Source of the DNA: an uncultured Ruminococcus sp.
Lineage (GTDB): Bacteria; Bacillota; Clostridia; Oscillospirales; Acutalibacteraceae
Reading direction: 5' to 3'
NCBI GenBank assembly: GCA_902802795.1
Contig: CADCNI010000002.1
Coordinates: 10,213-74,212, forward strand
DNA: 64,000 nt
Part shown: positions 1 through 64,000 of the stretch, in pieces
How the letters are laid out: each line of letters starts with the position of its first letter
Numbering within the stretch: the stretch's first letter is position 1
The notes under the pieces: model-generated
The model's input: only the letters and a program-made list of their open reading frames with translations
What the model was told of the DNA's origin: nothing
The model's database searches: none
Translations under genes and position numbers: made by a program

Positions 1-866
<866 letters not shown>

Positions 867-890
867 TGTTTTTCACTTTGCTGTAAAAAA

Positions 891-938
891 AGATCCGATA
901 CGTTGTGGTTTTATTCCTACAGCGTGTCGGATCTTTTT
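891..938 (+). terminator. Intrinsic terminator after ilvC
   Basis: A 12-bp stem (agatccgatacg / cgtgtcggatct, one G.U) is followed by a T-run. Confidence 0.8.
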
Positions 939-1085
939 ATGTTTATTCATCGAAATAGATCAATAGGAGAAAAAACGCTGATCCGATGCAGCCGTAATAA
1001 GAATATCCAAAGAAGCCGATAGGTTGGTTCCATCTGCCGACACATCGGCTTCTTGTGGTGAAAGACTGTGGCACAAGAAGGCGTC

Positions 1086-1114
1086 TTGACAAATGCTCTT
1101 TCTGTTTCTATAAT
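1086..1114 (+). promoter_or_regulatory. SigA-type promoter, TTGACA-17-TATAAT
   Basis: TTGACA is at 1086-1091 and TATAAT at 1109-1114, upstream of the transglutaminase-like gene. Confidence 0.7.
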
Positions 1115-1168
1115 GCTATATATGCACAGAAAACAGGCAGGGAAAAGCAGAAAGGAGATGTTTTTGAG

Positions 1169-2791
1169 ATGAGACAAAAGAGGAGAATGATCGGGAAGAG
1201 CATCATGGTCATGCTGCTGTTGCTGTGGTGGACAGCGGCGGCTCCGTCTGTTGGCGCGGCGGGAGAGGTTGTCTGCCACGAATATTTCAGAAATCAGCTC
1301 GATGATATAGGGCGCGATATCTATCAGGGATATTGCGATTATTATGTAACAGAACGAAATAATAGTTCTTTTGCGGTGCCGCTTACCCAAGCCGTGGTCA
1401 TCAAGGGCGCTGTTCGTCAGACGACGGAATACAATGAAGCGACAAACCGAACGTATATCCGGCTTTCGATTGATAAGGAGAGCGCGGCTTACCGGGCGGC
1501 ATCAGACCGGATAAGACAAAGCGTGTCTACTGCTTCGGCTGCGTTTTTGTACGATCATCCCGAAGTGTTCTGGATCCGGGATTTTAGTTACAGTTACACG
1601 CTGCTCTATGAAAAAAATGAAGAGAATATCTATGATCTGGTTGTCCGTCAGGTGGAAATGTCTCCCTGTGAAGCATATAGCGGGGCGTTTTTGCAGTTGG
1701 CGGATGTATCGGAAGGGATTCATCGGGCGGCGACGGAACTGTCGGGTACCTCGTCGCGATATAGCGCCGTGAAAGCGATACATGATTATGTGCGGGATAA
1801 TGCGTCTTACAACATCGCGGCTGCGGAAAACATCCGTGACGATGATGCGGGAGCCCGCACAGCGGCCCCTTTTTTTCTCAGCAAAAGGGAGGATACCTTT
1901 GTTTGCGAGGGGTATGCCAAGGCCTTCAAGATTCTTTGTGATCAGTTAGGCGTTCCCTGTGTGACGGTGTCCGGTATCGGCCGACAGCAAGCACATATGT
2001 GGAATTATGTGGAAATGGCAGAGGGAGAATGGTATGGGGTTGACGTGACATGGGACGATCAGCCCTCGGCGAAGGATCTGTTTTTCCTGGTGGGAAGCGA
2101 TGTGTTTTCGCCCGATCATCATGCGATCGGGCAGGTGTTGGAAAACAGCGATGTAACGCTGGTTTATCCTGTATTGCAAGTTTCCGATTACCAACGTACC
2201 TCTGACGGAACGGATGCCTCTTTTGGCGATCTGACGGAGCCGAGCAACGCGACGGAGCCGAGCAACTCGACAGAGCCGACTGCCGCGACGGAACCGAGCA
2301 ACTCGACAGAGCCGACTGCCGCGACGGAACCGAGCAACTCGACAGAGCCGACTGCCGCGACGGAGCCGAGCAACGCGACGGAGCCGAGCAACGCGACGGA
2401 GCCGAGCAACGCGACAGAGCCGACTGCCGCGACGGAGCCGAGCAACGCGACGGAGCCGAGTGCCGCGACGGAGCCGAGTGCCGCGATGGAACCGAGTGCT
2501 GTGACGGAGCCGAGCAATGCGACGGAACCGAGCAACACAACGGAGCCGAGTGCTGTGACGCAGCCGAGCAATGCGACGGAACCGAGTACCGCGACGGAGT
2601 CGAGTGCCGCAATAGAAACAACTGACACGATTAAAAACAATACGTCGCAAAAGATAGAAAATATATCTCCCCCGACAGGTGAAGTGAATAGGATATCGGC
2701 CACTCTACTTCTTTTATTTGCGTCGGCGGAAGGAATGGCGGTGGCTTTGATGAGAAAAAGGTCAGCTATGCGGGAACATTTGCATCCCTGA
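1169..2791 (+). CDS. Secreted transglutaminase-like (Cys-His-Asp core) protein with 21 hexapeptide repeats and a C-terminal membrane anchor
   Basis: ATG 1169 lies 11 nt after AAAGGAG. There is an N-terminal signal/TM (IMVMLLLLWWTAAAPSVGAAG). The CEGYAKAF...HMWNYV...GVDVTWDD motif resembles the transglutaminase core. TEPSNA-type repeats and a hydrophobic C-terminus (ATLLLLFASAEGMAVALM) follow. Confidence 0.8.
   Translation: MRQKRRMIGKSIMVMLLLLWWTAAAPSVGAAGEVVCHEYFRNQLDDIGRDIYQGYCDYYVTERNNSSFAVPLTQAVVIKGAVRQTTEYNEATNRTYIRLSIDKESAAYRAASDRIRQSVSTASAAFLYDHPEVFWIRDFSYSYTLLYEKNEENIYDLVVRQVEMSPCEAYSGAFLQLADVSEGIHRAATELSGTSSRYSAVKAIHDYVRDNASYNIAAAENIRDDDAGARTAAPFFLSKREDTFVCEGYAKAFKILCDQLGVPCVTVSGIGRQQAHMWNYVEMAEGEWYGVDVTWDDQPSAKDLFFLVGSDVFSPDHHAIGQVLENSDVTLVYPVLQVSDYQRTSDGTDASFGDLTEPSNATEPSNSTEPTAATEPSNSTEPTAATEPSNSTEPTAATEPSNATEPSNATEPSNATEPTAATEPSNATEPSAATEPSAAMEPSAVTEPSNATEPSNTTEPSAVTQPSNATEPSTATESSAAIETTDTIKNNTSQKIENISPPTGEVNRISATLLLLFASAEGMAVALMRKRSAMREHLHP
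2234..2611 (+). repeat. In-frame 18-bp tandem repeat x21 (TEPSNA/TEPTAA/TEPSAA hexapeptides)
   Basis: There are 21 consecutive 18-nt units with few substitutions, lying inside CDS 1169..2791. Confidence 0.95.
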
Positions 2792-3770
2792 CGAGGGACG
2801 TTCCCGGATAGTATCTGGCGAGTATTTCACAGTAATCGGCTCCCTGTTTGGCCATTTCATTGGCGCCGTACTGACTCATTCCCACGCCGTGACCCCATCC
2901 CCGAACGGCAAACCGGAAGCTGCCGTCCGTGGCTTTAAGGGTAAAGCATGCCGAACGCAGCCCGAAGGCATTGCGGATGATCTGACCGTTTACGTGGGTG
3001 CCGTATAATTCACAGTCCGTCACATAGCCCGATGCGGAACGCATGCAGCCGCCAATAGGTTCCCGATCGCTGTCATCGGGAAGAATCCCCAGCTTTTCCC
3101 GGCAGATTTTCCGGAACTCGTCCGCGCCGAACACTTCGGAGGAATCGTATTCCTCCGAAGTCATGTCGTTCCAACTGCTTACAGGCACAAGATAGGGAAT
3201 ATCGCCGCCCCATACATGACAGGCGGCTTCGGTGGTTCCGCAGGAAACGGCGTGATAGGCGGCGAGAATCGGCTGGCCGTCATAGGCAAGATATTGGCCT
3301 GCCACCGATGCGACCAATTGCCGCAGACGTGCCTCGTTTTGCGGGTATGCATCGCCCCACTGTGCCTTTCTCTGTTCTGCGGTCAGACAGCCCGGTGTGC
3401 TTTGGGGAATGTCGGCCGGGACAGCGAAACCGTTCGAAGCACTCACATCTGCGTCGGAGCCGGAACCAGACTGCTGCCGGCGAAGCAGCGTGAAAGCGAC
3501 GACCGCCTGTGCTTTGAGCGCTTCGTCCTCATAGGTCAGCGGCATGTCACAAGCTACGGCTCCGCAGATGTATTCTGTTTCCGACATGGCAACCGATTTT
3601 CCGGTGTTCTGCGGCAGAACGGTTACGATTGCTTCACCGGTGGAAGAATGCCGGAAAAACGCATTGTCCGGCAGATCATTTCCGGTACAGACCAGCGAGA
3701 GCAGCGGCAGCAGCAACAGCAGAAAAAAAGAAAGAAATCCGGCGGCGATGAGTTTTTGAATGTTCGACAT
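2766..3770 (-). CDS. spoIID: Stage II sporulation protein D (SpoIID/LytB-domain lytic transglycosylase)
   Basis: The C-terminal motif GWGHGVGMSQYGANEMAKQG is characteristic. There is an N-terminal TM segment. ATG 3768-3770 is preceded by AAGGAG. The 3' end overlaps the convergent upstream gene by 26 nt. Confidence 0.88.
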   Translation of the reverse strand: MSNIQKLIAAGFLSFFLLLLLPLLSLVCTGNDLPDNAFFRHSSTGEAIVTVLPQNTGKSVAMSETEYICGAVACDMPLTYEDEALKAQAVVAFTLLRRQQSGSGSDADVSASNGFAVPADIPQSTPGCLTAEQRKAQWGDAYPQNEARLRQLVASVAGQYLAYDGQPILAAYHAVSCGTTEAACHVWGGDIPYLVPVSSWNDMTSEEYDSSEVFGADEFRKICREKLGILPDDSDREPIGGCMRSASGYVTDCELYGTHVNGQIIRNAFGLRSACFTLKATDGSFRFAVRGWGHGVGMSQYGANEMAKQGADYCEILARYYPGTSLVRDANVPA

Positions 3771-3841
3771 AGGGTACTCCTTTGGTGCTTTTTGCGCACA
3801 GCGGAAAATCATAGCGGCGGTCAATTTGGGAAAGGGTACAG

Positions 3842-3861
3842 GGAAATCAAAATTGATTTCC
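3842..3861. promoter_or_regulatory. Palindrome GGAAATCAA-AA-TTGATTTCC in the spoIID upstream region
   Basis: Perfect 9-bp arms with a 2-nt spacer lie ~75-90 nt upstream of the spoIID start on the minus strand. The function is unknown. Confidence 0.35.
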
Positions 3862-4082
3862 GTGGAAAGGGTATGACTTGACTTTGTGCCTGTGATGGGA
3901 TACAATAGAATGGAAAGAAATACACAATTTTTGTTTTTGATGCATAGCAAGATAGTTTATGGTTTGTTAATATAATTATGCGGTTGTTTGTGTTAAAATA
4001 ACTACTATAGCGATTTTAATAATACGCTTTGCAGGTCAGTCCATTCCATCCGCTCTTACTTATTGATGAAAAGGGGATACAC

Positions 4083-5762
4083 ATGAAAATACGGCGTTCA
4101 TTGGTTGTTTTATTTGTGATATCGACCTTTATTATACCTTTGTCGCTCTACCGATCTTTGTTTTCGAGTGACGCTTCTTCGGAATTTGTCAGCACGCTGG
4201 GTATAATAAACGATGTTTTATTGGGCATCTTTCTGTTGCTTATCTTCGCATTCTCGGTATTTACCGACGAATTTCCCCATTCCTATCCGCCTCACGCGTC
4301 GCGGGGATTGGGGTTGGTTTCCATGCTGCTGTCGGCCGCGTGCGGTTATGCGTCTGTCATGGGGCTGATCAGTGAGGAATATTCGAGTTTCACGGGGATG
4401 TCAGGGAAAATATTTGCCGTGATGGGCATACTATCGGTGCTTTCGTTTATGTTTTATTCCGTTACCTTTTTCAAAGGGGAAAACGCGATTCGCAATGTGC
4501 CCTTTGCCCCGATTTTGCCGGCTCTCTGGTACGGATTTCGCATGCTGCTTAGTTTCCTTCGGTCGGCTTCTATGGCGGATATCAGTGGGGAACTGCCTAT
4601 TATCGCGATGAGCTGTTCCTTTACGATATTCCTGCTCACGTTGGGCAAACTGTTTTGCGGCGTCAATTCCAATTCCATTAAGTGGGGATTTGCGGCCGGC
4701 TGCATCGGCATTATGACGTCCTTCCTTTACACGTCCAACTGGCTTGTGACCCAGTGCGAGTCAGTGGCGGATCTGCTCTCACATCCGATGGTGTTTGCCG
4801 ACTTGTTCATGGGACTGTTTGCCATCGGTTCGCTGTTTCATGTATCGGTTCCCGCAGAGTATTTTGATGACGAGGAATGGGACGATTATTTCTACGAAAC
4901 CCACGATCTGCCCAAGCCCAATCTGATTTTGCATACCCCTGTTGACGAGCTGGAAGAGGACAGTCTGCTGGATGACGATATCAACGAATCCCCTTATATT
5001 CCTGTCAACGCTTCGATTGGCCGTGGAAGCGCAGGCGGAGATGAACCGCATTCCGCTCCGGCCCCCAGGCAGCAACCGCCTCTGCCCCAGCAGGTTCCCT
5101 CTTATATCGCCAATCCTGCGGCCTATTATCCGCCCTATCCTTCACAGGGGAGCAATCCGTATTATCCTCCTGCCGCGCCGACTTATCCCGCCTATCCCGC
5201 TTATCCGGTCTATCCCTATCAGGGCGTTGTGCCGCCTGTGGCAAACGGCGCGGGCGGATATGATTATTACCGCGCGGGCAATCCTTCCATGCCTGTCGAG
5301 TATGTCAGTCCCTATGACGCGGCGGCAGCGCAGTATCAATATGAACGCCGACGTGAGGAATTGCAAAGCCGGGAACTGGAAAAGCTGACAGGCGAGGTGG
5401 ATCATTCCATTGCGCGTCTGCAAAATAATGTGACGCAAAATCGCACGCCTTCCAACGAGTATGTGGCGACCTCTCCCGATGAGAGAATCGGCGGTCGTCA
5501 GAGTATGCAGCCCAGCGGGCGCAATGTGCGGCTGGCGCAAGGATACGCGCAGTCGGGAGAACGCCTCACCGATCACATTGACCGCCTCGGACAGGAGAGC
5601 CGCGCGCGCAATCAGGTCCATTCTTCAGACGAAGAGGACGAATACACCTATGAGTATTATTACCCCAATGACCGTTCGCGGTATGATCTTGCCAATTTCC
5701 ACCCCGGCGGCCGTCAGGGGCAAAACGGTTCCGGTCAGAACCATTCCGGCGGCAGGCGGTAA
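4083..5762 (+). CDS. Polytopic membrane protein with a long Pro/Tyr-rich and charged C-terminal tail (function unknown)
   Basis: ATG 4083 follows AAAGGGGA. There are about 7 hydrophobic helices in the first ~270 aa. A low-complexity stretch (YPPYPSQGSNPYYPPAAPTYPAYPAYPVYPY) and a charged region follow. Confidence 0.6.
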   Translation: MKIRRSLVVLFVISTFIIPLSLYRSLFSSDASSEFVSTLGIINDVLLGIFLLLIFAFSVFTDEFPHSYPPHASRGLGLVSMLLSAACGYASVMGLISEEYSSFTGMSGKIFAVMGILSVLSFMFYSVTFFKGENAIRNVPFAPILPALWYGFRMLLSFLRSASMADISGELPIIAMSCSFTIFLLTLGKLFCGVNSNSIKWGFAAGCIGIMTSFLYTSNWLVTQCESVADLLSHPMVFADLFMGLFAIGSLFHVSVPAEYFDDEEWDDYFYETHDLPKPNLILHTPVDELEEDSLLDDDINESPYIPVNASIGRGSAGGDEPHSAPAPRQQPPLPQQVPSYIANPAAYYPPYPSQGSNPYYPPAAPTYPAYPAYPVYPYQGVVPPVANGAGGYDYYRAGNPSMPVEYVSPYDAAAAQYQYERRREELQSRELEKLTGEVDHSIARLQNNVTQNRTPSNEYVATSPDERIGGRQSMQPSGRNVRLAQGYAQSGERLTDHIDRLGQESRARNQVHSSDEEDEYTYEYYYPNDRSRYDLANFHPGGRQGQNGSGQNHSGGRR

Positions 5763-5807
5763 ACGCTGCTGTTTGACGGATTTCTGTAATTACAAAAAAT
5801 AACAAAA

Positions 5808-5858
5808 TAAAACGTCATATGTCCTGTGAATGCGGGAACATATGACGTTTTATTTTTT
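5808..5858. terminator. Bidirectional-looking terminator
   Basis: A 12-bp stem (aacgtcatatgt / acatatgacgtt) is flanked by A-rich sequence on the 5' side and T-rich sequence on the 3' side. Confidence 0.8.
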
Positions 5859-5950
5859 TGTATATGCGGGTGTGATACACAAAAAATATAGATGTAAAAT
5901 GGCGATAAATAATATTTTATAATTTTATATGTCATTTTTAAAATTACATC

Positions 5951-5979
5951 TTGACAAGTTAATATTGATATGCTATAAT
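5951..5979 (+). promoter_or_regulatory. SigA-type promoter, TTGACA-17-TATAAT
   Basis: The boxes lie at 5951-5956 and 5974-5979, upstream of the hemolysin III-family gene. Confidence 0.7.
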
Positions 5980-6066
5980 TTTAACAACGAAAAGAAATCA
6001 TGAAAAATCTCCCATAGTTGGGGGATAGGATATGATCCGAACAAGAAAAAACAAAAGGAGTGACAA

Positions 6067-6795
6067 TTGATTATGAATATATCCATCAATGATTACAGAA
6101 TGATGTGTGCCGAGCGTGAGGTCAGCCGTCAGAGACGTATTCAGGCGCTGCGGCTTCCGACTTATACCTTTACGGAGGAAATGCTCAACTGCCTGACGCA
6201 CGCGCTTGGCGCGGTGCTGGGCGTGGTGGGCTTCCTGATGAGTATGCGCTATCTGCTGCCGACCGGGAACGTCGGGGCGGCGGCTTCGATGGGAATTTTC
6301 TGCGCCGCGATGGTGCTGCTTTATACTAATTCCGCCGTGTATCACGGTTGGGAACTGACGCAGACCAAGAAGGTCTTTCAGATTCTCGACCATTGCACTA
6401 TCTTTCTGCTGATTGCGGGTACCTATGCGCCCTTTACCCTCATGGTGATGGGCGGTACGGCGGGTAAAATCATCATGTCAGTGGTAGCGCTGGTTTCCGT
6501 ATTTGGCATTGCGCTGAATATCATCGACATGAAGAAGTACCGCGCTGTTTCGATGGCGTGTTATCTGATTACCGGGTGGTGCATTATTTTCGCCTACGGT
6601 TCCATTGCGGCGGCGCTTTCGCCCTCTCAAATGCTGATGCTGGTGGGCGGCGGCGTGGTCTATACCGTCGGTGCGGTGCTGTACGGACTCGGCGTAAAGG
6701 TGCGCTATATGCATACGATCTGGCACCTCTTTGTGCTGGTCGGCAGTCTGCTGCATTTTGCCTGTCTCTACAGCTTTATGGTCGATCATTTCTGA
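6067..6795 (+). CDS. Hemolysin III / PAQR-family channel protein
   Basis: It has seven TM segments plus the family motifs (NSAVYHG, DHCTIFLLIAGTYAPF, HLFVLVGSLLHF). AAAGGAG lies at 6054-6060. The start is either TTG 6067 or ATG 6073. Confidence 0.85.
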   Translation: MIMNISINDYRMMCAEREVSRQRRIQALRLPTYTFTEEMLNCLTHALGAVLGVVGFLMSMRYLLPTGNVGAAASMGIFCAAMVLLYTNSAVYHGWELTQTKKVFQILDHCTIFLLIAGTYAPFTLMVMGGTAGKIIMSVVALVSVFGIALNIIDMKKYRAVSMACYLITGWCIIFAYGSIAAALSPSQMLMLVGGGVVYTVGAVLYGLGVKVRYMHTIWHLFVLVGSLLHFACLYSFMVDHF

Positions 6796-6926
6796 TGACA
6801 TCATGAATCAACCTTCTTCGCATATCATTTATGCTTTTGCCGTGAACGGAGGGGCGGAATGTCAGACGCCTTCTGTGCCATTCAGGGGTCTGGCATCCGG
6901 CCGCCGTCGTTTGCGGAACAAACCTC

Positions 6927-6975
6927 AAACAGCCGTGCCTTTAAGGGGTCCTATCCCCAAGACACGGCTGTTTTG
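6927..6975. terminator. Bidirectional terminator between the hemolysin III-family gene and the LysR gene
   Basis: The stem is aaacagccgtg / cacggctgttt, with an inner ggggtcctatcccc hairpin and T-runs on both strands. Confidence 0.75.
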
Positions 6976-6993
6976 GTATTTGGTATGAAAAAA

Positions 6994-7896
6994 TCACATC
7001 TGCTGCGGCTTGTTCTGGCGCAGCCATTCGGCGGTAAAGTGCCAGAAACTCTCCTGCGCGCGGCTCATCTTCTGGTCGCGTCGGTGAACGAGAAAGACGT
7101 TGCGCACAAAGGTCTTGTCCTCAAAGGGGATGGTGACCACCTGCTCATCGGCATATTCCTCCGCAAGGAAGGTGGCGGAAATACCTACGCCGCGATTCTG
7201 GCGCGCTGCCTCGACAATGAGCGAATCGTCGCTGATTTCGAGCAGAATCTCCGGCTGGAGCCCGCCCTTGACAAAGCGCGTGATGTTGTGGGGATAGAGC
7301 GAAAAGTCGCGTCCTTTGAGAATGATGGGGTAGCCGTTGAGATCGGGGTAGCGGAGGATGGAATGGGAGGCGAGGGGATGACGGCGGCTGACAATGGCGC
7401 GGAAATCGTGGGAAAAGCAGAATTCCGCCTCGTAGTTGATGAGGTCAACCGGTTGGGGAAGAAAGGCAAAATCCACGCGCCCGCTGTGGAGCATATCGTA
7501 GATGGGATATTCGGGATATTCCACCAGATCGAGGTGAATGTCGGGGTAGCGGTCGTAAAAATCCGTGACAAATTTCAGCGTCAGGTATTTGGGAACGCCG
7601 TAGGTGGTGGCGATATGCAGCGTAAAGACCGCGCTGAAGCTTTCTTCCAGAAATTCGCCCTTGATGCGCTCGTATTCACTGAGGATGACATTGGCGGTGG
7701 AGTAGAGCTTGTGGGCGTAGACGGTGGGATTCAGTCCTTGGGGAGAGCGGGTGAAAAGGCTTCTGCCCAGTTCGTCCTCCAGTTTTTTAATCATCTTGCT
7801 CACGGCCTGCGGAGTGACAAACAGCTTTTCCGCCGCCTTGTGAATGCTGCCCAGCTCATAGACCCTGACAAAACAGCCCAGCAATCGTTCGTCCAT
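6994..7896 (-). CDS. LysR-family transcriptional regulator
   Basis: The N-terminal wHTH (LLGCFVRVYELGSIHKAAEKLFVTPQAVSKMIKKLEDELG) is followed by a LysR substrate-binding fold. I chose the ATG at 7894-7896. Confidence 0.88.
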   Translation of the reverse strand: MDERLLGCFVRVYELGSIHKAAEKLFVTPQAVSKMIKKLEDELGRSLFTRSPQGLNPTVYAHKLYSTANVILSEYERIKGEFLEESFSAVFTLHIATTYGVPKYLTLKFVTDFYDRYPDIHLDLVEYPEYPIYDMLHSGRVDFAFLPQPVDLINYEAEFCFSHDFRAIVSRRHPLASHSILRYPDLNGYPIILKGRDFSLYPHNITRFVKGGLQPEILLEISDDSLIVEAARQNRGVGISATFLAEEYADEQVVTIPFEDKTFVRNVFLVHRRDQKMSRAQESFWHFTAEWLRQNKPQQM

Positions 7897-8069
7897 GTCA
7901 GAACACACCTCTCTTTCTCTTGATAAAAAAATTATAGCACGGGCGGCGCTTTTTTTCAATAGAAAAGAAAAAGCCGGTTCAGGCGGATAGCGAACTATCA
8001 CTGCCTGAGCCGGCGTTGGAGGGTTTATGCGGTTTTACTGCGCTGTGATGAGAATAAGAGGAAATGTCG

Positions 8070-9965
8070 TCAGACCTGCTCCGCCTTGTTCTTGGTGTAG
8101 ACCACCGCAAAGCCGATGACGGAGAGCGCCGCCAGTACGAACGCGATCACAGTCAGTGCATTGGTTTCACCCGTGCCGGGATTGCCGTCGCCGCCCGACT
8201 GCTTCACCGTGGAGGAAATGGCGTAAAGGCTGAATTCCCTGCTGGAGAAGGTGATACCGTCTTTGCCGCCGATTGCGGTGATCTTGGTGTCGATCGTTTC
8301 CCCATGGTCGTGATAGACCTTGTAGGTGTAACCGTTATAGGACTTGGCCACCGTGTCGTTGGGATATTGCAGCGTAAGCTTGATAAACTTATCGGAATAA
8401 ACCTCCTTGCCGTCCTCATCGACAAGGCTGATGTCATACACCATCAGATTTTTGTCGTCCGCCTTGAAGTCTTTATCGGTTTTCCGGATGGTTTCGAGGA
8501 AGGTTTTCTTGTCAGCGTCGGAGGGTTTGACCGCAACGATGCAGACGTCCTTGAGATCAATGGAAGCACCATCTTCTTGGGTAAGGGACGCGGTTTTGTC
8601 GATCTGCGCCGCCTTGATGATGTTCCGGCTGTCCTCGCGGATCGTGAGGTCGGTGTATTCAACCGGAATGGGTGTGCGCGCTACCGCGAAGAGTCCGAGC
8701 GTTTCGGTGTAGAAGTTCAGACCGTGGCCGGTTGCCTGGAGGGTGTCGATGGACGCCGCCGACTTATTGGCAAGCTGTTGATACACTTTGTAGGTGTATT
8801 CATCGGCATAAAGCTGGGATTCGGGGAACGCGTACCGGAAAAGGACGGAAGTGACGCCGCCTTCGGCTATCGTCAGCGTGTTTCCTTTTTCGTCCGTCAG
8901 ATACACTTCATAGACCATGAGATCATTGTCAGTGGCGGCGAAATTCTTGTCCGCTTTTTTGATGGCTTCCAAAAACGCCTTTTTCTCCTTGTCCGACGGT
9001 GCCTTGACTGCCGCTCTGACATCGGCAAGTCCAACTACCTGGCTGCCGTTTTTCACGACGATTTCGTTGTCGATGCCCACGGAAAGCAGAACCTTTTCGC
9101 TGTTCTTAGCCGGACCGAAAGCGCCGATATGCTCGAAAGGATCATCGGGATCATCGGGATTGGGATCCTCGCTGGTGTCTCCTCCCGATATGTCTTCGGC
9201 GGTAAACAACAACTCGACGACATACTCGACATTGCCTTTGACCAGCTTCATGCTGACAGCAGGATATTCTTCGCTTGCGTGATTGAGCGATTTGAGTGTG
9301 TCAAATGAGAAAAAATACTTTCCTTCAGCGTTGGGTTCAAGCGCCAGATCGCTCTCTTCGCCAAAAAGAAACACCTTGGTGTCCGCTGTCAATTCGGGCA
9401 TCATCAAAATAACGCCGTCATCCGTCAGATCATATTCCGGTGCTCCGGAATAGACGGTAACGCCCTCCTCGCTGTTCAGAGAAAGCGCGTACGCCTTGTC
9501 AAAAGCGAGATCATTAACGAAGAGCTTTCTCAGGGCGGTGGTTGCGCCGTTGATTTTGAGGTCGGACAGGGACGCATTCAAAGCGTCAATAACTGTCACA
9601 AGCCCCGTCGGATCGCCCAGGGAGAGAGAGGTGATGGGAACGGGTGACGTAAGATCGAATTGGCAGCTTCCGTCAAGAAAAATCGAATAGGTAGCGGAGT
9701 TATCGTTCACGGTTTTGTAGTCTTCCCACCCGGCCTGATCGTCAAAGCTGCCAACTAAATCGCCGTTGTCAGGTACGGTAACGGTGAAGGTGCCGGTGCC
9801 TTCGGCTTTCACCGTGAGGACATAGTTGCCGTCATTTGTCGCCGCGTGGGTGGCGAAAACAGCAGGGCGGAGCGCTGAAACGCCGACGAGCAGCGCCGCC
9901 AGCAGGAGTGCCGCAGGCAGCAGAAAGCGTCTGCGCGGAACGACTGCTTTTGATTTGTTTGTCAT
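8070..9965 (-). CDS. Secreted cell-surface protein with an internally duplicated ~115-aa domain and a C-terminal TM anchor
   Basis: It has a signal peptide (RRRFLLPAALLLAALLVGVSALRP), two homologous domains (aa 311-430 and 467-585) and a C-terminal TM (ALTVIAFVLAALSVIGFAVVY). Its composition is normal, unlike the opposite-strand shadow ORF. Confidence 0.75.
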   Translation of the reverse strand: MTNKSKAVVPRRRFLLPAALLLAALLVGVSALRPAVFATHAATNDGNYVLTVKAEGTGTFTVTVPDNGDLVGSFDDQAGWEDYKTVNDNSATYSIFLDGSCQFDLTSPVPITSLSLGDPTGLVTVIDALNASLSDLKINGATTALRKLFVNDLAFDKAYALSLNSEEGVTVYSGAPEYDLTDDGVILMMPELTADTKVFLFGEESDLALEPNAEGKYFFSFDTLKSLNHASEEYPAVSMKLVKGNVEYVVELLFTAEDISGGDTSEDPNPDDPDDPFEHIGAFGPAKNSEKVLLSVGIDNEIVVKNGSQVVGLADVRAAVKAPSDKEKKAFLEAIKKADKNFAATDNDLMVYEVYLTDEKGNTLTIAEGGVTSVLFRYAFPESQLYADEYTYKVYQQLANKSAASIDTLQATGHGLNFYTETLGLFAVARTPIPVEYTDLTIREDSRNIIKAAQIDKTASLTQEDGASIDLKDVCIVAVKPSDADKKTFLETIRKTDKDFKADDKNLMVYDISLVDEDGKEVYSDKFIKLTLQYPNDTVAKSYNGYTYKVYHDHGETIDTKITAIGGKDGITFSSREFSLYAISSTVKQSGGDGNPGTGETNALTVIAFVLAALSVIGFAVVYTKNKAEQV

Positions 9966-10052
9966 AAATAATCATCCTTCCTTGATAGAAAATGCATAAT
10001 ATCCGAAATTTTCCAAGCTTCTTACACTTTTTTGTATTTGCCTGTGTCAAAT

Positions 10053-10081
10053 ATTATACGCTTTCTTCTTTGTGTTGTCAA
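10053..10081 (-). promoter_or_regulatory. SigA-type promoter, TTGACA-17-TATAAT (minus strand)
   Basis: On the plus strand, tgtcaa lies at 10076-10081 and attata at 10053-10058, upstream of the surface protein gene 8070..9965. Confidence 0.65.
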
Positions 10082-10231
10082 TATGATTTTTTCTTGATAA
10101 TTTTAAAATCCCTGTTCATTCTTTGTCGGATGGTTTCTCTATTTCATATGCATCACTCCTCTTGGATGTTTATATGATAGCATATTTTTTCTGCGTTGGA
10201 TTGACAAAAAGTGCGGAATCAATGCAGGCGT

Positions 10232-10282
10232 CAAAAAAGCGCGGATACTTCGGAAATCTTACCGTTTCCAAAGCATCCGCGC
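10232..10282 (-). terminator. Intrinsic terminator after leuD
   Basis: On the minus strand, gcgcggat...atccgcgc is followed by tttttt. Confidence 0.75.
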
Positions 10283-10306
10283 AGAGATGAAAAACCAGAG
10301 AGCTGA

Positions 10307-10798
10307 TTATGCCAGTCTGTCCTTGATGGAATTGAGCAGTCCGCCCTTGGTGATGATATTCTGGATAAAGGGCGGGAAGGGCTGTGCCTGATAGGTCTTG
10401 CCGGTGGTGAGATTGGTGATGGCGCCCGTGTCAAAATCCACCTTGACTTCGTCGCCGTCCTTGATGTCGGTCGCCGCCTCGTCACATTCGAGGATCGCCA
10501 GACCGATGTTGAGGGCGTTGCGGTAGAAGATACGCGCAAAAGTGGAGGCGATGACACAGGAAATGCCCGAAGCCTTGATGGCGATGGGGGCGTGTTCACG
10601 GGAGGAGCCGCAGCCGAAATTCTTGCCTGCGACCATGATTTCGCCCTTTTTGACCTTGCTGACGAAATCCGCGTCGATATCCTCCATGCAGTGAGCGGCC
10701 AGCTCCGCGTGGGAGGATGTATTCAGATAGCGGGCGGGAATGATGACGTCGGTATCGACGTTGTCGCCGTACTTGTGTACTTTACCTTGTGCCTGCAT
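10307..10798 (-). CDS. leuD: 3-isopropylmalate dehydratase small subunit
   Basis: Archaeal/clostridial-type short LeuD (163 aa) with the [13 protein letters not shown] motif. Confidence 0.93.
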
Positions 10799-10873
10799 AT
10801 AGTTTCAAGTCTCCTTTCAACAGCGAGCGAAAGCGAGCGCATATATTATTGTAAGCGCGCAGCGCTTCCGACA

Positions 10874-10908
10874 CTATTCTCTATTATCTATTCTTTATTC
10901 TCTATTAT
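10874..10908 (-). repeat. Heptanucleotide tandem array x5 (AKAATAR on the minus strand) starting 1 nt after the leuC stop
   Basis: The plus-strand units are ctattct, ctattat, ctattct, ttattct, ctattat. The leuC stop TAA is at 10910-10912. Confidence 0.9.
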
Positions 10909-10909
10909 T

Positions 10910-12178
10910 TTAGCGCAGCGCTCCTGGGTCGGTGATGTAGCCGGTGACGGCGCTGGCAGCGGCAACGGCAGGGCTTGCGAGGTAGATTTCGCTGGTGATG
11001 TGACCCATTCTGCCGATGAAGTTGCGGTTGGTGGTGCTGACGGCTTTCTCATTTTCCGCGAGAATGCCCATGTGACCGCCGAGGCAGGGGCCGCAGGTGG
11101 GAGTGGAGACAACAGCGCCCGCTTCCACGAAGATTTCGAGCAGACCCTCGCGCAGCGCCTGGAGATAGATGCTCTGGGTGCCGGGGAAGACGATGCAGCG
11201 CACATTTTTGGCGACCTTGCGTCCTTTGAGGATAGCGGCGGCGGCTCTGAGGTCTTCAAGGCGGCCGTTGGTGCAGCTTCCGATGACGCTTTGGTCGATC
11301 TTGACCTCCTGCGGGCCGATCTCGTCCACGGTCTTGGTGTTTTCCGGCAGATGGGGGAAAGCCACGGTGGGACGGAGCGCGGAAAGGTCGATGGTGTAGG
11401 TTTCGTCATACACCGCGTCCTCGTCGGCGGTGTAGACCACGGGGGTACGCTGGAATCTGCCCTTGCAGTATTCCTCGGTAATCTCGTCCACGGGGAAGAT
11501 GCCGTTTTTCGCGCCTGCTTCGATGGCCATATTGGCGATGCAGAGGCGGGAATCCATCGAGAGGTGCTTTACGCCGTCGCCGGTGAATTCCATGGATTTG
11601 TAGCGCGCGCCGTCCACGCCGATCATGCCGATGATGTGAAGGATGACGTCCTTGCCGGTGACCCAGCCCTGCGGCTCACCTGTCAGGACAAATTTTATCG
11701 CAGAAGGCACCTTGAACCAGGTCTTGCCGGTGGCCATGCCGGCCGCCATATCGGTGGAGCCGACGCCTGTGCTGAACGCGCCGAGCGCGCCGTAGGTGCA
11801 GGTGTGGCTGTCCGCGCCGATCACGCAGTCGCCGGGACCTACCAGTCCCTGTTCGGGCAGGAGGGCGTGTTCGATGCCCATTTGTCCCACGTCGAAGTAG
11901 TTGAGCACGTCATACTTCTGTGCAAAGGTGCGTACTTTTTTGACCTGCTGTGCCGCCTTAATGTCCTTGTTGGGAGTGAAATGATCCATTACAAGGGCGA
12001 TTCTTTCTCTGTCAAAGATTTTGTCCACGCCCGCCTTTTCCAGCTCGTTGATGGCGACGGGGGAGGTGATGTCGTTGCCCAGTACCAGATCGAGCTTTGC
12101 TTCGATGAGCTGCCCTGCGACAACGCTGTCCAGTCCCGCATGAGCGGCGAGGATTTTTTGCGTCATAGTCATACCCAT
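10910..12178 (-). CDS. leuC: 3-isopropylmalate dehydratase large subunit
   Basis: An aconitase-family protein with [13 protein letters not shown] and [15 protein letters not shown] cluster-ligand motifs. AAGGAGG lies 10 nt upstream of ATG 12178. Confidence 0.93.
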
Positions 12179-12214
12179 GATGAGTATTCCTCCTTGTCAA
12201 TATGATTACATGCT

Positions 12215-12243
12215 ATTATAACACACCAATTTAATTTTGTAAA
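12215..12243 (-). promoter_or_regulatory. Promoter TTTACA-17-TATAAT with a TG extension (minus strand), for leuCD
   Basis: On the plus strand, tgtaaa lies at 12238-12243 and attata at 12215-12220. Confidence 0.6.
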
Positions 12244-12262
12244 TCATTCGTAAGAGAAAAAG

Positions 12263-12292
12263 TTGACAACAAAGGGGCGTTAATACTATAAT
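12263..12292 (+). promoter_or_regulatory. SigA-type promoter, TTGACA-18-TATAAT
   Basis: The boxes lie at 12263-12268 and 12287-12292. The extended -35 context TTGACAACAAAGGGGC resembles the one at 16509. Confidence 0.65.
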
Positions 12293-12375
12293 AAAAGAAT
12301 ACACATGACGGACAGACCGTGACAGGATGCTTTACGGCTGGCTGTAGTGAATCTGCAAAGAAGAAGGATTACAAG

Positions 12376-13725
12376 ATGAAAAAGAATGGCTCCAAAATGG
12401 CGGCGGTGCTTCTTGCGCTGCTTTTAACGGTTGCGGCCCTCCCAAAAACACCATCTGTGGTGTATGCTTCCGGCGAGGATGTTTCTTCAGAACAAACGGC
12501 GGTGCAGGAGACTGTGGAAATCAGCGACGCCCAAGGAATGCTTGCTATGGCCGAAGCGCCGGGCGGAAGCTACCGTCTGACAGCGGATATTGATATGGGC
12601 GTGATTGACTGGGTTCCCCTCGCTTTCAGCGGCACGCTGGACGGTGCAGGGCATACGCTCTATAATCTGCATGTTACCCAAACGGGAAAGGATACGAAAA
12701 TCACCAGGGATGGCAATCTGAAAGAGTACGATACCGTATTTGCCGGGCTTTTCTCGGCGACGGAGAAAGCAACTGTCAAGAATCTCAACATAGTGGGCGC
12801 GGAGGTTTCTGTGGAAAGCGATACCCATTGTTTTGCGGCCGTCCTGACGGGATATACCTATGACAGCACGTTTACCGATTGTAAGGTACAGGGACGGGTG
12901 AACCTGATCAATCATGGCGTCAATACCGGTGTGGCCGGTCTTGCGGGTTTCGGCTGGGGTGTTTTTGATGACTGCGCCGCGGATGTGGAGCTGGTTTTTG
13001 AGGATCGCTATCGCAAGGGACACTGCGAAGAATTTATGGGAGGCGTACTGTCTTGCGGCGTAGCGTCGATCCGCCATTGCAGCGTGACGATCGACGGCTA
13101 TGATTCCTGTCACGGTTACGTACACAACGGCGGCATGGTGGGAATGTATTACCTCTGCGGTCAGACTTATTCCGAAAGGGAAGTAATCGGCAATCGCGTG
13201 CAGGGACAGATTACTTTCTTTGAAGACAACAGTGACAGGAGAGCCTATTGCAGCAGCATCATTGGAGAAAGATTGACCGGCTGTAGTACATATTCTGACA
13301 ATAAAGCAAAATTCACACGCAATGAGATATTCAAGTATAACACCGTGCTGCTGCCCGAAAAATGTAAAAAAAACCATTATACCGAGGTTGTCTATGACCC
13401 GGACTGTACGCACTGGGGCTGCACCGAGCACACCTGTGACGTGTGCGGCTATCATTGGAAGGATACCTATACCCCGCCGCATCATGACTTTGGCGAATGG
13501 GAAGATACCGGACGCGTGAGTGAAACGGGCGGGAAGATACAGCAGCGTATCTGCAAGGCGTGTCAGGCGACGGAGGAAAGAGAAGTTTTTGTCATCATGA
13601 AACCGTCCGAACCAAGGAAAGAATTTCCCCTCGGCGTGGCGGTTGCCATAGGCGGCGCGGGATTATTGGTGCTGGCTGCCGCCGTTACGGGAACGGTTCT
13701 GTTCCTGAGAAAAAAGCGGAAATAA
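12376..13725 (+). CDS. Secreted, C-terminally membrane-anchored protein with beta-helix-like repeats and a Cys-rich stalk
   Basis: It has a signal peptide (MAAVLLALLLTVAALPKTPSVVYA), a Cys-rich segment (CTHWGCTEHTCDVCGYHW...CKACQ) and a C-terminal TM followed by KKRK. The family assignment is uncertain. Confidence 0.7.
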   Translation: MKKNGSKMAAVLLALLLTVAALPKTPSVVYASGEDVSSEQTAVQETVEISDAQGMLAMAEAPGGSYRLTADIDMGVIDWVPLAFSGTLDGAGHTLYNLHVTQTGKDTKITRDGNLKEYDTVFAGLFSATEKATVKNLNIVGAEVSVESDTHCFAAVLTGYTYDSTFTDCKVQGRVNLINHGVNTGVAGLAGFGWGVFDDCAADVELVFEDRYRKGHCEEFMGGVLSCGVASIRHCSVTIDGYDSCHGYVHNGGMVGMYYLCGQTYSEREVIGNRVQGQITFFEDNSDRRAYCSSIIGERLTGCSTYSDNKAKFTRNEIFKYNTVLLPEKCKKNHYTEVVYDPDCTHWGCTEHTCDVCGYHWKDTYTPPHHDFGEWEDTGRVSETGGKIQQRICKACQATEEREVFVIMKPSEPRKEFPLGVAVAIGGAGLLVLAAAVTGTVLFLRKKRK

Positions 13726-13904
13726 CGCCCTGCATCGGTTTCTTCTCTCGCAAGGAACAGAAAATACAATGCGAAATCTTTAAAACAAAAAACTTAGGTT
13801 TCTTTTAAGTTTATTTAAGCTGGGGCGCATAGAATAGAAGCATCAAAGGAAAACAAACGCCTGCGAGGCGGACGCTTTCCATATAAGAAAAGGGTGTATC
13901 TACT

Positions 13905-14843
13905 ATGCTTCGATTTTTGCAAAAGCCTTTCGCCTACGCGGCTGTGTTTTCGGTCACGCTGGCTTCGGTCAACACATTTGTGCTGCTGAAAACCTATGTC
14001 ATCCCCACGGTGCAGGGGTATGTCACGGAAGTGTCGGATGATTCTTCCGGCTCATCCGGTCACTCCGGCTATTCGGGAACGACAGCCGTGACAAAGGGCG
14101 ACCCTGTGATTACCGACAGTTCCTACACGGACGAGAATATCCAGATAACCCTTACCACCGTGCGCTATGCCGACACGGATGTGTATGTGGCGGATATCAC
14201 GCTCTCCTCCGCCGAATATCTCAAAACGGCGCTCGCCAGCAATACCTTCGGCACCAATGTGACGCAGAAGACCTCCGAAATGGCGGCGGCACACAACGCG
14301 ATTTTAGCGGTCAACGGCGATTACTACGGCGCGAGCCGTCAGGGTTACGTCATCAAAAACGGCGTGATTTACCGCGATACCGCCCGCAAGGATACGTCCT
14401 ATGACGATCTGGTGATCTACAGCGACGGTTCCTTCGGCATCGTGAACGAAAGCGAGGTCACGGCGCAGCAGCTTCTCGACAGCGGCGTGGTCAATCTGTT
14501 TGCCTTTGGACCGGCGCTGGTGCAGAACGGACAGATTGCGGTTTCACAGAATCAGGAAGTCGGCAGGGCAATGGCGAACAATCCCCGCACGGCAATCGGC
14601 ATCATAGACGATCTGCATTATATCATTGTGGTGTCCGACGGCAGAACCAACCAGAGCGAGGGGCTTTCGCTCTATCAGCTCGCGCAGGTCATGCAGCAGT
14701 ACGGCTGCGTGACGGCGTACAATCTGGACGGCGGCGGTTCGTCCACGATGGTTTTCAACGGCGAAGTGGTCAACAATCCCACCACAAACGGCAACAGAAT
14801 TTCGGAAAGGACAGTGAGCGACATTGTATACATCGGGTATTAA
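13905..14843 (+). CDS. Phosphodiester glycosidase family protein (NAGPA/DUF2233-like)
   Basis: An N-terminal TM is followed by motifs AVNGDYYG, FGPALVQNG, NPRTAIG and AYNLDGGGSSTM. Confidence 0.8.
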   Translation: MLRFLQKPFAYAAVFSVTLASVNTFVLLKTYVIPTVQGYVTEVSDDSSGSSGHSGYSGTTAVTKGDPVITDSSYTDENIQITLTTVRYADTDVYVADITLSSAEYLKTALASNTFGTNVTQKTSEMAAAHNAILAVNGDYYGASRQGYVIKNGVIYRDTARKDTSYDDLVIYSDGSFGIVNESEVTAQQLLDSGVVNLFAFGPALVQNGQIAVSQNQEVGRAMANNPRTAIGIIDDLHYIIVVSDGRTNQSEGLSLYQLAQVMQQYGCVTAYNLDGGGSSTMVFNGEVVNNPTTNGNRISERTVSDIVYIGY

Positions 14844-14847
14844 TCAA

Positions 14848-15354
14848 ATGAACGCGGTTCCCCGGCAGCGTCCGGGGGCGGTCCGTCCGGTTTCCCGGCA
14901 GCGTCCGGCGACGACCGGACAATGGACGGCACAGAGAACAGCACAGCGGACGGGGCGGACATTCCATCGGTGGTGCGCCAAAATCACAGGCGTTTACGCG
15001 GGTATCGCGGTCTTCTGCGTGGTGTTCTGCCTGATTTATGAACAGTTCAGCTTCGGCGAACATTCTGACGCGATGCGGCGGATGTTTCTGGTTCCCCTGA
15101 TAGGCGGCGTGCTTCCTTTCGCGCTGCTGGCGGCTTCCGATCTGATGAACGGTTTGTCCCGCGTGACCTTTAACCTGTGGAATTCCGGCATAGCGGTGCT
15201 GGTCAGCGGATGTCTTATCACGGGCATCATTGAAATTTCCGGCAGAGTGTCGGACTACAGCCTGTATTATTGGATAGCGGGCGGCGTATTTCTTGTCGCG
15301 GCGGTTGTCGCGCAGTTCTTTCCCTCGAATCAGCGCGGTACTTTTTCAAGATAA
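14848..15354 (+). CDS. Small membrane protein (4 predicted TM helices) with an Arg/Pro-rich repetitive N-terminus
   Basis: Four hydrophobic helices follow a repetitive N-terminus encoded by direct repeats of cccggcagcgtccgg (14862 and 14895). The start (ATG 14848 or 14824) is uncertain. Confidence 0.5.
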   Translation: MNAVPRQRPGAVRPVSRQRPATTGQWTAQRTAQRTGRTFHRWCAKITGVYAGIAVFCVVFCLIYEQFSFGEHSDAMRRMFLVPLIGGVLPFALLAASDLMNGLSRVTFNLWNSGIAVLVSGCLITGIIEISGRVSDYSLYYWIAGGVFLVAAVVAQFFPSNQRGTFSR

Positions 15355-15551
15355 CGGCGCAGACCGATTCCCTCTCTTTTTTTTCATGACTATCCCTCTT
15401 TTTCATATTCATTTAATCCTCTCTTTCGGAAAAAGCTCACTGCGCCAATGCGCTGTGGGCTTTTTCTGTGTGTGTCCCCAACGGTTCCCATTCACAGAGC
15501 GACAGGCGCTTGATTTGTGTGGGAATATCCCAAAATGATACAAAAATCAAC

Positions 15552-15580
15552 TTGCAAACGGTCATAAGGCATGGTATAAT
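15552..15580 (+). promoter_or_regulatory. Promoter TTGCAA-17-(TGg)TATAAT for the TIR gene
   Basis: The boxes lie at 15552-15557 and 15575-15580, with TG at 15572-15573. Confidence 0.65.
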
Positions 15581-15631
15581 GACAAAGAAAAACCCGAAAC
15601 ACGAAAACACGAGAAAACGAGGTGAACCCTT

Positions 15632-16198
15632 GTGGCAACCAATTTTGGATTTATGCCTGTTTTGGAGGGCAAGCGGTATTTTATCAGCTACAAAAGCGAG
15701 GATGCCGAACGGGTAGGCGCTATCACCCGCAGGCTCAACGAAATGGGTGTGCCGATGTGGTACGATTACGGCATCGAAAAGGGCGAATATTGGGAAAAAG
15801 AAATCAACCGAAATATCAAAGCCAGTGAAGCGGTTATTATCTTTGCCACCAAAGCCCTGTTTGCGGCGAATGATACATGGGTGCGCATTGAATTTGATGT
15901 GGCGAAAATGTACGGCAAAAAACGCTATGTGGTGTGGCTGGATGCTCTGGATCCCTATGAACACCCGGAGGACGTTCATGACGACCTGAAAATCTGGTAC
16001 TGGAACGTGGCGCGTCTGCAAGGCATCAAGGTGGCGGGATGTTCGGTTGACCGCATCACGCAGACAATGGTAACGGAATTTCACCTGATACAGGGAATGC
16101 CGCCCCAGCCGCCGTCGCCGACCTTTCAGCCCACCGAGGCAAAAGCCGAACCTATAGCAATCCAAACAAACAAAAAGACAAGTTCGGCGCGCTGGTGA
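15632..16198 (+). CDS. Stand-alone TIR-domain protein
   Basis: KRYFISYKSEDAE... and the conserved W-x-x-x-E motif (TWVRIEF, Glu87) fit a bacterial TIR fold of ~130 aa. A Pro-rich tail follows. GTG 15632 lies 8 nt after GAGGTG. The gene has its own consensus promoter at 15552-15580. Confidence 0.75.
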   Translation: MATNFGFMPVLEGKRYFISYKSEDAERVGAITRRLNEMGVPMWYDYGIEKGEYWEKEINRNIKASEAVIIFATKALFAANDTWVRIEFDVAKMYGKKRYVVWLDALDPYEHPEDVHDDLKIWYWNVARLQGIKVAGCSVDRITQTMVTEFHLIQGMPPQPPSPTFQPTEAKAEPIAIQTNKKTSSARW

Positions 16199-16222
16199 GC
16201 ACATGGCTGCGTTGTCGTCCTA

Positions 16223-16367
16223 GGTGGGCGCCAGCCCACCGTCGTCCTCTCGCCTCCTTTTGTCTCCCTGATTATTTGGATTGCTATAATCATCTAATCA
16301 TGGCGCGATAGCGCCAAATCCAATGCGCCGCAGGCGCATCTATCATCCCTTCCGCCGCGAAGCGGCG
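16223..16367 (+). repeat. Cluster of four GC mini-hairpins (5-7 bp stems, 3-4 nt loops)
   Basis: The hairpins are ggtgggc-gcca-gcccacc (16223-40), ggcgc-gata-gcgcc (16302-15), tgcgcc-gca-ggcgca (16324-38) and cgccgc-gaa-gcggcg (16353-67). The first is flanked by the direct repeat gtcgtcct. Confidence 0.8.
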
Positions 16368-16380
16368 CGAAAATTTTCAG

Positions 16381-16437
16381 ACAATCCCGGATAGCCCCAT
16401 TCCCGACGGCGTGGCATCTCCGGGATTGTGTTTTTTT
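16381..16437 (+). terminator. Intrinsic terminator ~180 nt downstream of the TIR gene
   Basis: A 10-bp stem (acaatcccgg / ccgggattgt) is followed by g and T7. Confidence 0.8.
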
Positions 16438-16508
16438 CTTGCGTTTCCCCCCTCCTTTCCGGCTTTGCGGCGTTTGCGGACGTTTCGGTGAACTTGCGAA
16501 GGTAAGTA

Positions 16509-16538
16509 TTGACAACAAGGGGCAAAAACTGCTATAAT
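16509..16538 (+). promoter_or_regulatory. SigA-type promoter, TTGACA-18-TATAAT, for yicC
   Basis: The boxes lie at 16509-16514 and 16533-16538. Confidence 0.65.
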
Positions 16539-16596
16539 ATACTTTACAGAATTATGTGGTTTTCCGCATAGAACATCCGAAGAAAGGACGAATGGC

Positions 16597-17475
16597 ATGA
16601 TAAAAAGCATGACGGGCTGTGGTCACGCGCAGAAGACGATTCACGGCAGGGATATCACGGTGGAAATCAGGTCGGTCAATCACAAGTTTTTCGACTTTTC
16701 CGTCAAAACCCCTCGCGGCTGTTCGTTTGTGGAGGAAGCGGTGCGCGGTTTTGTCAAAGAGCGGGTGGCGCGGGGCAAAATCGACGTGTATGTGACGATT
16801 CTCAATGCGGGAGATACGCCCGCGCAGGTGGAGCTGAATGAATCGCTCGCGGCAGGGTATGTCAAAGCCTTGCGGGAACTGGGCGAGAAATTCGGGCTGA
16901 TCGACGATATTTCGGTGAGTACGGTAGCGCGATATACCGATATTTTCACGGTGAAAAAGCCGGAGCAGGACGAGGACGAAGTGCGCGCCGACGTGCTGAC
17001 CGTGCTGGAAGAAGCCGTGGCAGGCTTTCTGACCATGCGGGAGACCGAGGGGCAGAAGCTGCGGGAGGATATTCTCGGACGGGTGGACACGATTCTGGAA
17101 CTGGTGGAGCAGATCGAGCGGCTCTCCCCGCAGACCTTGGAAGCCTATAAGGAACGGCTGCGGGCGAAAATCGAGGAACTCAAAGGCGACGCCGCCATCG
17201 ACGAGCAGCGTCTGCTGACCGAAATCGCTATCTTTGCCGACAAAATCGCGGTGGATGAGGAAACCGTCCGCCTGAGAAGCCATATCGGGCAGGTGAGACA
17301 AATGCTCGATTCCGGCGAGGCGGTGGGCAGAAAGCTCGACTTCATCGTGCAGGAGATGAACCGCGAGGCGAACACCATCGGCTCCAAAGCACAGAATTCC
17401 GAAATCGCGCATACCGTGGTGGCGGTCAAGGCGGAAATCGAAAAGATTCGCGAACAGGTGCAGAATATCGAATGA
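16597..17475 (+). CDS. yicC: YicC/YloC-family stress-induced protein (endoribonuclease YloC-like)
   Basis: MTGCG at the N-terminus and KLDFIVQEMNREANTIGSKA at the C-terminus are characteristic. It has the same position as B. subtilis yloC. Confidence 0.9.
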   Translation: MIKSMTGCGHAQKTIHGRDITVEIRSVNHKFFDFSVKTPRGCSFVEEAVRGFVKERVARGKIDVYVTILNAGDTPAQVELNESLAAGYVKALRELGEKFGLIDDISVSTVARYTDIFTVKKPEQDEDEVRADVLTVLEEAVAGFLTMRETEGQKLREDILGRVDTILELVEQIERLSPQTLEAYKERLRAKIEELKGDAAIDEQRLLTEIAIFADKIAVDEETVRLRSHIGQVRQMLDSGEAVGRKLDFIVQEMNREANTIGSKAQNSEIAHTVVAVKAEIEKIREQVQNIE

Positions 17476-17510
17476 TATGAATTAAGACGAATAAATCGGA
17501 GGAGCGCCGC

Positions 17511-17813
17511 ATGAAATTAATCAATGTGGGTTACGGCAACATGGTCGCCGTCAGCCATATCATAGCGATTGTGAGTCCCGATTCCGCGCCCATCAAGCGC
17601 ATGGTGCAGGACGCGAAGGAGCGGGGCAACGCCATCGACGCCACCTTCGGGCGGCGCACCAAAGCGGTCATCGTGACCGACAGCGACCACATCATTCTCT
17701 CGGCCATCCAGCCGCGGCACATTGCCAGCCGGTTGGAAAACCGCGGGGACGGCGCTGTCGCAGGCGACGCACCCTATGAAAGTGAGGAGAAGGATGAAAA
17801 TGAACAACAGTAA
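17511..17813 (+). CDS. remA: RemA/YlzA (DUF370) biofilm/extracellular-matrix regulatory protein
   Basis: [12 protein letters not shown]...SPDSAPIKR...[19 protein letters not shown] is the conserved RemA core. There is an acidic C-terminal extension. Confidence 0.9.
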
Positions 17814-18447
17814 AGGCTTGATCGTCATCGTTTCGGGACCTTCCGCGTCCGGCAAAGGCACCGTCGTCAGCCGCGCGCTGGAAAAGGCGGACGAAGCGAG
17901 AGTGGATGTGCAGCTTTCGGTCTCCATGACCACGCGGGACATCGGCAAGAACGAAGTGGACGGGGAAACCTACTATTTTGTGAGCCGCGAGGATTTTGAA
18001 AAGAATATTGCGGACAACAATCTGGTGGAGTACAACAACTACGCCGGGGAGTATTACGGTACCCCCAAGGATAAGCTCGAGGGCTGGCTGTCGCAGGGCA
18101 GCAGCGTCATTCTCGAAATCGACGTCAACGGCGCGAAGCAGGTATTGGAGCAGTACCCCGAAGCCGTGACGGTCTACATCCTGCCGCCCTCTTTTCAGGA
18201 ACTGGAATACCGCCTGAGAAGCCGCGGACGCGACAGCGAGGAAAAGATTCAATACCGCCTGGCCAAGGGCAAAAACGAGATACCCGAGGCGCGCTGGTAC
18301 GACTACATTCTGGTCAACGAGATCATCGAGGAATCGGCGGACGATCTTCTCAGCATTATCAAAGCGGAGAAGAACAGCCGTCTGCGTGTGGAATATAAAA
18401 TCGACGAGGTGCTTGCTACTTATGGAAAAGAAGAACAGAACGATTGA
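17794..18447 (+). CDS. gmk: Guanylate kinase
   Basis: It has a P-loop ([10 protein letters not shown]) and the [10 protein letters not shown] motif. The start is ATG 17794 or 17800 after GAGGAG, and overlaps the remA end. Confidence 0.93.
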
Positions 18448-18742
18448 CGACGTATTTGAGATGTCCGACAGCCGCTATTCGCTGGTCAACGCTATCAGCC
18501 GCAAGGCGAGAGAGATTGCCGACGAAGCCGAATCCAATCACGACGTGCTTTACCGCAAACCGGTGAATATGGTTATTGACCGTCTGCTGGACGGCAGAGC
18601 CGTGATCGAGCGCATCGAGGAACCGGAGGAAGACGACCTGTTTGCCGACGACCCGGACGACGCGGACGTGTCGGACGCGGCGGAAGCGCGTGTCTCACAG
18701 CCGGAAGCTTTTCCCTTTGCCTCTTTCGGAAACGAGGAGTAA
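18422..18742 (+). CDS. rpoZ: DNA-directed RNA polymerase subunit omega
   Basis: SRYSLVNAISRKAREI is the omega core. The gene overlaps the gmk stop and lies in the conserved position after gmk. Confidence 0.85.
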   Translation: MEKKNRTIDDVFEMSDSRYSLVNAISRKAREIADEAESNHDVLYRKPVNMVIDRLLDGRAVIERIEEPEEDDLFADDPDDADVSDAAEARVSQPEAFPFASFGNEE

Positions 18743-18754
18743 TAAACAGCCGAT

Positions 18755-21250
18755 ATGAAGGATGTCGAAGGCGTCAACCGGGAGGAATCCGCCATTCCAT
18801 ACGCAAAGGTCGCGGTGGAGAATACCGCCTACAGCTTTGACCGGTTGTTTGATTATGCCGTTCCCGCGGAATATGCCGCTCTCGCCGTGCCGGGCTGCCG
18901 TGTGCTGGTACCCTTCGGACGCGGCAGCCGGACGCGGCAGGGCGTGATTTTCTCCCTGTGCGACAGGGCGGATTACGAAAAGATCAAGCCGATTGCGGCT
19001 GTGACCGACGAATCGCCTGTGCTGTCGGAGGAAATGCTGCGCATGGCGGAGTGGTTCCACGACAATTACTACTGCACTTATTTTGAGGCGGCCAAGGTCA
19101 TGCTGCCCAGCGGCATCAATGTGCGGGTGGTGACTACCTATAAGGCGTCGCCGCAGCTCACTGCGGAGGCCATCGAGGGGCGGGAGGATATCACGCCGCA
19201 GCAGCGGAAGATTTTAGAGATGTTTCTCGACCATCCCGGACTGGTGCTGGAGAAAGCCCACATCACCGAAATGCTCAATCTTCCCGCTGACTCCGCCATT
19301 CCCGACAAGCTGGCGGAAAAAGGATGGCTGGTGCGTCTGGATGACGCGGTGCGCAAAATCAAAAACGCCACTATCAAAATGGCGGTGCTGTCCGACGACT
19401 TTGAGCGGCTGGAGGGCGTGAAGCTGACCCCGAAACAGCGGGAAATCGTGAGCCTTCTCCGGGACGGCGGCGCGGCTTCAGTCAAGGAACTGTGCTACTT
19501 TACGGGATTGTCGCAGGCGGTGGTGGATACCCTCGCCAAAAAGGGCGTGATTCGCTACTATGAGGAAGAAGTCTACCGCAACCCTTACGCCGACGCTGCT
19601 CCCGCGACGGACAGCCGCGTGGTACTGTCGCAGCAGCAGCAGACCGCCTTTGGAAATTTATACCGGCTCTACCGTGAGGACGCGTTTCATGTGTCGCTGC
19701 TGTTCGGCGTGACGGGCAGCGGCAAGACCTCCGTCTTTCTGCGGCTGATCGACGAAGTGCTGGGCGACGGCAAGGGCGTGATCGTCATGGTGCCGGAAAT
19801 CGCCCTGACTTCGCAGACTTTGGCTAAATTTCACAAGCGTTACGGCAGCAAGGTCGCGGTCTTTCACAGCGGACTGTCGCTGGCGCAGCGCATGGACGAA
19901 TGGAAACGCGTGCGGGACGGTCAGGCGCAGATCGCCCTCGGCACCCGTTCGGCGGTCTTTGCCCCTTTTACCGAGCTGGGGCTGGTCATCATCGACGAGG
20001 AGCAGGAATACACCTACAAATCCGAAAATGCCCCCCGTTATCACGCCCGTGACGCGGCGCGATTCCGCTGCGCCTATCACAAGGGGCTGTTGGTGCTGGC
20101 CTCCGCCACGCCCTCCATCGAAACCTATTACCGCGCCGCCGACGCGGGACAGTACGATTATCAGGTGCTTACCAAGCGGTACGGCAGCGCGATTCTGCCC
20201 GATGTGGAAAAGATTGATATTTCGCGCATGGACGTGAGCGAGGGCATACTCAGTCCGCGTCTGTATCAGGCATTGCGGGAGAATCTGGAAAACGGCAGGC
20301 AGTCGATTCTGCTCAACAACCGCAGGGGATTCAATACCTTTGTTTCCTGCCGTGCCTGCAATCAGGTGATTACCTGCCCGAATTGCAGCGTTTCCATGAC
20401 CTATCACCACGACAACCGGCGGCTGATGTGCCACTACTGCGGACATTCCGCCGCCGTTCCCCCAACCTGCCCCTCCTGCGGTCAGCCCCACCTGCGATTT
20501 GCGGGACACGGCACCCAGAAGGCGGAGGAAGAACTGGCGCGGCTTTTCCCGGAAGCCCGTATCCTGCGCATGGACGCGGACGCGATGACGCGGCGCTCGT
20601 CCTATGACAGGAAATTGGGCGACTTCGGCGCGGGGCAGTACGACATCATGATCGGCACCCAGATGGTCGCCAAGGGGCTGAATTTCGAGCGTGTCACGCT
20701 GGTGGGCGTGCTGCTGGCCGACCAGACCCTTTACAGCGACGATTTCCGCAGCTACGAGCGCGCCTTTTCCCTGCTCACGCAGGTGGTGGGACGCGCCGGA
20801 CGCGGCAGCAGCAAAGGACGCGCCATCATTCAGACCATGACGCCTGACAATCCCGTCATCGACATGGCGGCACAGCAGGACTACAAACAATTCTACCAAA
20901 ACGAGATCATTCTCCGCAAGGCGATGCTCTATCCGCCCTTTGCCGATATCTGCATGGTGGGATTTGTGGGCGATAGCGACGACAAAACGGCGGACGCGGC
21001 GGCGGCGTTTTTGGAGCTGCTCAAAACACACACGGGCGAGTCATTTGCCGATCTGCCCGTCAAGGCACTCGGTCCTTCTCCGGCGGCGGTCAAAAAGGTC
21101 AGCGGCAGATACCGTTACAAGCTCATTCTCAAGTGCCGCAACAACGCACGGTTCCGTCAGATGATGCACCTGCTGCTCTGTGAGTTCGGCGGATTGCCCG
21201 CTTATAAGGACATCATCTGTTACGCTGACCTCAACCCTTTATCAGTGTGA
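18755..21250 (+). CDS. priA: Primosomal protein N' (replication restart helicase PriA)
   Basis: It has Walker A (GVTGSGKT), DEEH-like IIDEEQE, and Cys-rich zinc fingers (CRACNQVITCPNC...CHYCG...CPSCG). Confidence 0.95.
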   Translation: MKDVEGVNREESAIPYAKVAVENTAYSFDRLFDYAVPAEYAALAVPGCRVLVPFGRGSRTRQGVIFSLCDRADYEKIKPIAAVTDESPVLSEEMLRMAEWFHDNYYCTYFEAAKVMLPSGINVRVVTTYKASPQLTAEAIEGREDITPQQRKILEMFLDHPGLVLEKAHITEMLNLPADSAIPDKLAEKGWLVRLDDAVRKIKNATIKMAVLSDDFERLEGVKLTPKQREIVSLLRDGGAASVKELCYFTGLSQAVVDTLAKKGVIRYYEEEVYRNPYADAAPATDSRVVLSQQQQTAFGNLYRLYREDAFHVSLLFGVTGSGKTSVFLRLIDEVLGDGKGVIVMVPEIALTSQTLAKFHKRYGSKVAVFHSGLSLAQRMDEWKRVRDGQAQIALGTRSAVFAPFTELGLVIIDEEQEYTYKSENAPRYHARDAARFRCAYHKGLLVLASATPSIETYYRAADAGQYDYQVLTKRYGSAILPDVEKIDISRMDVSEGILSPRLYQALRENLENGRQSILLNNRRGFNTFVSCRACNQVITCPNCSVSMTYHHDNRRLMCHYCGHSAAVPPTCPSCGQPHLRFAGHGTQKAEEELARLFPEARILRMDADAMTRRSSYDRKLGDFGAGQYDIMIGTQMVAKGLNFERVTLVGVLLADQTLYSDDFRSYERAFSLLTQVVGRAGRGSSKGRAIIQTMTPDNPVIDMAAQQDYKQFYQNEIILRKAMLYPPFADICMVGFVGDSDDKTADAAAAFLELLKTHTGESFADLPVKALGPSPAAVKKVSGRYRYKLILKCRNNARFRQMMHLLLCEFGGLPAYKDIICYADLNPLSV

Positions 21251-21266
21251 AATGTGAAGTGTGAAA
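21246..21266 (+). repeat. Heptanucleotide tandem array (TGTGAAR)x3 containing the priA stop codon
   Basis: The units are tgtgaaa, tgtgaag, tgtgaaa. The priA TGA is at 21248-21250. Confidence 0.9.
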
Positions 21267-21332
21267 TTACGAAGCGTTTTTTTGCCCGGAACGCTGAATA
21301 TATAGAATCTATATTGAAAGGACTGATTTACC

Positions 21333-21833
21333 GTGGCACTCAGACAAATCGTCAAGGAGGGCGACAGCGTTCTGCGCAAGAAATGCCGCCCTGTGACCGA
21401 ATATAATCAAAAGCTGTGGACGCTGCTGGATGATATGAAAGAGACGCTGGCGGACGCGAAGGGCGTCGGACTGGCTGCGCCGCAGGTGGGCATTCTCCGC
21501 CGCATTATTATCATCGACATGGGCGACGGTCCCATCGAAATGATTAACCCCGAAATCATCGAACGCCGGGGCGAGCGGGAATGCATGGAGGGCTGTCTTT
21601 CCATCCCCGGTCAGTGGGGCATTCTCAAACGTCCCGAATACGTCAAAATGCGCTATCGCGACCGTTACGGCGATCTGTACGAGATCGAGGGGGAGGAACT
21701 CTTTGCCTCCTGCGCCTGCCACGAAACCGACCATCTTGACGGCACCCTCTATATCGACAAGGTCATCCGCATGGTGGATCCCTCCGAGCTGGAGGAGCAG
21801 GAAGAAGAAAACGGAGACGAACAGGAAGCATAA
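21333..21833 (+). CDS. def: Peptide deformylase
   Basis: It carries the GVGLAAPQ, EGCLS and HETDH motifs. The start is GTG. Confidence 0.93.
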   Translation: MALRQIVKEGDSVLRKKCRPVTEYNQKLWTLLDDMKETLADAKGVGLAAPQVGILRRIIIIDMGDGPIEMINPEIIERRGERECMEGCLSIPGQWGILKRPEYVKMRYRDRYGDLYEIEGEELFASCACHETDHLDGTLYIDKVIRMVDPSELEEQEEENGDEQEA

Positions 21834-21898
21834 TTTTGCCGTTTTCGGTCAAGACAGTAAAGAAAGGTATTCTTTTCAAAGGAAGAAGGTGCATTCCA

Positions 21899-22825
21899 AT
21901 GAGATTGATATTTATGGGAACCCCGGAATTTTCCGCGCCCGCGATTGATGCGCTGCTGGAGGCGGGGCATGAAATCGCGGCGGTGTTTTCGCAGCCCGAC
22001 AAGCCAAAGGGCAGAGGCTACAACCTGACCCCGCCTCCCGTCAAGGTCAAGGCGCTGGAGCACGGCATTCCCGTCTATCAGCCGACTACGATGAAGGACG
22101 GCGAGGCGCTGCAAATCTTCAGGGACATTCAGCCCGATGTGGCGGTGGTGATCGCTTACGGCAGGATTCTGCCCAAAGAAATCCTTGAAGCGCCGAAGTA
22201 CGGCTGCATTAATGTCCACGCGTCGCTGCTGCCGAAGTACCGCGGCGCGGCGCCGATTCAGTGGAGCGTCATTGACGGTCAGCCCAAGACAGGCGTGACC
22301 ACCATGCAGATGGACGTGGGGCTTGACACGGGCGATATGCTCATGAAGTGCGAGACGGCAATTGACCCGGACGAAACGGCGGGCGAGCTGCACGACCGGC
22401 TCTCCCTGATGGGCGCAAAGCTCATTGTCGATACGCTCGCCGCGCTCGAACAGGGCGCGCTTATGCCCCAAAAGCAGGACGACAGCGAGAGCTGCTACGC
22501 CAAAATGCTCACCAAGGAACTGTGCGCGGTGGATTGGCACAAAAGCGCGAAGGAAATTCACGATCAGATTCGGGGACTTTCTCCGTGGCCGGTGGCCACC
22601 GCTGTGCTGGAGGGCAAGAAGCTGAAACTTCACCGCTCCGCCATAGCGGCGCAGGGCAGCAGGACGGCGGCGTGCGGCGAAATCATCTCGCTCGACCCGC
22701 TTACCGTGCAGTGCGGGGAAGGGACGGTGGCGCTTCTCGAAATCCAGGCGGAAGGGAAAAAGCGCATGAACGCGCAGGATTATCTCAGAGGACACCCCAT
22801 CACAACAGGTACGATTTTGCAATAG
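21899..22825 (+). CDS. fmt: Methionyl-tRNA formyltransferase
   Basis: MRLIFMGTPEFS at the N-terminus, plus the HASLLPKYRGAAPI motif. Confidence 0.93.
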   Translation: MRLIFMGTPEFSAPAIDALLEAGHEIAAVFSQPDKPKGRGYNLTPPPVKVKALEHGIPVYQPTTMKDGEALQIFRDIQPDVAVVIAYGRILPKEILEAPKYGCINVHASLLPKYRGAAPIQWSVIDGQPKTGVTTMQMDVGLDTGDMLMKCETAIDPDETAGELHDRLSLMGAKLIVDTLAALEQGALMPQKQDDSESCYAKMLTKELCAVDWHKSAKEIHDQIRGLSPWPVATAVLEGKKLKLHRSAIAAQGSRTAACGEIISLDPLTVQCGEGTVALLEIQAEGKKRMNAQDYLRGHPITTGTILQ

Positions 22826-22841
22826 AAAGGACGGATAAAAT

Positions 22842-23624
22842 ATGTTGGAAGTATTGACACTTTTCGCGCAGGGCGCGCAGCGCTACAGCGAAACCAACAA
22901 CGCGATGATCGGCGGCGGCTATTACGGATTCGGCATTGACTACTATTATATTCTGCTGGTCATTCCCGCCATGATTATCGCCCTCATCGCGCAGGCGAGA
23001 GTCAAGTCGGCGTATAACAAATACTCCAAAATTCCCAATTCACGCGGTTTGACAGGCGCTCAGGCGGCGCGCATGATTCTCGACAGCCACGGACTCCATT
23101 ATGTGCCGATCACCATGGTGCAGGGACAGCTCACCGATAATTTCAATCCCACCACCAACACGGTCAATCTTTCGCCCGATGTGTACAGCGGCACCTCCAT
23201 TGCCTCCATCGGCATTGCGGCGCATGAGGTGGGACACGCCATCCAGCACGCGGAGCATTATTTCCCCAACAAGGTGCGTTCCGCGATTATTCCCATCACC
23301 AATTTCGGTTCCAGCATTTCCATGTTCCTCATTCTGATCGGTCTGGTGCTGAGCCAGATGCTCTGGCTTGCCTATCTCGGCGTGATTCTCTACTCCACCG
23401 TGACGATCTTCCAGCTTGTCACGCTGCCGGTGGAATTCAACGCCAGCGCCCGCGCCATGAATCAGATCCGCTCGCTCGGCATCGCCAGCGACGAGGACGC
23501 CAAGGGCGTGCGCAAGGTGCTGACCGCGGCCGCTATGACCTACGTGGCGGCGCTGATTACCTCTCTTGCCAGCCTGCTGCGTATTTTCCTCATCGTGAGC
23601 GGCGGCAGAAGCAGAAGAAGATGA
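22842..23624 (+). CDS. Membrane zinc metallopeptidase (YugP / Zn_peptidase_2 family)
   Basis: It has a HEVGHAIQH zinc motif plus TM helices, and matches the YugP-like layout. Confidence 0.8.
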   Translation: MLEVLTLFAQGAQRYSETNNAMIGGGYYGFGIDYYYILLVIPAMIIALIAQARVKSAYNKYSKIPNSRGLTGAQAARMILDSHGLHYVPITMVQGQLTDNFNPTTNTVNLSPDVYSGTSIASIGIAAHEVGHAIQHAEHYFPNKVRSAIIPITNFGSSISMFLILIGLVLSQMLWLAYLGVILYSTVTIFQLVTLPVEFNASARAMNQIRSLGIASDEDAKGVRKVLTAAAMTYVAALITSLASLLRIFLIVSGGRSRRR

Positions 23625-24997
23625 CCATGACAGAACGTCCGAACCGGAAGAAGCCTGCTCCTGTTTCCCCCCACCCGCGCATGACCGCCTACAAGGTGCT
23701 CATGCGCGTGGAGGGCGAGGGCGGCTATTCCCAGATCGCCCTGAACGCGGCTTTGAGCGGCGCTAAGCTCGAGCCGCGTGACAAGGCGTTTGTCACCAGG
23801 CTGGTCTACGGCGTACTCGAAAACGTCGGTTTCCTTGACCATGTTATAAGCAGCTATACCAAAGGGAGCGCACGGCTGGAACCGGAAGTCCGCTGCCTGC
23901 TGCGCATGGCTGTTTATCAGATGGTCTTTCTTGACACCCCTGACGCGGCGGCGGTCAACGAGAGCGTCAAACTGGCGAAGCAATTGAAACTGTTCCGCGC
24001 CACGGGCTTTATCAACGGACTGCTGCGCCACTTTATCCGCGACGGCAAACAGGTCAGCCTGCCCGACAGGCAAAAAGCCCCGCTGCTCTATCTATGCGTG
24101 CGGTATTCCTGCCCCATGTGGCTGGCGGAATTGTGGAGCAAGGCATACGGCGATGACATTTGTGAGAAGATTCTCCCGACTCTCGCGGAACGCCCGCCCC
24201 TCTTTGCGCGGGTGAATACCGTCAGAACCACATCCGACGCGCTGCAAGCGTCTTTTGCGGACAGCGGCGTGAAGGCGGCTGCTTCGGAGGTTCTGCCTGA
24301 CTGCCTGCTGCTGGAAAGCACCGGCGCGGTGAGGGAATTGCCGCCCTATGCGCGGGGGGAATTCCATGTGCAGGACGGTTCGTCGCAGCTCTGCTGTCTG
24401 CTTGCTTCCCCCAAAAGCGGCGACGTGGTTTACGACGTTTGCGCCGCGCCCGGCGGCAAGTCGTTCACGCTGGCGGAGCTGATGGAGGACAGGGGGCAGG
24501 TGGTTTCCTGCGACCTGCATCCCCATCGCGTCAGGCTGATTGCGGACGGCGCGACCCGTTTGGGACTGCACTGCATCAAGGCGCAGGTGCGGGACGCGCT
24601 GGCGGAAAACGGTGAAACAGACTGCGCCGATCTGGTGCTGTGTGACGTTCCCTGTTCGGGGCTGGGCATCATCCGCCGCAAGCCTGACATCAAGCAGAAA
24701 GCGCCGGAGGAAATCGGGCAGCTCCCCGCGCTGCAATCCGCCATCTTAGAGAATGCCGCAAAGCTGGTCAAGCCCGGCGGTCGGCTGCTTTACTCCACCT
24801 GCACGCTGCATCCCGCCGAAAACGGCGACGTGATAGGGGCATTTTTACAGACACACCCCGCGTTTGAACCCTGCCCGCTGACGCTGCCGGAGGGGATTGA
24901 ACGGGTCATAGACGAACCCGATGATAGGCTCACGGTGTTCCCCTTTATGGCGGATACCGACGGATTCTTTATTTCCGCCGTGAGAAGAAAATCATAA
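23621..24997 (+). CDS. rsmB: 16S rRNA (cytosine967-C5)-methyltransferase
   Basis: A NusB-like N-domain is followed by a SAM MTase (DVCAAPGGKS, DVPCSGLG, YSTCT). The ATGA start overlaps the upstream stop. Confidence 0.92.
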   Translation: MTMTERPNRKKPAPVSPHPRMTAYKVLMRVEGEGGYSQIALNAALSGAKLEPRDKAFVTRLVYGVLENVGFLDHVISSYTKGSARLEPEVRCLLRMAVYQMVFLDTPDAAAVNESVKLAKQLKLFRATGFINGLLRHFIRDGKQVSLPDRQKAPLLYLCVRYSCPMWLAELWSKAYGDDICEKILPTLAERPPLFARVNTVRTTSDALQASFADSGVKAAASEVLPDCLLLESTGAVRELPPYARGEFHVQDGSSQLCCLLASPKSGDVVYDVCAAPGGKSFTLAELMEDRGQVVSCDLHPHRVRLIADGATRLGLHCIKAQVRDALAENGETDCADLVLCDVPCSGLGIIRRKPDIKQKAPEEIGQLPALQSAILENAAKLVKPGGRLLYSTCTLHPAENGDVIGAFLQTHPAFEPCPLTLPEGIERVIDEPDDRLTVFPFMADTDGFFISAVRRKS

Positions 24998-25019
24998 AAG
25001 ACAGATAAAAAGGAGCTGA

Positions 25020-26081
25020 GTGCATTTGGAGGACAAGGCGGACATCAAATCCATGACCAAGCCTGAAATGGTCGAGAGCTTCCGCTGGCTGGGACTGCCG
25101 AAATTCCGCGCCGATCAGGTGTATGGCTGGCTCCAGGCAAAAGGCGCGGAATCTTTTGACGAAATGACCAATATTTCCAAGGATTTGCGCAGCACATTGT
25201 TACAAAATTATTACATCTACGGCGTAACCATTGAAAAAAAGCTGGTTTCGGCGTATGATGGTACCATAAAATACCTGTTTCGCCTGCATGACGGAGAATA
25301 CATCGAGAGCGTTGTCATGCAGTATCACCACGGCTACACCATCTGTATTTCCACGCAGGCGGGCTGCCGTATGGGGTGTAAATTCTGCGCCACGGGCATG
25401 GGGGGACTTGCCAGAAACCTGCACCCCTCCGAAATGCTGTCACAGATTACCACGGCGCAGCGGGACAACGACATCCGCATATCCAACATCGTTCTTATGG
25501 GAATGGGCGAACCGCTCGATAATTTTGACAACGTCATGCGCTTTCTGGAGCTGGTTTCCGATCCGGACGGCGTGGGCATCGGTATGCGGCACATTTCGCT
25601 TTCCACCTGCGGCGTGGTGGATAAAATCAACCGTCTCATCGAGATGAAGCCGCAGTTTACGCTGTCGATTTCACTGCACGCGCCCAACGATGAACTGCGC
25701 GGCGAGATGATGCCCATCAACAACAAATGGAAGGTCGATGAGCTGCTCGAAGCCTGCCGCCGATACGCGGAGGCGACCCACAGACGCATCTCATTTGAAT
25801 ATTCGCTTATCAAGGGGAAAAACGACACGGATGCCTGCTCCCGTGAACTGGCGCAGAAACTAAAGGGTATGCTCTGTCATGTCAACCTCATTCCGGTCAA
25901 TACGGTAAAAGGGAATTCCTATGAGCGTTCATCCCCAAAGCAGATACAACAGTTTATCAAGATACTCGAGGCGCGGGGCATTACCGCCACTGTCCGCAGA
26001 ACCTTGGGCGCGGACATCAACGCGTCCTGCGGTCAGCTGCGCCGCAAGCAAAAGGAGGAATCCGATGGAAATATTCAGTAA
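25020..26081 (+). CDS. rlmN: 23S rRNA (adenine2503-C2)-methyltransferase, radical SAM
   Basis: It has the CRMGCKFCATG radical-SAM motif and the MGMGEPL motif. Confidence 0.93.
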   Translation: MHLEDKADIKSMTKPEMVESFRWLGLPKFRADQVYGWLQAKGAESFDEMTNISKDLRSTLLQNYYIYGVTIEKKLVSAYDGTIKYLFRLHDGEYIESVVMQYHHGYTICISTQAGCRMGCKFCATGMGGLARNLHPSEMLSQITTAQRDNDIRISNIVLMGMGEPLDNFDNVMRFLELVSDPDGVGIGMRHISLSTCGVVDKINRLIEMKPQFTLSISLHAPNDELRGEMMPINNKWKVDELLEACRRYAEATHRRISFEYSLIKGKNDTDACSRELAQKLKGMLCHVNLIPVNTVKGNSYERSSPKQIQQFIKILEARGITATVRRTLGADINASCGQLRRKQKEESDGNIQ

Positions 26082-26793
26082 AACGGATACCGGCATGGTC
26101 AGAAGCTCCAACCAGGATGCGGCGCTTCACGGCACATTTGCCGACGGCAACGTCTGGGCCATCGTGTGCGACGGCATGGGCGGCGCCAACGGCGGCAACG
26201 TGGCGAGCAGCACGGCGGTGCAGGAGATTGCCGAAAGAATCACAGCCAATTATGAGAGCGGCATGACGGGCAACGAATTGCGTGAATTGCTGGGGCGTGC
26301 CATCAACGCCGCCAATATCAAGGTATATATTCAGGCGCAGGAGGATTTGTCTCTGCGCGGCATGGGCACCACCGTGGTGGCGGTCATTGTCTGCGGCCGG
26401 ACGGCGTACATTGCCCATGCGGGAGACAGCCGTGCCTATCTGTACGCGCGCGGCGATCTGCGGCAGCTCACCACCGATCATTCCGTGGTGCAGGTGATGG
26501 TGGACCGCGGCGAGCTGACTGAAGCGGAGGCAAGGGTGCATCCCCGCAAAAACCTGATTACCCGTGCGTTAGGCGTAAAGCCGAGGCTGGATATCGACTA
26601 CTGCGAATGTCCCGTGACCGACGGAGACATTATCCTGCTTTGCAGCGACGGTCTGTCCAATTACGCGGACGACCGGGAAATGTATAAGATCCTCTATTCA
26701 AACAGCGGCCAGCAAGCGGTTGACAGGCTGGTGGACAAGGCCAACGCCAACGGTGGCGGCGACAATGTGACGGCGGTTGCCGTCTACTGCTGA
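26065..26793 (+). CDS. prpC: PP2C-family Ser/Thr protein phosphatase (PrpC/Stp)
   Basis: It carries DTGMVRSSNQDA, CDGMGG and SDGLS motifs. ATG 26065 follows AAAGGAGG, and the gene lies directly upstream of prkC. Confidence 0.92.
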   Translation: MEIFSKTDTGMVRSSNQDAALHGTFADGNVWAIVCDGMGGANGGNVASSTAVQEIAERITANYESGMTGNELRELLGRAINAANIKVYIQAQEDLSLRGMGTTVVAVIVCGRTAYIAHAGDSRAYLYARGDLRQLTTDHSVVQVMVDRGELTEAEARVHPRKNLITRALGVKPRLDIDYCECPVTDGDIILLCSDGLSNYADDREMYKILYSNSGQQAVDRLVDKANANGGGDNVTAVAVYC

Positions 26794-26817
26794 AAGCAAT
26801 AAGGAGTGGTAACAAGA

Positions 26818-28764
26818 ATGGATAAATATATCGGAAAAGTCCTGGACGGAAGATACGAAATTCTTGAAGAAGTCGGCAACGGCGGCATGGCCGTGGTCTA
26901 TAAGGCCAAGGATTTTGACACCGGCGCGATTGTTGCAGTGAAAATTCTGCGCGAGGAATATCTGGACAACGAGGAATTCTGCCGTCGGTTCCGCAACGAG
27001 TCGCGCGCCATCGCGCTGCTCAATCATCCGAATATCGTCAAGATCTTTGACGTGTGCAACAGTCCGACACTGCAATACATCGTCATGGAATACATCGACG
27101 GCATATCGCTCAAGGATTACATCGAGCAGCAGCGCGTTGTCCGCGTCAAGGAAGCGGTGCATTTTACCACGCAGATATTGCGCGCACTCATGCATGCCCA
27201 TTCCAAGGGCATCGTTCACCGCGACATCAAGCCCCAAAACATCATGCTGCTGCCCAACGGACGCATTAAAGTGACCGATTTCGGTATTGCGCGTCTTGCC
27301 AACAGCCAGACCAGCACGATCACCGACAAGGCCATCGGCTCGGTGCATTACATTGCCCCCGAACAGGCGAGAGGCGCCGTCACCGACGCGCGCGCCGACC
27401 TGTATTCCGTGGGTGTGATGCTCTATGAAATGCTCACAGGCAAGCTGCCCTTTGAAGCCAACAGCGCGGTGTCCGTGGCGGTCATGCAGTTACAGGCCGA
27501 TCCCAAAATGCCGAGGCAGATCAATCCCAACATTCCCGTGGGTCTGGAAGAAATCACTATTCAGGCGATGCAGAAAGACCCCGCCAGACGCTACCAGAGC
27601 GCGGCGGAAATGCTGGAGGATATCGAGAATTTCAAACTCAACCCCGGCATCAAATTTGACTATCGTTATGTTGCCGAGGATAACAGCCGTTACCGCAAAG
27701 CGGTGGAAACCGTCAAAAAAACGGAGGCGGCCGCTGAGGAAGAGTACAAGAGTCCGGTGATTCCCGTGCTGACAGGTATTGCGACGGCGTTTGTGCTGGT
27801 GGCGATCGTGTTTGTGGTCATTTTTATTGACGCGAGCGGCATTCTCAAAAAGAACAACAGCGAGCAGTCGGAACTTCCGAATTTTGTCGGTCAGGTGTAT
27901 AACGATGTGATTCAGAGCGACAAATATAGCTATGAATTCGTGCCGGTGGAGAAATTCAGCAGCGAGATCTCGCAGGGCGTCATTATGGAGCAGACTCCCA
28001 AGCCGGGCAAGAGAGTTTATGCCAATTCCCGCGTGGTGCTCTATGTCAGCCAGGGTCCCGAGCGCCTGATGGTGCCGGATTACCAGAATATGACCTTTGT
28101 GCAGTACACCCAGCTTCTCACGCAGCAGGGACTTGCTTATATCGAAATGCCGGTGTATGATGACCAGATTCCGGTGGATATCGTGTGCAATACCAATCCC
28201 CAGCCGCGTGAGGAAGTGCAGGTGGGCGATGTGATCGAGGTTTACTACAGCCTCGGTTCCAAGAGCGAAGAGCTGGTGATGTCCAACTTTGTGAACATGC
28301 CGTATGTCACCGCCAAGAGCCAGCTTACTTCTATGGGCATTACCGTGGCGGACGCGACGAGCGTTGACAGCAACAAGCCGGAAGGCACCATTATTTCGCA
28401 GGAACCCTCTCTCGGCACCAAGCTGACCAAGGATACGGTTGTCAAATTCACCATCAGCAACGGTAAAGCGCCCGCTTCCACCGTGTCGATGGAAATTGCG
28501 CTTCCCGAAAACAGCACGCAGGATGTCACCATTGAGGTGTTCCTGGACGGTGTTTCCATCAAGGCGGCGAAGGTATCCCTTGCCTCGCAGAGCAGCTATT
28601 CCATCAAGCTGACGGGTTCAGGCACACAGGTGGTCAATGTCACTCTCAACGGAAAGAATTACAAGGACTACTCGGTCAATTTCAAAAACGGGAAATACAG
28701 CGTAACCAAGGAACATGATATTTCATGGTTGACGGATGCCGCCGATGACAATACGGTCGGGTGA
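26818..28764 (+). CDS. prkC: Ser/Thr protein kinase with TM segment and three PASTA repeats (PrkC)
   Basis: A Hanks kinase (HRDIKPQN, DFGIA, APE) is followed by a TM helix and extracellular PASTA-like repeats. AAGGAG lies 11 nt upstream of ATG 26818. Confidence 0.93.
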   Translation: MDKYIGKVLDGRYEILEEVGNGGMAVVYKAKDFDTGAIVAVKILREEYLDNEEFCRRFRNESRAIALLNHPNIVKIFDVCNSPTLQYIVMEYIDGISLKDYIEQQRVVRVKEAVHFTTQILRALMHAHSKGIVHRDIKPQNIMLLPNGRIKVTDFGIARLANSQTSTITDKAIGSVHYIAPEQARGAVTDARADLYSVGVMLYEMLTGKLPFEANSAVSVAVMQLQADPKMPRQINPNIPVGLEEITIQAMQKDPARRYQSAAEMLEDIENFKLNPGIKFDYRYVAEDNSRYRKAVETVKKTEAAAEEEYKSPVIPVLTGIATAFVLVAIVFVVIFIDASGILKKNNSEQSELPNFVGQVYNDVIQSDKYSYEFVPVEKFSSEISQGVIMEQTPKPGKRVYANSRVVLYVSQGPERLMVPDYQNMTFVQYTQLLTQQGLAYIEMPVYDDQIPVDIVCNTNPQPREEVQVGDVIEVYYSLGSKSEELVMSNFVNMPYVTAKSQLTSMGITVADATSVDSNKPEGTIISQEPSLGTKLTKDTVVKFTISNGKAPASTVSMEIALPENSTQDVTIEVFLDGVSIKAAKVSLASQSSYSIKLTGSGTQVVNVTLNGKNYKDYSVNFKNGKYSVTKEHDISWLTDAADDNTVG

Positions 28765-29705
28765 CACAGCCGATGAAAGAGAAAACGTCACAGCAGCTCC
28801 AGGGCAGAATACTCAAAGGAATCGGCGGCTTCTATTATGTGGAAGCCGACGGGGTGACGGTGGAATGCCGCGGACGCGGCGTGCTGCGCGGCAAAGGCGG
28901 TCGCTCGGAGCGGGTGACGCCTTTGGCGGGCGATCGGTGCGAAATCACCGTGCACCCGGACGGACTTGCCAGTCTCGACCGGGTGCTGGAGCGACGCAAC
29001 TTCCTGCTGCGTCCACCGCTGGCCAATCTGGATAACCTGTTCATCGTGGTTTCGATGTGCGACCCGTCCCCCAATCCCCTGACGGTGGATCGCTTGATTT
29101 CTCTCGCGGAGTATAAGGGCATCGAACCAATCATCGTGCTGACCAAGCTGGACAAGGCGGAGGAAAACGGCTTTGGGGAACTCTACCGCAAAGCAGGATT
29201 CACCGTGATAGCGGCGGATTACGGCGGCGACAGGGCATTCCTCGATGAGATTTGCGCCGTGATGAAGGATAAAATCAGCGCGTTCGCGGGCAACACGGGT
29301 GTGGGAAAATCCACGCTGCTCAACGCGCTCTGTCCCTCGCTTCACCGCGAAACGGGGGAAACCAGCAAAAAGCTGGGACGCGGCAGGCATACCACCCGCG
29401 AGACAGAGCTGTTCCCGCTGGACTTCGGCGGCAAGATTGCGGACACGCCGGGATTTTCGTCGTTTGACGGCGAATTTGCCGAGGTGGTCTACAAGGAGGA
29501 TTTGCCCGACACGTTCCGCGAATTTGCGGAATATGAGGGACAGTGCCGTTTTACGGGCTGCTCCCACACCTGTGAAAAGGGCTGCGCTGTATTGGAGGCC
29601 GTGCGGCAGGGAAATATTGCGCCGTCGCGGCACGACAGCTATGTGGCGCTTTACAATGAAGTCAAGGATATCAAGGAATGGGAAAAGAAGAAGCCGGCCC
29701 GATAA
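28761..29705 (+). CDS. rsgA: Ribosome small-subunit-dependent GTPase A
   Basis: The circularly permuted GTPase motifs are present (LTKLD, GNTGVGKSTL), with a C-terminal zinc knuckle (CRFTGCSHTCEKGC). Confidence 0.92.
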   Translation: MTQPMKEKTSQQLQGRILKGIGGFYYVEADGVTVECRGRGVLRGKGGRSERVTPLAGDRCEITVHPDGLASLDRVLERRNFLLRPPLANLDNLFIVVSMCDPSPNPLTVDRLISLAEYKGIEPIIVLTKLDKAEENGFGELYRKAGFTVIAADYGGDRAFLDEICAVMKDKISAFAGNTGVGKSTLLNALCPSLHRETGETSKKLGRGRHTTRETELFPLDFGGKIADTPGFSSFDGEFAEVVYKEDLPDTFREFAEYEGQCRFTGCSHTCEKGCAVLEAVRQGNIAPSRHDSYVALYNEVKDIKEWEKKKPAR

Positions 29706-29747
29706 CGGCGGGTTTCCGCCATTCCTGCAAGGAATGAAACAGTAACC

Positions 29748-30371
29748 ATGAAGTGTGTGATTATCGCAGGCGGAGACATTTCCGACTATGATAAAATGAA
29801 GAAGTACATCGACGAGGGAGACTACGTCATTGCCGCTGACAGCGGCCTGAGGCACCTGGCGCCACTGGGCGTGACGTGTGACGAGCTGATCGGTGATTTT
29901 GATTCCCTCGGATATATTCCCGACAATGCCACAGAGGTGTACCCTTGCGAAAAAGACGACACCGACGCCATGCTGGCGGTCAAGCACGGACTGCTCAAGG
30001 GAATGGATCGCTTTGTGATTCTGGGCGGTCTGGGTGGACGGCTCGATCATACGATGGCCAATATCGCCGCGCTGGAATATCTCAGGATTCACGGCGCCAG
30101 CGGCCTCCTGGCGGATGAAAACACTACTGTCCGCATGTTCGGCGCGGGGCAGCAGGTGGAGCCGCTGCTCGGCGAGGGGTATTTTTCAGTGTTTGCCTAC
30201 GGCGGCGGGTCGGTGGTTGTGAGCATGAGCGGCGTGCAGTACCCGGCGGAGAGGCTGCGGCTGCATTCGTATTTCCCGATGGGGGTCAGCAACCGCATGA
30301 CCGATCGGGCGGCGTTTGCCATGACAGTGCATGAGGGCATGGCGCTGGTGGTGGAGTGCCGGATGGGGTAA
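29748..30371 (+). CDS. thiN: Thiamine diphosphokinase
   Basis: It has IIAGGD, GDFDS and KDDTD motifs. The position is the same as B. subtilis yloS. Confidence 0.88.
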   Translation: MKCVIIAGGDISDYDKMKKYIDEGDYVIAADSGLRHLAPLGVTCDELIGDFDSLGYIPDNATEVYPCEKDDTDAMLAVKHGLLKGMDRFVILGGLGGRLDHTMANIAALEYLRIHGASGLLADENTTVRMFGAGQQVEPLLGEGYFSVFAYGGGSVVVSMSGVQYPAERLRLHSYFPMGVSNRMTDRAAFAMTVHEGMALVVECRMG

Positions 30372-30473
30372 CGACGCGGCGGAGAAAAATTTGTCACACA
30401 TTCGCGGCGGTCGCGTATGATGATAGTGACAGCGGAAAAGACGCTGAATCCATCACATACGGAGGTAATACTT

Positions 30474-30554
30474 ATGAAGATCGTCGTCGTCAGAAGTCCC
30501 AAAATGCTCGGAGGTATTCTCAGACTGATGTTTGGCATCAAGAAAGAGGCCTGA
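30474..30554 (+). CDS. spoVM: Stage V sporulation protein M (26-aa amphipathic peptide)
   Basis: This gene is not in the ORF track because it is under 60 aa. GGAGG lies 9 nt upstream of ATG 30474. The translation is MKIVVVRSPKMLGGILRLMFGIKKEA, with stop TGA at 30552. The length, the K-x-LGG core and the position after thiN all match Bacillus spoVM. A strong terminator follows at 30597-30639. Confidence 0.85.
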   Translation: MKIVVVRSPKMLGGILRLMFGIKKEA

Positions 30555-30596
30555 CGGCGTGCCATTGCCGCCGTTTACCGCAAGAAAAAACAGAAG

Positions 30597-30639
30597 ACCG
30601 TTCCGGAAAGGCGCGTTGCTTTCCCGGAACGGTTTTTTT
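30597..30639 (+). terminator. Intrinsic terminator after spoVM
   Basis: The stem accgttccgg / ccggaacggt is followed by T7. Confidence 0.85.
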
Positions 30640-30664
30640 CTACCTGAGCGGTTGACAAAGACAA

Positions 30665-30786
30665 GCGCGCATCGTGTACTCCCTCCGCCGCCTTTCGGCG
30701 GCACCTCCCTCAAAGAGGGAGGCAATCATTGGCTCCCTCTTTGAGGGGGCTGTCGGCGTAGCCGACTGGGGGAGCGCACGACGCGG
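30665..30786. repeat. ~120-bp compound palindromic GC-rich element (REP/MITE-like) made of four mini-hairpins
   Basis: The hairpins are gccgcc-tttc-ggcggc, cctccctc-aaa-gagggagg, (g)ctccctc-ttt-gaggggg(c) and gtcggc-gta-gccgac. They are arranged as two inverted modules around caatcattg. The outer arms tcgtgtactccc / gggggagcgcacga are also inverted. Confidence 0.8.
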
Positions 30787-30835
30787 CGGCAAATATCAGC
30801 CAACCGCTCAGGTGTTTTTTTTTTGGGCATATGGC

Positions 30836-30864
30836 TTGACAAATCTATCAGTCTGATATATAAT
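30836..30864 (+). promoter_or_regulatory. SigA-type promoter, TTGACA-17-TATAAT, for the padR operon
   Basis: The boxes lie at 30836-30841 and 30859-30864. Confidence 0.7.
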
Positions 30865-30885
30865 ACCTATATCAGGCTGATAGAT
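30843..30885. promoter_or_regulatory. 17-bp inverted repeat (16/17 match) overlapping the padR promoter -10: likely PadR operator
   Basis: ATCTATCAGTCTGATAT lies at 30843-30859 and ATATCAGGCTGATAGAT at 30869-30885. The repeat brackets TATAAT at 30859-30864. Confidence 0.7.
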
Positions 30886-30906
30886 CAAAAACGGAGGAAA
30901 TCAAAA

Positions 30907-31455
30907 ATGGCAACGGAGAAGAAGATGGACTGCGTGATTCTCGGATTTCTCAGCGACGGCGAGGCGACGGGGTACGAAATCAAAAAGCGCATCGACACGG
31001 CGCTGCGTTTTTTCTGGGGCGCGAGCTACGGCAGCATTTATCCCACCCTGAGCGAACTGGTGACACGCGGGCTGGCGGTCAGCCGCGAGATTACAGACGG
31101 TGGACGGAGCAAGATTCTCTACACCATCACCGACGAGGGACGGGCGGTTCTGTCACGGTGGCTCATGCAACCTGCCGAACGGGACGAGCTGCGCAGTGAA
31201 ACGCTGCTCAAGCTGTTCTTTGGCAAAGAGGGCGGCGAGGAACAGGCGGCGCAGCATATCCGGGCATTCCGCGCCAAAATCCAAAGCGGACTGGAGGAAC
31301 TGCTGGTGTATGAAAAAGTGCTGCGCTCCTGCCTGCACGACGACCCTGCCCACCGCTATTATCTGGCCACTGTGACCTTTGGCATCAAGACCTATCGCGC
31401 ATGGCTCGAATGGGCGGATGAGAATGCCGAGTGGAAGGATGTGACGGCGAAATGA
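30907..31455 (+). CDS. PadR-family transcriptional regulator
   Basis: The N-terminal wHTH (ILGFLSDGEATGYEIKKRID...GASYGSIYPTLSEL) is typical PadR. A palindromic operator overlaps the gene's promoter. Confidence 0.88.
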   Translation: MATEKKMDCVILGFLSDGEATGYEIKKRIDTALRFFWGASYGSIYPTLSELVTRGLAVSREITDGGRSKILYTITDEGRAVLSRWLMQPAERDELRSETLLKLFFGKEGGEEQAAQHIRAFRAKIQSGLEELLVYEKVLRSCLHDDPAHRYYLATVTFGIKTYRAWLEWADENAEWKDVTAK

Positions 31456-32264
31456 CAGAAACCATCAGAAAATGCAGTGAAAAACATCCGCTGCTGTTTT
31501 CCTTGGCGGTCTTTGGTCTTGTCATGCCCGTAACATGGGGCATCATAACGCCGTGGGTAGAACGAATGCCGACGGTTTGGGGCGGCACTGTCAAATATAC
31601 ACTGAGTTTGCTGGCGGTTATCGGAATCTGCCTTGCCGTGTATGGGAGACTACCGTTTACGGTCGGCGGCAAGGGATTTGTCCGGGGGCTGTTCGGTTTC
31701 GGCTTGCTGGGGTTGATCTGCGCGGTGATGGCGTTTCTTTTCAGCTATCAAACGCCTGTGACCCTGCCGTCAGTTGGCACGGTGACAGGGTTCACGCTCT
31801 ACAGTCTTGCCATTGCGCTGAGCGAGGAATTTTTGTTTCGCGGACTGATACTCAGTCGGCTGCTTTACGCGTGGCGGGACAGACGCGGATTTCTCTGGTG
31901 GTCGGTGACGGCTTGTTCCGTGCTGTTCGGGCTGCGTCACCTGCTCAATCTCATTGAAAAACCGTATGCCCCGGTGTTTACCGTGGGACAGGTGGTGTTT
32001 ACCTTCCTGGCGGGCTTTTATCTTTGCGCGGTGTATCTGCGCACGGAAAATCTCTGGGTGTGCGTGTGCATTCACTTTGCCGAGGATTTTCTCACCGGAT
32101 TCTGGGCTTTGTTTGTTCCGTCGGCGGGGCGGAGCGATGCTTCCGTCGGGAATATGGCGCTGCTCTGCGCCGTGCATTCGGTCTACGTGATTTTCGGCGT
32201 GCTGATGCTGCGGGACAAGCATTTTTCTTATCAACCCATTGACAAAGGAGACGATCAACCATGA
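31452..32264 (+). CDS. CPBP-family intramembrane glutamic endopeptidase (CAAX protease/Abi-like)
   Basis: It has EEFLFRG, FGLRH and HFAEDF motifs in a polytopic membrane protein. The ATGA start overlaps the padR stop. Confidence 0.85.
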   Translation: MTETIRKCSEKHPLLFSLAVFGLVMPVTWGIITPWVERMPTVWGGTVKYTLSLLAVIGICLAVYGRLPFTVGGKGFVRGLFGFGLLGLICAVMAFLFSYQTPVTLPSVGTVTGFTLYSLAIALSEEFLFRGLILSRLLYAWRDRRGFLWWSVTACSVLFGLRHLLNLIEKPYAPVFTVGQVVFTFLAGFYLCAVYLRTENLWVCVCIHFAEDFLTGFWALFVPSAGRSDASVGNMALLCAVHSVYVIFGVLMLRDKHFSYQPIDKGDDQP

Positions 32265-32755
32265 AACGACTGATTCTTTATTATTCTCTCAGCGGACACA
32301 CGCGTGCCGCTGCGGAGCAGCTGGCGGCGCAGACCGCAGCTACCCTCTGCGAGATTCGCACGGTCAAGCCTATGCCGACATCCCGCTTTTCGCAGATCAT
32401 GTACGGCGGCATGCTGTCCTCGTTCGGTCTTTGTCCTAAGCTGGCGGATGAACCGCCGACGGCGGAGGATTTTGACGAAATCATTTTAGGACTGCCCGTG
32501 TGGGCGGGCAAGTGTGCCGCGCCGGTCAGGACGCTGCTGCAAAGGCGGGAAATTCGCGACAAGGTGACGGCGGTCTTTACCTATAGCGGCAGCGGCGACA
32601 ACAGCGGCTGCGTGCGGCAATTGCGTCAGTGGCTCCCTCATCTGAGGGAAACCGTATCGCTGACCGACGAAAGCAATCCTCTCTCCGCGGAGAACGACCA
32701 GAAATGGAGCGCCTTTACAGAAGCGATTCTCGCGGAAAAAGAGGTGCGTTCATAA
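32261..32755 (+). CDS. Flavodoxin-like fold protein
   Basis: The N-terminus (KRLILYYSLSGHTRAAAEQLA) is typical of flavodoxin-family proteins. The ATGA start overlaps the upstream stop. Confidence 0.7.
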   Translation: MKRLILYYSLSGHTRAAAEQLAAQTAATLCEIRTVKPMPTSRFSQIMYGGMLSSFGLCPKLADEPPTAEDFDEIILGLPVWAGKCAAPVRTLLQRREIRDKVTAVFTYSGSGDNSGCVRQLRQWLPHLRETVSLTDESNPLSAENDQKWSAFTEAILAEKEVRS

Positions 32756-32822
32756 AATAATCACATTCTTTCCTGACAAATCTGTTACAATGACAGTATC
32801 ATCAGGAAAGGAATGAAACGAT

Positions 32823-33770
32823 ATGAGAAAACCATTCATCCAATCGCTGGGGTTGCTGCTGGCTGGCGTGATTCTGCTGGCCATGGCGGGCTGTTCGGCG
32901 CTGGACAATTTCATTTCCCCCTCGGATTGGCAGGCAAAGGGGAAAGGAATGCTGGACAACCGAAAGACAATCTCCGATTCCGATGTGAAGCAGCTGGAGC
33001 GAATTGACATTCTCATCGAGGCGCTGGATAAGAAAGACGCGGCGCAGTTCAAGAGCGTGTTTTCCGAGACGGCGCTGGAACTGGCCGATGATATGGACAG
33101 GGGCATCGAATACATTTTCGGTCTTTACCGAGGCTCCTATGTCAAAACGGTGTACCAGAATTATTCCTCCACCAAAAGCTACGGCGAAAAAAACACGGTC
33201 TGCGTGGATTCGGTTTATGTCATTCAGACCACCGAGAGCTTTTACCGCATCTGCTATACCGTCTGGACGGTGCAGGAGAAGAACCCCCGCTCGGTTGGCA
33301 TCTACAGCCTGTTTTTTGAGGAATGCGAAGAAGACCAGAAAGGGGGAGGCGGCGGCTCGATCTTTGCGGGTATCACCTATCCCGAACGCGACGCGGCCGA
33401 ACTCGCGGGGGCGGGGATTGCCAACACCATGATTTGGGGCGATGGAGAAAGACTGCGCGAAGTGCTGTCGGACGAGCTTCTCGCCAAACCGGGCATGGAC
33501 GCGAAGATTCAGGCATTCGCGAAGGAATACAGCAGCATCAACCCCTCCACCGTGGGGGATTCGTGGGTGCGTGTGAGCGAGGATAAGGTAGAGGGCTATT
33601 ATGTCGCCAATACCAGACCGCGCGTCTGCGCGTATTTCTTCATGTCGAAAGAACAGCCGGACAAAATGGGCGGCATGAAGGTGACGCTGATCCGGGAGGG
33701 AAAGACGTTTACCGACTATTCTCTCAAATCGGACGAGGTTGATCTGATTTTCCCGGCGTCGCATATGTAA
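32823..33770 (+). CDS. Lipoprotein of unknown function
   Basis: It has a lipobox (LLAMAGCSALD) after a signal peptide, and a bidirectional terminator lies downstream. Confidence 0.7.
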   Translation: MRKPFIQSLGLLLAGVILLAMAGCSALDNFISPSDWQAKGKGMLDNRKTISDSDVKQLERIDILIEALDKKDAAQFKSVFSETALELADDMDRGIEYIFGLYRGSYVKTVYQNYSSTKSYGEKNTVCVDSVYVIQTTESFYRICYTVWTVQEKNPRSVGIYSLFFEECEEDQKGGGGGSIFAGITYPERDAAELAGAGIANTMIWGDGERLREVLSDELLAKPGMDAKIQAFAKEYSSINPSTVGDSWVRVSEDKVEGYYVANTRPRVCAYFFMSKEQPDKMGGMKVTLIREGKTFTDYSLKSDEVDLIFPASHM

Positions 33771-33780
33771 CACAAGTAAT

Positions 33781-33834
33781 AAACAGCCCCGAAAGGCGCG
33801 GATGTTTGTCCGTTCCTTCCGGGGCTGTTTTTTT
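33781..33834. terminator. Bidirectional terminator between the convergent lipoprotein genes
   Basis: The stem aaacagccccgaaagg / ccttccggggctgttt is followed by a T-run. Confidence 0.8.
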
Positions 33835-33852
33835 GGTGTTTATCGCGGCGGT

Positions 33853-34950
33853 TTATTTCTGAATGTAGCCGCTGACGGCTTTCGTGTACATATCGTCCGT
33901 GATGCTCTGGTATCTGTCGCCCGAATAATCATCGGTAAAGCCGTTGTAAGCTCTGTAGACGTCGCCTGTTTCGGTGTCATACACTCTTTCATAGCCCAGG
34001 GTAGCGTCGCTCTGCTTCTGGCTGATGATGTCATAGGAATTGCTTCTCTTTTCCCACGAATCCATAATCATATCGGACGTCTGGTCATAAATCTGCTGAT
34101 TGGCGCGGATAGTAGAGGTCAGCACCTTTTCTTCGCCGTTGAAGCCGTCGAGAAACGCCTGACTGAACGCGATGGTGCTGAAACAGTAGTCCATGATGCC
34201 CTGCCAGTTGTTGAAATCCTCGTCGGGCGCTGTCATAAAGAGAATATTGTACACATTCAGCGGCGCCACGTCGACCTGCGGACTGTTCAATTTGAACATA
34301 TCGGTGCTGATATAATAGGTGCCGGAGGACATGACAGTGGAGGTGAACAACCCCTGCATGAGTTTATCGTCTTTTGTAAAGGTGGCTCTGAGCAGATCGC
34401 CGCCTAAATTCACCTGTCCCAGATTGTCAATGACCTTGAAATCATTCAGATAGGGGAAGTATTCCTGTTTGAGTTCGTTTTGGTTGGAGAACTTGACGTT
34501 TTTATTCCAGACCTTGTAAAAGGCTTCGGTGGTCTGCGGGTCAATGGGGGTCAGCTTGGAAAAGCCTGCGTCCGGATAATAGCTGGCAAAGGTTTTGCGC
34601 GCTTTTTCACTCTTCAGAAATCCCTCCTGCTTTAAGCCGAAGAAGAACATATAATCGGTATTGTTGGGATTGTACACCTTGAAAGAATAATGGATATAAT
34701 CGACCGGCGCCACCTGAACCGCCCAGCCGGAAGGAATTTTGAGGCTGACCAGTCCGTTGTTGTAGTCATCGTAGGTGATGGCGCTGGTTTCACTCGGGAC
34801 GATCCGGACGGTTTCTCCGTTGACCTTGATGGTGTTTTTGGGGGTACGGGGGGTGCCGCTGCCTGAGTCGTCATCATCACAGGCGACCGCACAGAAGAGC
34901 ATGGCAAGGCAGAGCAGCACACTGCATAAGCGGAACAAACGACGTTTCAT
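33853..34950 (-). CDS. Lipoprotein of unknown function
   Basis: It has a signal peptide plus lipobox (LCLAMLFCAVACDDDD). Its composition is normal, unlike the opposite-strand ORF. Confidence 0.7.
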   Translation of the reverse strand: MKRRLFRLCSVLLCLAMLFCAVACDDDDSGSGTPRTPKNTIKVNGETVRIVPSETSAITYDDYNNGLVSLKIPSGWAVQVAPVDYIHYSFKVYNPNNTDYMFFFGLKQEGFLKSEKARKTFASYYPDAGFSKLTPIDPQTTEAFYKVWNKNVKFSNQNELKQEYFPYLNDFKVIDNLGQVNLGGDLLRATFTKDDKLMQGLFTSTVMSSGTYYISTDMFKLNSPQVDVAPLNVYNILFMTAPDEDFNNWQGIMDYCFSTIAFSQAFLDGFNGEEKVLTSTIRANQQIYDQTSDMIMDSWEKRSNSYDIISQKQSDATLGYERVYDTETGDVYRAYNGFTDDYSGDRYQSITDDMYTKAVSGYIQK

Positions 34951-35063
34951 AATAATCACTCCGATTTATCAAAATAAAAGATATAATTGAGACGCGAGAG
35001 ATAGATACGCGGTTTTTGCTTAAAGAGATTGGCCGGATAGAGAACCAAGTGGGAAGAAAAGCA

Positions 35064-36782
35064 TTAATAGGCGGCGAGCAATTCCTTGACCAGCGCCTGA
35101 ATTTCATCCGCGGCGCTTTCGGTGGGAACTTTCTTCTGCACCGATTTGTCGCGGGTGGAGAGTTCCACGACGCTGTCTTTCATATTGCGCGGGCTGACGA
35201 CGGCTCTCACCGGAATGCCGAGCAGATCGCTGTCGGAGAACATCACGCCGGGGCGCACGTTGCGGTCGTCATAGATCACCTCGACGCCGCGCTTTTGCAG
35301 CTCGTCATAAAGGTTGTCGGCAAAGGCTCTGCACTGTTCGTCGTCGGAACGCACGCAGCAGAGATTGACCTGCCAGGGGGCGATGGAGATCGGCCAGATG
35401 GGACCGTAATCGTCATGATGGGCTTCGCAGACCGACGCGGCCAGACGACCCACGCCGATGCCGTAGCAGCCCATGATGGGATAGTGCATTTCGCCCTCGC
35501 TGTCTACATACTGCATGTTCATGGACTGGGTGTACTTGGTGCCGAGCTGGAAGATGTTGCCCACCTCGATGCCGCGGGAGATTTCCAGCGTCTTTTTGCC
35601 GCAGCAGGGGCAGGTGCCGCCGACGTAAGCTTTGGCAAAGTCGTGGTATTCCACTTCGCCGAAGTCACGCGCCATGTTGAAATTGACATAGTGGTAGTCG
35701 GTTTTGTTGCCGCCGCAGGGGAAGCTGGTCATGCCGATCAGGGAGTTGTCGTAGAGAACGGTTACGCCATCCGGCAGACCTTTGGGGCCGATGAAGCCGG
35801 CCGCAATGCCGCTTTCCTCCGTGATGACCGCCGGATGAATGTCGCAGCCGAGGAAGTTGGTGACCTTGGTTTCGTTTACGTCGAGGTCGCCGCGCAGGAA
35901 GACAATGATGTAGGTGTCGTCCATATTGCGCTGATAGACCACCGCCTTGCAGGTCTTTTCGGGGGTGGTGCCGAGGAACGCGCAGAGATCGTCGATGGTG
36001 TGCGTGTCGGGAGTGTGAACCAGCTGGCATTCTTTCAGTTCCGCGTCGGGGATGTTGTCGGTAATGCACTCGGCGGCCTCCATGTTGGCGCTGTAACCGC
36101 AGTCACGGCAGAGCACGATGGAATCCTCGCCCACGGGGGTGAGCAACATGAACTCATGTGATACGCTGCCGCCCATCATGCCGGAGTCGGACTTGACGGA
36201 GATGGTTTCGGGGATGCCGGCACGGGCGAAGATACGCTCGTAGGCCTTGTGGCAGCGGTCATAATACTGCTCCAAGTCTTCCTGCGAGGTGTGGAAAGAA
36301 TAGGCGTCTTTCATGGTGAATTCACGCACACGGATCATACCGGCGCGGGGACGCGCTTCATCGCGGAACTTGGTCTGAATCTGATAGATCATGAACGGGT
36401 ATTTGGTGTAGGTGGTGGCATAGTCGCGCACCAGATGAACGGCGGCTTCCTCGTGGGTCATGCCGAGCACCATGGGTGTGCCGTTTCTGTCTTTGAAGCG
36501 GAGCAGCTCGCTGGCGATGGAGTTGTAGCGCCCCGATTCTTCCCACAGGCTGCCGGGCATGACGACAGGGAAGAGCACTTCCTGTCCGTCGATCGCATCC
36601 ATTTCCTCGCGGATGATGTTCTCGATCTTTCGGAGAATGCGCTTGAGCGGCATATACTGCGAATAGATGCCGCTTGCCATGAATTTCATGTAGCCGCCGC
36701 GCACCATCAGCGCGTGGCTGTCGATGGAGCATTCGGCGGGTCTTTCTTTGAATCGGTCGCCGACTAGTTTGTCAAGTTTCAT
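35064..36782 (-). CDS. proS: Proline--tRNA ligase (bacterial type with editing insertion)
   Basis: The class II aaRS motifs (FRDEARPRAGMIRVREF, GCYGIGVGR) are present in a ~572-aa protein. ATG 36780-36782 is preceded by GGAGGAA, and a T-box leader lies upstream. Confidence 0.93.
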   Translation of the reverse strand: MKLDKLVGDRFKERPAECSIDSHALMVRGGYMKFMASGIYSQYMPLKRILRKIENIIREEMDAIDGQEVLFPVVMPGSLWEESGRYNSIASELLRFKDRNGTPMVLGMTHEEAAVHLVRDYATTYTKYPFMIYQIQTKFRDEARPRAGMIRVREFTMKDAYSFHTSQEDLEQYYDRCHKAYERIFARAGIPETISVKSDSGMMGGSVSHEFMLLTPVGEDSIVLCRDCGYSANMEAAECITDNIPDAELKECQLVHTPDTHTIDDLCAFLGTTPEKTCKAVVYQRNMDDTYIIVFLRGDLDVNETKVTNFLGCDIHPAVITEESGIAAGFIGPKGLPDGVTVLYDNSLIGMTSFPCGGNKTDYHYVNFNMARDFGEVEYHDFAKAYVGGTCPCCGKKTLEISRGIEVGNIFQLGTKYTQSMNMQYVDSEGEMHYPIMGCYGIGVGRLAASVCEAHHDDYGPIWPISIAPWQVNLCCVRSDDEQCRAFADNLYDELQKRGVEVIYDDRNVRPGVMFSDSDLLGIPVRAVVSPRNMKDSVVELSTRDKSVQKKVPTESAADEIQALVKELLAAY

Positions 36783-37060
36783 TGGAATCGTTCCTCCTGC
36801 AAATGGAAAAGTTATATAATGATAAAAATATAACCGCCCCGAAACGCCTTGGTATATCTGAAAAAAAACCAAGCGGTTCGGGGCGGATTCTAAGCCTGCA
36901 AAAATCCGTGTTACCACCCGAATTCATCCGGCGTAATTTTCTGAAATATACGTCCGCGATGCTCTCGTCGCCCCATAACGCGGGGTAGTCGTCGGAAATT
37001 ACCGTTCCGCCGGTTGGCGCGGCAGACGTTCTCACCGAAGCTCTGGGAATGGGGTTCACT
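36783..37060 (-). promoter_or_regulatory. T-box leader (tRNA-sensing riboswitch) of proS
   Basis: These elements read on the minus strand. Stem I base is gtcggaa...ttccgac, with an AGAG bulge and a GGUGAGA distal-loop motif. The conserved T-box sequence AAUUCGGGUGGUAACACGG lies at plus coordinates 36906-36924. A long terminator follows (ccgccccgaaccgcttggt / accaaggcgtttcggggcgg plus a U-tract, plus coordinates ~36826-36886). Confidence 0.85.
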
Positions 37061-37261
37061 TTCTTCCGACAAAGCCTTTCACCGCGCGGCTTCTCTCTGG
37101 GGTCGGATGGGAAAAGGAAATGGTTCCCGTCATGGCTGTTGTTTTCTATTACGGATTTATTTTACACCATATTTTATCCGAGGTCAAGAGGATTATGGAA
37201 AAAAGAAAAAATTCAACAAAGCGGGGAACGAGGGGGATTTAAAAATATTTTTAAATGTTTC

Positions 37262-37290
37262 TTGACAGGGAACACACTTTGTGATAGAAT
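37262..37290 (+). promoter_or_regulatory. Promoter TTGACA-17-(TGa)TAGAAT for the arsR-sdpI pair
   Basis: The boxes lie at 37262-37267 and 37285-37290. Confidence 0.6.
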
Positions 37291-37336
37291 CTATTTAAAA
37301 AATATTTTAAATACTTTTGCGGCAGGAGGCGGGCAA

Positions 37337-37606
37337 ATGGGGGAATCGAATCTTTTCAAGGTGCTGTCCGACAGGAAGCGCCGCGAGATTCTGGTCATGC
37401 TCCGGAAAGGACGCATGAGCGCGGGAGAAATCGCGGAAGCGCTACAGATCACACCCGCCGCGCTGTCCTATCACCTCCGGCTGCTCAAAAGCGCCGATCT
37501 GGTGATGGAGTACAAATATAAAAATTATGTCTATTATGAAATCAACACGACCGTCTTACAGGAGCTGATTCTGTGGGTGGAGCAGTTTGGGGGAATGGGA
37601 CAATGA
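37337..37606 (+). CDS. ArsR/SdpR-family transcriptional repressor
   Basis: It has the wHTH (LSDRKRREILVMLRKGRMSAGEIAEALQITPAALSYHLRLL) and ATG 37337 follows GGAGG. The long upstream extension shown in the ORF track is not coding. Confidence 0.85.
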   Translation: MGESNLFKVLSDRKRREILVMLRKGRMSAGEIAEALQITPAALSYHLRLLKSADLVMEYKYKNYVYYEINTTVLQELILWVEQFGGMGQ

Positions 37607-38319
37607 AAACAGCCAAAAGAATCCTGTGGATCACGGCGTTTGTGTCGCTGGTCGGTACGGCGGCGGTGCTGCCGCTGATGCCTGAACGCGTGCCGATGCA
37701 TTACAACGCGGCGTGGGAGATCGACCGATGGGGAAGCAAATATGAAAATCTTCTTTTGCCGCTGATGACGGTCAGCATGGCGCTGTTTTTCGCGGCGCTG
37801 GCTTCCTATTATGAAAGGAAGTCCAAAGAGAATGCGGAGGACAAGGAGAGCGTGCAGGCGGCGTCCAATGCCAAGGTGATGTGGATTGTCGGCGCGGCGG
37901 TGACGGTGTTTTTTACCGCCATGCAGGGCATGATTCTGTATGCGGCTTACCATGGGGCGGCTTCGGACGGGTCGGCGCAGGCGGAGAATATTTCCAGAGT
38001 CACGTTTGTGCTGACAGGCGCTTTGTATATCGTGCTGGGCAATTATATGCCCAAAACCAGAAGGAACAGCACGGTAGGCATGCGGGTGTCGTGGAGCATG
38101 TACAACGACAGCACATGGCGCAAATGCAACCGGTTCGGCGGCATTGTGATGATGCTCACAGGTGTGGCGACGATGGTGACCGCGCTGCTGGCGGATGTGC
38201 TGCCTACGGTATTTCTGATGCTGGGCTATCTTATGGCGGCGACGGCGATCATGCTGGTGTATGCCCGCCGCGTGTATCGGGCGGAAATCCGGAGCGGGGA
38301 AAAAGAGGAAAATCCGTAA
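37603..38319 (+). CDS. SdpI-family membrane protein (DUF1648 + SdpI immunity-like domain)
   Basis: It has PERVPMHYN...WGSK (DUF1648) and N.TVGMRVSWSM...WRKCNRFGG (SdpI) motifs. The ATGA start overlaps the ArsR stop. Confidence 0.8.
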   Translation: MKTAKRILWITAFVSLVGTAAVLPLMPERVPMHYNAAWEIDRWGSKYENLLLPLMTVSMALFFAALASYYERKSKENAEDKESVQAASNAKVMWIVGAAVTVFFTAMQGMILYAAYHGAASDGSAQAENISRVTFVLTGALYIVLGNYMPKTRRNSTVGMRVSWSMYNDSTWRKCNRFGGIVMMLTGVATMVTALLADVLPTVFLMLGYLMAATAIMLVYARRVYRAEIRSGEKEENP

Positions 38320-38325
38320 AAAGTA

Positions 38326-38367
38326 AAAAGGTCTCGGTGCGTGTGGCGATGCACCGGGACCTTTTTT
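38326..38367. terminator. Bidirectional terminator between sdpI-like gene and mreB
   Basis: The stem aaaaggtctcggtgc / gcaccgggacctttt forms more than 11 bp and has A/T flanks. Confidence 0.8.
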
Positions 38368-38374
38368 CGTTTAG

Positions 38375-39406
38375 TCAAAACACATCGAGGGGCGAGGTGT
38401 CTTTTTCCAGCCTGTTCCGCGTGTCGATGAATCGGATGGCTTTGCCCGTGCCGAGCGCGACGCATTGGGCGGCGTCGGTGGCAACGGTGACGCTGAGTTT
38501 GGTGCGCTCCTCGATGAGCCGGTCGATGCCGTAGAGCTTCGCGCCGCCGCCTGTCAGCGTAATGCCGCCGCTGAGAAGATCTCCGGCGAGCGCGGGAGGC
38601 GTTTCCTCCAGCGTATGCTGCACGGCGCGGCAGATGTGAATGGCGGGTTCTTCAAAGGCTTCCAGAATATCCTCAGAGGTGAGCTGAATCATGTCGGGCA
38701 TGCCCGTTTTGGCATTCCGACCTTTAGCGGTGACGGTGAGCACCGCTTCGCGCGGTATCACGCAGCCTGCCTCCCGCTTGATGAGTTCCGCTGTGCGGGG
38801 TCCGATGAGCAGACCGAACCGCTGACGGATGTAGTCGATCAGCGCTTCGTTGAAGGAATGTCCCGCGTATTTGACCCAATGGGAGGTGGCCGTGCCGTTG
38901 AGCGTGAGCACGCCGATGTCGGTGGTGCCTCCGCCGATGTCGCAGACGATGCGCCCGCGGGGCTGCGAGATATCCACCCCTGCGCCCAGCGCCGCCGCCA
39001 CGACGGTTTCGATCAGATAGACTCTGCGCGCCCCGGCTGCCCGCAGCGATTCCACGACCTCGCTTTTTTCCACTTCCGATACGCCCGAAGGAACGCACAC
39101 CACCACGCGCGGCATAAAGATTTTGTTGCCGCAGACCTCTTTGACATAGGCGGTGAGCATGATCTCGGTCAGCCGGAAATTCCGGATGCGTCCGTATTCC
39201 ACAGGACTGACCACGGCGACGCTTTCCGGCGTGCGCCCCAGCATCTGCCGCGCGTCGGAGCCGAATGCGAGAATCTCGTCGGTGTCCCTGTCTACGGCGA
39301 CCATAGTGGGTTCCTCGAGAGCGATTCCGCGACTGGGCGTGTAGATTTTGACGGTGGTGGAGCCTAGGTCAATGCCGACGTCCATGCCAAGCGTTATTTT
39401 ATTCAA
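38375..39406 (-). CDS. mreB: Rod-shape-determining protein MreB/Mbl (actin-like ATPase)
   Basis: It has GIDLGSTTVKIY, DIGGGTTDI and LTGGGA motifs. Confidence 0.9.
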   Translation of the reverse strand: MNKITLGMDVGIDLGSTTVKIYTPSRGIALEEPTMVAVDRDTDEILAFGSDARQMLGRTPESVAVVSPVEYGRIRNFRLTEIMLTAYVKEVCGNKIFMPRVVVCVPSGVSEVEKSEVVESLRAAGARRVYLIETVVAAALGAGVDISQPRGRIVCDIGGGTTDIGVLTLNGTATSHWVKYAGHSFNEALIDYIRQRFGLLIGPRTAELIKREAGCVIPREAVLTVTAKGRNAKTGMPDMIQLTSEDILEAFEEPAIHICRAVQHTLEETPPALAGDLLSGGITLTGGGAKLYGIDRLIEERTKLSVTVATDAAQCVALGTGKAIRFIDTRNRLEKDTSPLDVF

Positions 39407-39462
39407 ATCCTGTTCCTCCCGCGTGATGTCATACTTCTGATCTCACCCGCATACAGATGAGA

Positions 39463-39789
39463 TCAGGAAAAACGCAGCCAGACGATGAAGGCGGCCAGCG
39501 CGACCTGCACCACCATGATGACGGGAATGCCGATCATGAATTTGGGGTGCTGGGTCTTGTGGCGAATCTTCTTCATGGTGGCGTACATGGCGAAGGAACC
39601 GCCCAGCGCCGAAATCAGCATAAGCTGGAATTCGGGAATGCGCCAGTAGTGGGAGGAATCCTTGGGAACATTGGCAAGCGCCTTGTCGCGTTTGGTCTGA
39701 TAGACCGCAAAGACGCTGATAACGATAAGGTAGACAGCTAAAACGGCAAGACTGCCGAGCAGAAAGGTATCGACGGATCTCATGGACAA
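39463..39789 (-). CDS. DUF1294 membrane protein
   Basis: The WRIPEFQLMLISALGGSFAMYATMKKIRHKTQHPKF core is characteristic of DUF1294. Confidence 0.8.
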   Translation of the reverse strand: MSMRSVDTFLLGSLAVLAVYLIVISVFAVYQTKRDKALANVPKDSSHYWRIPEFQLMLISALGGSFAMYATMKKIRHKTQHPKFMIGIPVIMVVQVALAAFIVWLRFS

Positions 39790-39914
39790 AAAACTCCTTT
39801 TTTCGATAGAATTTACACTTCGTACATCCGAAGGTAATTAAATAGTAGTATAATTATTCTATTAAGTCAATACATTTTTTGTGAATAATTACATATACTT
39901 GGGAGGAATGGCTT

Positions 39915-41195
39915 TTGAAAAGCAATCAGACAAAGGAAAAAAAGAAATCGGCACTCTTTTATGCCGTCATAGGATTGCTCACGGTGGGTATTGCGGTCGG
40001 TGTGTCACTGCCTTACCTGCTGCACAGGGGAGAGGGTATCCGGGTCAGAGATCACAGCGAGGGGGAATATCCCCGCAACGGCGACGGCGTCGATCAATAC
40101 GGTCGGCCTATGAACTCGTCGGACGAGTTGAGAGGCGTGTGGATTGCCTATCTGTCGCTCGACGGGGTGAACAAGTCCAAGATCGACAGTATGGTAAGCG
40201 CTGCCAAGGCGAATGGCATGAATACCATTTATTTCCATGTGAGGCCTTTTGGTGACGCGCTTTATGCGTCCGACTATTATCCCTGGTCCCACCTTGTCAC
40301 GGGTACACAGGGACAAGCGCCGTCCGACGGCTTCGATCCTCTTGCCTACGCTGTAGAAGCGGCACACCGCGAGGGCTTGCAGCTTCACGCGTGGCTCAAT
40401 CCCCTGCGCATCATGCTCAATTCCGGCGCCTATCCGCCTGCGCTTTCGGATGACAATCCCTATGTCGTCTGGCGCGGCGACGATAATTCCGACAATGACG
40501 ACTGGGTGATCGACTACAAAAAGGGCAAGTATTACAATCCCGCCATTCCTGAAGTGCGCGAGCGTATCGTGAGCGGCGTGCGGGAAATCGTGGAAAAATA
40601 CAATGTAGACGGCGTGCATTGGGATGATTATTTTTACCCCGCCTCCGACGGTTCCTTTGACGACAGCAAGACGTATGCGGCCTATCAGGCGGACGGCGGA
40701 AAGCTGTCGCTGCTCGATTGGCGCACGCAGAATATCAGCGCGCTGGTAAAAGCGGTTTACAGCGCCGTCAAGAAAGCGGACAAAACATGTGTGTTCGGCA
40801 TCAGCCCTGCCGGAAATATCGACAATTGCCTGAGCGCGGGCGCGGATGTCAAGACATGGGGCAGCACCGAAGGGTATGTGGACTACCTCGCGCCGCAGAT
40901 CTATTGGACGAGCGACAATAAGATTGCGCCCTTTGAGCCGATGTGCCGCAAGTGGCGGGCGCTGGTGAGCAGTGACAAAGTGAAGCTCTACATAGGGCTG
41001 GCGCTCTACAAGGCGGGTTCCGACAGCGACAGCGGCAAATGGCAGACGGCGGACGATATCATTATGAATCAGGTGTTGTTCACACGCAGCAGCGAAATAC
41101 ACGCGGACGGCTTCGCGCTGTATTCCTACGCCTATCTTGACAGCGAGCAGACTGCCGAGGAGATGAAGAACCTCCGTTCGGTGCTGGGGGAATGA
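39915..41195 (+). CDS. Glycoside-hydrolase-like family 10 protein (GHL10/YngK-like), membrane anchored
   Basis: An N-terminal TM is followed by RGVWIAY, YFHVRPFGDALY and LQLHAWLNP motifs. TTG 39915 lies 7 nt after GGGAGGA. Confidence 0.8.
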   Translation: MKSNQTKEKKKSALFYAVIGLLTVGIAVGVSLPYLLHRGEGIRVRDHSEGEYPRNGDGVDQYGRPMNSSDELRGVWIAYLSLDGVNKSKIDSMVSAAKANGMNTIYFHVRPFGDALYASDYYPWSHLVTGTQGQAPSDGFDPLAYAVEAAHREGLQLHAWLNPLRIMLNSGAYPPALSDDNPYVVWRGDDNSDNDDWVIDYKKGKYYNPAIPEVRERIVSGVREIVEKYNVDGVHWDDYFYPASDGSFDDSKTYAAYQADGGKLSLLDWRTQNISALVKAVYSAVKKADKTCVFGISPAGNIDNCLSAGADVKTWGSTEGYVDYLAPQIYWTSDNKIAPFEPMCRKWRALVSSDKVKLYIGLALYKAGSDSDSGKWQTADDIIMNQVLFTRSSEIHADGFALYSYAYLDSEQTAEEMKNLRSVLGE

Positions 41196-41219
41196 GATAA
41201 CGAGAATTTCCAAAAAACT

Positions 41220-41249
41220 TGACAAATAGGCGGGTTTGATGGTATCATG
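41220..41249 (+). promoter_or_regulatory. Promoter TTGACA-18-(TGg)TATCAT for the membrane PP2C gene
   Basis: The boxes lie at 41220-41225 and 41244-41249. Confidence 0.6.
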
Positions 41250-41294
41250 AATACAGGAAGTTCATCATTTAACGGAGAAAGGAGGAATGATCCG

Positions 41295-42194
41295 ATGGGC
41301 GGTGTTCCTGTCACGCTGGAAATTGCGGCTGTGACTGATATCGGTCAGAAGCGGTCGAGCAATCAGGATAATTTTTATGTCAACGGCTGTTATATTGACC
41401 ACTACAACGCGGTTGCCGAGCGGTTTGACGTGGTGGACAGTCTGAATGCCCATGTGCTGGCGGTGTGCGACGGCATGGGCGGGCAGGCGGACGGCGACGT
41501 GGCCGCCATGATCGGCGTATCGACGATATCGGATTATTCCGATTCGCTCCGGCAGTCCGAAAACAACCAGAACGCGTCCCGTACCGCGCGGCGTATGCTC
41601 CGCGAGGCCAACGGCAGGATATTGGAGAAATGCAAGGAGTCGGGCAAAAAGATGGGTTCTACGGTTTCCATGCTGGTGGTGGCCAATCAGTATGTCTATG
41701 CCTGCAATTTAGGGGACAGCGAAATCTATCATAAGACGCAGTACGGCATCGAGCGGCTGAGCAAGCCGCAGACCTTCGCGCAGGAACTGGTGGATATGGG
41801 AGCCATCTCCGAAGACCAGGCGAGTCGCTCTTACATCCGCAACCAGCTTTCTCAGTACCTTGGCATGGAAAATGTCCGTGGACTTAAGCCTAACGAGAAC
41901 TGTACCACCATTCGCAATGGGGACATGCTGCTCATCTGCTCCGACGGCGTTTCGGATGTGTTGCCCAATCATTCCATCTACGCTACTCTCAGTTCGGGCA
42001 GACCCGTGCGGGACATTGCCGACGCGCTGATTGAAAAGGCGCTGCGCAAGGGCAGCGGGGACAACCTCACCGTGGTGATTGCCAGAGTGCTGGATGACGG
42101 ACGTACCGCGATTCTGCGGCGGCGGCTGGCGCTGCTGTTGGGTGTGACGGCGGGTGTGGTGGCCTTTGTCGCTATGTTGCTGAGTCTGATCTGA
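41295..42194 (+). CDS. PP2C-family protein phosphatase with C-terminal membrane anchor
   Basis: It has DIGQKRSSNQDNF, CDGMGGQ and SDGVSD motifs plus a C-terminal TM (LALLLGVTAGVVAFVAMLLSLI). ATG 41295 lies 9 nt after GGAGG. Confidence 0.85.
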   Translation: MGGVPVTLEIAAVTDIGQKRSSNQDNFYVNGCYIDHYNAVAERFDVVDSLNAHVLAVCDGMGGQADGDVAAMIGVSTISDYSDSLRQSENNQNASRTARRMLREANGRILEKCKESGKKMGSTVSMLVVANQYVYACNLGDSEIYHKTQYGIERLSKPQTFAQELVDMGAISEDQASRSYIRNQLSQYLGMENVRGLKPNENCTTIRNGDMLLICSDGVSDVLPNHSIYATLSSGRPVRDIADALIEKALRKGSGDNLTVVIARVLDDGRTAILRRRLALLLGVTAGVVAFVAMLLSLI

Positions 42195-42372
42195 CGCAAT
42201 CATATATTATACATATTATACAAATCCTATTGGCAACACAAAAGGATTTTTGAAGGATAAACGATTCTTGCGCTGTTATCAAAAAATAGGTTGACTTTTG
42301 GACTTTATACCGTTAAAATATAGGATGCTAAGGTTTGTTATTTTCGCGTTTCGATTTGAGAGGTTGTAGCAT

Positions 42373-42930
42373 TTGAACGGTGTGATCATTGCCTGCCGTG
42401 ACGCGGGCATGGGGGAAAAGCTGGCGCAGGTTGTCTCTTCGTCCGGTATCAGGGTGCTGGGAACAGTCACCAAGGGCGCGTCGGCGCTGCACTTTGCGTC
42501 CCGTTTCAGCGGAGAAGGCGGCGTGCTGTTGTGCACCTATGCCATGAGCGATATGACCGTTATGGAACTTTTTCAGATCAGACCGGAGCATTTTGAGATA
42601 GTGGTGCTGTTGTCCGCCAGACAGCGGGCGATGGTGCGGGGCGAGGGCATGATCTGTCTGGATATTCCCCTCAACCGCCGTGATCTGATCGAAACGCTGG
42701 CGCTGCTTCTTGAGCGGGGCTGGCACGATAACAAGCCTAAACAAAAGGAGCAAAGACCCGCACCGCGCAGCAAAGCCGACAGCGACCTGATTTTCAGAGC
42801 CAAGGCGCTGCTGATGGAGCGCAACAACATGACCGAACCCGAAGCGCACCGCTTCATGCAAAAGAAAAGCATGGACACGGGGGAGAGTCTGGTGGCGGTG
42901 GCGGAAAAAATATGGAACGGAGTTTTGTGA
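42373..42930 (+). CDS. ANTAR-domain RNA-binding antiterminator with a pseudo-receiver N-domain
   Basis: The C-terminal ANTAR helices are present (IFRAKALLMERNNMTEPEAHRFMQKKSMDTGESLVAVAEKI). The N-domain is receiver-like but appears to lack the phospho-acceptor Asp and the conserved Lys. The start is TTG after GAGAGG. Confidence 0.8.
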   Translation: MNGVIIACRDAGMGEKLAQVVSSSGIRVLGTVTKGASALHFASRFSGEGGVLLCTYAMSDMTVMELFQIRPEHFEIVVLLSARQRAMVRGEGMICLDIPLNRRDLIETLALLLERGWHDNKPKQKEQRPAPRSKADSDLIFRAKALLMERNNMTEPEAHRFMQKKSMDTGESLVAVAEKIWNGVL

Positions 42931-43001
42931 GAATGAGCGTTGTACTTTCGGTTTTGTCAAAATCGCATACGAGTGCCGGAATTGCGACGGTTCTTTTTTC
43001 C

Positions 43002-43023
43002 GTTATTCCAATGAGGGGATAGC
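43002..43023 (+). promoter_or_regulatory. Candidate antiterminator hairpin with AAUGAG hexaloop, competing with the terminator at 43016-43047
   Basis: GUUAUUCC (43002-09), AAUGAG (43010-15) and GGGAUAGC (43016-23) form an 8-bp stem with 2 G.U pairs. The 3' arm is the 5' arm of the downstream terminator. Confidence 0.5.
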
Positions 43024-43047
43024 AGTTCATCTGCTATTCCTTTTTTT
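43016..43047 (+). terminator. Intrinsic terminator 25 nt upstream of the dapF start codon
   Basis: GGGAUAGCAG-UUCAU-CUGCUAUUCC forms 10 bp with one G.U, followed by U7. Confidence 0.8.
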
Positions 43048-43071
43048 ATGCTTACAGGAGGGAGAAACCAT

Positions 43072-43911
43072 ATGAAATTTACCAAGATGCACGGCATCGG
43101 CAACGATTATATTTACGTCAACTGCATGAACGGCATGGATTTTGACCCGTCGGAAACTTCCATCCGACTCAGCGATCGTCATTTCGGCGTGGGTTCCGAC
43201 GGCATGATTCTGATCTGTCCTTCGGAGGTTGCCGATTTCAAGATGCGCATGTTCAACGCGGACGGCTCGGAGGGGAAAATGTGCGGCAACGGTGTGCGCT
43301 GCTTTGCCAAATATGTTTACGCCAAGGGTCTGACCGACAAGACGGAAATCACCGTAGAAACGCTCGGCGGCGTCAAGACCGCGCAGCTCACCGTGGAGGA
43401 CGGGGAAGTGACCTCCGTCCGCGTCAACATGGGCGGCCCGATTCTGGAGCCTGCGCTCATCCCCGTCAAGTGGAACGGCGACAGCCTGATCGGTGAGGCA
43501 GTGTCCGTGGCGGGCGGCGAGTGGAACATCACCTGCGTGTCGATGGGCAATCCTCACTGCGTGGTATTCGTGGACGATGTGGACGGCATGGATTTAGAGA
43601 AAATCGGCCCGAAATTCGAGAACGACCCGCTCTTCCCCGAACGCGTCAACACTGAGTTTGTCAAAAAAATCGACGACAGCACGGTACAAATGCGTGTGTG
43701 GGAACGCGGTTCGGGGGAGACATGGGCGTGCGGCACAGGCGCGTGCGCCGTGGCGGTCGCGTCGATTCTCTGCGGTTATGTGACGAGCAACACGGTGACC
43801 GTCAAGCTGCGCGGCGGCGATCTTCGCATCGAGTGGAACCGTGAGGAAAACACCATCTACATGACCGGCCCCGCGACCTTTGTCTTTGAAGGGGAAGTTT
43901 CTTTAATGTGA
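43072..43911 (+). CDS. dapF: Diaminopimelate epimerase
   Basis: It has MHGIGNDY at the N-terminus and two catalytic Cys contexts (MCGNG and ACGTGA). Confidence 0.93.
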   Translation: MKFTKMHGIGNDYIYVNCMNGMDFDPSETSIRLSDRHFGVGSDGMILICPSEVADFKMRMFNADGSEGKMCGNGVRCFAKYVYAKGLTDKTEITVETLGGVKTAQLTVEDGEVTSVRVNMGGPILEPALIPVKWNGDSLIGEAVSVAGGEWNITCVSMGNPHCVVFVDDVDGMDLEKIGPKFENDPLFPERVNTEFVKKIDDSTVQMRVWERGSGETWACGTGACAVAVASILCGYVTSNTVTVKLRGGDLRIEWNREENTIYMTGPATFVFEGEVSLM

Positions 43912-43941
43912 AGTGTGAAATGTGAAATGTGAAATGTGAAA
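43907..43941 (+). repeat. Heptanucleotide tandem array (TGTGAAR)x5 containing the dapF stop codon
   Basis: The units are tgtgaag followed by four copies of tgtgaaa. The dapF TGA is at 43909-43911. Confidence 0.95.
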
Positions 43942-43964
43942 TTTCAAGCAGGAGGATAATAAAA

Positions 43965-45176
43965 ATGTTTACCATCAACGAAAATTTTGTCAAGCTGCCG
44001 GGAAGCTATCTTTTCTCGGATATCGCCAAGAGAGTGGCGGCTTATACCGCCGCGCACCCCGACCAGTCGATCATCCGTCTGGGCATCGGAGACGTGACCC
44101 GTCCGCTCGCTCCCGCCGTGGTGGAAGCCATGAAGCAGGCCTGCGACGAGATGGGCGAGGCGGCCACTTTCCGCGGCTACGGTCCGGAACAGGGCTATGA
44201 TTTCCTGCGGGAAGCCATCGCGGAAAACGACTACCGCGCCAGGGGCATTGCCATTTCTCCCGACGAGGTGTTTGTGAGCGACGGCGCGAAGTCCGACACC
44301 GGCAACATCGGGGATATCTTCGGCAAGGACAACATTGTGGCGGTGTGCGACCCGGTGTATCCCGTGTATGTCGATACCAATGCCATGGCGGGACGGGCAG
44401 GCGAGCCGCAGTCCGACGGCAGATGGAGCAGCCTTGTCTATATGCCCTGCACGGAGGAAAACGGATTTGCCCCCGCGCTGCCCGACAAAAAGGCGGACAT
44501 GATTTATCTCTGTTTCCCCAACAATCCCACAGGCGCTTCCATCACCTATGAGGGGCTGCAAAAGTGGGTGGATTACGCGCTGTCAAGCGGTTCGGTTATC
44601 CTGTATGACTCGGCGTATGAAGCCTTTATCACAGAGGACATTCCTCACAGCATTTTCGAGATCGAGGGCGCGAAGAAGTGCGCCATCGAATTCCGCAGCT
44701 TCAGCAAGACGGCGGGCTTCACGGGTACCCGCTGCGGCTACACCGTTGTTCCCAAGGAGCTGACCTGCGGCGGCGTTTCGCTGGGCGCGCTCTGGAACCG
44801 CCGTCAGACCACCAAGTTCAACGGCGTGCCTTACATCGTGCAGCGCGGCGCGGAGGCGGTTTATTCCGCGGAGGGACAAAAGCAGATTCGCGAGACAATC
44901 GCTTATTATCTCCATAACGCCAAGGTGATACGAGAGGGACTTGCTCAGGCGGGCTTTACCGTGTACGGCGGCGTGAACGCGCCTTACATCTGGCTGAAAA
45001 CGCCGGACGGCCTGACTTCATGGGAATTCTTTGACGAACTCATCAACCGCGCCGGTGTGGTCGGCACGCCCGGTTCGGGCTTCGGCCCGAGCGGCGAAGG
45101 CTATTTCCGCCTCACCTCGTTTGGTTCGCTGGAAAATTCCGTAGCGGCTATCGAGCGGATCAAGAAAGCGTTTTAA
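43965..45176 (+). CDS. dapL: LL-diaminopimelate aminotransferase
   Basis: The N-terminus ([21 protein letters not shown]) and the PLP Lys context ([10 protein letters not shown]) are typical of DapL. AGGAGG lies 10 nt upstream. Confidence 0.9.
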
Positions 45177-45246
45177 TCTTTTACCATGCCGCTTTTCTAC
45201 AATAAAAAGGCACAAAACCCCGCCGCATTTATCTAAAAATTCGATA

Positions 45247-45275
45247 TTGAAATTGTCATAACACTATGCTATAAT
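45247..45275 (+). promoter_or_regulatory. Promoter TTGAAA-17-TATAAT for carAB
   Basis: The boxes lie at 45247-45252 and 45270-45275. Confidence 0.6.
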
Positions 45276-45378
45276 TATATGAAATGTGTGTATCGCGAAA
45301 AGGCGAAAACAATGAGAAAACGGAGGTCTTTCCTGACCGACGTTGTCTCAAAAATACGAGAAAAGGAATGAACAGCAA

Positions 45379-46455
45379 ATGAAAGCATGGCTGATTCTCG
45401 AGGACGGACGCGTCTACCAGGGCGAATCTGTCGGAGCGGAAAAGAAAACCGTCTGTGAAATTGTGTTCAACACCTCCATGACGGGCTATCGTGAGCTTCT
45501 TACCGACCCGTCTTACGCGGGGCAGGGCGTTGTGATGACATATCCCATTATCGGCAGCTACGGCGTATGCGGAGAGGATACCGAATCCCGCCGCCCGTGG
45601 GTGGAGGCGTACATCGTGCGCGAGCTGAACAGAACCGCTTCCAACTTCCGCTCGGAGGGGTTTCTGCGGGATTATCTGATCAAAAATGATATTCCCGTTA
45701 TACAGGGGATTGATACCCGTGCGCTGACCAAGCACCTTCGCGAGTCGGGAACCATGCGCGGCATGATTACCTTTGGCGAGAGCTTCGACATGGATGCCTG
45801 CATGAAAGAAATCAAGGCGTACACCCTGCCCGAAACCGTGCCGACTGTCACCTGCGCGGAAAAATACACCCTCGGTCAGGGCGGTCAGTATAAGGTGGCG
45901 CTGCTCGATCTGGGCGCCAAGCAGAATATTCCGCAGTCCCTCGTGAATCTCGGCTGCGAGGTCACAGTCTACCCCGCGCAGACCTCCGCGGAGGAGATTC
46001 TGGCGGCTCAGCCAGACGGCATCATGCTTTCCAACGGACCCGGCGACCCCAAGCAGTGCGGCAGTGTGATTGAGGAAATCAAGAAGCTCATCGCGGCAAA
46101 AATCCCGATTTTTGCCATCTGTCTGGGACATCAGCTCACGGCGCTGGCCAACGGCTTTGACACCTACAAGCTCAAGTACGGTCACAGAGGCGCCAATCAC
46201 CCGGTCAAGGATTTGAAAACGGGTCATATCTACATCACCTCGCAGAATCACGGCTATGTGGTGGACGAGCAGTCTATCGACCCCGCTGTGGCCGAGATGA
46301 GCCATGTCAACGTCAACGACGGAAGCTGTGAGGGCGTGCGCTATAAAAACGGCTACGTCTTTACTGTGCAGTTCCACCCTGAGGCATGCCCCGGCCCGCT
46401 GGATTCCGCACCGCTCTTTGAAGAATTCATTGCTATGATGGGAGGCAACAACTAA
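45379..46455 (+). CDS. carA: Carbamoyl-phosphate synthase small (glutaminase) subunit
   Basis: It has the GATase triad context (ICLGHQ, HGYVV, QFHPE). Confidence 0.94.
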   Translation: MKAWLILEDGRVYQGESVGAEKKTVCEIVFNTSMTGYRELLTDPSYAGQGVVMTYPIIGSYGVCGEDTESRRPWVEAYIVRELNRTASNFRSEGFLRDYLIKNDIPVIQGIDTRALTKHLRESGTMRGMITFGESFDMDACMKEIKAYTLPETVPTVTCAEKYTLGQGGQYKVALLDLGAKQNIPQSLVNLGCEVTVYPAQTSAEEILAAQPDGIMLSNGPGDPKQCGSVIEEIKKLIAAKIPIFAICLGHQLTALANGFDTYKLKYGHRGANHPVKDLKTGHIYITSQNHGYVVDEQSIDPAVAEMSHVNVNDGSCEGVRYKNGYVFTVQFHPEACPGPLDSAPLFEEFIAMMGGNN

Positions 46456-49400
46456 TGCCCAAGAATCCTGCTATTAAAAAGGTTGTCGTCATCGGCTCCG
46501 GTCCGATCATCATCGGTCAAGCCGCCGAATTTGACTACGCGGGCACACAGGCGTGCCGCTCGCTTAAGGAGGAAGGCGTTGAGGTCGTCCTCATCAACTC
46601 CAACCCCGCTACCATTATGACCGATAAGGACATCGCGGACAAGGTTTACATCGAGCCGCTTACCACCGACACGGTCAAGAAGGTCATTCTCGCGGAAAAA
46701 CCCGATTCCGTTTTGCCCACCCTCGGCGGTCAGAACGCGCTCAACCTCGCGGTGGAGCTGGAAGAGGAAGGCTTCTTTGCCGCACATGGCGTGACCATGA
46801 TCGGCACCACCGCCGAAACCATCCGCAAGGCGGAGGACAGACAGGAATTTAAAGATACCATGGAGAAAATCCACCAGCCCTGCGCCGAAAGTCTGGTGGT
46901 GCATACGGTGGAGGACGCCGTCGCGTTTGCCGAGAAGATCGGCTATCCCGTGGTGGTGCGTCCCGCCTTCACGCTGGGCGGCACAGGCGGCGGCATTGCC
47001 CATAATCATGACGAGCTGGTGGAAATCTGCGGTCACGGTCTCCAGGTCAGCCGCGTGACCGAAGCGCTGATTGAGCGCTACATCGGCGGCTGGAAGGAAA
47101 TTGAATATGAAGTCATCCGCGACAGCGCGGGCAACTGCATCACCGTCTGTAACATGGAAAATCTCGACCCGGTGGGCGTTCACACGGGCGACTCCATCGT
47201 TGTCGCGCCGTCCCAGACGCTCAGCGACAAGGAACACCAGATGCTCCGCAGCGCGGCGCTCGCCATCATCGACGAACTGGATATCGCGGGCGGCTGCAAC
47301 GTGCAGTTCGCGCTCAATCCGAACAGCTTTGAGTACGCGGTCATCGAGGTCAACCCCCGCGTGAGCCGTTCTTCCGCGCTGGCGTCCAAGGCGACGGGCT
47401 ATCCCATCGCCAAGGTAGCGGCCAAAATCGCGCTGGGCTACCGCCTCGACGAGATCAAGAACGCCATCACCCACAAGACCTTTGCCTGCTTCGAGCCGAC
47501 GCTGGATTACTGCGTTGTCAAGATTCCGCGCTGGCCGTTTGATAAATTTGTCTATGCCAAGAGAAAGCTCGGCACCCAGATGAAGGCGACCGGCGAAGTC
47601 ATGGGCATCGGCATCAATTTCGAGAGCGCGCTGATGAAATCCATCCGCTGCCTCGAAACCAACATTTTCAGCCTGCGCATGAAGGAAGTCATGGAGATGG
47701 ACGATGAAACGCTCGGACAGGCGCTTCATCTGGTGGACGACCGCCGCATCTTCGTCATTGCCGAAGCACTCCGCCGCGGCTATACGCAGCAAAGCATTCA
47801 CGACATCACCACCATCGACCTGTGGTTTATCGACAAGCTCGCCTCTATCGTCGAAACCGAAAAGGCGATTGCAACGGAACTGAGCGTGGAAACGCTCCGC
47901 CGCGCCAAGCTGCTCGGCTTCACCGACAAGGTGATCGGTGAAATCTGCGGCAGGGACGAGGACGAAGTGCGCGCCATGCGTTACGACAACGGCATCAGGG
48001 CGGCCTACAAGATGGTCGATACCTGCGCCGCCGAATTCGACGCGGAAACCCCTTACTACTATTCCTGCTACGAGAGCGAAAACGAGGTTGACCCGACAAC
48101 CGACAAGAAAAAGGTCATGGTCATCGGTTCCGGCCCGATTCGTATCGGTCAGGGCGTGGAGTTTGACTACTGCTCGGTGCATTCCGTGTGGGCGCTCAGA
48201 GCGGCGGGCTATGAGACGATCATCGTCAACAACAACCCCGAAACCGTTTCCACCGACTTTGACGTGTCAGACAAGCTGTACTTTGAACCGCTGACCCCCG
48301 AAGACGTGCGCAACATCGTGGAGCTGGAGCAGCCTTACGGCGCGGTCGTGCAGTTCGGCGGGCAGACAGCCATCAAGCTGTGCGAGGCGCTCGACAAGAT
48401 GGGCGTGCGCATTCTCGGCACCTCTGCGGAGAATATGGACAGAGCCGAGGACAGAGAGCTGTTCGACCAGATTCTCACCAAGTGCGGCATTCCCAAGGCG
48501 CCCGGCAAGACGGTCTTTACCTGCGACGAAGCCATCGCCGCCGCCAATGAAATCGGCTATCCCGTCCTCGTGCGTCCTTCCTACGTGCTGGGCGGTCAGG
48601 GCATGCATATCGCCTTCTCGGATAAGGAGATCCGCGAGTATATCGGCATTATCAACCGCATTCAGCAGGATCATCCGATTCTCGTTGACAAATATATCAT
48701 GGGCAAGGAAGTCGAGGTTGACGCGATCTGCGACGGCACCGACATCCTCATTCCCGGCATCATGGAGCATATCGAGCGCGCGGGCGTTCACTCCGGCGAC
48801 TCCATTTCGGTCTATCCCTGCCAGTCCATCAGCAAGAAGGTGCAGGAGAAGATCGTGGAGGATACGCGCAATCTGGCGCTGTCGCTGGGCGTGCGCGGCA
48901 TGATCAATATTCAGTTTATCGTCAAGGACGATGTGGTGTATATCATTGAAGCCAACCCCCGTTCTTCCAGAACCGTTCCCTATATCAGCAAGATCACGGG
49001 CATTCCGATCGTCAAGCTGGCGACACAGTGTCTCTTCGGGGACAAGAAGATTCCCGACCTCGGCTATGAATACGGCCTCCAGAAAGAGCAGCCCACCATC
49101 GCCATCAAAATGCCGGTCTTCTCGTTTGAAAAGCTCTACGGCGCGGACATCAGCCTCGGCCCCGAAATGAAGTCCACCGGCGAAGTGCTGGGTATCGCCT
49201 ACACCTACGAGGAAGCCCTTATCAAGGCGTTTGTCGGCACCGGCATCCGCCTGCCCCGCAGCCACAAGATCGCCATTACCGTCAAGGATATGGACAAGGA
49301 AGAAGTCGTTCCCATCGCGCAGGATTTTGTCGATCTGGGGTATGAAATCTACTGCACCGCCGGCACCAGCCGTTATCTCTCCGACCGCGGCATCCCCAAC

Positions 49401-49652
49401 CGTGTGGTAAAGCGCCTCGAGGACGGTTCCCCCAACTACATCGACATGATTGTCAACAATGAGCTTGACCTCATCATCAACACCCCCACACAGGGCATGG
49501 AAACCAACCGCGACGGCTATCTCATCAGAAGAAATGCCGTGGAGTGCGGCGTGCATTGCTTCACCTCGCTTGACACGGCGAGAGCGCTGGCCACCTGTCT
49601 CAAGAACGCTGACGGCGTTGATCTCTCGGTCATCGACATCGCGAAAATTTAG
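46455..49652 (+). CDS. carB: Carbamoyl-phosphate synthase large subunit
   Basis: The protein is 1065 aa with duplicated ATP-grasp halves and an MGS-like C-domain. The start overlaps the carA stop. Confidence 0.96.
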   Translation: MPKNPAIKKVVVIGSGPIIIGQAAEFDYAGTQACRSLKEEGVEVVLINSNPATIMTDKDIADKVYIEPLTTDTVKKVILAEKPDSVLPTLGGQNALNLAVELEEEGFFAAHGVTMIGTTAETIRKAEDRQEFKDTMEKIHQPCAESLVVHTVEDAVAFAEKIGYPVVVRPAFTLGGTGGGIAHNHDELVEICGHGLQVSRVTEALIERYIGGWKEIEYEVIRDSAGNCITVCNMENLDPVGVHTGDSIVVAPSQTLSDKEHQMLRSAALAIIDELDIAGGCNVQFALNPNSFEYAVIEVNPRVSRSSALASKATGYPIAKVAAKIALGYRLDEIKNAITHKTFACFEPTLDYCVVKIPRWPFDKFVYAKRKLGTQMKATGEVMGIGINFESALMKSIRCLETNIFSLRMKEVMEMDDETLGQALHLVDDRRIFVIAEALRRGYTQQSIHDITTIDLWFIDKLASIVETEKAIATELSVETLRRAKLLGFTDKVIGEICGRDEDEVRAMRYDNGIRAAYKMVDTCAAEFDAETPYYYSCYESENEVDPTTDKKKVMVIGSGPIRIGQGVEFDYCSVHSVWALRAAGYETIIVNNNPETVSTDFDVSDKLYFEPLTPEDVRNIVELEQPYGAVVQFGGQTAIKLCEALDKMGVRILGTSAENMDRAEDRELFDQILTKCGIPKAPGKTVFTCDEAIAAANEIGYPVLVRPSYVLGGQGMHIAFSDKEIREYIGIINRIQQDHPILVDKYIMGKEVEVDAICDGTDILIPGIMEHIERAGVHSGDSISVYPCQSISKKVQEKIVEDTRNLALSLGVRGMINIQFIVKDDVVYIIEANPRSSRTVPYISKITGIPIVKLATQCLFGDKKIPDLGYEYGLQKEQPTIAIKMPVFSFEKLYGADISLGPEMKSTGEVLGIAYTYEEALIKAFVGTGIRLPRSHKIAITVKDMDKEEVVPIAQDFVDLGYEIYCTAGTSRYLSDRGIPNRVVKRLEDGSPNYIDMIVNNELDLIINTPTQGMETNRDGYLIRRNAVECGVHCFTSLDTARALATCLKNADGVDLSVIDIAKI

Positions 49653-49671
49653 TGGTCAGTGGTTAGTGGTT
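49651..49671 (+). repeat. Heptanucleotide tandem array (AGTGGTY)x3 overlapping the carB stop codon
   Basis: The units are agtggtc, agtggtt, agtggtt. The carB TAG is at 49650-49652. Confidence 0.85.
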
Positions 49672-49764
49672 AGCGCTGTCCAAAATGCAAGTACTCCCTT
49701 CGGTACGTCTGTGACGTGACGGAGGGAGTTTGTTTTGCCAAGTGGAGAACCAGTTGATACAACG

Positions 49765-49810
49765 AAAAACAGCGCAGATGCACAGGAAAGCACATCCGCG
49801 CTGTTTTTTG
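49765..49810. terminator. Bidirectional terminator between carB and the EEP gene
   Basis: The stem aaaaacagcgcagatg / catccgcgctgtttttt has one mismatch. Confidence 0.75.
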
Positions 49811-49870
49811 TTGTCTGTAAAAAATCATGAAAAAGCGGAGCTGCAACAGCATGAAGCCGTAAATAAACAA

Positions 49871-49884
49871 CTTCACATTTCACT
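49871..49884 (-). repeat. Two GTGAA-type heptamer units, sense to the minus-strand EEP gene
   Basis: The plus strand reads cttcaca tttcact, which on the minus strand is agtgaaa tgtgaag. This lies ~60 nt downstream of the EEP stop. Confidence 0.6.
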
Positions 49885-49944
49885 TTCCTTTCGGAGGAGG
49901 GAAGTTGTCATGCAGGAGATGCTTCGGAAATGACCGGGCGGGGA

Positions 49945-51069
49945 TTACGCGTGATCGGACGGTTTCAGCTTGAATTTTAATACGACCGGGTTATGATCGC
50001 TGTAGAGAAACTGATTGTCGACCACATCCATAAAGGCGGATTCCACATTGTCGGAAACGATAAATCCGTCAACGATCAATGTAAAACAGTCCGATCCATA
50101 AGGTTTGTCACAGTTGCGGCAGGAGGGAATGGTGAGTCCGCTGTGGTAATCGGTCAGTTTATCAAAATGAGCCGGTATCATCTCATCGGGAAACTCTGCC
50201 GCCCAGCTGTATTGTTCGGGAACCTCGTCATTAAAGTGTTCCTTGGAATGTCCGGTAAAATCATGATTGAAGTCACCGGCGCAGATGACATAATTCCCTT
50301 TTTCGTATTCCTGCTGCATATCTCCGAACAGCTTTTGAAGCTGTTGTGCCTGCAAATCACTGTCCGTGCCGTATGCGGACAGATGGGCGTTGATGACGAC
50401 CAATTCCTTCCCGTTTTCCGTTTGGATATGGTTGACGGAATAGCAGCGGTCGAGGTCAATGAACTTTGACAGGCTTTCCGAAATCGGCAAACTGCGCCGT
50501 GTGGCGGAGGCTATCCGCGCGGTGCTGAGCGTCAGAAGACCCGAGTGAGAAGCTCCGTGAGGCTGAAGAAAAGGGTAAAACAGAAACGCGGAATGATAAT
50601 TGACAGCAAAGGTGGAGGAAAAACCGTCAAACGCATTCTGTATCCGTTCCGCCTCGTTTATATGATAGCTGCGGGTAGAGTCTGTATCCGCTTCCTGTAT
50701 CATGGCGATGTCGGGGCGGTATTGTTTTAAAAGAGCGATATCTCCGTCAATGCACTGTATAACGCTTTCTTTCGACGCCGCCCAAGATTGCGTGCCGCCG
50801 TCCATAAAAAACGTATAGTCGGGTGTGTAAGCGCCGAAGCCGATATTGTAGGTAATGGCGGTATATTCCGTGTCTGTTTTGAGTGTGTCGGTTCCGGCGG
50901 TTCCGGCAGGTTCCAGCGTCTGATTGTCCCCGATGCGGTTATATGTCATCAGCACATAGGCGATATATCCCGCGATAATCAGAAGGAATGCCCCCGCCAC
51001 GCACGAAAGGAGGATAGCACCCCGTTTCAGACGGTTCTTTTTTGCGTTGGGTTTGTTTTGTTTTTCCAT
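49945..51069 (-). CDS. Endonuclease/exonuclease/phosphatase (EEP) family protein, N-terminally membrane anchored
   Basis: An N-terminal TM is followed by EEP motifs (TYNIGFG, MIQEAD, INAHLSA, GDFNHD, SDHNPV). Confidence 0.82.
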   Translation of the reverse strand: MEKQNKPNAKKNRLKRGAILLSCVAGAFLLIIAGYIAYVLMTYNRIGDNQTLEPAGTAGTDTLKTDTEYTAITYNIGFGAYTPDYTFFMDGGTQSWAASKESVIQCIDGDIALLKQYRPDIAMIQEADTDSTRSYHINEAERIQNAFDGFSSTFAVNYHSAFLFYPFLQPHGASHSGLLTLSTARIASATRRSLPISESLSKFIDLDRCYSVNHIQTENGKELVVINAHLSAYGTDSDLQAQQLQKLFGDMQQEYEKGNYVICAGDFNHDFTGHSKEHFNDEVPEQYSWAAEFPDEMIPAHFDKLTDYHSGLTIPSCRNCDKPYGSDCFTLIVDGFIVSDNVESAFMDVVDNQFLYSDHNPVVLKFKLKPSDHA

Positions 51070-51090
51070 TGCCGACTCTCCTTTTTATGG

Positions 51091-52812
51091 TTACTCCTGC
51101 GAGTCCATGTGATCAGGAGCGGTGACTTTGAGCATGTTGAGAATGTTGGCGATCACGCGGCGCACGCAGTCACAGAGCAGCAGACGCGCGGCAGTGAGGT
51201 TGTCGTCGTCGTTGCCCAGCACGCGGCAGTCGTGATAGAACTTGTGATATTTGGAAGCAAGCTCCATGACATAACGGGTCATGCGGGCAGGTTCGTATTC
51301 CTTCGCCGCCGCGATGATTTCGTTCGGCAGGGAGGAGAGGTAGCGGATGAGTTCGATCTCGGAGGGATGTGTGAGCAGGTCGAGCGCTTCGGGGGATACC
51401 TCGTCGAGTTTGATTTTTTTCGCTTCGTCGCGGCGGAAGATGGAGCAGATACGCGCGTGGGCATACTGCACATAGTAGACCGGGTTCTGCGAATCCTCGC
51501 GCACCGCGAGTCCGAGGTCAAAGTCCATCTGGGTGTTGGCCTCGCGCAGGTTGAAGAAGAAGCGCGCTGCGTCTACGGGAACTTCATCCAGCAGGTCGGC
51601 GAGCTGAATGGCCTTGCCGGTTCGTTTGCTCATTTTGACGGGTACGCCGTTGTCCATCAGACGCACGAGCTGCATGAGGACGATGTGCAATTGAGAGCCG
51701 TTCAGACCTACCGCGTCCATCGCGCCTTTCATACGCGCGACGTGACCGTGATGGTCAGCGCCCCACACGTCGATGCAGGTGTCAAAGCCGCGCTTTAAGA
51801 ATTTGTTGCGGTGATAGGCGATATCCGCCGCGAAATAGGTGGGATTGCCGTTGGCGCGAACGAGCACTTCGTCCTTTTCGCCGCCGAATTCGGTCGCCTT
51901 GTACCAGATGGCGCCTTCCTTTTCGTAAGTCAGCCCTTTCTCGGTGAGGATGTCAATGATCTCCTGCACTTCACCGCTTTCGTGCAGCGAGCTTTCCAGG
52001 AACCATGTATCGTAGACAATGCGGTATTTGGCAATGTCGGATTTCATTTTGGCGATGTTCTTGGGCAGGGCATAGTCCACCAGCGTGGCGCGGCGTTCTT
52101 CTTCGCTTTTGTCCATATAGCTGTCGCCGTGAATGTCGGCAAATTCCTTAGCCAGCTCCACAATATCCCCGCCGTGGTAGGAATCCTCCGGCAGCGGTGC
52201 GGCGTCCTCGCCTTTGAAAAGCTGTTGGTAGCGGATATCCAGCGAGAGCGCAAATTTCTGAATCTGGTTGCCCGCGTCGTTGACGTAGAATTCACGCTCC
52301 ACATCGTAGCCTGCCGTTTCCAGAACAGCCGCGAGGCAGTCGCCCAGCGCGCCGCCGCGCGCATTGCCCATATGCATGGGGCCGGTGGGATTGGCGGAGA
52401 CGAATTCCACCATCACACGCTTGCCCTTGCCGTAGTCGGATTTGCCGTAATCCGCGCCGTCAGAGCGGATACCCGTCAGGACGTTGCTGAAATAGCGCCG
52501 ACCCACAAAGAAATTGATGAAGCCGGGACCCGCGACCTCCACCCGCTCGACATAGGTGCCGGTGAAGTCCATTCGCTCGGTAAGAAGCTCCGCAATCTTG
52601 CGGGGCGGCAGACGGAACGCCTTGGCGGAGATCATCGCCGCGTTGGAGGCAAAATCGCCGTGGGAGGGGTCGGCAGGGGTTTCGATGGAAAAGGCGGGGG
52701 CGGGAACGGCGGGGATGACTTCATCCGCTACCGCGCGTCCCATGGCCGCCATGATGATTTCTCTGATTTGTCCGTGTATTTCATTGATGGCATTGGTCAT
52801 TTGGTCAATCAA
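51091..52812 (-). CDS. argS: Arginine--tRNA ligase
   Basis: The class I motifs are present (SANPTGPMHMGNARG and the MSKRTG KMSKS-like motif), with a DALR anticodon-binding C-domain. Confidence 0.95.
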   Translation of the reverse strand: MIDQMTNAINEIHGQIREIIMAAMGRAVADEVIPAVPAPAFSIETPADPSHGDFASNAAMISAKAFRLPPRKIAELLTERMDFTGTYVERVEVAGPGFINFFVGRRYFSNVLTGIRSDGADYGKSDYGKGKRVMVEFVSANPTGPMHMGNARGGALGDCLAAVLETAGYDVEREFYVNDAGNQIQKFALSLDIRYQQLFKGEDAAPLPEDSYHGGDIVELAKEFADIHGDSYMDKSEEERRATLVDYALPKNIAKMKSDIAKYRIVYDTWFLESSLHESGEVQEIIDILTEKGLTYEKEGAIWYKATEFGGEKDEVLVRANGNPTYFAADIAYHRNKFLKRGFDTCIDVWGADHHGHVARMKGAMDAVGLNGSQLHIVLMQLVRLMDNGVPVKMSKRTGKAIQLADLLDEVPVDAARFFFNLREANTQMDFDLGLAVREDSQNPVYYVQYAHARICSIFRRDEAKKIKLDEVSPEALDLLTHPSEIELIRYLSSLPNEIIAAAKEYEPARMTRYVMELASKYHKFYHDCRVLGNDDDNLTAARLLLCDCVRRVIANILNMLKVTAPDHMDSQE

Positions 52813-53224
52813 TCCTTTCTGTGATTTCCGTCAGCTCCATGATGACGCGGTTAATCTGCGGTGCGCCGTCGATCTCCACCTGCGAGACGTATTCCACCCG
52901 TCCGCCGCGTTCAGTGAGCGAGCAGTCCGCGCTTTGCAGGGTGAACACCATCGGAACCGTGCCGTAGGGCGTCTGGGCGTCAACGCTGTGGGAATAGCCC
53001 GGACGAAGGAGAATCGAGAAGGAACGGCGGCGGGATATCTGAATCTCACCGTCGGAAGTGATTTTGATCACCGTGAATCCGTTTTCCTCGTCGTCATATT
53101 TGAGCCGATGCACCCCGTCCGCGAAAGAATAGCGGCAGGGGCAGATGACCTCCATATCGTCGTCGTAGTCGTCCGCGTGAATCGAGGTCGCAATTTTCAG
53201 GCGGTAGGATGTTTCCGCACGCAT
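52805..53224 (-). CDS. DUF1934 (YwiB-like) beta-barrel protein
   Basis: Its size and position immediately upstream of and overlapping argS match the usual Firmicute arrangement. Confidence 0.75.
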   Translation of the reverse strand: MRAETSYRLKIATSIHADDYDDDMEVICPCRYSFADGVHRLKYDDEENGFTVIKITSDGEIQISRRRSFSILLRPGYSHSVDAQTPYGTVPMVFTLQSADCSLTERGGRVEYVSQVEIDGAPQINRVIMELTEITERID

Positions 53225-53227
53225 GGT

Positions 53228-54316
53228 TTACTTTTTCCTGTCCGCTCTTTCGAGGGCGAACGCGATGATTTTGTCGATCAGCTCGGTTTTGCCGACGCCG
53301 GACGCTTCAAACAGCTTGGGGTACATGCTGATTTCGGTGAAGCCGGGCAGGGTGTTGGGTTCGTTGAGCATCGGTTCGCCGTCGCTCTTGCGCACGAGAA
53401 AGTCGATGCGCGCCAGTCCCGAACAGCCGAGGATCTTGTAGGCTTGGAGCGCTCTCTTTTGAATCAGCTCCACCGTGGCGGGCTTGAGGTCGGCGGGAAT
53501 GACCAGGCGGCTGGATTCGTCGTTGTATTTCGCGTCGTAGTCGTACCAGTCGGCGGCGGGGATGATTTCACCCGCTACGGAGACGATGGGTTCGTCGTTG
53601 CCGAGCACCGCCACTTCCACTTCGCGCCCGTTGATGGCTTCCTCCACCACGATCTTGTCGTCATGCTGGGCCGCCAGACGCACCGCGTCCATCAGTTCGC
53701 TGGGGCTGCTGCATTTGCTGATACCCACCGAGGAACCGGCGTTGGCGGGCTTGACAAAGCAGGGATAACCGAGCTGCTCTTCCACCTGTTCCAGACAGCG
53801 GTCAATGTGGCGCTCAAAATAGCGGTGGTAGAACCACAGAAACTTCGCCTGCGGAATGCCACCGTATTCGAGGACGGTGTTGGTGAGCGCCTTGTCCATG
53901 CAGATGGCGGAAGAAGCCACGCCGCAGCCGACGTAGGGAATCTGCGCCAGTTCAAACAAGCCCTGCATAGAGCCGTCTTCGCCGTTCTTGCCATGCATGA
54001 CGGGATAAGCCACATCCAGACGGACAGTCTCCGTGCCGCTCTCCCGCAGCACAAGCATGCCGTGGACCGCCGCGTCGGGAACGATGAAAGCCTGTGTGGT
54101 CTTGCCGGAGGTTTCCCATTCGCCGGTCGGAATGAGGTTCACATCCCCCTCATAGAGGTACCATTTGCCCTCCTTGGTAATGCCGATCATATATACGTTG
54201 TATTTTTCTCTGTCGATGTTGTTGAGAACCATTGTAACTGAGACTCTCGACACCTCGTGCTCCGAGGATTTACCGCCGAAGATCACGGCGACGTTCCATT
54301 TGTTTGCACCAGTCAT
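53228..54316 (-). CDS. ddl: D-alanine--D-alanine ligase
   Basis: It has VIFGGKSSEHEVS and an ATP-grasp fold (PCFVKPANAGSSVGISK, NEPNTLPGFT). The start could be ATG 54316 or 54337. Confidence 0.93.
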   Translation of the reverse strand: MTGANKWNVAVIFGGKSSEHEVSRVSVTMVLNNIDREKYNVYMIGITKEGKWYLYEGDVNLIPTGEWETSGKTTQAFIVPDAAVHGMLVLRESGTETVRLDVAYPVMHGKNGEDGSMQGLFELAQIPYVGCGVASSAICMDKALTNTVLEYGGIPQAKFLWFYHRYFERHIDRCLEQVEEQLGYPCFVKPANAGSSVGISKCSSPSELMDAVRLAAQHDDKIVVEEAINGREVEVAVLGNDEPIVSVAGEIIPAADWYDYDAKYNDESSRLVIPADLKPATVELIQKRALQAYKILGCSGLARIDFLVRKSDGEPMLNEPNTLPGFTEISMYPKLFEASGVGKTELIDKIIAFALERADRKK

Positions 54317-54382
54317 AATCTTCTTCCATCCTTTCAATCCTATTGTCTTATCGCAATAAGTGTATACATTACATTATACAAC

Positions 54383-54430
54383 AAAAAAACGGCGGTTGCA
54401 ATAGATTATATGCCTACCCCGCCGGATTTT
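54383..54430 (-). terminator. Intrinsic terminator after the HAD hydrolase gene
   Basis: On the minus strand, ccggcgggg...ccgccg is followed by ttttttt. Confidence 0.65.
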
Positions 54431-54459
54431 TTTAGAATATTTTCAACTTTTTCGGTTTG

Positions 54460-55101
54460 TCAGATGACCTGCGGCACCAATGCGGGCAGGTCGGCAAAGG
54501 TTGGGACAGCATACGCCGCATCCGGCACATCACCGAAGCCGTAGGCGGCAAAGAGGAAGGGTATGCCCGCCTGCTCCGCCGACTGCGCGTCCAGCGCGGT
54601 GTCTCCCACATAGACGGCGCTTTGCAGCGAGTTGCGTTCCATCAGCAGCCGGATGTTTTCCGCCTTGGGCAGATGGGTGCCTCCGAAGGTTTCGCCGTCG
54701 TCGAAGTATTTCCGCAGTCCGTGGAAATCGAGGAAGTTGTCAAGATAGGCCGGGTGGCAATTGCTGACAATGCCGAGAAAATACGTCTCCCGCAGCACGG
54801 CGAGGGTTTCCTCCAGCGCGGGGTAGAGGATGCCGCCGTGACGGCGCAGAAAATCGTCTTCCGCCGTAAGGCAGTCGGCAAACACGGCCAGTCCCTCCTC
54901 ACGCGGCAGATCGGGCAGCATCATAGATACGATGCCATCGGGCGTTTTGCCCATGTAGGAATTCATATCTTCGGTGGTGATCTGCCGCAGACCGCGTCTT
55001 GCCAGCACTTCATTCCATGCGGGCACAATGCGCTCGGAAGTGTTCCAGAGTGTGCCGTCCAGATCGAAGATCACGCCTTTTTTGCGTGGGATGTCGTTCA
55101 T
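54460..55101 (-). CDS. HAD-superfamily hydrolase (phosphoglycolate phosphatase-like)
   Basis: It has DLDGTL motif I, the SN motif and the GDTALD motif. Confidence 0.82.
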   Translation of the reverse strand: MNDIPRKKGVIFDLDGTLWNTSERIVPAWNEVLARRGLRQITTEDMNSYMGKTPDGIVSMMLPDLPREEGLAVFADCLTAEDDFLRRHGGILYPALEETLAVLRETYFLGIVSNCHPAYLDNFLDFHGLRKYFDDGETFGGTHLPKAENIRLLMERNSLQSAVYVGDTALDAQSAEQAGIPFLFAAYGFGDVPDAAYAVPTFADLPALVPQVI

Positions 55102-55136
55102 GTTGCCTGCCTCCTGCTTTTGTCAGAATACAATAA

Positions 55137-55343
55137 TCAAAAATAGAAAAGCTCCTCAAATGTTTTGTTCAGCGCGATACAGAGCACCAGCGCCAGCTTG
55201 GCGGAGGGGCAGAACTGTCCGGTTTCGATGGAGCTGATGGTGTTGCGCGAAACACCCACGACCGCCGCGAGCTGCTGCTGAGAGAGTCCATATTCGGCGC
55301 GCGCCTTTTTCAGGCGGTTTTTCAGAATCAGATTGTCGTCCAT
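55137..55343 (-). CDS. XRE-family helix-turn-helix transcriptional regulator (68 aa)
   Basis: The LSQQQLAAVVGVSRNTISSIETG sequence is a classic Cro/C1 HTH. Confidence 0.85.
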   Translation of the reverse strand: MDDNLILKNRLKKARAEYGLSQQQLAAVVGVSRNTISSIETGQFCPSAKLALVLCIALNKTFEELFYF

Positions 55344-55368
55344 TGGTTTGCTCCTGTTCTGATTGATT

Positions 55369-55938
55369 TTACGCGCCCAGCAATCCCATCAGATGCAGGA
55401 CAAGGCTGTAGATGGCGAGCAGCAGATAAATCACGCCCATGACAATATCAAACGTCTTCTTTCTTTGGATAGCAAGCGGCAGGCGTTCCACTGCCAGCAT
55501 GCAGAAGACCACCGCGCAAATGCCGTAGTTCGCACCCTGTCCACGGAAATATTGGAAGCAGTAGAGCGCCAGCAGCAGGATCAGCCCCGCGATGGTGCCG
55601 TTGTGCGCAGCCTTGGCTTGGTCACGCCATTCTTCGGGGGATGTGTCCGAAGATTGTTCTTCCTCCGCACTGCCGTCGGCAGCATATGCGGGAGCGTCTG
55701 AAATATCCCCCGTGTCTTCGGATTCTGCCGCATCCACCGCTTCTTCCACTTCTTCCAGCATTTTTTCAAGTTCTGCGGCTGTGTCGGGTTTGTCGGCCTT
55801 GGTGTGCTTGGCCGCCGTTTCGGGTTTGGTGATTTTTTGGGGATGATCGGTCAAACCGTTGAAACCGGAAGTTTCTTCCATTTCTTCCAGCAAGTTCTTG
55901 ACATCCTCATTAATGTCCTGTCCGAAAGGATTGTTCAT
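55369..55938 (-). CDS. Membrane protein with an acidic N-terminal region (unknown function), co-oriented upstream of the XRE regulator
   Basis: It has an acidic low-complexity N-half and two C-terminal TM helices. A consensus promoter lies upstream on the minus strand. Confidence 0.6.
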   Translation of the reverse strand: MNNPFGQDINEDVKNLLEEMEETSGFNGLTDHPQKITKPETAAKHTKADKPDTAAELEKMLEEVEEAVDAAESEDTGDISDAPAYAADGSAEEEQSSDTSPEEWRDQAKAAHNGTIAGLILLLALYCFQYFRGQGANYGICAVVFCMLAVERLPLAIQRKKTFDIVMGVIYLLLAIYSLVLHLMGLLGA

Positions 55939-56021
55939 GATGGAATCCTCCTGAGGTAAATGATTTTGTTAAGATAGGCTATATGAATTGCAAAGTAAAC
56001 TTGTCAATATCTGCTGTTATG

Positions 56022-56050
56022 ATTATACCATTGCCCATCGGGCTTGTCAA
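56022..56050 (-). promoter_or_regulatory. Promoter TTGACA-17-(TGg)TATAAT (minus strand) for the membrane protein-XRE operon
   Basis: On the plus strand, tgtcaa lies at 56045-56050 and attata at 56022-56027. Confidence 0.6.
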
Positions 56051-56240
56051 TACTTTTGGGTGAGGTTCACAGGATAATGGGTTACGATGGTTGATTTCTC
56101 ATGTTATCAAATGAAAAAACAGAAAAAATCCCGATAATTCACGAATGGAGAATTGCAAATTTGTCAACTATGTGGTATATTAATGATAGTCAGGTTTTCC
56201 TTGACTTGCTTTTTATTTGCGTTAAAGGAGAATGACATTC

Positions 56241-56732
56241 ATGCAAAATGGAAAAGACAACGCAATGATACAAAAAGTGATGGCATTTGTCAGGGGAGAG
56301 GTGTTTTCCTACCTCTTTTTCGGGGTGTGTACGACGATCATCAATATTCTGTCATTTCAACTGATGTATGCCGTTATGGGCATTCCGACGCTGCTTTCCA
56401 ACGCGATTGCGTGGGTGTTTTCCGTGATGTTTGCCTATATTACCAACCGCATCTATGTATTTCACAGCGAGGTCCATACCAAAGAAGGCATTTTGCGGGA
56501 AGTGATCGCCTTTGTGGGCGCAAGAGTGGCGACGCTGGTTTTTGACGAACTGATCATGTGGCTGATGGTGGACGTGATGGGTTACACTGCCGTCGAACGT
56601 CTGACTGCCAACCTCCTGCACTGGCCGGTGCGGGACGCGAAGTCGCTGATTGCCAAAGTTTGCGCCAATGCGGTGGTCGTGATTCTCAATTTTGTTTTCA
56701 GTAAGCTGTTTATCTTTAAAAAAGAAAAATAA
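56241..56732 (+). CDS. GtrA-family membrane protein
   Basis: It has four TM helices and a GtrA-like motif (AIAWVFSVMFAYITNRIYVF). ATG 56241 lies 10 nt after AAAGGAG. Confidence 0.8.
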   Translation: MQNGKDNAMIQKVMAFVRGEVFSYLFFGVCTTIINILSFQLMYAVMGIPTLLSNAIAWVFSVMFAYITNRIYVFHSEVHTKEGILREVIAFVGARVATLVFDELIMWLMVDVMGYTAVERLTANLLHWPVRDAKSLIAKVCANAVVVILNFVFSKLFIFKKEK

Positions 56733-56757
56733 GAGTTTTAAAGGGGGTTACAAAACC

Positions 56758-58569
56758 ATGAATGAACCGACCAAAAACAAAGGACAGTTTCTCGCTGAGA
56801 CTTCTTCTTCGGCTTTTGCCGATGACAGCAGGCGCAGAACCATGAACACGGAGGGAATGCAGGTGCCGCCGCCCTATCAGACATTTCCGGTGCAACAGGC
56901 GCAGAATCTGCCTCCGATGTATTATGAGCAGCCCTATTCGCCTCCGCCTTCTTTTCCGGCAGGACAGGTATTGCCCGCATCCTATGCGCCGTCCCCGCAG
57001 CCGCCGCAGTATGCCGCGCCGCAAAATCCGCAGCTCCCGCCGCCGCAGGTTCCCCAGCTCCCGTCGGCTTCTGCGGGACAGTTTTCTGCCGAAGGACAGT
57101 CTGCGGCACCCATTCTCACAGGTGGTCAGGGCTTTTCCGCAGGGCAGCCGGTCGCGCCCTACCTGACGAGCGGTCAGGGATTTCCCGGGGGACCGTCTGT
57201 TGTGCCGAATCTGACAAGCGGACAGGGATTTTCTGTGGGATATCCGGTTGCGCCTCAACTCACCGGCGGTCGGGGAACACCTGCGGGACAGCCTGTCGCG
57301 CCGAACCTTACGGGCGGACCGTATATGCCCCCGTCTTATACCCATCCGGTCGCACCCCATTTGACGCAGACACAATACGCTTACGCACCGCCCGCGAATT
57401 ATTACCGTCCGGCTGTGGTTCTCACGCCGGAGCAGGTCAACGAGAGAATGTTCAAAATCCACAGCAGCAAGGTGGGGCTTACGCTGATGGCGGATTACGG
57501 ACTGATGCTGGTTGTTCTCATTGCAGTGATGGTGATCGGACTGGTGGGGTACGCTTTGATGAAAGACAGCTATTTCTCATGGCTCGATCAGGAATCGGTC
57601 ATGACCAATCTGATGATGTTCGGAATGGGGCTGGCTGCGATTGTAGGCAACATGGTGCCGGCCGCCGCGCACGGTCACAAATGGAAGATCGGATTGACAC
57701 AGCCGTTTCGCGGAGAGAAACTCAGCGCGGGTTTTGTGCTGGCGGCGCTGCTGACGGCACTGGGACTCAATACCGCGTGGGGGTATGTTTATTATTATTG
57801 CCGGGAAATATTCTACAATGATCTGTTTCACATCACGCCGCCTCCCGATGAGGTCTACACGCCCGAAAATCTGTCGCTGGTGGGCATGATTATGCTGCTG
57901 GTCTGGACGTGCATTGTCGCGCCCATTACGGAGGAATATCTCTTCCGCGGGGTGATTATGCGTACCCTTTCCAAGCATAGCGTGGGCTTTGGCATTGTGG
58001 CGTCGGCGTTTGTGTTCGGCATGATGCACGGCAACATGGCGCAGACCCCGATGGCGTTTCTCATCGGTCTGGTGCTGGGCTATGTCGCCGCCAAGTCGGG
58101 TAATATCCGTCAGACCATCTTCCTTCATTTCGTCAATAACTGTGTGGCCTCCATTCCGCAGGCGGTCAATTATTTCTGTCCCCAGTTTGATGAATTGCTT
58201 GAAACCGTCTATTTCTATTTTGATATCTTTGAAATGGTGTTTGCGGCCGGGGCGTTGCTGTATTTCTTCGTGACCAGACACAATGGAATTAAGGCGCGTA
58301 CCGCGCGGCTCGCGTCGTCGGGCGTTGCCACCGTTGCCAAGGCGGAGGCGGCATGGAGCAAACTCGAAATACCCGAGGAAAAGCGCCGCTCCGAATTTCC
58401 CTATATCAAGCATAAGTTCGGCAAATTCATCACAGCCGGCGGCATGGTCTTTTTCCTCTGCGTCATGATTCTGAGCATTGTACTCAGCGCGCTTACTCCG
58501 TTTTTGAAAGAGTGGATGGAGAATATGAGTCAGCAGATCGGATGTATCATTATACCAAATGTCAATTGA
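56758..58569 (+). CDS. CPBP-family intramembrane protease fused to a long Pro-rich N-terminal region with ~16-aa repeats
   Basis: The N-terminal 230 aa are Pro/Gln-rich with five APxLTGGQGFxxGxPV repeats. The C-terminal polytopic domain carries TEEYLFRG, FGMMHG and HFVNN. Confidence 0.8.
   Translation: MNEPTKNKGQFLAETSSSAFADDSRRRTMNTEGMQVPPPYQTFPVQQAQNLPPMYYEQPYSPPPSFPAGQVLPASYAPSPQPPQYAAPQNPQLPPPQVPQLPSASAGQFSAEGQSAAPILTGGQGFSAGQPVAPYLTSGQGFPGGPSVVPNLTSGQGFSVGYPVAPQLTGGRGTPAGQPVAPNLTGGPYMPPSYTHPVAPHLTQTQYAYAPPANYYRPAVVLTPEQVNERMFKIHSSKVGLTLMADYGLMLVVLIAVMVIGLVGYALMKDSYFSWLDQESVMTNLMMFGMGLAAIVGNMVPAAAHGHKWKIGLTQPFRGEKLSAGFVLAALLTALGLNTAWGYVYYYCREIFYNDLFHITPPPDEVYTPENLSLVGMIMLLVWTCIVAPITEEYLFRGVIMRTLSKHSVGFGIVASAFVFGMMHGNMAQTPMAFLIGLVLGYVAAKSGNIRQTIFLHFVNNCVASIPQAVNYFCPQFDELLETVYFYFDIFEMVFAAGALLYFFVTRHNGIKARTARLASSGVATVAKAEAAWSKLEIPEEKRRSEFPYIKHKFGKFITAGGMVFFLCVMILSIVLSALTPFLKEWMENMSQQIGCIIIPNVN
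57106..57372 (+). repeat. In-frame ~48-bp degenerate tandem repeat x5 (APxLTGGQGFxxGxPV)
   Basis: The repeated peptide units are visible in the translation of CDS 56758..58569. Confidence 0.8.
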
Positions 58570-58594
58570 AAAGAAATGGGAGAGGAATTGTGTA

Positions 58595-59113
58595 ATGATG
58601 AAGAAGTTAGGCGCACTGATTTGTGGTTTGTTGCTGCTGACCTTGTTCGGATGCCAGGCAATGAAAAAAAGTCGCTACATCGCATCGGTCAATGAAAAGA
58701 TGGCATTGTTCACAGATTGTGCCAACGCTTTCAGCGACAGTCTGGAGGAAATCGCCAAGACACAGGCGGCTCCCACCAAGTCGCAGATTGACGAGGCTGA
58801 GAATCGGCTGGACGCGCTGTCAGAGGTTTGCAAGGAAATAGAAACGCTGAAGGCGCCGGGCAGTTACGCCAAGGAGCAGAAGGCGCTGCGTGACGCGATG
58901 GCGCAATATGGTATCGCGCTGGAAAAGGGCAGGGCGTTGCTGGAATTTTACCGCCAATATGACGCGTTGTTCCGCTCCTATCCCAATCCCGACGAGGGCA
59001 GCGAGACGATGAAGCAAAAGACCTTGGAAATCTACGGCGAATTTGCCGAGGCCATGCGGCAGGCCACCGATTCTTTCCGCGAAGCAGAAAAGCTGCTGCA
59101 AGCCGCACAATAA
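58595..59113 (+). CDS. Lipoprotein of unknown function (helical)
   Basis: It has a lipobox (LLLTLFGCQAM) after a signal peptide. Confidence 0.65.
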   Translation: MMKKLGALICGLLLLTLFGCQAMKKSRYIASVNEKMALFTDCANAFSDSLEEIAKTQAAPTKSQIDEAENRLDALSEVCKEIETLKAPGSYAKEQKALRDAMAQYGIALEKGRALLEFYRQYDALFRSYPNPDEGSETMKQKTLEIYGEFAEAMRQATDSFREAEKLLQAAQ

Positions 59114-59154
59114 AAATCTGATTCCCCTACCATAACGCAACAGGAGTGATCCGG

Positions 59155-60537
59155 ATGTCGGACAACAACGAAACCAAGCTGCCGTTCGCCGATGAAAAGG
59201 CGGAACCCAAGACGGCGAAAGAAAGCAAGGATAACCAAAAGACCGAAAAAAACAAGAAAAAAAAGAACAAGCAAAAATACAACCTGCCGCGTCATCATTT
59301 CTGGTTTGCCATCGGAAGACCGCTGGTGCATTTGTATGTGAAAATCATGGCCAACTTCAAGCGCACCCCCAACGATTTGCAGAAAGGACGCGCCTATCTG
59401 CTGCTGTCCAACCACATCTGTGAGCTGGATCCGCTGATGGTGATTGCCTCCGCGCCGGGCGTGGTGCATGCGCTGGCGAGCGATCATCTGTTCAAGCACG
59501 CCGCGTTCGGCAAATTTGTCAAGCATATCGCGGAGCCGATTCCGATTGTCCGCGCGCAGATGGATTTGAAATCCATCCGGGAAGCTTTGCAGGCCAAGAA
59601 AGACGGCGGCAGCATTCTGATTTTCCCCGAAGCCAACTGCTGCTTCAGCGGCAAGACCAGCTATATCGCGCCCGCCACCGCCAAGCTGGTCAAGCAGTTC
59701 AAAATGCCCGTGGCGCTCTTTAACGTCAAAGGCGGCTATCTCACCCATCCGAAATGGTGCCATTCGTGGCGCAAGGGACGCACGACCTGCGAACTGGTAC
59801 GCGTCATCGAGCCGGAAGAGCTGGCGCAGATGTCGGTGGACGAGGCGTATGAAGCCATTCTCGACGCGCTGACTTTCAATGACATCAAATACCAGCGTGA
59901 GCAGATGGTCTACTACAAGGGACATGATCTGCTTGAAGGCGCGGAGAGAATGCTCTTTCAATGTCCGAAGTGCGGCAGTCTCTTCACCACCAAGAGCGAG
60001 GGGGATTCCCTTGTCTGCACTGCCTGCGGCTATAAAGTGACGCTGAACCATTACGGCTTCTTTGAGGGCGAAGATGTGGTGTTCGATTCCTTTGACAAAT
60101 GGGATGACTGGCAGCGCGAGCAGGCGGTCAAGCTGGTGACCGAGGGGCATTACGACGCAAGCGGCGAAACGCCTGTCTTTTCCAGCCCGACCAATGAACT
60201 CTATCGCGCGCACCGCGCCGAGGCAAATGTTCTGGTGGGCGAGGGGGGACTGTCCCTCTACTGCGACCGTCTGGAATTTGACACGGCGGAAGCCTTTGAA
60301 ACCGATGAGGCGGGCAACACCGTCAGCGTCGGCCCCAAGAAAATCGTGTGGAGCTTCAATGACATTTCCAAGATGAGCTGCGTGAGCAAGAATAAAATCC
60401 AGTTTGCCGTCGGTGAGAAAGATTATTATGAAATCCACTCCAAACACACCTACCGTTCGGCGTATGCCTATATGATTTACTTCTACTGCTTCAAGCGCCA
60501 CGCGCAGGGCAAGCCGCTCGATTTCTTCGGTATGTGA
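59155..60537 (+). CDS. Lysophospholipid/1-acyl-glycerol-3-phosphate acyltransferase-family protein
   Basis: It has the HX4D motif (NHICELD) and an FPE motif (IFPEANC) of the PlsC family, with a zinc-ribbon-like CPKCG...CTACG. ATG 59155 lies after AGGAG. Confidence 0.75.
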   Translation: MSDNNETKLPFADEKAEPKTAKESKDNQKTEKNKKKKNKQKYNLPRHHFWFAIGRPLVHLYVKIMANFKRTPNDLQKGRAYLLLSNHICELDPLMVIASAPGVVHALASDHLFKHAAFGKFVKHIAEPIPIVRAQMDLKSIREALQAKKDGGSILIFPEANCCFSGKTSYIAPATAKLVKQFKMPVALFNVKGGYLTHPKWCHSWRKGRTTCELVRVIEPEELAQMSVDEAYEAILDALTFNDIKYQREQMVYYKGHDLLEGAERMLFQCPKCGSLFTTKSEGDSLVCTACGYKVTLNHYGFFEGEDVVFDSFDKWDDWQREQAVKLVTEGHYDASGETPVFSSPTNELYRAHRAEANVLVGEGGLSLYCDRLEFDTAEAFETDEAGNTVSVGPKKIVWSFNDISKMSCVSKNKIQFAVGEKDYYEIHSKHTYRSAYAYMIYFYCFKRHAQGKPLDFFGM

Positions 60538-60606
60538 TGAGTCAATTCGGCACGGCGGCATGACACACCGCCTTCTTTCAACACAACAGACAGGAGTGTA
60601 CAACAA

Positions 60607-61428
60607 ATGAGTATCTGGAAATTTTTCGGACATAAAAAGCCGCAGGACGAGGTCGCCGCCGCGTCGGAAAGCAAGGAAAAAGGCGGATTGTTCGCTGCTT
60701 CGGTGCTGCTGAGTGAGGCGAAATTCTCCTTTGAGCAGTTTGTCAGCGACCTGAAAGCCGACTGGGGCATCACCCTCGACAGCGAAGATACAGCACATGA
60801 CAGCGACACCATGGTGGTCAATGTGGACGGTATGATGGCGGCGGTGAGTCTCTTTCCGGCACCCGTGCCGAACGGCGAGGCGGAGAGCAACGCCAAGACC
60901 AATTACCGCTGGCCCGGCGCGGTAAAGGCGGCGCAGAAGCACAAGGCGCACCTTTTCATCGCGATGCTGCCCCAAGGTCAGCCGCTTCCCGAAGCGGGCA
61001 TTGCGCTGGTCAGGCTCTGCGCGTCGGCGCTCGGACAGGAAACCGCTGTCGCTGTCAATACGGCAGGCACGGTATTCGCGCCGGATTTTTACATCGACTA
61101 CGCGCGGCTGTATCTCGACAACGACATGTATCCCGTGATGAATCTTGTCTTTTTCGGACTCTACAGCAACGACGACGGAAAGACCTTTTGCAGCTACACC
61201 TACGGCCTAAAAGATTCTTTCGGCAGGGAGGAAATCGAGGTCATCGACAGCGCCCATTCCCCACAGGAATTGCTCGGCTTTATGACCGACGTTGCCACAT
61301 ATGTGATCGAGAGTGACGCGGAACTGCGCGACGGCGAAACCATCGGCTTTTCCGAAGAACAAAAGCTGCCCATTACCCAATCGCCGAGCGCGGTTTTGGA
61401 GGGCGAAACCGTGAAGATCGGGTTTTAA
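60607..61428 (+). CDS. Hypothetical cytoplasmic protein (possibly DUF4261-like)
   Basis: This is a long ORF with ordinary composition and AGGAG 9 nt upstream. The family name comes from memory only. Confidence 0.55.
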   Translation: MSIWKFFGHKKPQDEVAAASESKEKGGLFAASVLLSEAKFSFEQFVSDLKADWGITLDSEDTAHDSDTMVVNVDGMMAAVSLFPAPVPNGEAESNAKTNYRWPGAVKAAQKHKAHLFIAMLPQGQPLPEAGIALVRLCASALGQETAVAVNTAGTVFAPDFYIDYARLYLDNDMYPVMNLVFFGLYSNDDGKTFCSYTYGLKDSFGREEIEVIDSAHSPQELLGFMTDVATYVIESDAELRDGETIGFSEEQKLPITQSPSAVLEGETVKIGF

Positions 61429-61456
61429 AATATTCAAAATTCATTTTCTAAACATA

Positions 61457-61496
61457 ATAACCGTCCGGTTTGACGCTGCCGGACGGTTATTCTTTT
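61457..61496 (+). terminator. Intrinsic terminator after gene 60607..61428
   Basis: The stem ataaccgtccgg / ccggacggttat is followed by a T-rich tract. Confidence 0.8.
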
Positions 61497-61641
61497 ATGA
61501 GAGCGGCGGGGCGGTATTATTATGTTTTTGTGAGGAATCAAAATGACCGTGATATTTTGGGGTTGTATTTGATGTTACTATATGAAAGGCCTTTCAAGGG
61601 CGGCTTGCTCCGTCCTCAAAATTTGCATAGGAGGTGGCTGA

Positions 61642-62136
61642 ATGTCAGACGAGGAATTTACAGAAGCGGTACAGCGCTACTCGGATATGCTGTTCCGAAT
61701 CGCGCTGAGCTGCTGCAAAAACAGGAGCGACGCGGAGGATATTGTGCAGAATGTATTTTTAAAGCTGTTCAGACATGAAGGATTTTTCAACGATGAGGAA
61801 CATATGAAAAGCTGGCTCATTCGCGTCGCCGTCAATGAAGGCAGACGCTACTTATCCTCGCCGTGGCACAGACGTGTGACCTGCCCGATGGATGACGAGA
61901 GTCTGGCAAAGGAGGGAATCCTCTTTGAAATTCCGGAACAAAGCGAGCTGTTTTTCGCGGTGCGGTCGCTGCCGCCGAAATATCGTATCGTGGTGCATTT
62001 GTATTACTACGAGGATTATCGCGTCGGAGAAATCGCGGATATACTCGGCGTTCGGGAGACGACCGTACAGACACAGCTTATGAGAGCAAGACAAAAACTC
62101 AAATCAAAACTTTCGGAGGCGGATTATGAATTTTAA
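61642..62136 (+). CDS. ECF-type RNA polymerase sigma-70 factor
   Basis: It has region 2 (DAEDIVQNVFLKLF...WLIRVAVNE) and region 4 (YYEDYRVGEIADILGVRETTVQTQLMRARQKL). Confidence 0.88.
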   Translation: MSDEEFTEAVQRYSDMLFRIALSCCKNRSDAEDIVQNVFLKLFRHEGFFNDEEHMKSWLIRVAVNEGRRYLSSPWHRRVTCPMDDESLAKEGILFEIPEQSELFFAVRSLPPKYRIVVHLYYYEDYRVGEIADILGVRETTVQTQLMRARQKLKSKLSEADYEF

Positions 62137-62611
62137 ACAACAATACCGGGCGACCTTTTCGGAAATTCACGCTTCCGAAGAGCTGAAGAAAAAATGTTTC
62201 AACGTAAAGAACAAGGAAGGCAAGGCGATTCAATTGACAAAGAACAAAAAGAAAGTAATGGCAATCCTCGCGGCGGCGGCTTTGGCGGCTGCCTCCGCTG
62301 TCGCCGTGAACGCGGCGGAGGCGGATTCGGGTGTGCTGGGCAGCGCGTGGAAGAATCTCAGAATGTATATCAACGGCACGGAGGTCAGCGCCAGCGATTA
62401 TGTGGACGGAGATCAATTCAAGATCACCTCCGACAACGGCGACATTGTGATCTACAAAGCCGACGACTTGCCGGAACAGGGAGACGGAGAAGACGGCGGG
62501 GTAACGGTTTCCGTTGAGATCCATGACGACGAGACGCATTCGACAAGCGTATCTATCACGGAGGAAGCGCCCCCAACGGCAGCGCAGGAGGACGCGTCCG
62601 CTGCGAAATAG
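62126..62611 (+). CDS. Putative single-pass anti-sigma factor
   Basis: It overlaps the sigma gene by 11 nt, and has a short cytoplasmic N-terminus, one TM (VMAILAAAALAAASAVAV) and an extracytoplasmic acidic domain. Confidence 0.6.
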   Translation: MNFKQQYRATFSEIHASEELKKKCFNVKNKEGKAIQLTKNKKKVMAILAAAALAAASAVAVNAAEADSGVLGSAWKNLRMYINGTEVSASDYVDGDQFKITSDNGDIVIYKADDLPEQGDGEDGGVTVSVEIHDDETHSTSVSITEEAPPTAAQEDASAAK

Positions 62612-62660
62612 ACCGCGAAGCATGTCTACTTTTAATTGACAATTCGTATAAGCAGCAAAA

Positions 62661-62708
62661 GACGCGGCGCCTTCCGAATCCAAAGGTAAGGTGCCGCGTC
62701 GATTTTTT
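62661..62708 (+). terminator. Intrinsic terminator after the anti-sigma gene
   Basis: A 13-bp stem (gacgcggcgcctt / aaggtgccgcgtc) is followed by gatttttt. Confidence 0.85.
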
Positions 62709-62778
62709 GTTGAGGTTGTTTCTTTCCTGCGATGGCAGGTGTTTCCGTCATTTCCTTCCGTTCCTCCGTGAATTTTCA

Positions 62779-62808
62779 TTGACAAGCTCTGTCCCGTTGT
62801 GCTATAAT
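62779..62808 (+). promoter_or_regulatory. SigA-type promoter, TTGACA-18-TATAAT, for thrH
   Basis: The boxes lie at 62779-62784 and 62803-62808. Confidence 0.65.
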
Positions 62809-62856
62809 AGGCAGGCGATGATTGAAATCACAAAAATGTGAAAGGAACTGATTGTT

Positions 62857-63462
62857 ATGACTATCACCTGTTTGGACTTGGAGGGCGTACTGGTGCCCGA
62901 AATCTGGATTGCGTTTGCCGAGGCGACCGGCATTCCCGAACTGAAAAAGACCACCCGCGACGAGCCGGATTATGACAAGCTTATGCAATACCGCATTGCC
63001 ATTTTGAAAGAGCACGGTCTGGGACTCAAAGAGATTCAGGACGTGATCGCGACCATCGACCCCATGCCGGGCGCTAAGGAATTCCTTGACGAACTGCGCG
63101 CGATGGGACAGGTCATCATCCTCAGCGATACCTTTACCGAATTTGCCGCTCCGCTTATGAAGAAACTGGGCTGGCCGACCATCTTCTGCAATTCGCTGGT
63201 CGTTTCGGAAAGCGGTGAGGTTACGGGCTTCAAGATGCGCGTGGAAAATTCCAAATTCACCACCGTCAAGGCGCTCCAGTCCATCGGCTACGATACCATC
63301 GCCAGCGGCGACAGCTACAACGATCTCGGCATGATCAAGGCGAGCAAGGCGGGTTTCCTTTTCAAGAGCACCGATAAAATCAAGGCCGACAATCCCGATA
63401 TTCCTGCTTTCGACACCTACGAGGAACTTCTTGACGCTATCCGGAAAGCCATCTCCGAATAA
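62857..63462 (+). CDS. thrH: Phosphoserine phosphatase / homoserine phosphotransferase (ThrH-type HAD)
   Basis: CLDLEGVLVPEIWIAFAE...TRDEPDYDKLM matches the ThrH N-terminus closely (comparison from memory). Confidence 0.85.
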   Translation: MTITCLDLEGVLVPEIWIAFAEATGIPELKKTTRDEPDYDKLMQYRIAILKEHGLGLKEIQDVIATIDPMPGAKEFLDELRAMGQVIILSDTFTEFAAPLMKKLGWPTIFCNSLVVSESGEVTGFKMRVENSKFTTVKALQSIGYDTIASGDSYNDLGMIKASKAGFLFKSTDKIKADNPDIPAFDTYEELLDAIRKAISE

Positions 63463-63464
63463 GA

Positions 63465-63492
63465 AAGTGGAAAGTGAGAAGTGGAGAGTGAA
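63465..63492 (+). repeat. Heptanucleotide tandem array (RAGTGRR)x4 starting 2 nt after the thrH stop
   Basis: The units are aagtgga, aagtgag, aagtgga, gagtgaa. The thrH TAA is at 63460-63462. Confidence 0.85.
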
Positions 63493-63533
63493 ACAGTTCC
63501 ATTCTTTCTATTTTTTTCAAGCGCGAATGCGCT

Positions 63534-63578
63534 TCCTTCATTTCACACTTCACACTTCACACTTCACATTTCACACTT
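63534..63578 (-). repeat. Heptanucleotide tandem array (TGTGAAR)x5-6 on the minus strand
   Basis: The plus-strand units are tttcaca, three copies of cttcaca, then tttcaca. The array is sense to the minus-strand gene 63642..63983, just past its terminator. Confidence 0.9.
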
Positions 63579-63581
63579 AAT

Positions 63582-63626
63582 AAAAAATGCCCGGCTTCGT
63601 TCGCAAACCAAGGAACGGAGCCGGGC
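63582..63626 (-). terminator. Intrinsic terminator after gene 63642..63983
   Basis: On the minus strand, gcccggct...agccgggc is followed by atttttta. Confidence 0.7.
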
Positions 63627-63641
63627 GGTTTATGTTGCGGA

Positions 63642-63983
63642 TTAGGAGATTTTTTTAAAGACCTCGGGTGTATCGGTGCGGCTTTTGACCATGATGTAAC
63701 TGCCGCTTCGGGCGCGGAGCTGCCAGACCTTGCGTTCCGGCTCGTCCTTGACCTGTCCCAGCTTGCGGCCGAGCGACATACGCGAGCCGCCGACGCGGGA
63801 AGAAAATACGCCGATTTTACCGAAGCCGACAAAATCGTATTCTTCGCCGTTTTCCCAAACGGTTTCGCCGTCCTGACTCAGTTCGAACTCGCTGGAACCT
63901 ACCGGCATTTTTTCTGCCGCTGCGGCTATTGCACGGGCAAGATGGCCTAATCCCGTCGCTGCCGCGTAAAATATGACTGACAT
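63642..63983 (-). CDS. Hypothetical protein (113 aa)
   Basis: The ORF has ordinary composition, GGAGGTAATATCATATG upstream on the minus strand, and a terminator downstream at 63582-63626. I recognised no family. Confidence 0.55.
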   Translation of the reverse strand: MSVIFYAAATGLGHLARAIAAAAEKMPVGSSEFELSQDGETVWENGEEYDFVGFGKIGVFSSRVGGSRMSLGRKLGQVKDEPERKVWQLRARSGSYIMVKSRTDTPEVFKKIS

Positions 63984-64000
63984 ATGATATTACCTCCCGT

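Follow-up and report, generated by a model that had tools for sequence, protein, structure and literature searches.

A conserved small open reading frame overlaps a terminator upstream of dapF-dapL in an uncultured Ruminococcus: a putative ribosome-dependent attenuator

In the 64,000-nucleotide stretch of uncultured Ruminococcus DNA analysed in this work (hereafter, the window), the diaminopimelate (DAP) genes dapF and dapL are preceded by what seems to be a conditional terminator. This much is well supported by comparison with related loci, because the terminator has been retained through compensatory changes, because an alternative hairpin can always form at its expense, and because no promoter follows it. 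We interpret the region between positions 42931 and 43071 more specifically as a ribosome-dependent attenuator lying within a promoter-ANTAR-sORF-dapF-dapL operon, where sORF is a conserved small open reading frame, and we give this interpretation about an even chance of being correct. What decides read-through at the terminator is most likely the translating ribosome, rather than the ANTAR protein encoded immediately upstream.

Locus organization and the terminator before dapF

Along the forward strand, to which all features below belong, the order is promoter, ANTAR gene, sORF, terminator, dapF and dapL. The promoter of the ANTAR-sORF-(dapF-dapL) unit (42291-42319) consists of TTGACT and TAAAAT separated by a 17-nt spacer, with a scan score of 10/12; its core, TTGAC-TTT...TAA-AT, is invariant in 17/17 relatives, and the sequences flanking it are not alignable. 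The ANTAR gene (42373-42930, TTG start) encodes a 185-aa protein with an N-terminal pseudo-receiver. It is followed by dapF, the diaminopimelate epimerase gene (43072-43911; TIGR00652 at 2.3e-96, and Pfam DAP_epimerase), and by dapL, the LL-diaminopimelate aminotransferase gene (43965-45176; TIGR03542 at 4.9e-187; start set at the ATG that opens MFTINENF), both identities being those assigned in a preliminary description of this DNA. The comparison set is formed by the window and 16 related loci, that is 17 sequences (18 for the glycine codon count given below), which are non-independent samples representing roughly 10 clearly diverged lineages. The gene order GHL10-PP2C-ANTAR is found in the window and all close relatives, and the ANTAR gene is directly upstream of the sORF-terminator module in all 17 close relatives.

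The terminator (T, 43013-43047) reads GAGGGGATAGCAG-TTCAT-CTGCTATTCCTTT at 43013-43043, folding into a 13-bp stem with a 5-nt UUCAU loop, and ends in a run of seven U residues that reaches 43047. Its folding energy is -18.1 kcal/mol in the window and -15.6 to -20.5 kcal/mol in the relatives, where it is followed by U7-9. It is unique in the 64-kb window, and the intergenic region as a whole folds with a z-score of -4.15 against shuffled sequences. The strong intrinsic terminator announced just before dapF in the preliminary description is thus present, and it is kept in 17/17 sequences, with 99.4% of cells paired and compensatory changes at two pairs (8 cells); by this measure T is real, and its conservation is more than chance would leave. 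A metagenome scan with a degenerate terminator motif, TAGCARTNNNTYTGCTRTTCC, was too loose, L134 being the one true relative among the 120 stretches that it brought up.

The ATG of dapF, at 43072, comes 24 nt after the end of the U-tract, and this gap includes the Shine-Dalgarno sequence of the gene, GGAGGGAG (43057-43064, by direct reading). There is, as earlier claimed, no room for a promoter in between, and no promoter-like site scoring at least 9/12 was found between T and dapF in any of the 17 relatives, in which this spacer measures 21-95 nt and is not alignable. Transcription of dapF-dapL must therefore pass T. A possible internal promoter upstream of T (TTGTCA at 42952) was dismissed, its -10 element not being conserved.

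In principle, T could be an ordinary terminator with some leakiness, closing the ANTAR(-sORF) message and allowing a fixed low level of read-through into dapF-dapL, in which case the sORF would be a small protein gene, or would at least have no role in termination, and the alternative hairpin would be incidental. Intra-operon terminators that set regulator/enzyme stoichiometry are common, and a plain terminator does stand right after the ANTAR gene in several Lachnospiraceae loci with long spacers. Those loci, however, have a TGnTATACT-type promoter after the terminator, and the close family has none. Moreover, the stem of T is far better conserved than the remaining intergenic region, as would follow from a need to pair with two alternative partners, and the presence of a -16 to -20 kcal/mol hairpin with U7-9 before peptidoglycan and lysine genes argues for controlled passage. 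We consider the leaky terminator rather unlikely, also in view of the hairpin and sORF features described next.

The alternative hairpin

Immediately upstream, the sequence GUUAUUCC-AAUGAG-GGGAUAGC (43002-43023) can fold into a second hairpin of 8 bp and -7.6 kcal/mol, the putative antiterminator (AT). The two structures share positions 43016-43023, so that the 3′ arm of AT is part of the 5′ arm of T. Across all relatives the folding energy of AT ranges from -6.3 to -9.2 kcal/mol, which makes it much weaker than T, and it is part of the minimum free energy fold of the nascent RNA in 17/17 sequences. In this respect the mutually exclusive hairpin of the preliminary description stands, as it can form in every relative, always at the cost of the 5′ arm of T; what it lacks is covariation, since 95.5% of its cells are paired without a single compensatory change, and one pair is G.G in five sequences. 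The lack of covariation speaks for the leaky terminator. Against this, the 8-nt 5′ arm (43002-43009, inside the sORF in the window), with the consensus GUUAKUYC, is conserved whichever codon position, 1, 2 or 3, it occupies in a given lineage, for which that explanation offers no visible reason; its conservation in three different reading frames exceeds what chance would leave, and the constraint on this arm is therefore on the RNA, not on the peptide.

The weakness of AT relative to T is that of protein-stabilised antiterminators, so a trans-acting stabiliser of AT remains plausible as a class of explanation. Such a factor or ligand, be it an RNA-binding protein or the small molecule of a riboswitch, would read the conserved stem, leaving the sORF with a modulating role only, and the stem sequences GUUAUUCC and GGRAUAGC are indeed nearly invariant around a loop that is free to vary. 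Yet no conserved structured aptamer is seen: the stretch of approximately 55-95 nt that precedes AT differs between relatives in both length and sequence and folds no more stably than shuffles do (z-scores of -2.0 to +0.5). Rfam, lysine riboswitch and T-box included, gave no family at E <= 10 on 42100-43300, nothing relevant at the gathering score on the whole window, and likewise none in 11 related loci. We also have no candidate protein to propose, and regard this explanation as distinctly unlikely.

Nascent-RNA folds show no upstream pairing partner for the 5′ arm of AT. They do show, in the window, a long imperfect hairpin within the sORF (H1, 42935-42993, about -19 kcal/mol in the minimum free energy fold) that is followed by a U-rich tract (42989-43001). 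Its outer stem, CGUUGU/GCGACG, has compensatory counterparts in UUGUGU/ACACAA (group A) and UUGCGU/ACGCAA (L087). The idea that H1 and its U-tract form a universal first terminator was nevertheless abandoned, as H1 is absent from variants with 19 codons and its z-scores are unremarkable.

A small open reading frame running into the switch

The region between the ANTAR gene and T is occupied by a conserved open frame, the sORF (42933-43022), whose 29 codons and TAG stop would specify the candidate leader peptide MSVVLSVLSKSHTSAGIATVLFSVIPMRG. The preliminary description did not include this frame, which overlaps the switch and offers the ribosome as a different effector.

Its ATG is found 0-4 nt past the ANTAR stop codon in 17/17 sequences. 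The frame has no stops in any of the 17, whereas the two remaining frames contain 26 and 21, the chance of its being open ranging from 0.08 to 0.44 per sequence. Across relatives it measures 19-32 codons, with the single exception of L085 (44 codons), and it was called by independent gene callers in L081, L084 and L087. A Shine-Dalgarno-like GGAG (42919-42922) lies within the last codons of the ANTAR gene (..N-G-V-L-stop), where it depends on the choice of glycine codon: GGA is used in 15/18 sequences and GGG in 3/18, never GGC or GGT, so that GGAG or GGGG precedes the sORF ATG by about 8-11 nt in 18/18.

The peptides share the motif E-N-[T/S]-[T/I/A]-V-x-F, in which the asparagine is nearly invariant and the codons change synonymously or conservatively (AAC/AAT; ACA/ACC/ACT/ACG; ACA to TCT or TCA). 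The motif is degenerate in the peptide of the window itself, where it reads GIATVLF. The N-terminal half varies freely in sequence and length, as is typical of leader peptides. Lysine codons number 0-3 per peptide, none of them conserved and without enrichment, and attenuation at lysine codons was dismissed on this account.

The position of the stop codon is of importance to any role of the ribosome. In the window, the TAG (43020-43022) is inside the 5′ arm of T; counting the window and L001 as one lineage, the stop is in the 5′ arm of AT in 6 lineages, in the AT loop in two and in the 5′ arm of T in 8. The 44-codon frame of L085 reads through T, and all other stops fall between nucleotide 3 of the AT 5′ arm and nucleotide 7 of the T 5′ arm. 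A ribosome positioned at the stop would cover 10-13 of the 10-13 nt of the T 5′ arm in 11 lineages, and 4-5 of its 12-13 nt in 6 lineages. This constant placement of the stop within AT or T (L085 excepted), together with the leader-like freedom of the N-terminal half, speaks against a small protein gene ahead of a leaky terminator.

The ANTAR protein and its possible target

The protein encoded upstream has been described as an ANTAR protein with a pseudo-receiver lacking the phospho-acceptor Asp, and this description holds. Its only Pfam match is to ANTAR (2.8e-15), Response_reg not being matched. The nearest solved structures are Rv1626 (1s8n, 2.8e-18) and EutV (6wsh, 4.8e-15), its profile matching both over the full length, and CheY receivers too. 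In the profile alignments to 1s8n and 6wsh, the acceptor position falls on C54-x-Y56, with no Asp there, and C54 and Y56 are invariant across the family. By these alignments, the protein fits the AmiR/NitR-like type, a receiver-like fold without acceptor Asp followed by a C-terminal ANTAR domain.

The preliminary description had this protein binding the hexaloop of AT, stabilising it against T and so turning dapF-dapL on. Established ANTAR targets consist of two hairpins in tandem, P1 and P2, with stems of 3 bp or more and hexaloops, the linker measuring 5-12 nt in eut; mutations at loop positions 1 and 4 abolish EutV binding (PMC3369931), and in the EutV-RNA structure (PMC8934654) it is G4 that stacks on the ANTAR domain. 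Several features of the locus point in this direction: the ANTAR gene adjoins the module, AT is weak and overlaps the 5′ arm of T in the way of known protein-stabilised antiterminators, and the loop of the window, AAUGAG, has both A1 and G4, as was correctly noted. Conservation of the loop, on the other hand, does not. A1/G4 occurs in the window and in the 95%-identical L001 only; the 15 other relatives, despite their highly conserved ANTAR domains, are without G4, their loops being GAUUGG, GAUAAA, AAUAAA, UAUUGG, AAUUGGG, GCUUAGG, GAUACA, GACUCA, GUCAG, GUCAA and GUAAG. As random hexaloops are expected to carry A1/G4 in about 1/16 of cases, the signature in AAUGAG is, judged against these relatives, not more than chance.

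The absence of a convincing P1, a caveat of the preliminary description, extends to the whole family, with no A1/G4 hexaloop hairpin upstream of AT in the window or in any of the 16 relatives. This is not fatal in itself, given that the minimal ANTAR site has been redefined as a single hexaloop (Walshe et al. 2022, PMC8934654). No ANTAR-target family of Rfam 15 matched the region. A covariance model (R1), built from 11 canonical dual-hexaloop glnA leaders in loci with homologues of the ANTAR protein, returned nothing at E <= 10 on 42931-43071 and nothing in the close family, a negative that is weak inasmuch as R1 is sequence-specific; its best match in the window is elsewhere (E = 0.41). Two matches to dual A1/G4 hexaloops with a U-run in a scan of the 64 kb, against 0.35 expected, are apparently coding and were judged to be chance. 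The 5′ UTR of the ANTAR gene showed no consistent ANTAR-type hairpins or terminators in the relatives. Taken as an ANTAR substrate, AT is thus not borne out by loop, P1 or covariance model; the ANTAR protein probably does not act on this hairpin, and we consider binding to the AT hexaloop very unlikely.

Distant homologues of the ANTAR protein, sharing operons with dapF-dapL, are of help here. In about 70 Lachnospiraceae loci a homologue (33-40% identical) is encoded directly after glnA, and glnA-ANTAR-dapF-dapL operons occur in this family. A canonical dual-hexaloop leader with terminator was found upstream of glnA in a subset of these loci, 11 by a strict sequence pattern, plus approximately 8 weaker covariance-model matches. 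These homologues argue for ANTAR control of the same genes, but against its operating through AT, as their ANTAR gene and dapF are not separated by a terminator, the several long-spacer loci excepted. The sORF-terminator module was not found in the Lachnospiraceae spacers between ANTAR and dap genes, which hold plain terminators and promoters, or measure 4-60 nt. ANTAR control of DAP genes, suggested earlier for the window, thus probably exists in the glnA-ANTAR-dapF-dapL operons of Lachnospiraceae, and not, by way of AT, at the window site.

Discussion

The events envisaged by the ribosome-dependent attenuator would be as follows. Ribosomes that finish the ANTAR gene would re-initiate on the sORF, by translational coupling to the ANTAR stop codon. 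A ribosome at the last sORF codons would melt AT and, once at the stop, would cover either the entire T 5′ arm (11 lineages, the window included) or the base of this arm (6 lineages). In the window, where 27 nt separate the stop codon from the end of the U-tract, the ribosome would directly abut an RNA polymerase located at that tract. T would then be prevented from folding and transcription would go on into dapF-dapL. Were the sORF not translated, or the ribosome to lag behind, the weak AT would be displaced by the far more stable T and the transcript would end. AT itself would most likely be a transient or pause hairpin that holds the 5′ arm of T until the ribosome comes. The opposite polarity, of the classical trp type, may also apply, AT then staying intact when a ribosome stalls at the conserved E-N-T-T codons. 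What counts against a role of the ribosome is that not all Firmicutes couple transcription tightly to translation.

Attenuators in which the leader frame runs into the terminator are represented by Escherichia coli pyrBI (leader pyrL) and Tn916 tet(M) (leader orf12), where a ribosome that keeps up with the RNA polymerase physically blocks the terminator hairpin. The module described here resembles them in its short frame with a Shine-Dalgarno sequence of its own overlapping an intrinsic terminator, in the U-rich tract upstream and, as we infer, in the blocking by the ribosome. It differs in that the frame does not open the message but is coupled to the stop of a 185-aa regulator gene, in having an additional conserved alternative hairpin, and in the genes controlled, dapF-dapL. 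With the classical amino-acid leader-peptide attenuators, trp, his, thr and leu, it has in common a leader frame, a pair of putative alternative hairpins (AT and T) and biosynthetic genes that follow them, and the E-N-T-T codons are far enough upstream for a stalled ribosome to leave AT free. Unlike them, it lacks a series of codons for lysine, the product of the pathway, and has no separate 1:2, 2:3 and 3:4 pairings, the 5′ arm of AT being without an upstream partner; and the stop codon is within the 5′ arm of T in most lineages, a geometry at odds with the trp type.

The likeness to the ANTAR targets of EutV/eutP, NasR/nasF and AmiR/amiE (PMC3369931, PMC8934654) consists of a 6-nt-loop hairpin whose 3′ arm is the 5′ arm of a terminator, with an ANTAR gene adjoining; it does not reach as far as P1, conservation of A1/G4 or a family-specific covariance-model match. 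Clostridia also possess a NitR/GlnR type of ANTAR regulator linked to glnA, exemplified by NitR of C. saccharobutylicum (summarised in PMC6316151), and glnA-ANTAR operons with ANTAR RNA matches are listed in Table S2 of Ramesh et al. (2012, PMC3369931). The window protein is related to this type through the small ANTAR proteins whose genes directly follow glnA in Lachnospiraceae. Its gene, though, follows a PP2C phosphatase gene, and neither in the window nor in any close relative is it adjacent to glnA; the 64 kb of the window yielded no canonical ANTAR RNA; and the sORF and terminator module separates it from dapF-dapL. The literature search found no paper linking dapF to a leader peptide and terminator; dap genes are not listed in the supplements of Ramesh et al. 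(PMC3369931), and a 2025 review of antiterminators does not mention lysine, DAP or peptidoglycan.

It is tempting to go further and speculate that the conserved E-N-T/S-T-V-x-F peptide is a regulatory leader or arrest peptide, whose stalling reports a metabolic state and gates meso-DAP synthesis, and that the module has replaced the Lachnospiraceae-type ANTAR control of the same genes from the glnA leader. The state reported could be nitrogen/glutamine status, through the amidotransferase-dependent charging of Asn and Gln tRNAs, or a metabolite of the DAP pathway sensed in the exit tunnel. Extrapolating this far from the peptide motif, we think it improbable that the whole of this scenario is right.

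One lesson of this locus is that a neighbouring ANTAR gene and a single A..G.. hexaloop are insufficient to call an ANTAR target. In Lachnospiraceae, the widespread glnA-ANTAR-dapF-dapL operon probably ties DAP synthesis to nitrogen control. The product of dapF and dapL, meso-diaminopimelate, is the residue through which peptidoglycan is cross-linked as well as the lysine precursor, and the DAP and lysine pathways of Firmicutes are usually described as being under lysine riboswitches. This lineage of uncultured rumen and gut Clostridia has, instead, a strong terminator and an overlapping conserved mini-ORF before dapF-dapL, the latter apparently coupled in translation to a regulator gene. Confirmation would make this a new family of leader-peptide attenuators for cell-wall precursor synthesis, as well as an example of an intra-operon, translation-coupled attenuator.

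Results

The locus is a run of plus-strand genes comprising a GHL10-family gene (39915-41195), a PP2C phosphatase gene (41247-42194), the ANTAR-domain gene (42373-42930; Pfam ANTAR 2.8e-15), a 141 nt spacer (42931-43071), dapF (43072-43911; TIGR00652 2.3e-96) and dapL (about 43965-45176; TIGR03542 4.9e-187), with carA and carB after dapL. A strong promoter-like site lies 5′ of carA at 45247-45275 (TTGAAA-17-TATAAT plus a TG extension, 11/12), so carAB probably form a transcription unit of their own. The sole promoter-like site near the spacer is TTGACT-17-TAAAAT (42291-42319), 5′ of the ANTAR gene. A box, ATACATATTATACAA, immediately 3′ of the PP2C stop codon (42209-42223) and within a tandem TATTATACA repeat, is retained by most close relatives, some 70-95 nt 5′ of the ANTAR promoter, and could serve as the operator of a transcription factor. 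The close family comprised 17 intergenic regions, namely the window, a 95% identical locus from a rumen MAG labelled Ruminococcus sp. RUG10756 (L001) and 15 others at 57-68% identity (L002-L005, L081-L090, L134, L214-L217); another at 50% identity, L091, which ends 51 nt after the ANTAR stop codon, was left out. The order GHL10-PP2C-ANTAR-dapF-dapL holds in all close relatives with enough flanking DNA. A further 75 loci, mostly of Lachnospiraceae, encode ANTAR proteins 33-40% identical, and in about 65 of them dapF and/or dapL lies directly downstream.

The strong intrinsic terminator that the preliminary description placed just before dapF is indeed there, with a 13 bp stem (43013-43043), a UUCAU loop, a folding energy of -18.1 kcal/mol and a U-run to 43047, which leaves 24 nt to the dapF ATG; none of 200 shuffles folds as well as the full spacer (z = -4.15). 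It recurs in all 17 close-family sequences (-15.6 to -20.5 kcal/mol, U6-U9) and, in an in-register alignment of the 14 distinct ones, 99.4% of the stem cells are paired and two pairs show compensatory changes (eight cells), a value reached by no shuffle. From terminator to dapF the family has 21-95 unalignable nucleotides without any promoter-like site of at least 9/12, whilst the promoter 5′ of the ANTAR gene is invariant (17/17). Terminator conservation, the lack of a later promoter and the invariance of the earlier one thus suggest that dapF-dapL transcription very probably must pass through the terminator, as had been proposed.

A second hairpin, GUUAUUCC-AAUGAG-GGGAUAGC (43002-43023, -7.6 kcal/mol), shares the 5′ arm of the terminator. 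The claim of a mutually exclusive structure stands in so far as this hairpin exists in the window, can form in every close relative (-6.3 to -9.2 kcal/mol) and is present in the minimum-energy fold of nascent RNA ending at the terminator loop (17/17), but the relatives offer no compensatory change, five pairs being fixed, two varying on one side only and one being G.G in five sequences. Its 5′ arm, GUUAKUYC, starts at codon position 1, 2 or 3 of an overlapping small ORF, depending on lineage, and its retention across three reading frames places the constraint on nucleotides rather than on peptide. This frame-independent conservation would be left unexplained if the terminator were a plain leaky one, an unlikely reading; plain terminators do occur 3′ of the ANTAR gene in some Lachnospiraceae spacers, but these spacers also carry a promoter for the dap genes. 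Stabilization of the alternative hairpin by an unknown factor or ligand would agree with its weakness, which resembles that of protein-dependent antiterminators, and yet we consider it quite unlikely, as the sequence upstream holds no conserved structure resembling an aptamer and the region gives no Rfam match at E <= 10.

The conserved small ORF overlapping the switch (42933-43022) had been overlooked. In every relative its ATG lies 0-4 nt past the ANTAR stop codon (TGAnAATG, TAAATG or TGAATG), and the Gly codon in the ANTAR terminus (..N-G-V-L-stop), GGA in 15/18 and GGG in 3/18, supplies a Shine-Dalgarno-like GGAG/GGGG about 8-11 nt 5′ of that ATG. Its length is 19, 26, 29, 30 or 32 codons, and 44 in one lineage. 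From the ATG to the alternative hairpin its frame has no stop in any of the 17 sequences, against 26 and 21 stops in the other frames, the chance of its being open ranging from 0.08 to 0.44 per sequence; automatic gene callers annotated it in three independent assemblies. The N-terminal half of the peptide varies freely in sequence and length, and the C-terminal half follows E-N-[T/S]-[T/I/A]-V-x-F with synonymous and conservative codon changes, the window having a degenerate version, GIATVLF. Counting the window and L001 as one, the stop codon falls in the 5′ arm of the alternative hairpin in six lineages, in its loop in two and in the terminator 5′ arm in eight, the last including the window (TAG, 43020-43022). 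The 44-codon variant (L085:3046-3209, and L086), in which an extra G in a G-run shifts the frame through the whole terminator, was seen in two samples and is therefore probably genuine. The window also has a strong hairpin inside the ORF (42935-42993, about -19 kcal/mol) followed by U-rich UUCUUUUUU (to 43001); compared with some relatives it has compensatory changes, but relatives have it in weaker form or lack it, as the 19-codon variants do, and in this genome it resembles an additional terminator or a pause site ahead of the main one.

About 70 of the 75 Lachnospiraceae-type loci have glnA as the gene preceding the ANTAR gene, and about 60-70 loci of Lachnospiraceae and related bacteria (L006-L080; e.g., L043:2590-6657, L034, L079) have the order glnA-ANTAR-dapF-dapL or glnA-ANTAR-dapL. 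Often just 4-60 nt lie between the ANTAR gene and the dap genes, which suggests a single transcript for the dap genes, glutamine synthetase and a NitR-like regulator. NitR is a known clostridial glnA-linked ANTAR protein (PMC6316151), and glnA-ANTAR operons with ANTAR RNA matches are already in Table S2 of Ramesh et al. (PMC3369931). In eleven loci glnA is preceded by a canonical dual-hexaloop element that overlaps a terminator (L020:2544-2590, L021:2530-2573, L030:2492-2539, L034:2485-2530, L047:2580-2626, L048:2582-2628, L049:343-386, L050:2503-2550, L059:2433-2488, L066:2449-2496 and L079:2447-2493), with the consensus AGGAC-AAGGGC-GUUCU, a linker, AAG-AAUGCC-CUU and U's, the first loop (P1) being AAGGGC and the second (P2) AxUGCC. 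A covariance model made from these eleven, R1, served as positive control for this protein family and adds about eight weaker matches 5′ of glnA (L043, L042, L006/L007, L051, L040, L080, L044). In several Enterocloster-type loci R1 also has matches just 3′ of dapL (L058:6763-6806, L072:6652-6698, L045:6695-6740, L060:6465-6509, L067/L075:6897-6948) or, in L031:5442-5487, of dapF, which could be additional ANTAR-controlled leaders, serving the next gene, or simply similar terminators. A further gene for a DapF-like protein, diverged to 33-36% identity, lies 5′ of glnA in Enterocloster-type loci (L016:1577-2392, L058:1497-2318, L060:1388-2194, L067/L075:1559-2347).

ANTAR substrates have been defined as a pair of hairpins, each with a stem of 3 bp or more and a hexaloop having A at position 1 and G at position 4, P2 overlapping the terminator, and mutation of either nucleotide abolishes binding and induction (Ramesh et al., PMC3369931); the minimal site has been reduced to a single hexaloop, whose G4 flips out and stacks on the ANTAR domain (Walshe et al., PMC8934654). 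The proposal that the alternative hairpin carries such a loop as an ANTAR target did not survive comparison. The A1/G4 hexaloop is confined to the window and L001, the other 15 sequences having GAUUGG, GAUAAA, AAUAAA, UAUUGG, AAUUGGG, GCUUAGG, GAUACA, GACUCA, GUCAG, GUCAA or GUAAG; about 6% of random hexaloops are expected to have A1/G4, so one lineage in roughly ten is chance level. The relatives have no P1, and R1 has no match to the spacer at E <= 10 (its best match in the window lies elsewhere, at E = 0.41) and none to the close family. Binding of the ANTAR protein to this hairpin is accordingly very improbable. The window as a whole, scanned with a generic pattern of two A1/G4 hexaloops followed by a U-run, gave only two matches, both judged to be chance.

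The regulator itself is as had been described, an ANTAR protein with a pseudo-receiver devoid of the phospho-acceptor Asp. Pfam Response_reg does not match its N-terminal domain, but the family profile aligns full-length to Rv1626/PdtaR (1s8n, 2.8e-18) and EutV (6wsh, 4.8e-15), and its N-terminal part to CheY receivers. In the alignments to Rv1626 and EutV the acceptor Asp maps to C54-x-Y56, of which C54 and Y56 are invariant among 33 homologues, with no Asp at any of positions 54-56. The PP2C-type Ser/Thr phosphatase gene, whose product has a hydrophobic C-terminal tail, is directly 5′ of the ANTAR gene in all close relatives. Cys54/Tyr56 and the adjoining PP2C hint at control by Ser/Thr/Tyr phosphorylation or a partner protein, and not by a histidine kinase.

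Discussion

From the small ORF, the two overlapping hairpins and the missing promoter after the terminator, all read from sequences of uncultured organisms, we infer a mechanism in which translation would decide the fate of dapF-dapL transcripts. If the ORF were translated by a ribosome pacing the polymerase, the terminator would be unable to fold; if untranslated, the terminator would displace the weak alternative hairpin, which may serve as a transient or pause hairpin. Assuming a footprint that reaches 12 nt past the first A-site nucleotide, the computed geometry has a ribosome at the stop codon covering 10-13 of the 10-13 nt of the terminator 5′ arm in 11 lineages, and its bottom 4-5 nt in the other six. 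The window's TAG precedes the end of the U-tract by 27 nt, so a terminating ribosome would come up directly against a polymerase at the point of release. This arrangement agrees with ribosome-coupled read-through, the mode in which the pyrBI and Tn916 tet(M) leaders work. With the opposite, trp-type polarity, a stall at the conserved E-N-T-T codons would leave the alternative hairpin intact, which is less consistent with an ORF that stops inside the terminator 5′ arm. A simple lysine-starvation attenuator was rejected because no Lys codons are conserved in the ORF.

No paper tying dapF to a leader peptide and terminator was found in the literature; dap genes are not mentioned in the supplements of Ramesh et al., and a 2025 review on RNA-binding antiterminators is silent on lysine, DAP and peptidoglycan. 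The ANTAR-specific claim that lent the finding its appeal is without support at this locus, but ANTAR control of DAP genes appears true in a weaker form, through DAP genes lying within ANTAR-controlled nitrogen operons of Lachnospiraceae. The element studied here would be best filed as an intra-operon leader-ORF attenuator that is coupled to a regulator gene's stop codon and would control DAP synthesis.

Follow-up and report, generated by a model that had tools for sequence, protein, structure and literature searches.

The 64-kb window analyzed here (the whole stretch of DNA studied, 64,000 nt) carries a tandem heptanucleotide array at the junction of dapF and dapL, which raises the question of how such an array comes to lie at the end of a gene and what, if anything, it does there. 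The array, (TGTGAAR)5, occupies positions 43907–43941 of the plus strand and consists of one TGTGAAG followed by four TGTGAAA units, as read from the sequence and by TRF (period 7, 5.4 copies, 93% matches). Upstream lies the diaminopimelate epimerase gene dapF (PF01678; plus strand, 43072–43911) within an open reading frame at 43048–43911. Because DapF homologues carrying PF01678 are 276–283 aa long, its start is probably 43072 rather than the ORF start at 43048; the nearest named homologues are from Clostridia/Lachnospiraceae MAGs (64–68% identity). The dapF stop codon (TGA, 43909–43911) falls inside the first unit, the array beginning 2 nt ahead of it. A dapL ribosome-binding site, AGGAGG (plus strand, 43950–43955), conserved in orthologous spacers, follows 8 nt past the array end, and is itself followed by a dapL-type class I/II aminotransferase gene (PF00155; plus strand, 43965–45176, ATG at 43965) encoding 403 aa (403–404 aa in relatives). 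A preliminary description of this DNA, made from the sequence alone, had reported the five units with the dapF stop in the first, and the sequence agrees; the array also ends just 5′ of AGGAGG as described, although the gap is 8 nt and not 7 nt. TGA does recur every 7 nt, so that stops stand in all three reading frames. With at most one mismatch, the 14-mer TGTGAARTGTGAAR occurs 11 times in the window, compared to 0.07 expected occurrences.

As RNA, the array is predicted to be unstructured: its centroid structure contains no base pairs (z = +0.94 versus shuffles), and no terminator-like site was detected in 43900–43965. Together, the fold and the scan rule out a hairpin or terminator at this site, in line with the preliminary description. 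No Rfam 15 family matched at the gathering threshold anywhere in the window. That description was also right to set aside a CRISPR array, since the units are 7 nt long and lack spacers (versus repeats of 23–50 nt with unique spacers), and REP or BIME elements, since only direct repeats without self-complementarity are present (versus an imperfect palindrome of ~20–40 nt). Its conclusion that no classical known element is involved was too strong, however, as the array falls within the bacterial heptanucleotide tandem repeats (STRRs and long SSRs). As in that class, there are at least three tandem units, several mainly non-coding loci, and unit-number variation.

Heptamers are the commonest class of long SSRs in bacteria (Mrazek 2007, via PMC4679880), with slippage as the proposed origin and units that are not a multiple of three kept out of coding regions. 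The summary of Mrazek et al. 2007 given in PMC4679880 does not report tight stop adjacency or a transcript-strand rule, both of which are quantified here for TGTGAAR. Cyanobacterial STRRs, in turn, are tandem 7-bp repeats at many loci per genome, located in non-coding DNA including the co-transcribed hupS-hupL spacer, for which a role in the stability of transcripts or in the coupling of translation has been suggested (PMC2670836). The dapF array is not an STRR in the strict sense: its unit is not canonical, it forms no hairpin, and its host is a Clostridia-like gut/rumen bacterium rather than a heterocystous cyanobacterium. The classical STRR units, reportedly described by Mazel and colleagues in 1990, are CCCCAGT, TTGGTCA and CAACAGT. 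GGGAATC and GGGGA(C/T)T heptamers of Xanthomonas and Nostoc lie up to 50 bp past stop codons on the coding strand; these G-rich repeats are over-represented in non-coding DNA, differ in length among closely related genomes, and have not been assigned a function (Rehm et al. 2015, PMC4692102). TGTGAAR arrays share the variable length and the lack of a functional theme among neighbors, but the G-rich heptamers feature G-runs, G-quadruplexes and a preference for four units, whereas TGTGAAR is predicted to be unstructured and contains no two adjacent G residues (a G-quadruplex needing at least four G-runs). TAACTGA direct repeats, which form intergenic tandem sets of 2–6 in marine Beggiatoaceae, cyanobacteria and Bacteroidetes, have been proposed to act post-transcriptionally via S1, Csp or CsrA (MacGregor 2015, PMC4679880). 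Both families are C-poor, stop-containing, strongly gene-oriented and scattered across phyla, yet TAACTGA sets mostly end one to a few nt upstream of starts, while TGTGAAR arrays mostly begin no more than ~10 nt past stops. The TGTGAAR unit also resembles a CRP half-site (TGTGA) and has weak GUGA complementarity to the 3′ end of 16S rRNA; we judged both to be coincidental.

Orthologous loci revealed how labile the array is. Among strains with ~97% identical DapF, the unit number is five (window), four (L122, L124 and L125) or three (L123 and L128), and the flanks of the three-unit L128 locus equal those of the window where compared, namely over the ~35 nt that precede the stop and throughout the spacer as far as the dapL ATG. 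The slippage-prone tract proposed in the preliminary description is therefore borne out. More distant loci carry four degenerate units (L129, 89% DapF identity) or a decayed tract (L126, 80%). L121 (95%) has no array at dapF, and a 79% relative contains a 19-nt tandem duplication across the same dapF stop junction, illustrating how tandem duplication can occur at a stop site. Two Flavobacterium loci whose upstream proteins are 98.7% identical (L022 and L070) differ even more, with 3 versus 14 units. Longer, purer arrays vary in unit number, while the short, mixed array at priA described below is constant. The dapF tract is thus a real slipping microsatellite that gains and loses 7-bp units, as replication slippage predicts. 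Since the array is found in at least six independent metagenome assemblies, an assembly artefact is ruled out.

The dapF array is not alone in the window. At priA, the units TGTGAAA, TGTGAAG and TGTGAAA (plus strand, 21246–21266) contain the priA stop (TGA, 21248–21250) in the first unit, with def starting 82 nt downstream; this array is identical in 10 independent contigs. Two units, AGTGAAA and TGTGAAG, with one mismatch, lie at 49871–49884 (minus strand), 60 nt past the stop of a minus-strand EEP-family gene. Four degenerate NGTGRAR units of the GAAAGTG type (plus strand, 63463–63490) begin right after the TAA of a HAD-hydrolase gene, and a further (TGTGAAR)5 (minus strand, 63541–63575) is situated in the adjoining convergent spacer, 4–5 nt beyond a hairpin and T-run trailing a minus-strand gene; the latter two arrays pair with each other in predicted folds. 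The sister sites named in the preliminary description all exist, but the one at 49871 comprises only two units and the one noted as 63534 (63541–63575) is ambiguous in its gene assignment, as 66 nt separate it from the stop of the minus-strand gene, with the hairpin and T-run in between, and 78 nt from that of the plus-strand gene. Because this array is located past an apparent terminator, not every copy is clearly within a transcript. Other units occupy equivalent positions. TTAGTGG, TCAGTGG and TTAGTGG units plus a partial TTAG (plus strand, 49649–49673) include the carB stop (TAG, 49650–49652) in the first unit and precede a strong terminator hairpin; this array is identical in L121 and absent from L126 and L130–L133. 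An AATAGAG-type array of 4.7 units (minus strand, 10874–10906) is intercistronic and starts 3 nt past the TAA of a minus-strand aconitase-family large-subunit gene. GTAAAAA (2.1 copies; plus strand, 38316–38330) spans the TAA of an SdpI-family gene with a hairpin next to it, and ATACCAA (2.1 copies; minus strand, 6972–6986), a weak case of only two units, lies 7 nt past the stop of a minus-strand LysR gene. Neither the five TGTGAAR-like loci nor the TTAGTGG and AATAGAG arrays fall inside CDS bodies, and 7 of the 9 arrays in the window follow a gene end on its sense strand.

This association, asserted in the preliminary description for a few sites, extends much further than the window shows. 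We collected (TGTGAAR)≥3 from genome contigs, with the window's own genome outside the set, yielding 129 arrays among the matches listed. Their hosts span many phyla, including Bacteroidota, Cyanobacteria, Planctomycetota, Acidobacteriota and Latescibacterota, with TGTGAAG arrays in Nostoc, Calothrix, Rivularia and Chroococcidiopsis contigs. Among the matches listed, 64 of the 129 arrays lie within 30 nt after the end of a long ORF in sense orientation versus 4 in antisense (30 versus 3 where the array does not itself supply the stop). They mostly start no more than ~10 nt past the stop of the sense gene, a start codon follows within 30 nt in only 11 of the 129, and most trail terminal genes. 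The upstream ORFs are real and diverse genes, with 113 Pfam families in 64 ORFs, among which no functional theme was found. Other heptamer units abutting stops are likewise purine-rich on the sense strand (11 versus 1), and period 7 dominates, with 291 arrays compared to 15 of period 6 and 22 of period 8 in 951 kb. Of 692 substitutions in 400 flanking imperfect units, 16% are to C, and degenerate units are most conserved at A5 (0.86) and R7 (0.89) versus 0.62–0.67 at positions 1–2. Viral contigs contributed only 16 stretches with the 3-unit pattern, in mixed contexts. In more than 60 TGTGAAR arrays from many phyla, as at dapF, the strand that matches the transcript is the purine-rich one free of C.

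Array orientation follows transcription and not replication. GC skew is positive throughout the window, yet its minus-strand genes carry minus-sense arrays, and 24 of 63 sense arrays among the matches listed sit at loci with negative skew on the sense strand, which refutes orientation by replication strand. Translation is not needed either: sense arrays follow a tRNA-Leu gene (L078) and occupy spacers throughout a tRNA operon (L090), and orientation is thus independent of translation. Evasion of Rho by a C-free, anti-rut transcript was considered as a general cause and set aside, since cyanobacterial loci show the same sense bias and cyanobacteria are not known to possess Rho. Only 3 terminators turned up when the stretches downstream of 61 sense arrays were crudely scanned, a result that carries no information given that canonical terminators are missing from many of these phyla.

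As a heptanucleotide microsatellite, the dapF array belongs to the bacterial long SSR/STRR kind, and it resides in the presumably transcribed dapF-dapL intercistronic spacer. On balance, we favor, as probable, an account in which slippage generates a C-free transcribed spacer that is filtered at the transcript level and is at most modulatory for dapF-dapL coupling. New units would arise by tandem duplication at or just past the stop codon, the first place where a 7-nt insertion would spare both the reading frame and downstream signals. Selection at the transcript level might then decide on which strand and at which place an array persists; candidate filters are the avoidance of C-rich or structured RNA, or of transcripts complementary to many other copies. 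As part of the mRNA, the array would act as a passive single-stranded spacer that fixes the distance between the dapF stop and the dapL ribosome-binding site and keeps it open. Unit number may modulate coupling without being essential, and the three-frame stops would be a by-product of a unit made of A, G and T only. Four points sit uneasily with a slipping spacer. Local births predict random units, yet five arrays in the window consist of TGTGAAR-like units, as do arrays in many phyla, a hint that this particular sequence confers an advantage or is favored by mutation in a way that the account does not cover. The account also leaves period 7 without explanation. The persistence of the array at the dapF stop from 97% to 89% DapF identity (decayed at 80%) exceeds what a neutral tract might last. 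Lastly, the copy at 63541–63575, past its apparent terminator, is not clearly part of a transcript.

The recurrence of one unit at several loci of this genome and in many phyla would be expected if the array were a periodic binding platform, i.e., an mRNA cis element that binds several copies of a single-stranded RNA-binding protein in 7-nt register. The strict period, the C-free RNA with its predicted lack of structure, the position-dependent conservation and the strong transcript-strand bias all fit this alternative, and comparable proposals exist for TAACTGA repeats (PMC4679880). Against it, unit number is polymorphic, the 95% relative lacks the array without visible consequence, and the unrelated units TTAGTGG and AATAGAG take the equivalent position in the same genome, so that we regard a binding platform as possible but unlikely. 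If it existed, cold-shock-domain proteins (~7 nt contact) or a HutP/TRAP-like oligomer could conceivably be the ligand, controlling stability, processing or translation of the neighboring cistrons. HutP sites have the form NAG-N4, three per site, and HutP and TRAP recognize (N/U)AG triplets at fixed spacing beside a regulated terminator. In the dapF array, AAG is present only in the first unit (TGTGAAG), none of the four TGTGAAA units offers a NAG as in HutP sites, and there is no adjacent terminator.

The lability of the arrays could also reflect a purely mutational origin, in which transcription-associated instability, e.g., R-loops that purine-rich untranslated RNA would form just behind the last ribosome, expands purine-sense 7-nt units past stops and leaves junk with no role at the RNA level. 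Fast turnover and decayed arrays, orientation tracking transcription instead of translation, upstream genes without a functional theme, and tandem duplications of other lengths at the same junction are all consistent with this idea. However, it does not explain the convergence of cyanobacteria, Bacteroidota, Clostridia and others on TGTGAAR or the avoidance of C among substitutions, and it requires a sharp boundary to place arrays within ~10 nt of the sense stop; we therefore find it rather doubtful. A bolder proposal, which seems improbable to us, is that TGTGAAR arrays (core TGAAR) constitute a pan-bacterial transcript-strand cis element right after the last translated or processed RNA unit, read in 7-nt register by a widely conserved single-stranded RNA-binding factor or by the transcription or translation machinery. 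If true, it would provide a shared molecular function for the unexplained heptanucleotide excess represented by STRR, TAACTGA and GGGNATC repeats.

Two functional readings specific to the dapF junction fare worse. The preliminary description had suggested a three-frame stop cassette, selected to halt read-through or frameshifted ribosomes in every frame past dapF. Besides offering TGA in all three frames, the array does catch the dapF frame, as dapF of the array-bearing lineage continues beyond the site where L121 has its TAA and terminates at the first TGA of the array. As a selected property, this is nonetheless very unlikely: stop triplets in the units show no excess over letter-shuffles of the same units (9 versus 6.9 expected; 67 versus 64.1), an in-frame stop returns only every 21 nt, five units bring no gain over one or two, arrays of the same orientation lie in tRNA operons where nothing is translated, and published stop-free G-rich heptamers are placed likewise (PMC4692102). 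Equally remote is a contingency rheostat, in which 7-nt steps in unit number are themselves the function and stochastically tune dapL translation or coupling. Three length alleles among near-identical strains and an array 8 nt upstream of the dapL ribosome-binding site speak for such tuning, and slippage polymorphism is indeed common to phase-variable SSRs and the dapF array. Yet phase-variable SSRs turn surface or restriction genes ON or OFF from within the 5′ part of the coding region or the promoter spacer, whereas the dapF array trails a housekeeping gene among housekeeping neighbors, between a stop codon and a ribosome-binding site. Being outside the ORF and promoter spacing, it cannot shift the frame or act as an ON/OFF switch; moreover, the family is found mostly behind terminal genes. 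Finally, a long hairpin in which the array supplies the purine-rich arm and an inverted, pyrimidine-rich array downstream the other, serving as terminator, processing site or stabilizer, is scarcely credible here. In its favor are strongly complementary partners within 120 nt downstream in 27/120 cases versus 2/120 upstream (among the matches listed), the pairing arrays at 63463–63490 and 63541–63575, the examples adjoining tRNA genes (L078 and L090), and reported cyanobacterial STRR hairpins (PMC2670836). However, three quarters of the arrays listed are solo, and so is the dapF array, whose spacer folds no better than shuffles.

Our literature search found no paper containing the TGTGAAR string, and nothing on the function of this unit or of heptamer repeats beyond PMC4692102, PMC4679880 and PMC2670836. 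With TGTGAAR, a new unit family joins the known heptanucleotide SSR/cyanobacterial STRR kind. Its arrays sharpen the placement rule: the transcript is the C-free, purine-rich strand, the array starts no more than ~10 nt past the upstream gene, and orientation is set by transcription. The sharpened rule narrows the possible explanations and speaks against a selected stop cassette. On the practical side, such arrays affect gene calling, since C-terminal extensions end within them; they also break assemblies from short reads and could be used to tell strains apart. With natural three-, four- and five-unit alleles between two essential lysine-pathway genes, dapF-dapL is a simple, testable model locus.

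The dapF-dapL spacer of the window holds five tandem heptamers on the plus strand, one TGTGAAG followed by four TGTGAAA (43907-43941), in agreement with the five-unit TGTGAAR array of the preliminary description. The dapF ORF (43048-43911) ends inside this array, its stop (TGA, 43909-43911) being the TGA of unit 1, and one TGA every 7 nt puts the triplet in all three frames, as had also been stated. Judging from homologues 276-283 aa long, the true dapF start is probably at 43072. On the 3' side follow TTTCAAGC, AGGAGG (43950-43955) and the ATG at 43965, which opens a 403-aa class I/II aminotransferase gene of the dapL type (Pfam). TRF assigned the tract a period of 7, 5.4 copies and 93% matches, and allowing up to one mismatch, matches to the two-unit pattern number 11 across the window versus 0.07 expected. 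At least six independent metagenome assemblies carry the junction with the same units, which rules out an assembly artefact. The array is confirmed and highly non-random. Its spacer folds no better than shuffled versions (z +0.94), with an open chain as centroid, and a search of the spacer for a terminator-like site found none. At the gathering threshold, Rfam matched no family across the whole 64-kb window (no tRNA, riboswitch or T-box), an unusual result for a Firmicute-like region that carries amino-acid biosynthesis operons. Immediately 5' of dapF is a gene for an ANTAR-domain protein (RNA-binding antiterminator; 42373-43071), a 13-bp hairpin with a T-run is located at 43013-43043, ~25 nt ahead of the probable dapF start, and the order PP2C-ANTAR-dapF-dapL-carA-carB is kept in every relative fetched; hairpin position and gene order suggest that the operon may be under ANTAR-controlled attenuation.

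In contigs carrying DapF homologues, we compared the junction between dapF and dapL. Relatives with ~97% DapF identity have three units (L128, with a short spacer matching that of the window), four (L122, L124 and L125) or again three (L123), the last four contigs with ~95 nt of additional spacer. Three, four and five units at this identity bear out the earlier suggestion of a slippage-prone tract. At 89% identity (L129) the units read CGTGAAG, TGTAAAA, TGTGAAG and TGTGAAA, and at 80% (L126) a decayed tract remains (CTGAAAA, CTGAAGG, CTTAATA, ATGAAGA). The array is absent from L121 (95%), where dapF stops at a TAA nine nt earlier; relative to L121, an indel of a few nt takes this TAA out of frame in array-bearing strains, and their dapF ORF continues until the array supplies its first TGA. 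Heptamers are also absent at 79% identity, where four contigs of one related species, with identical DapF, show a tandem duplication across the dapF stop. Their spacers measure 19, 38 or 174 nt because a 19-nt unit spanning the stop, AAGGAGAAACATGAATCTA, is present once in L133 (3565-3583) and twice in L131 (10832-10869) and L132 (7837-7874), while in L130 (10832-11005) the duplication, of the 3' end of dapF, is larger and accompanied by a scaffold gap. Elsewhere, the short, mixed priA array has the same sequence in ten independent contigs, L121 shares the carB array unchanged while more distant relatives lack it, and two Flavobacterium species with 98.7% identical upstream proteins have 3 versus 14 units. 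This pattern, with variable long pure arrays, stable short interrupted ones and decay of the old ones, is that of microsatellites.

Between array and dapL RBS, L122 (3841-3984) differs from the window (43912-43964) by the ~95-nt indel at ~97% DapF identity, and the extra segment is pyrimidine-rich with decayed antisense-type units (CTTCCCTCTTCATACTTTAT). The priA-def spacer of two strains (L137, 2764-3000; L143, 1658-1883) contains a ~140-155 bp insertion whose terminal inverted repeats are long (…CACTATCCACAACTTAAG … CTTAAGTTGTGGTTAGTG…) and whose target, ATATTGAAAG, is duplicated; the insertion looks like a MITE and is missing from the window and from eight further contigs.

Using TRF output and the sequence 3' of every probable stop codon, with gene identities from Pfam, we found period-7 arrays abutting or overlapping the stops of seven genes in the window, all on the sense strand, i.e., the transcript strand of the upstream gene. 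Besides dapF, these are priA, followed by def (TGTGAAA, TGTGAAG, TGTGAAA; 21246-21266; stop in unit 1, a recurrence already noted in the preliminary description), carB (TTAGTGG, TCAGTGG, TTAGTGG, TTAG; 49649-49673; its TAG stop within unit 1), the gene of a HAD hydrolase (four GAAAGTG immediately 3' of its TAA; 63463-63490), the minus-strand gene of an aconitase-family large subunit (4.7 copies of AATAGAG, 3 nt past TAA; 10874-10906) and, as weaker cases with two units each, the genes of an SdpI-family protein (38316-38330) and of a LysR protein (6972-6986). Of the nine arrays to which TRF gave period 7, seven lie against a stop in sense orientation (gap -7 to +10 nt), compared with a mean of 0.48 and a maximum of 4 upon random placement in 5.4 kb of intergenic DNA (20,000 trials); strand was assigned post hoc in this test, which at most doubles the expectation and leaves the conclusion unchanged. 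The claimed recurrence behind minus-strand genes held in part: the units exist, but there are only two at 49871, and the five-unit minus-strand array at 63541-63575, past a hairpin and T-run, is ambiguous in its gene assignment, both convergent stops being about equally far. Within this convergent spacer (63455-63600), the GAAAGUG and UUCACAC arrays are predicted to pair (z -2.9 on the plus and -2.1 on the minus strand), and the long stem predicted for transcripts of either strand encloses a small GC hairpin. The sole period-7 tract of the window in a 5' leader instead of behind a stop is at 15525-15632, where a promoter-like TTGCAA-17-TATAAT precedes a leader that is A-rich and near-periodic (GAAACAC GAAAACAC GAGAAAAC GAGGTGA) and runs into the RBS of ORF 15632-16198. 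An 18/36-nt tandem repeat (~10.5 copies of 36 nt, GACGGAGCCGAGTGCCGCGACGGAGCCGAGCAACGC; 2233-2610) inside ORF 1055-2791 would give the encoded protein a repetitive and probably disordered segment.

The link to gene ends and sense strand generalises strikingly. A scan for (TGTGAAR)x3 in one genome per species yielded at least 120 matches; those listed, which do not include the window's own genome, come from Bacteroidota, Clostridia (including rumen MAGs), Cyanobacteria, Planctomycetota, Acidobacteriota, Latescibacterota, Chlorobiota, Gammaproteobacteria and others. Among the matches listed, 64 of 129 arrays follow a same-strand ORF of at least 150 aa, no more than 30 nt past its stop, versus 4 of 129 in the equivalent antisense position (two-sided binomial p ~6e-15). 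Since a TGA within the unit could itself set ORF ends, we repeated the count with stops upstream of the array only; at gaps of 0-15 nt, these array-independent stops gave 30 sense versus 3 antisense cases among the matches listed (p ~1e-6), at least one of the three being a spurious shadow ORF (at the window's own array). The 64 upstream ORFs of the listed matches contain 113 Pfam families, indicating real, diverse genes, and a Pfam-based search for a functional theme among them found none. Across the 951 kb of sequence gathered, tandem repeats are dominated by period 7 (n = 291, ~129 of them ascertained by the TGTGAAR search itself), compared with n = 15 for period 6 and n = 22 for period 8. 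Viral contigs with the pattern are rare (16 stretches). In a rumen Clostridiales MAG (RUG198; L067, 3200-3640, minus), a 42-unit and a 6-unit TGTGAAR array both have CTACGACTGAATTAA in front of them, suggesting duplication of a segment that holds very long arrays. The genes 5' of TGTGAAA arrays in MAGs of Bacteroidetes, Chlorobiota and Calditrichia (L001, L049, L104) are homologous among themselves (33-44% identity), a Pfam T9SS C-terminal sorting domain occurs in that of L001 and one other, and the array begins within 10 nt of the TAA in all three.

Array orientation tracks the gene, not the replication fork: GC skew is positive throughout the window while its minus-strand genes have minus-sense arrays, and 24 of 63 sense arrays among the matches listed across phyla lie at loci with negative skew on the sense strand, ruling out fork-determined orientation. 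The rule is also valid without translation, albeit in a small tRNA sample (5 sense, 1 distant antisense). A (GTGTGAA)3 array with an inverted copy lies 12 nt past a tRNA-Leu (L078), and the spacers of a Rhodopirellula tRNA operon (L090) contain sense-oriented TGTGAAA x5, GGGTGAA x7, AGTGAAG x7 and AAGCTAA x4. In this MAG cluster (tRNA-Phe/Val/Ala/Arg; 3990-5400, minus), nearly every spacer has heptamer arrays followed by inverted units, alongside several TTAGC-type period-7/8 arrays. Stop-abutting units other than TGTGAAR are purine-rich on the sense strand in 11 of 12 cases (G>C, 8 versus 1). Across 400 imperfect in-register flanking units, conservation is lowest at positions 1-2 (0.62, 0.67) and highest at A5 (0.86), and C, at 16% of 692 substitutions, is avoided.

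The dapF tract belongs to a known, poorly understood class of bacterial heptamer repeats. According to Mrazek et al. 2007, as summarised in PMC4679880, heptanucleotide units are the most abundant long SSRs in most prokaryotic genomes, with polymerase slippage as the proposed origin. Cyanobacterial STRRs, 7-bp tandem repeats found, e.g., in the hupS-hupL spacer, are of unknown function, with transcript stability or translational coupling proposed (PMC2670836); GGGAATC and GGGGA(C/T)T repeats of Xanthomonas and Nostoc differ in length between close relatives and have no functional theme or known role (PMC4692102). The oriented TAACTGA repeats that MacGregor reported, with a scattered distribution in Beggiatoaceae, cyanobacteria and Bacteroidetes (PMC4679880), lie mainly just 5' of start codons, whereas TGTGAAR arrays mostly lie behind stops. 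In the literature library searched, the string TGTGAAATGTGAAA occurs in no paper.

Taken together, the dapF tract is a C-free heptanucleotide microsatellite, gains or loses 7 bp at a time and lies on the transcript strand directly behind the upstream gene, like its relatives in many phyla; as RNA, it is predicted to be unstructured. Units may arise from tandem duplications at the stop or just past it, which would be the first position at which a 7-nt insertion does no harm, and strand could be fixed by transcript-level selection or by transcription-linked mutational bias. On this reading, the favoured one, the array would serve as a passive single-stranded spacer between dapF stop and dapL RBS, modulatory at most. 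This spacer account covers neither period 7 nor the cross-phylum recurrence of the TGAAR-core unit; because of this recurrence, a sequence-specific factor binding that unit stays the main rival, albeit an unlikely one; a purely mutational origin is slightly less probable still. The three-frame stop cassette, put forward in the preliminary description, is improbable as a selected property: stop triplets occur in 9 of 11 sense units (non-TGTGAAR, stop-abutting) versus 6.9 by letter permutation (p = 0.13) and in 67 of all 113 other arrays versus 64.1, so that the stops follow from A/G/T-only composition. We consider a contingency rheostat just as improbable. Strongly complementary partners (duplex ≤ -20 kcal/mol, within 120 nt) lie downstream of 27 of 120 arrays and upstream of 2 among the matches listed; in genomes other than that of the window, ~22% of the TGTGAAR arrays have such an inverted downstream partner. 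The dapF array is solo, in a spacer that folds like its shuffles, and a role as hairpin arm is very improbable for it in particular.

Its 3-, 4- and 5-unit alleles make the dapF-dapL operon spacer a clean natural model in which to address a long-standing question, the role of heptamer repeats in bacteria.
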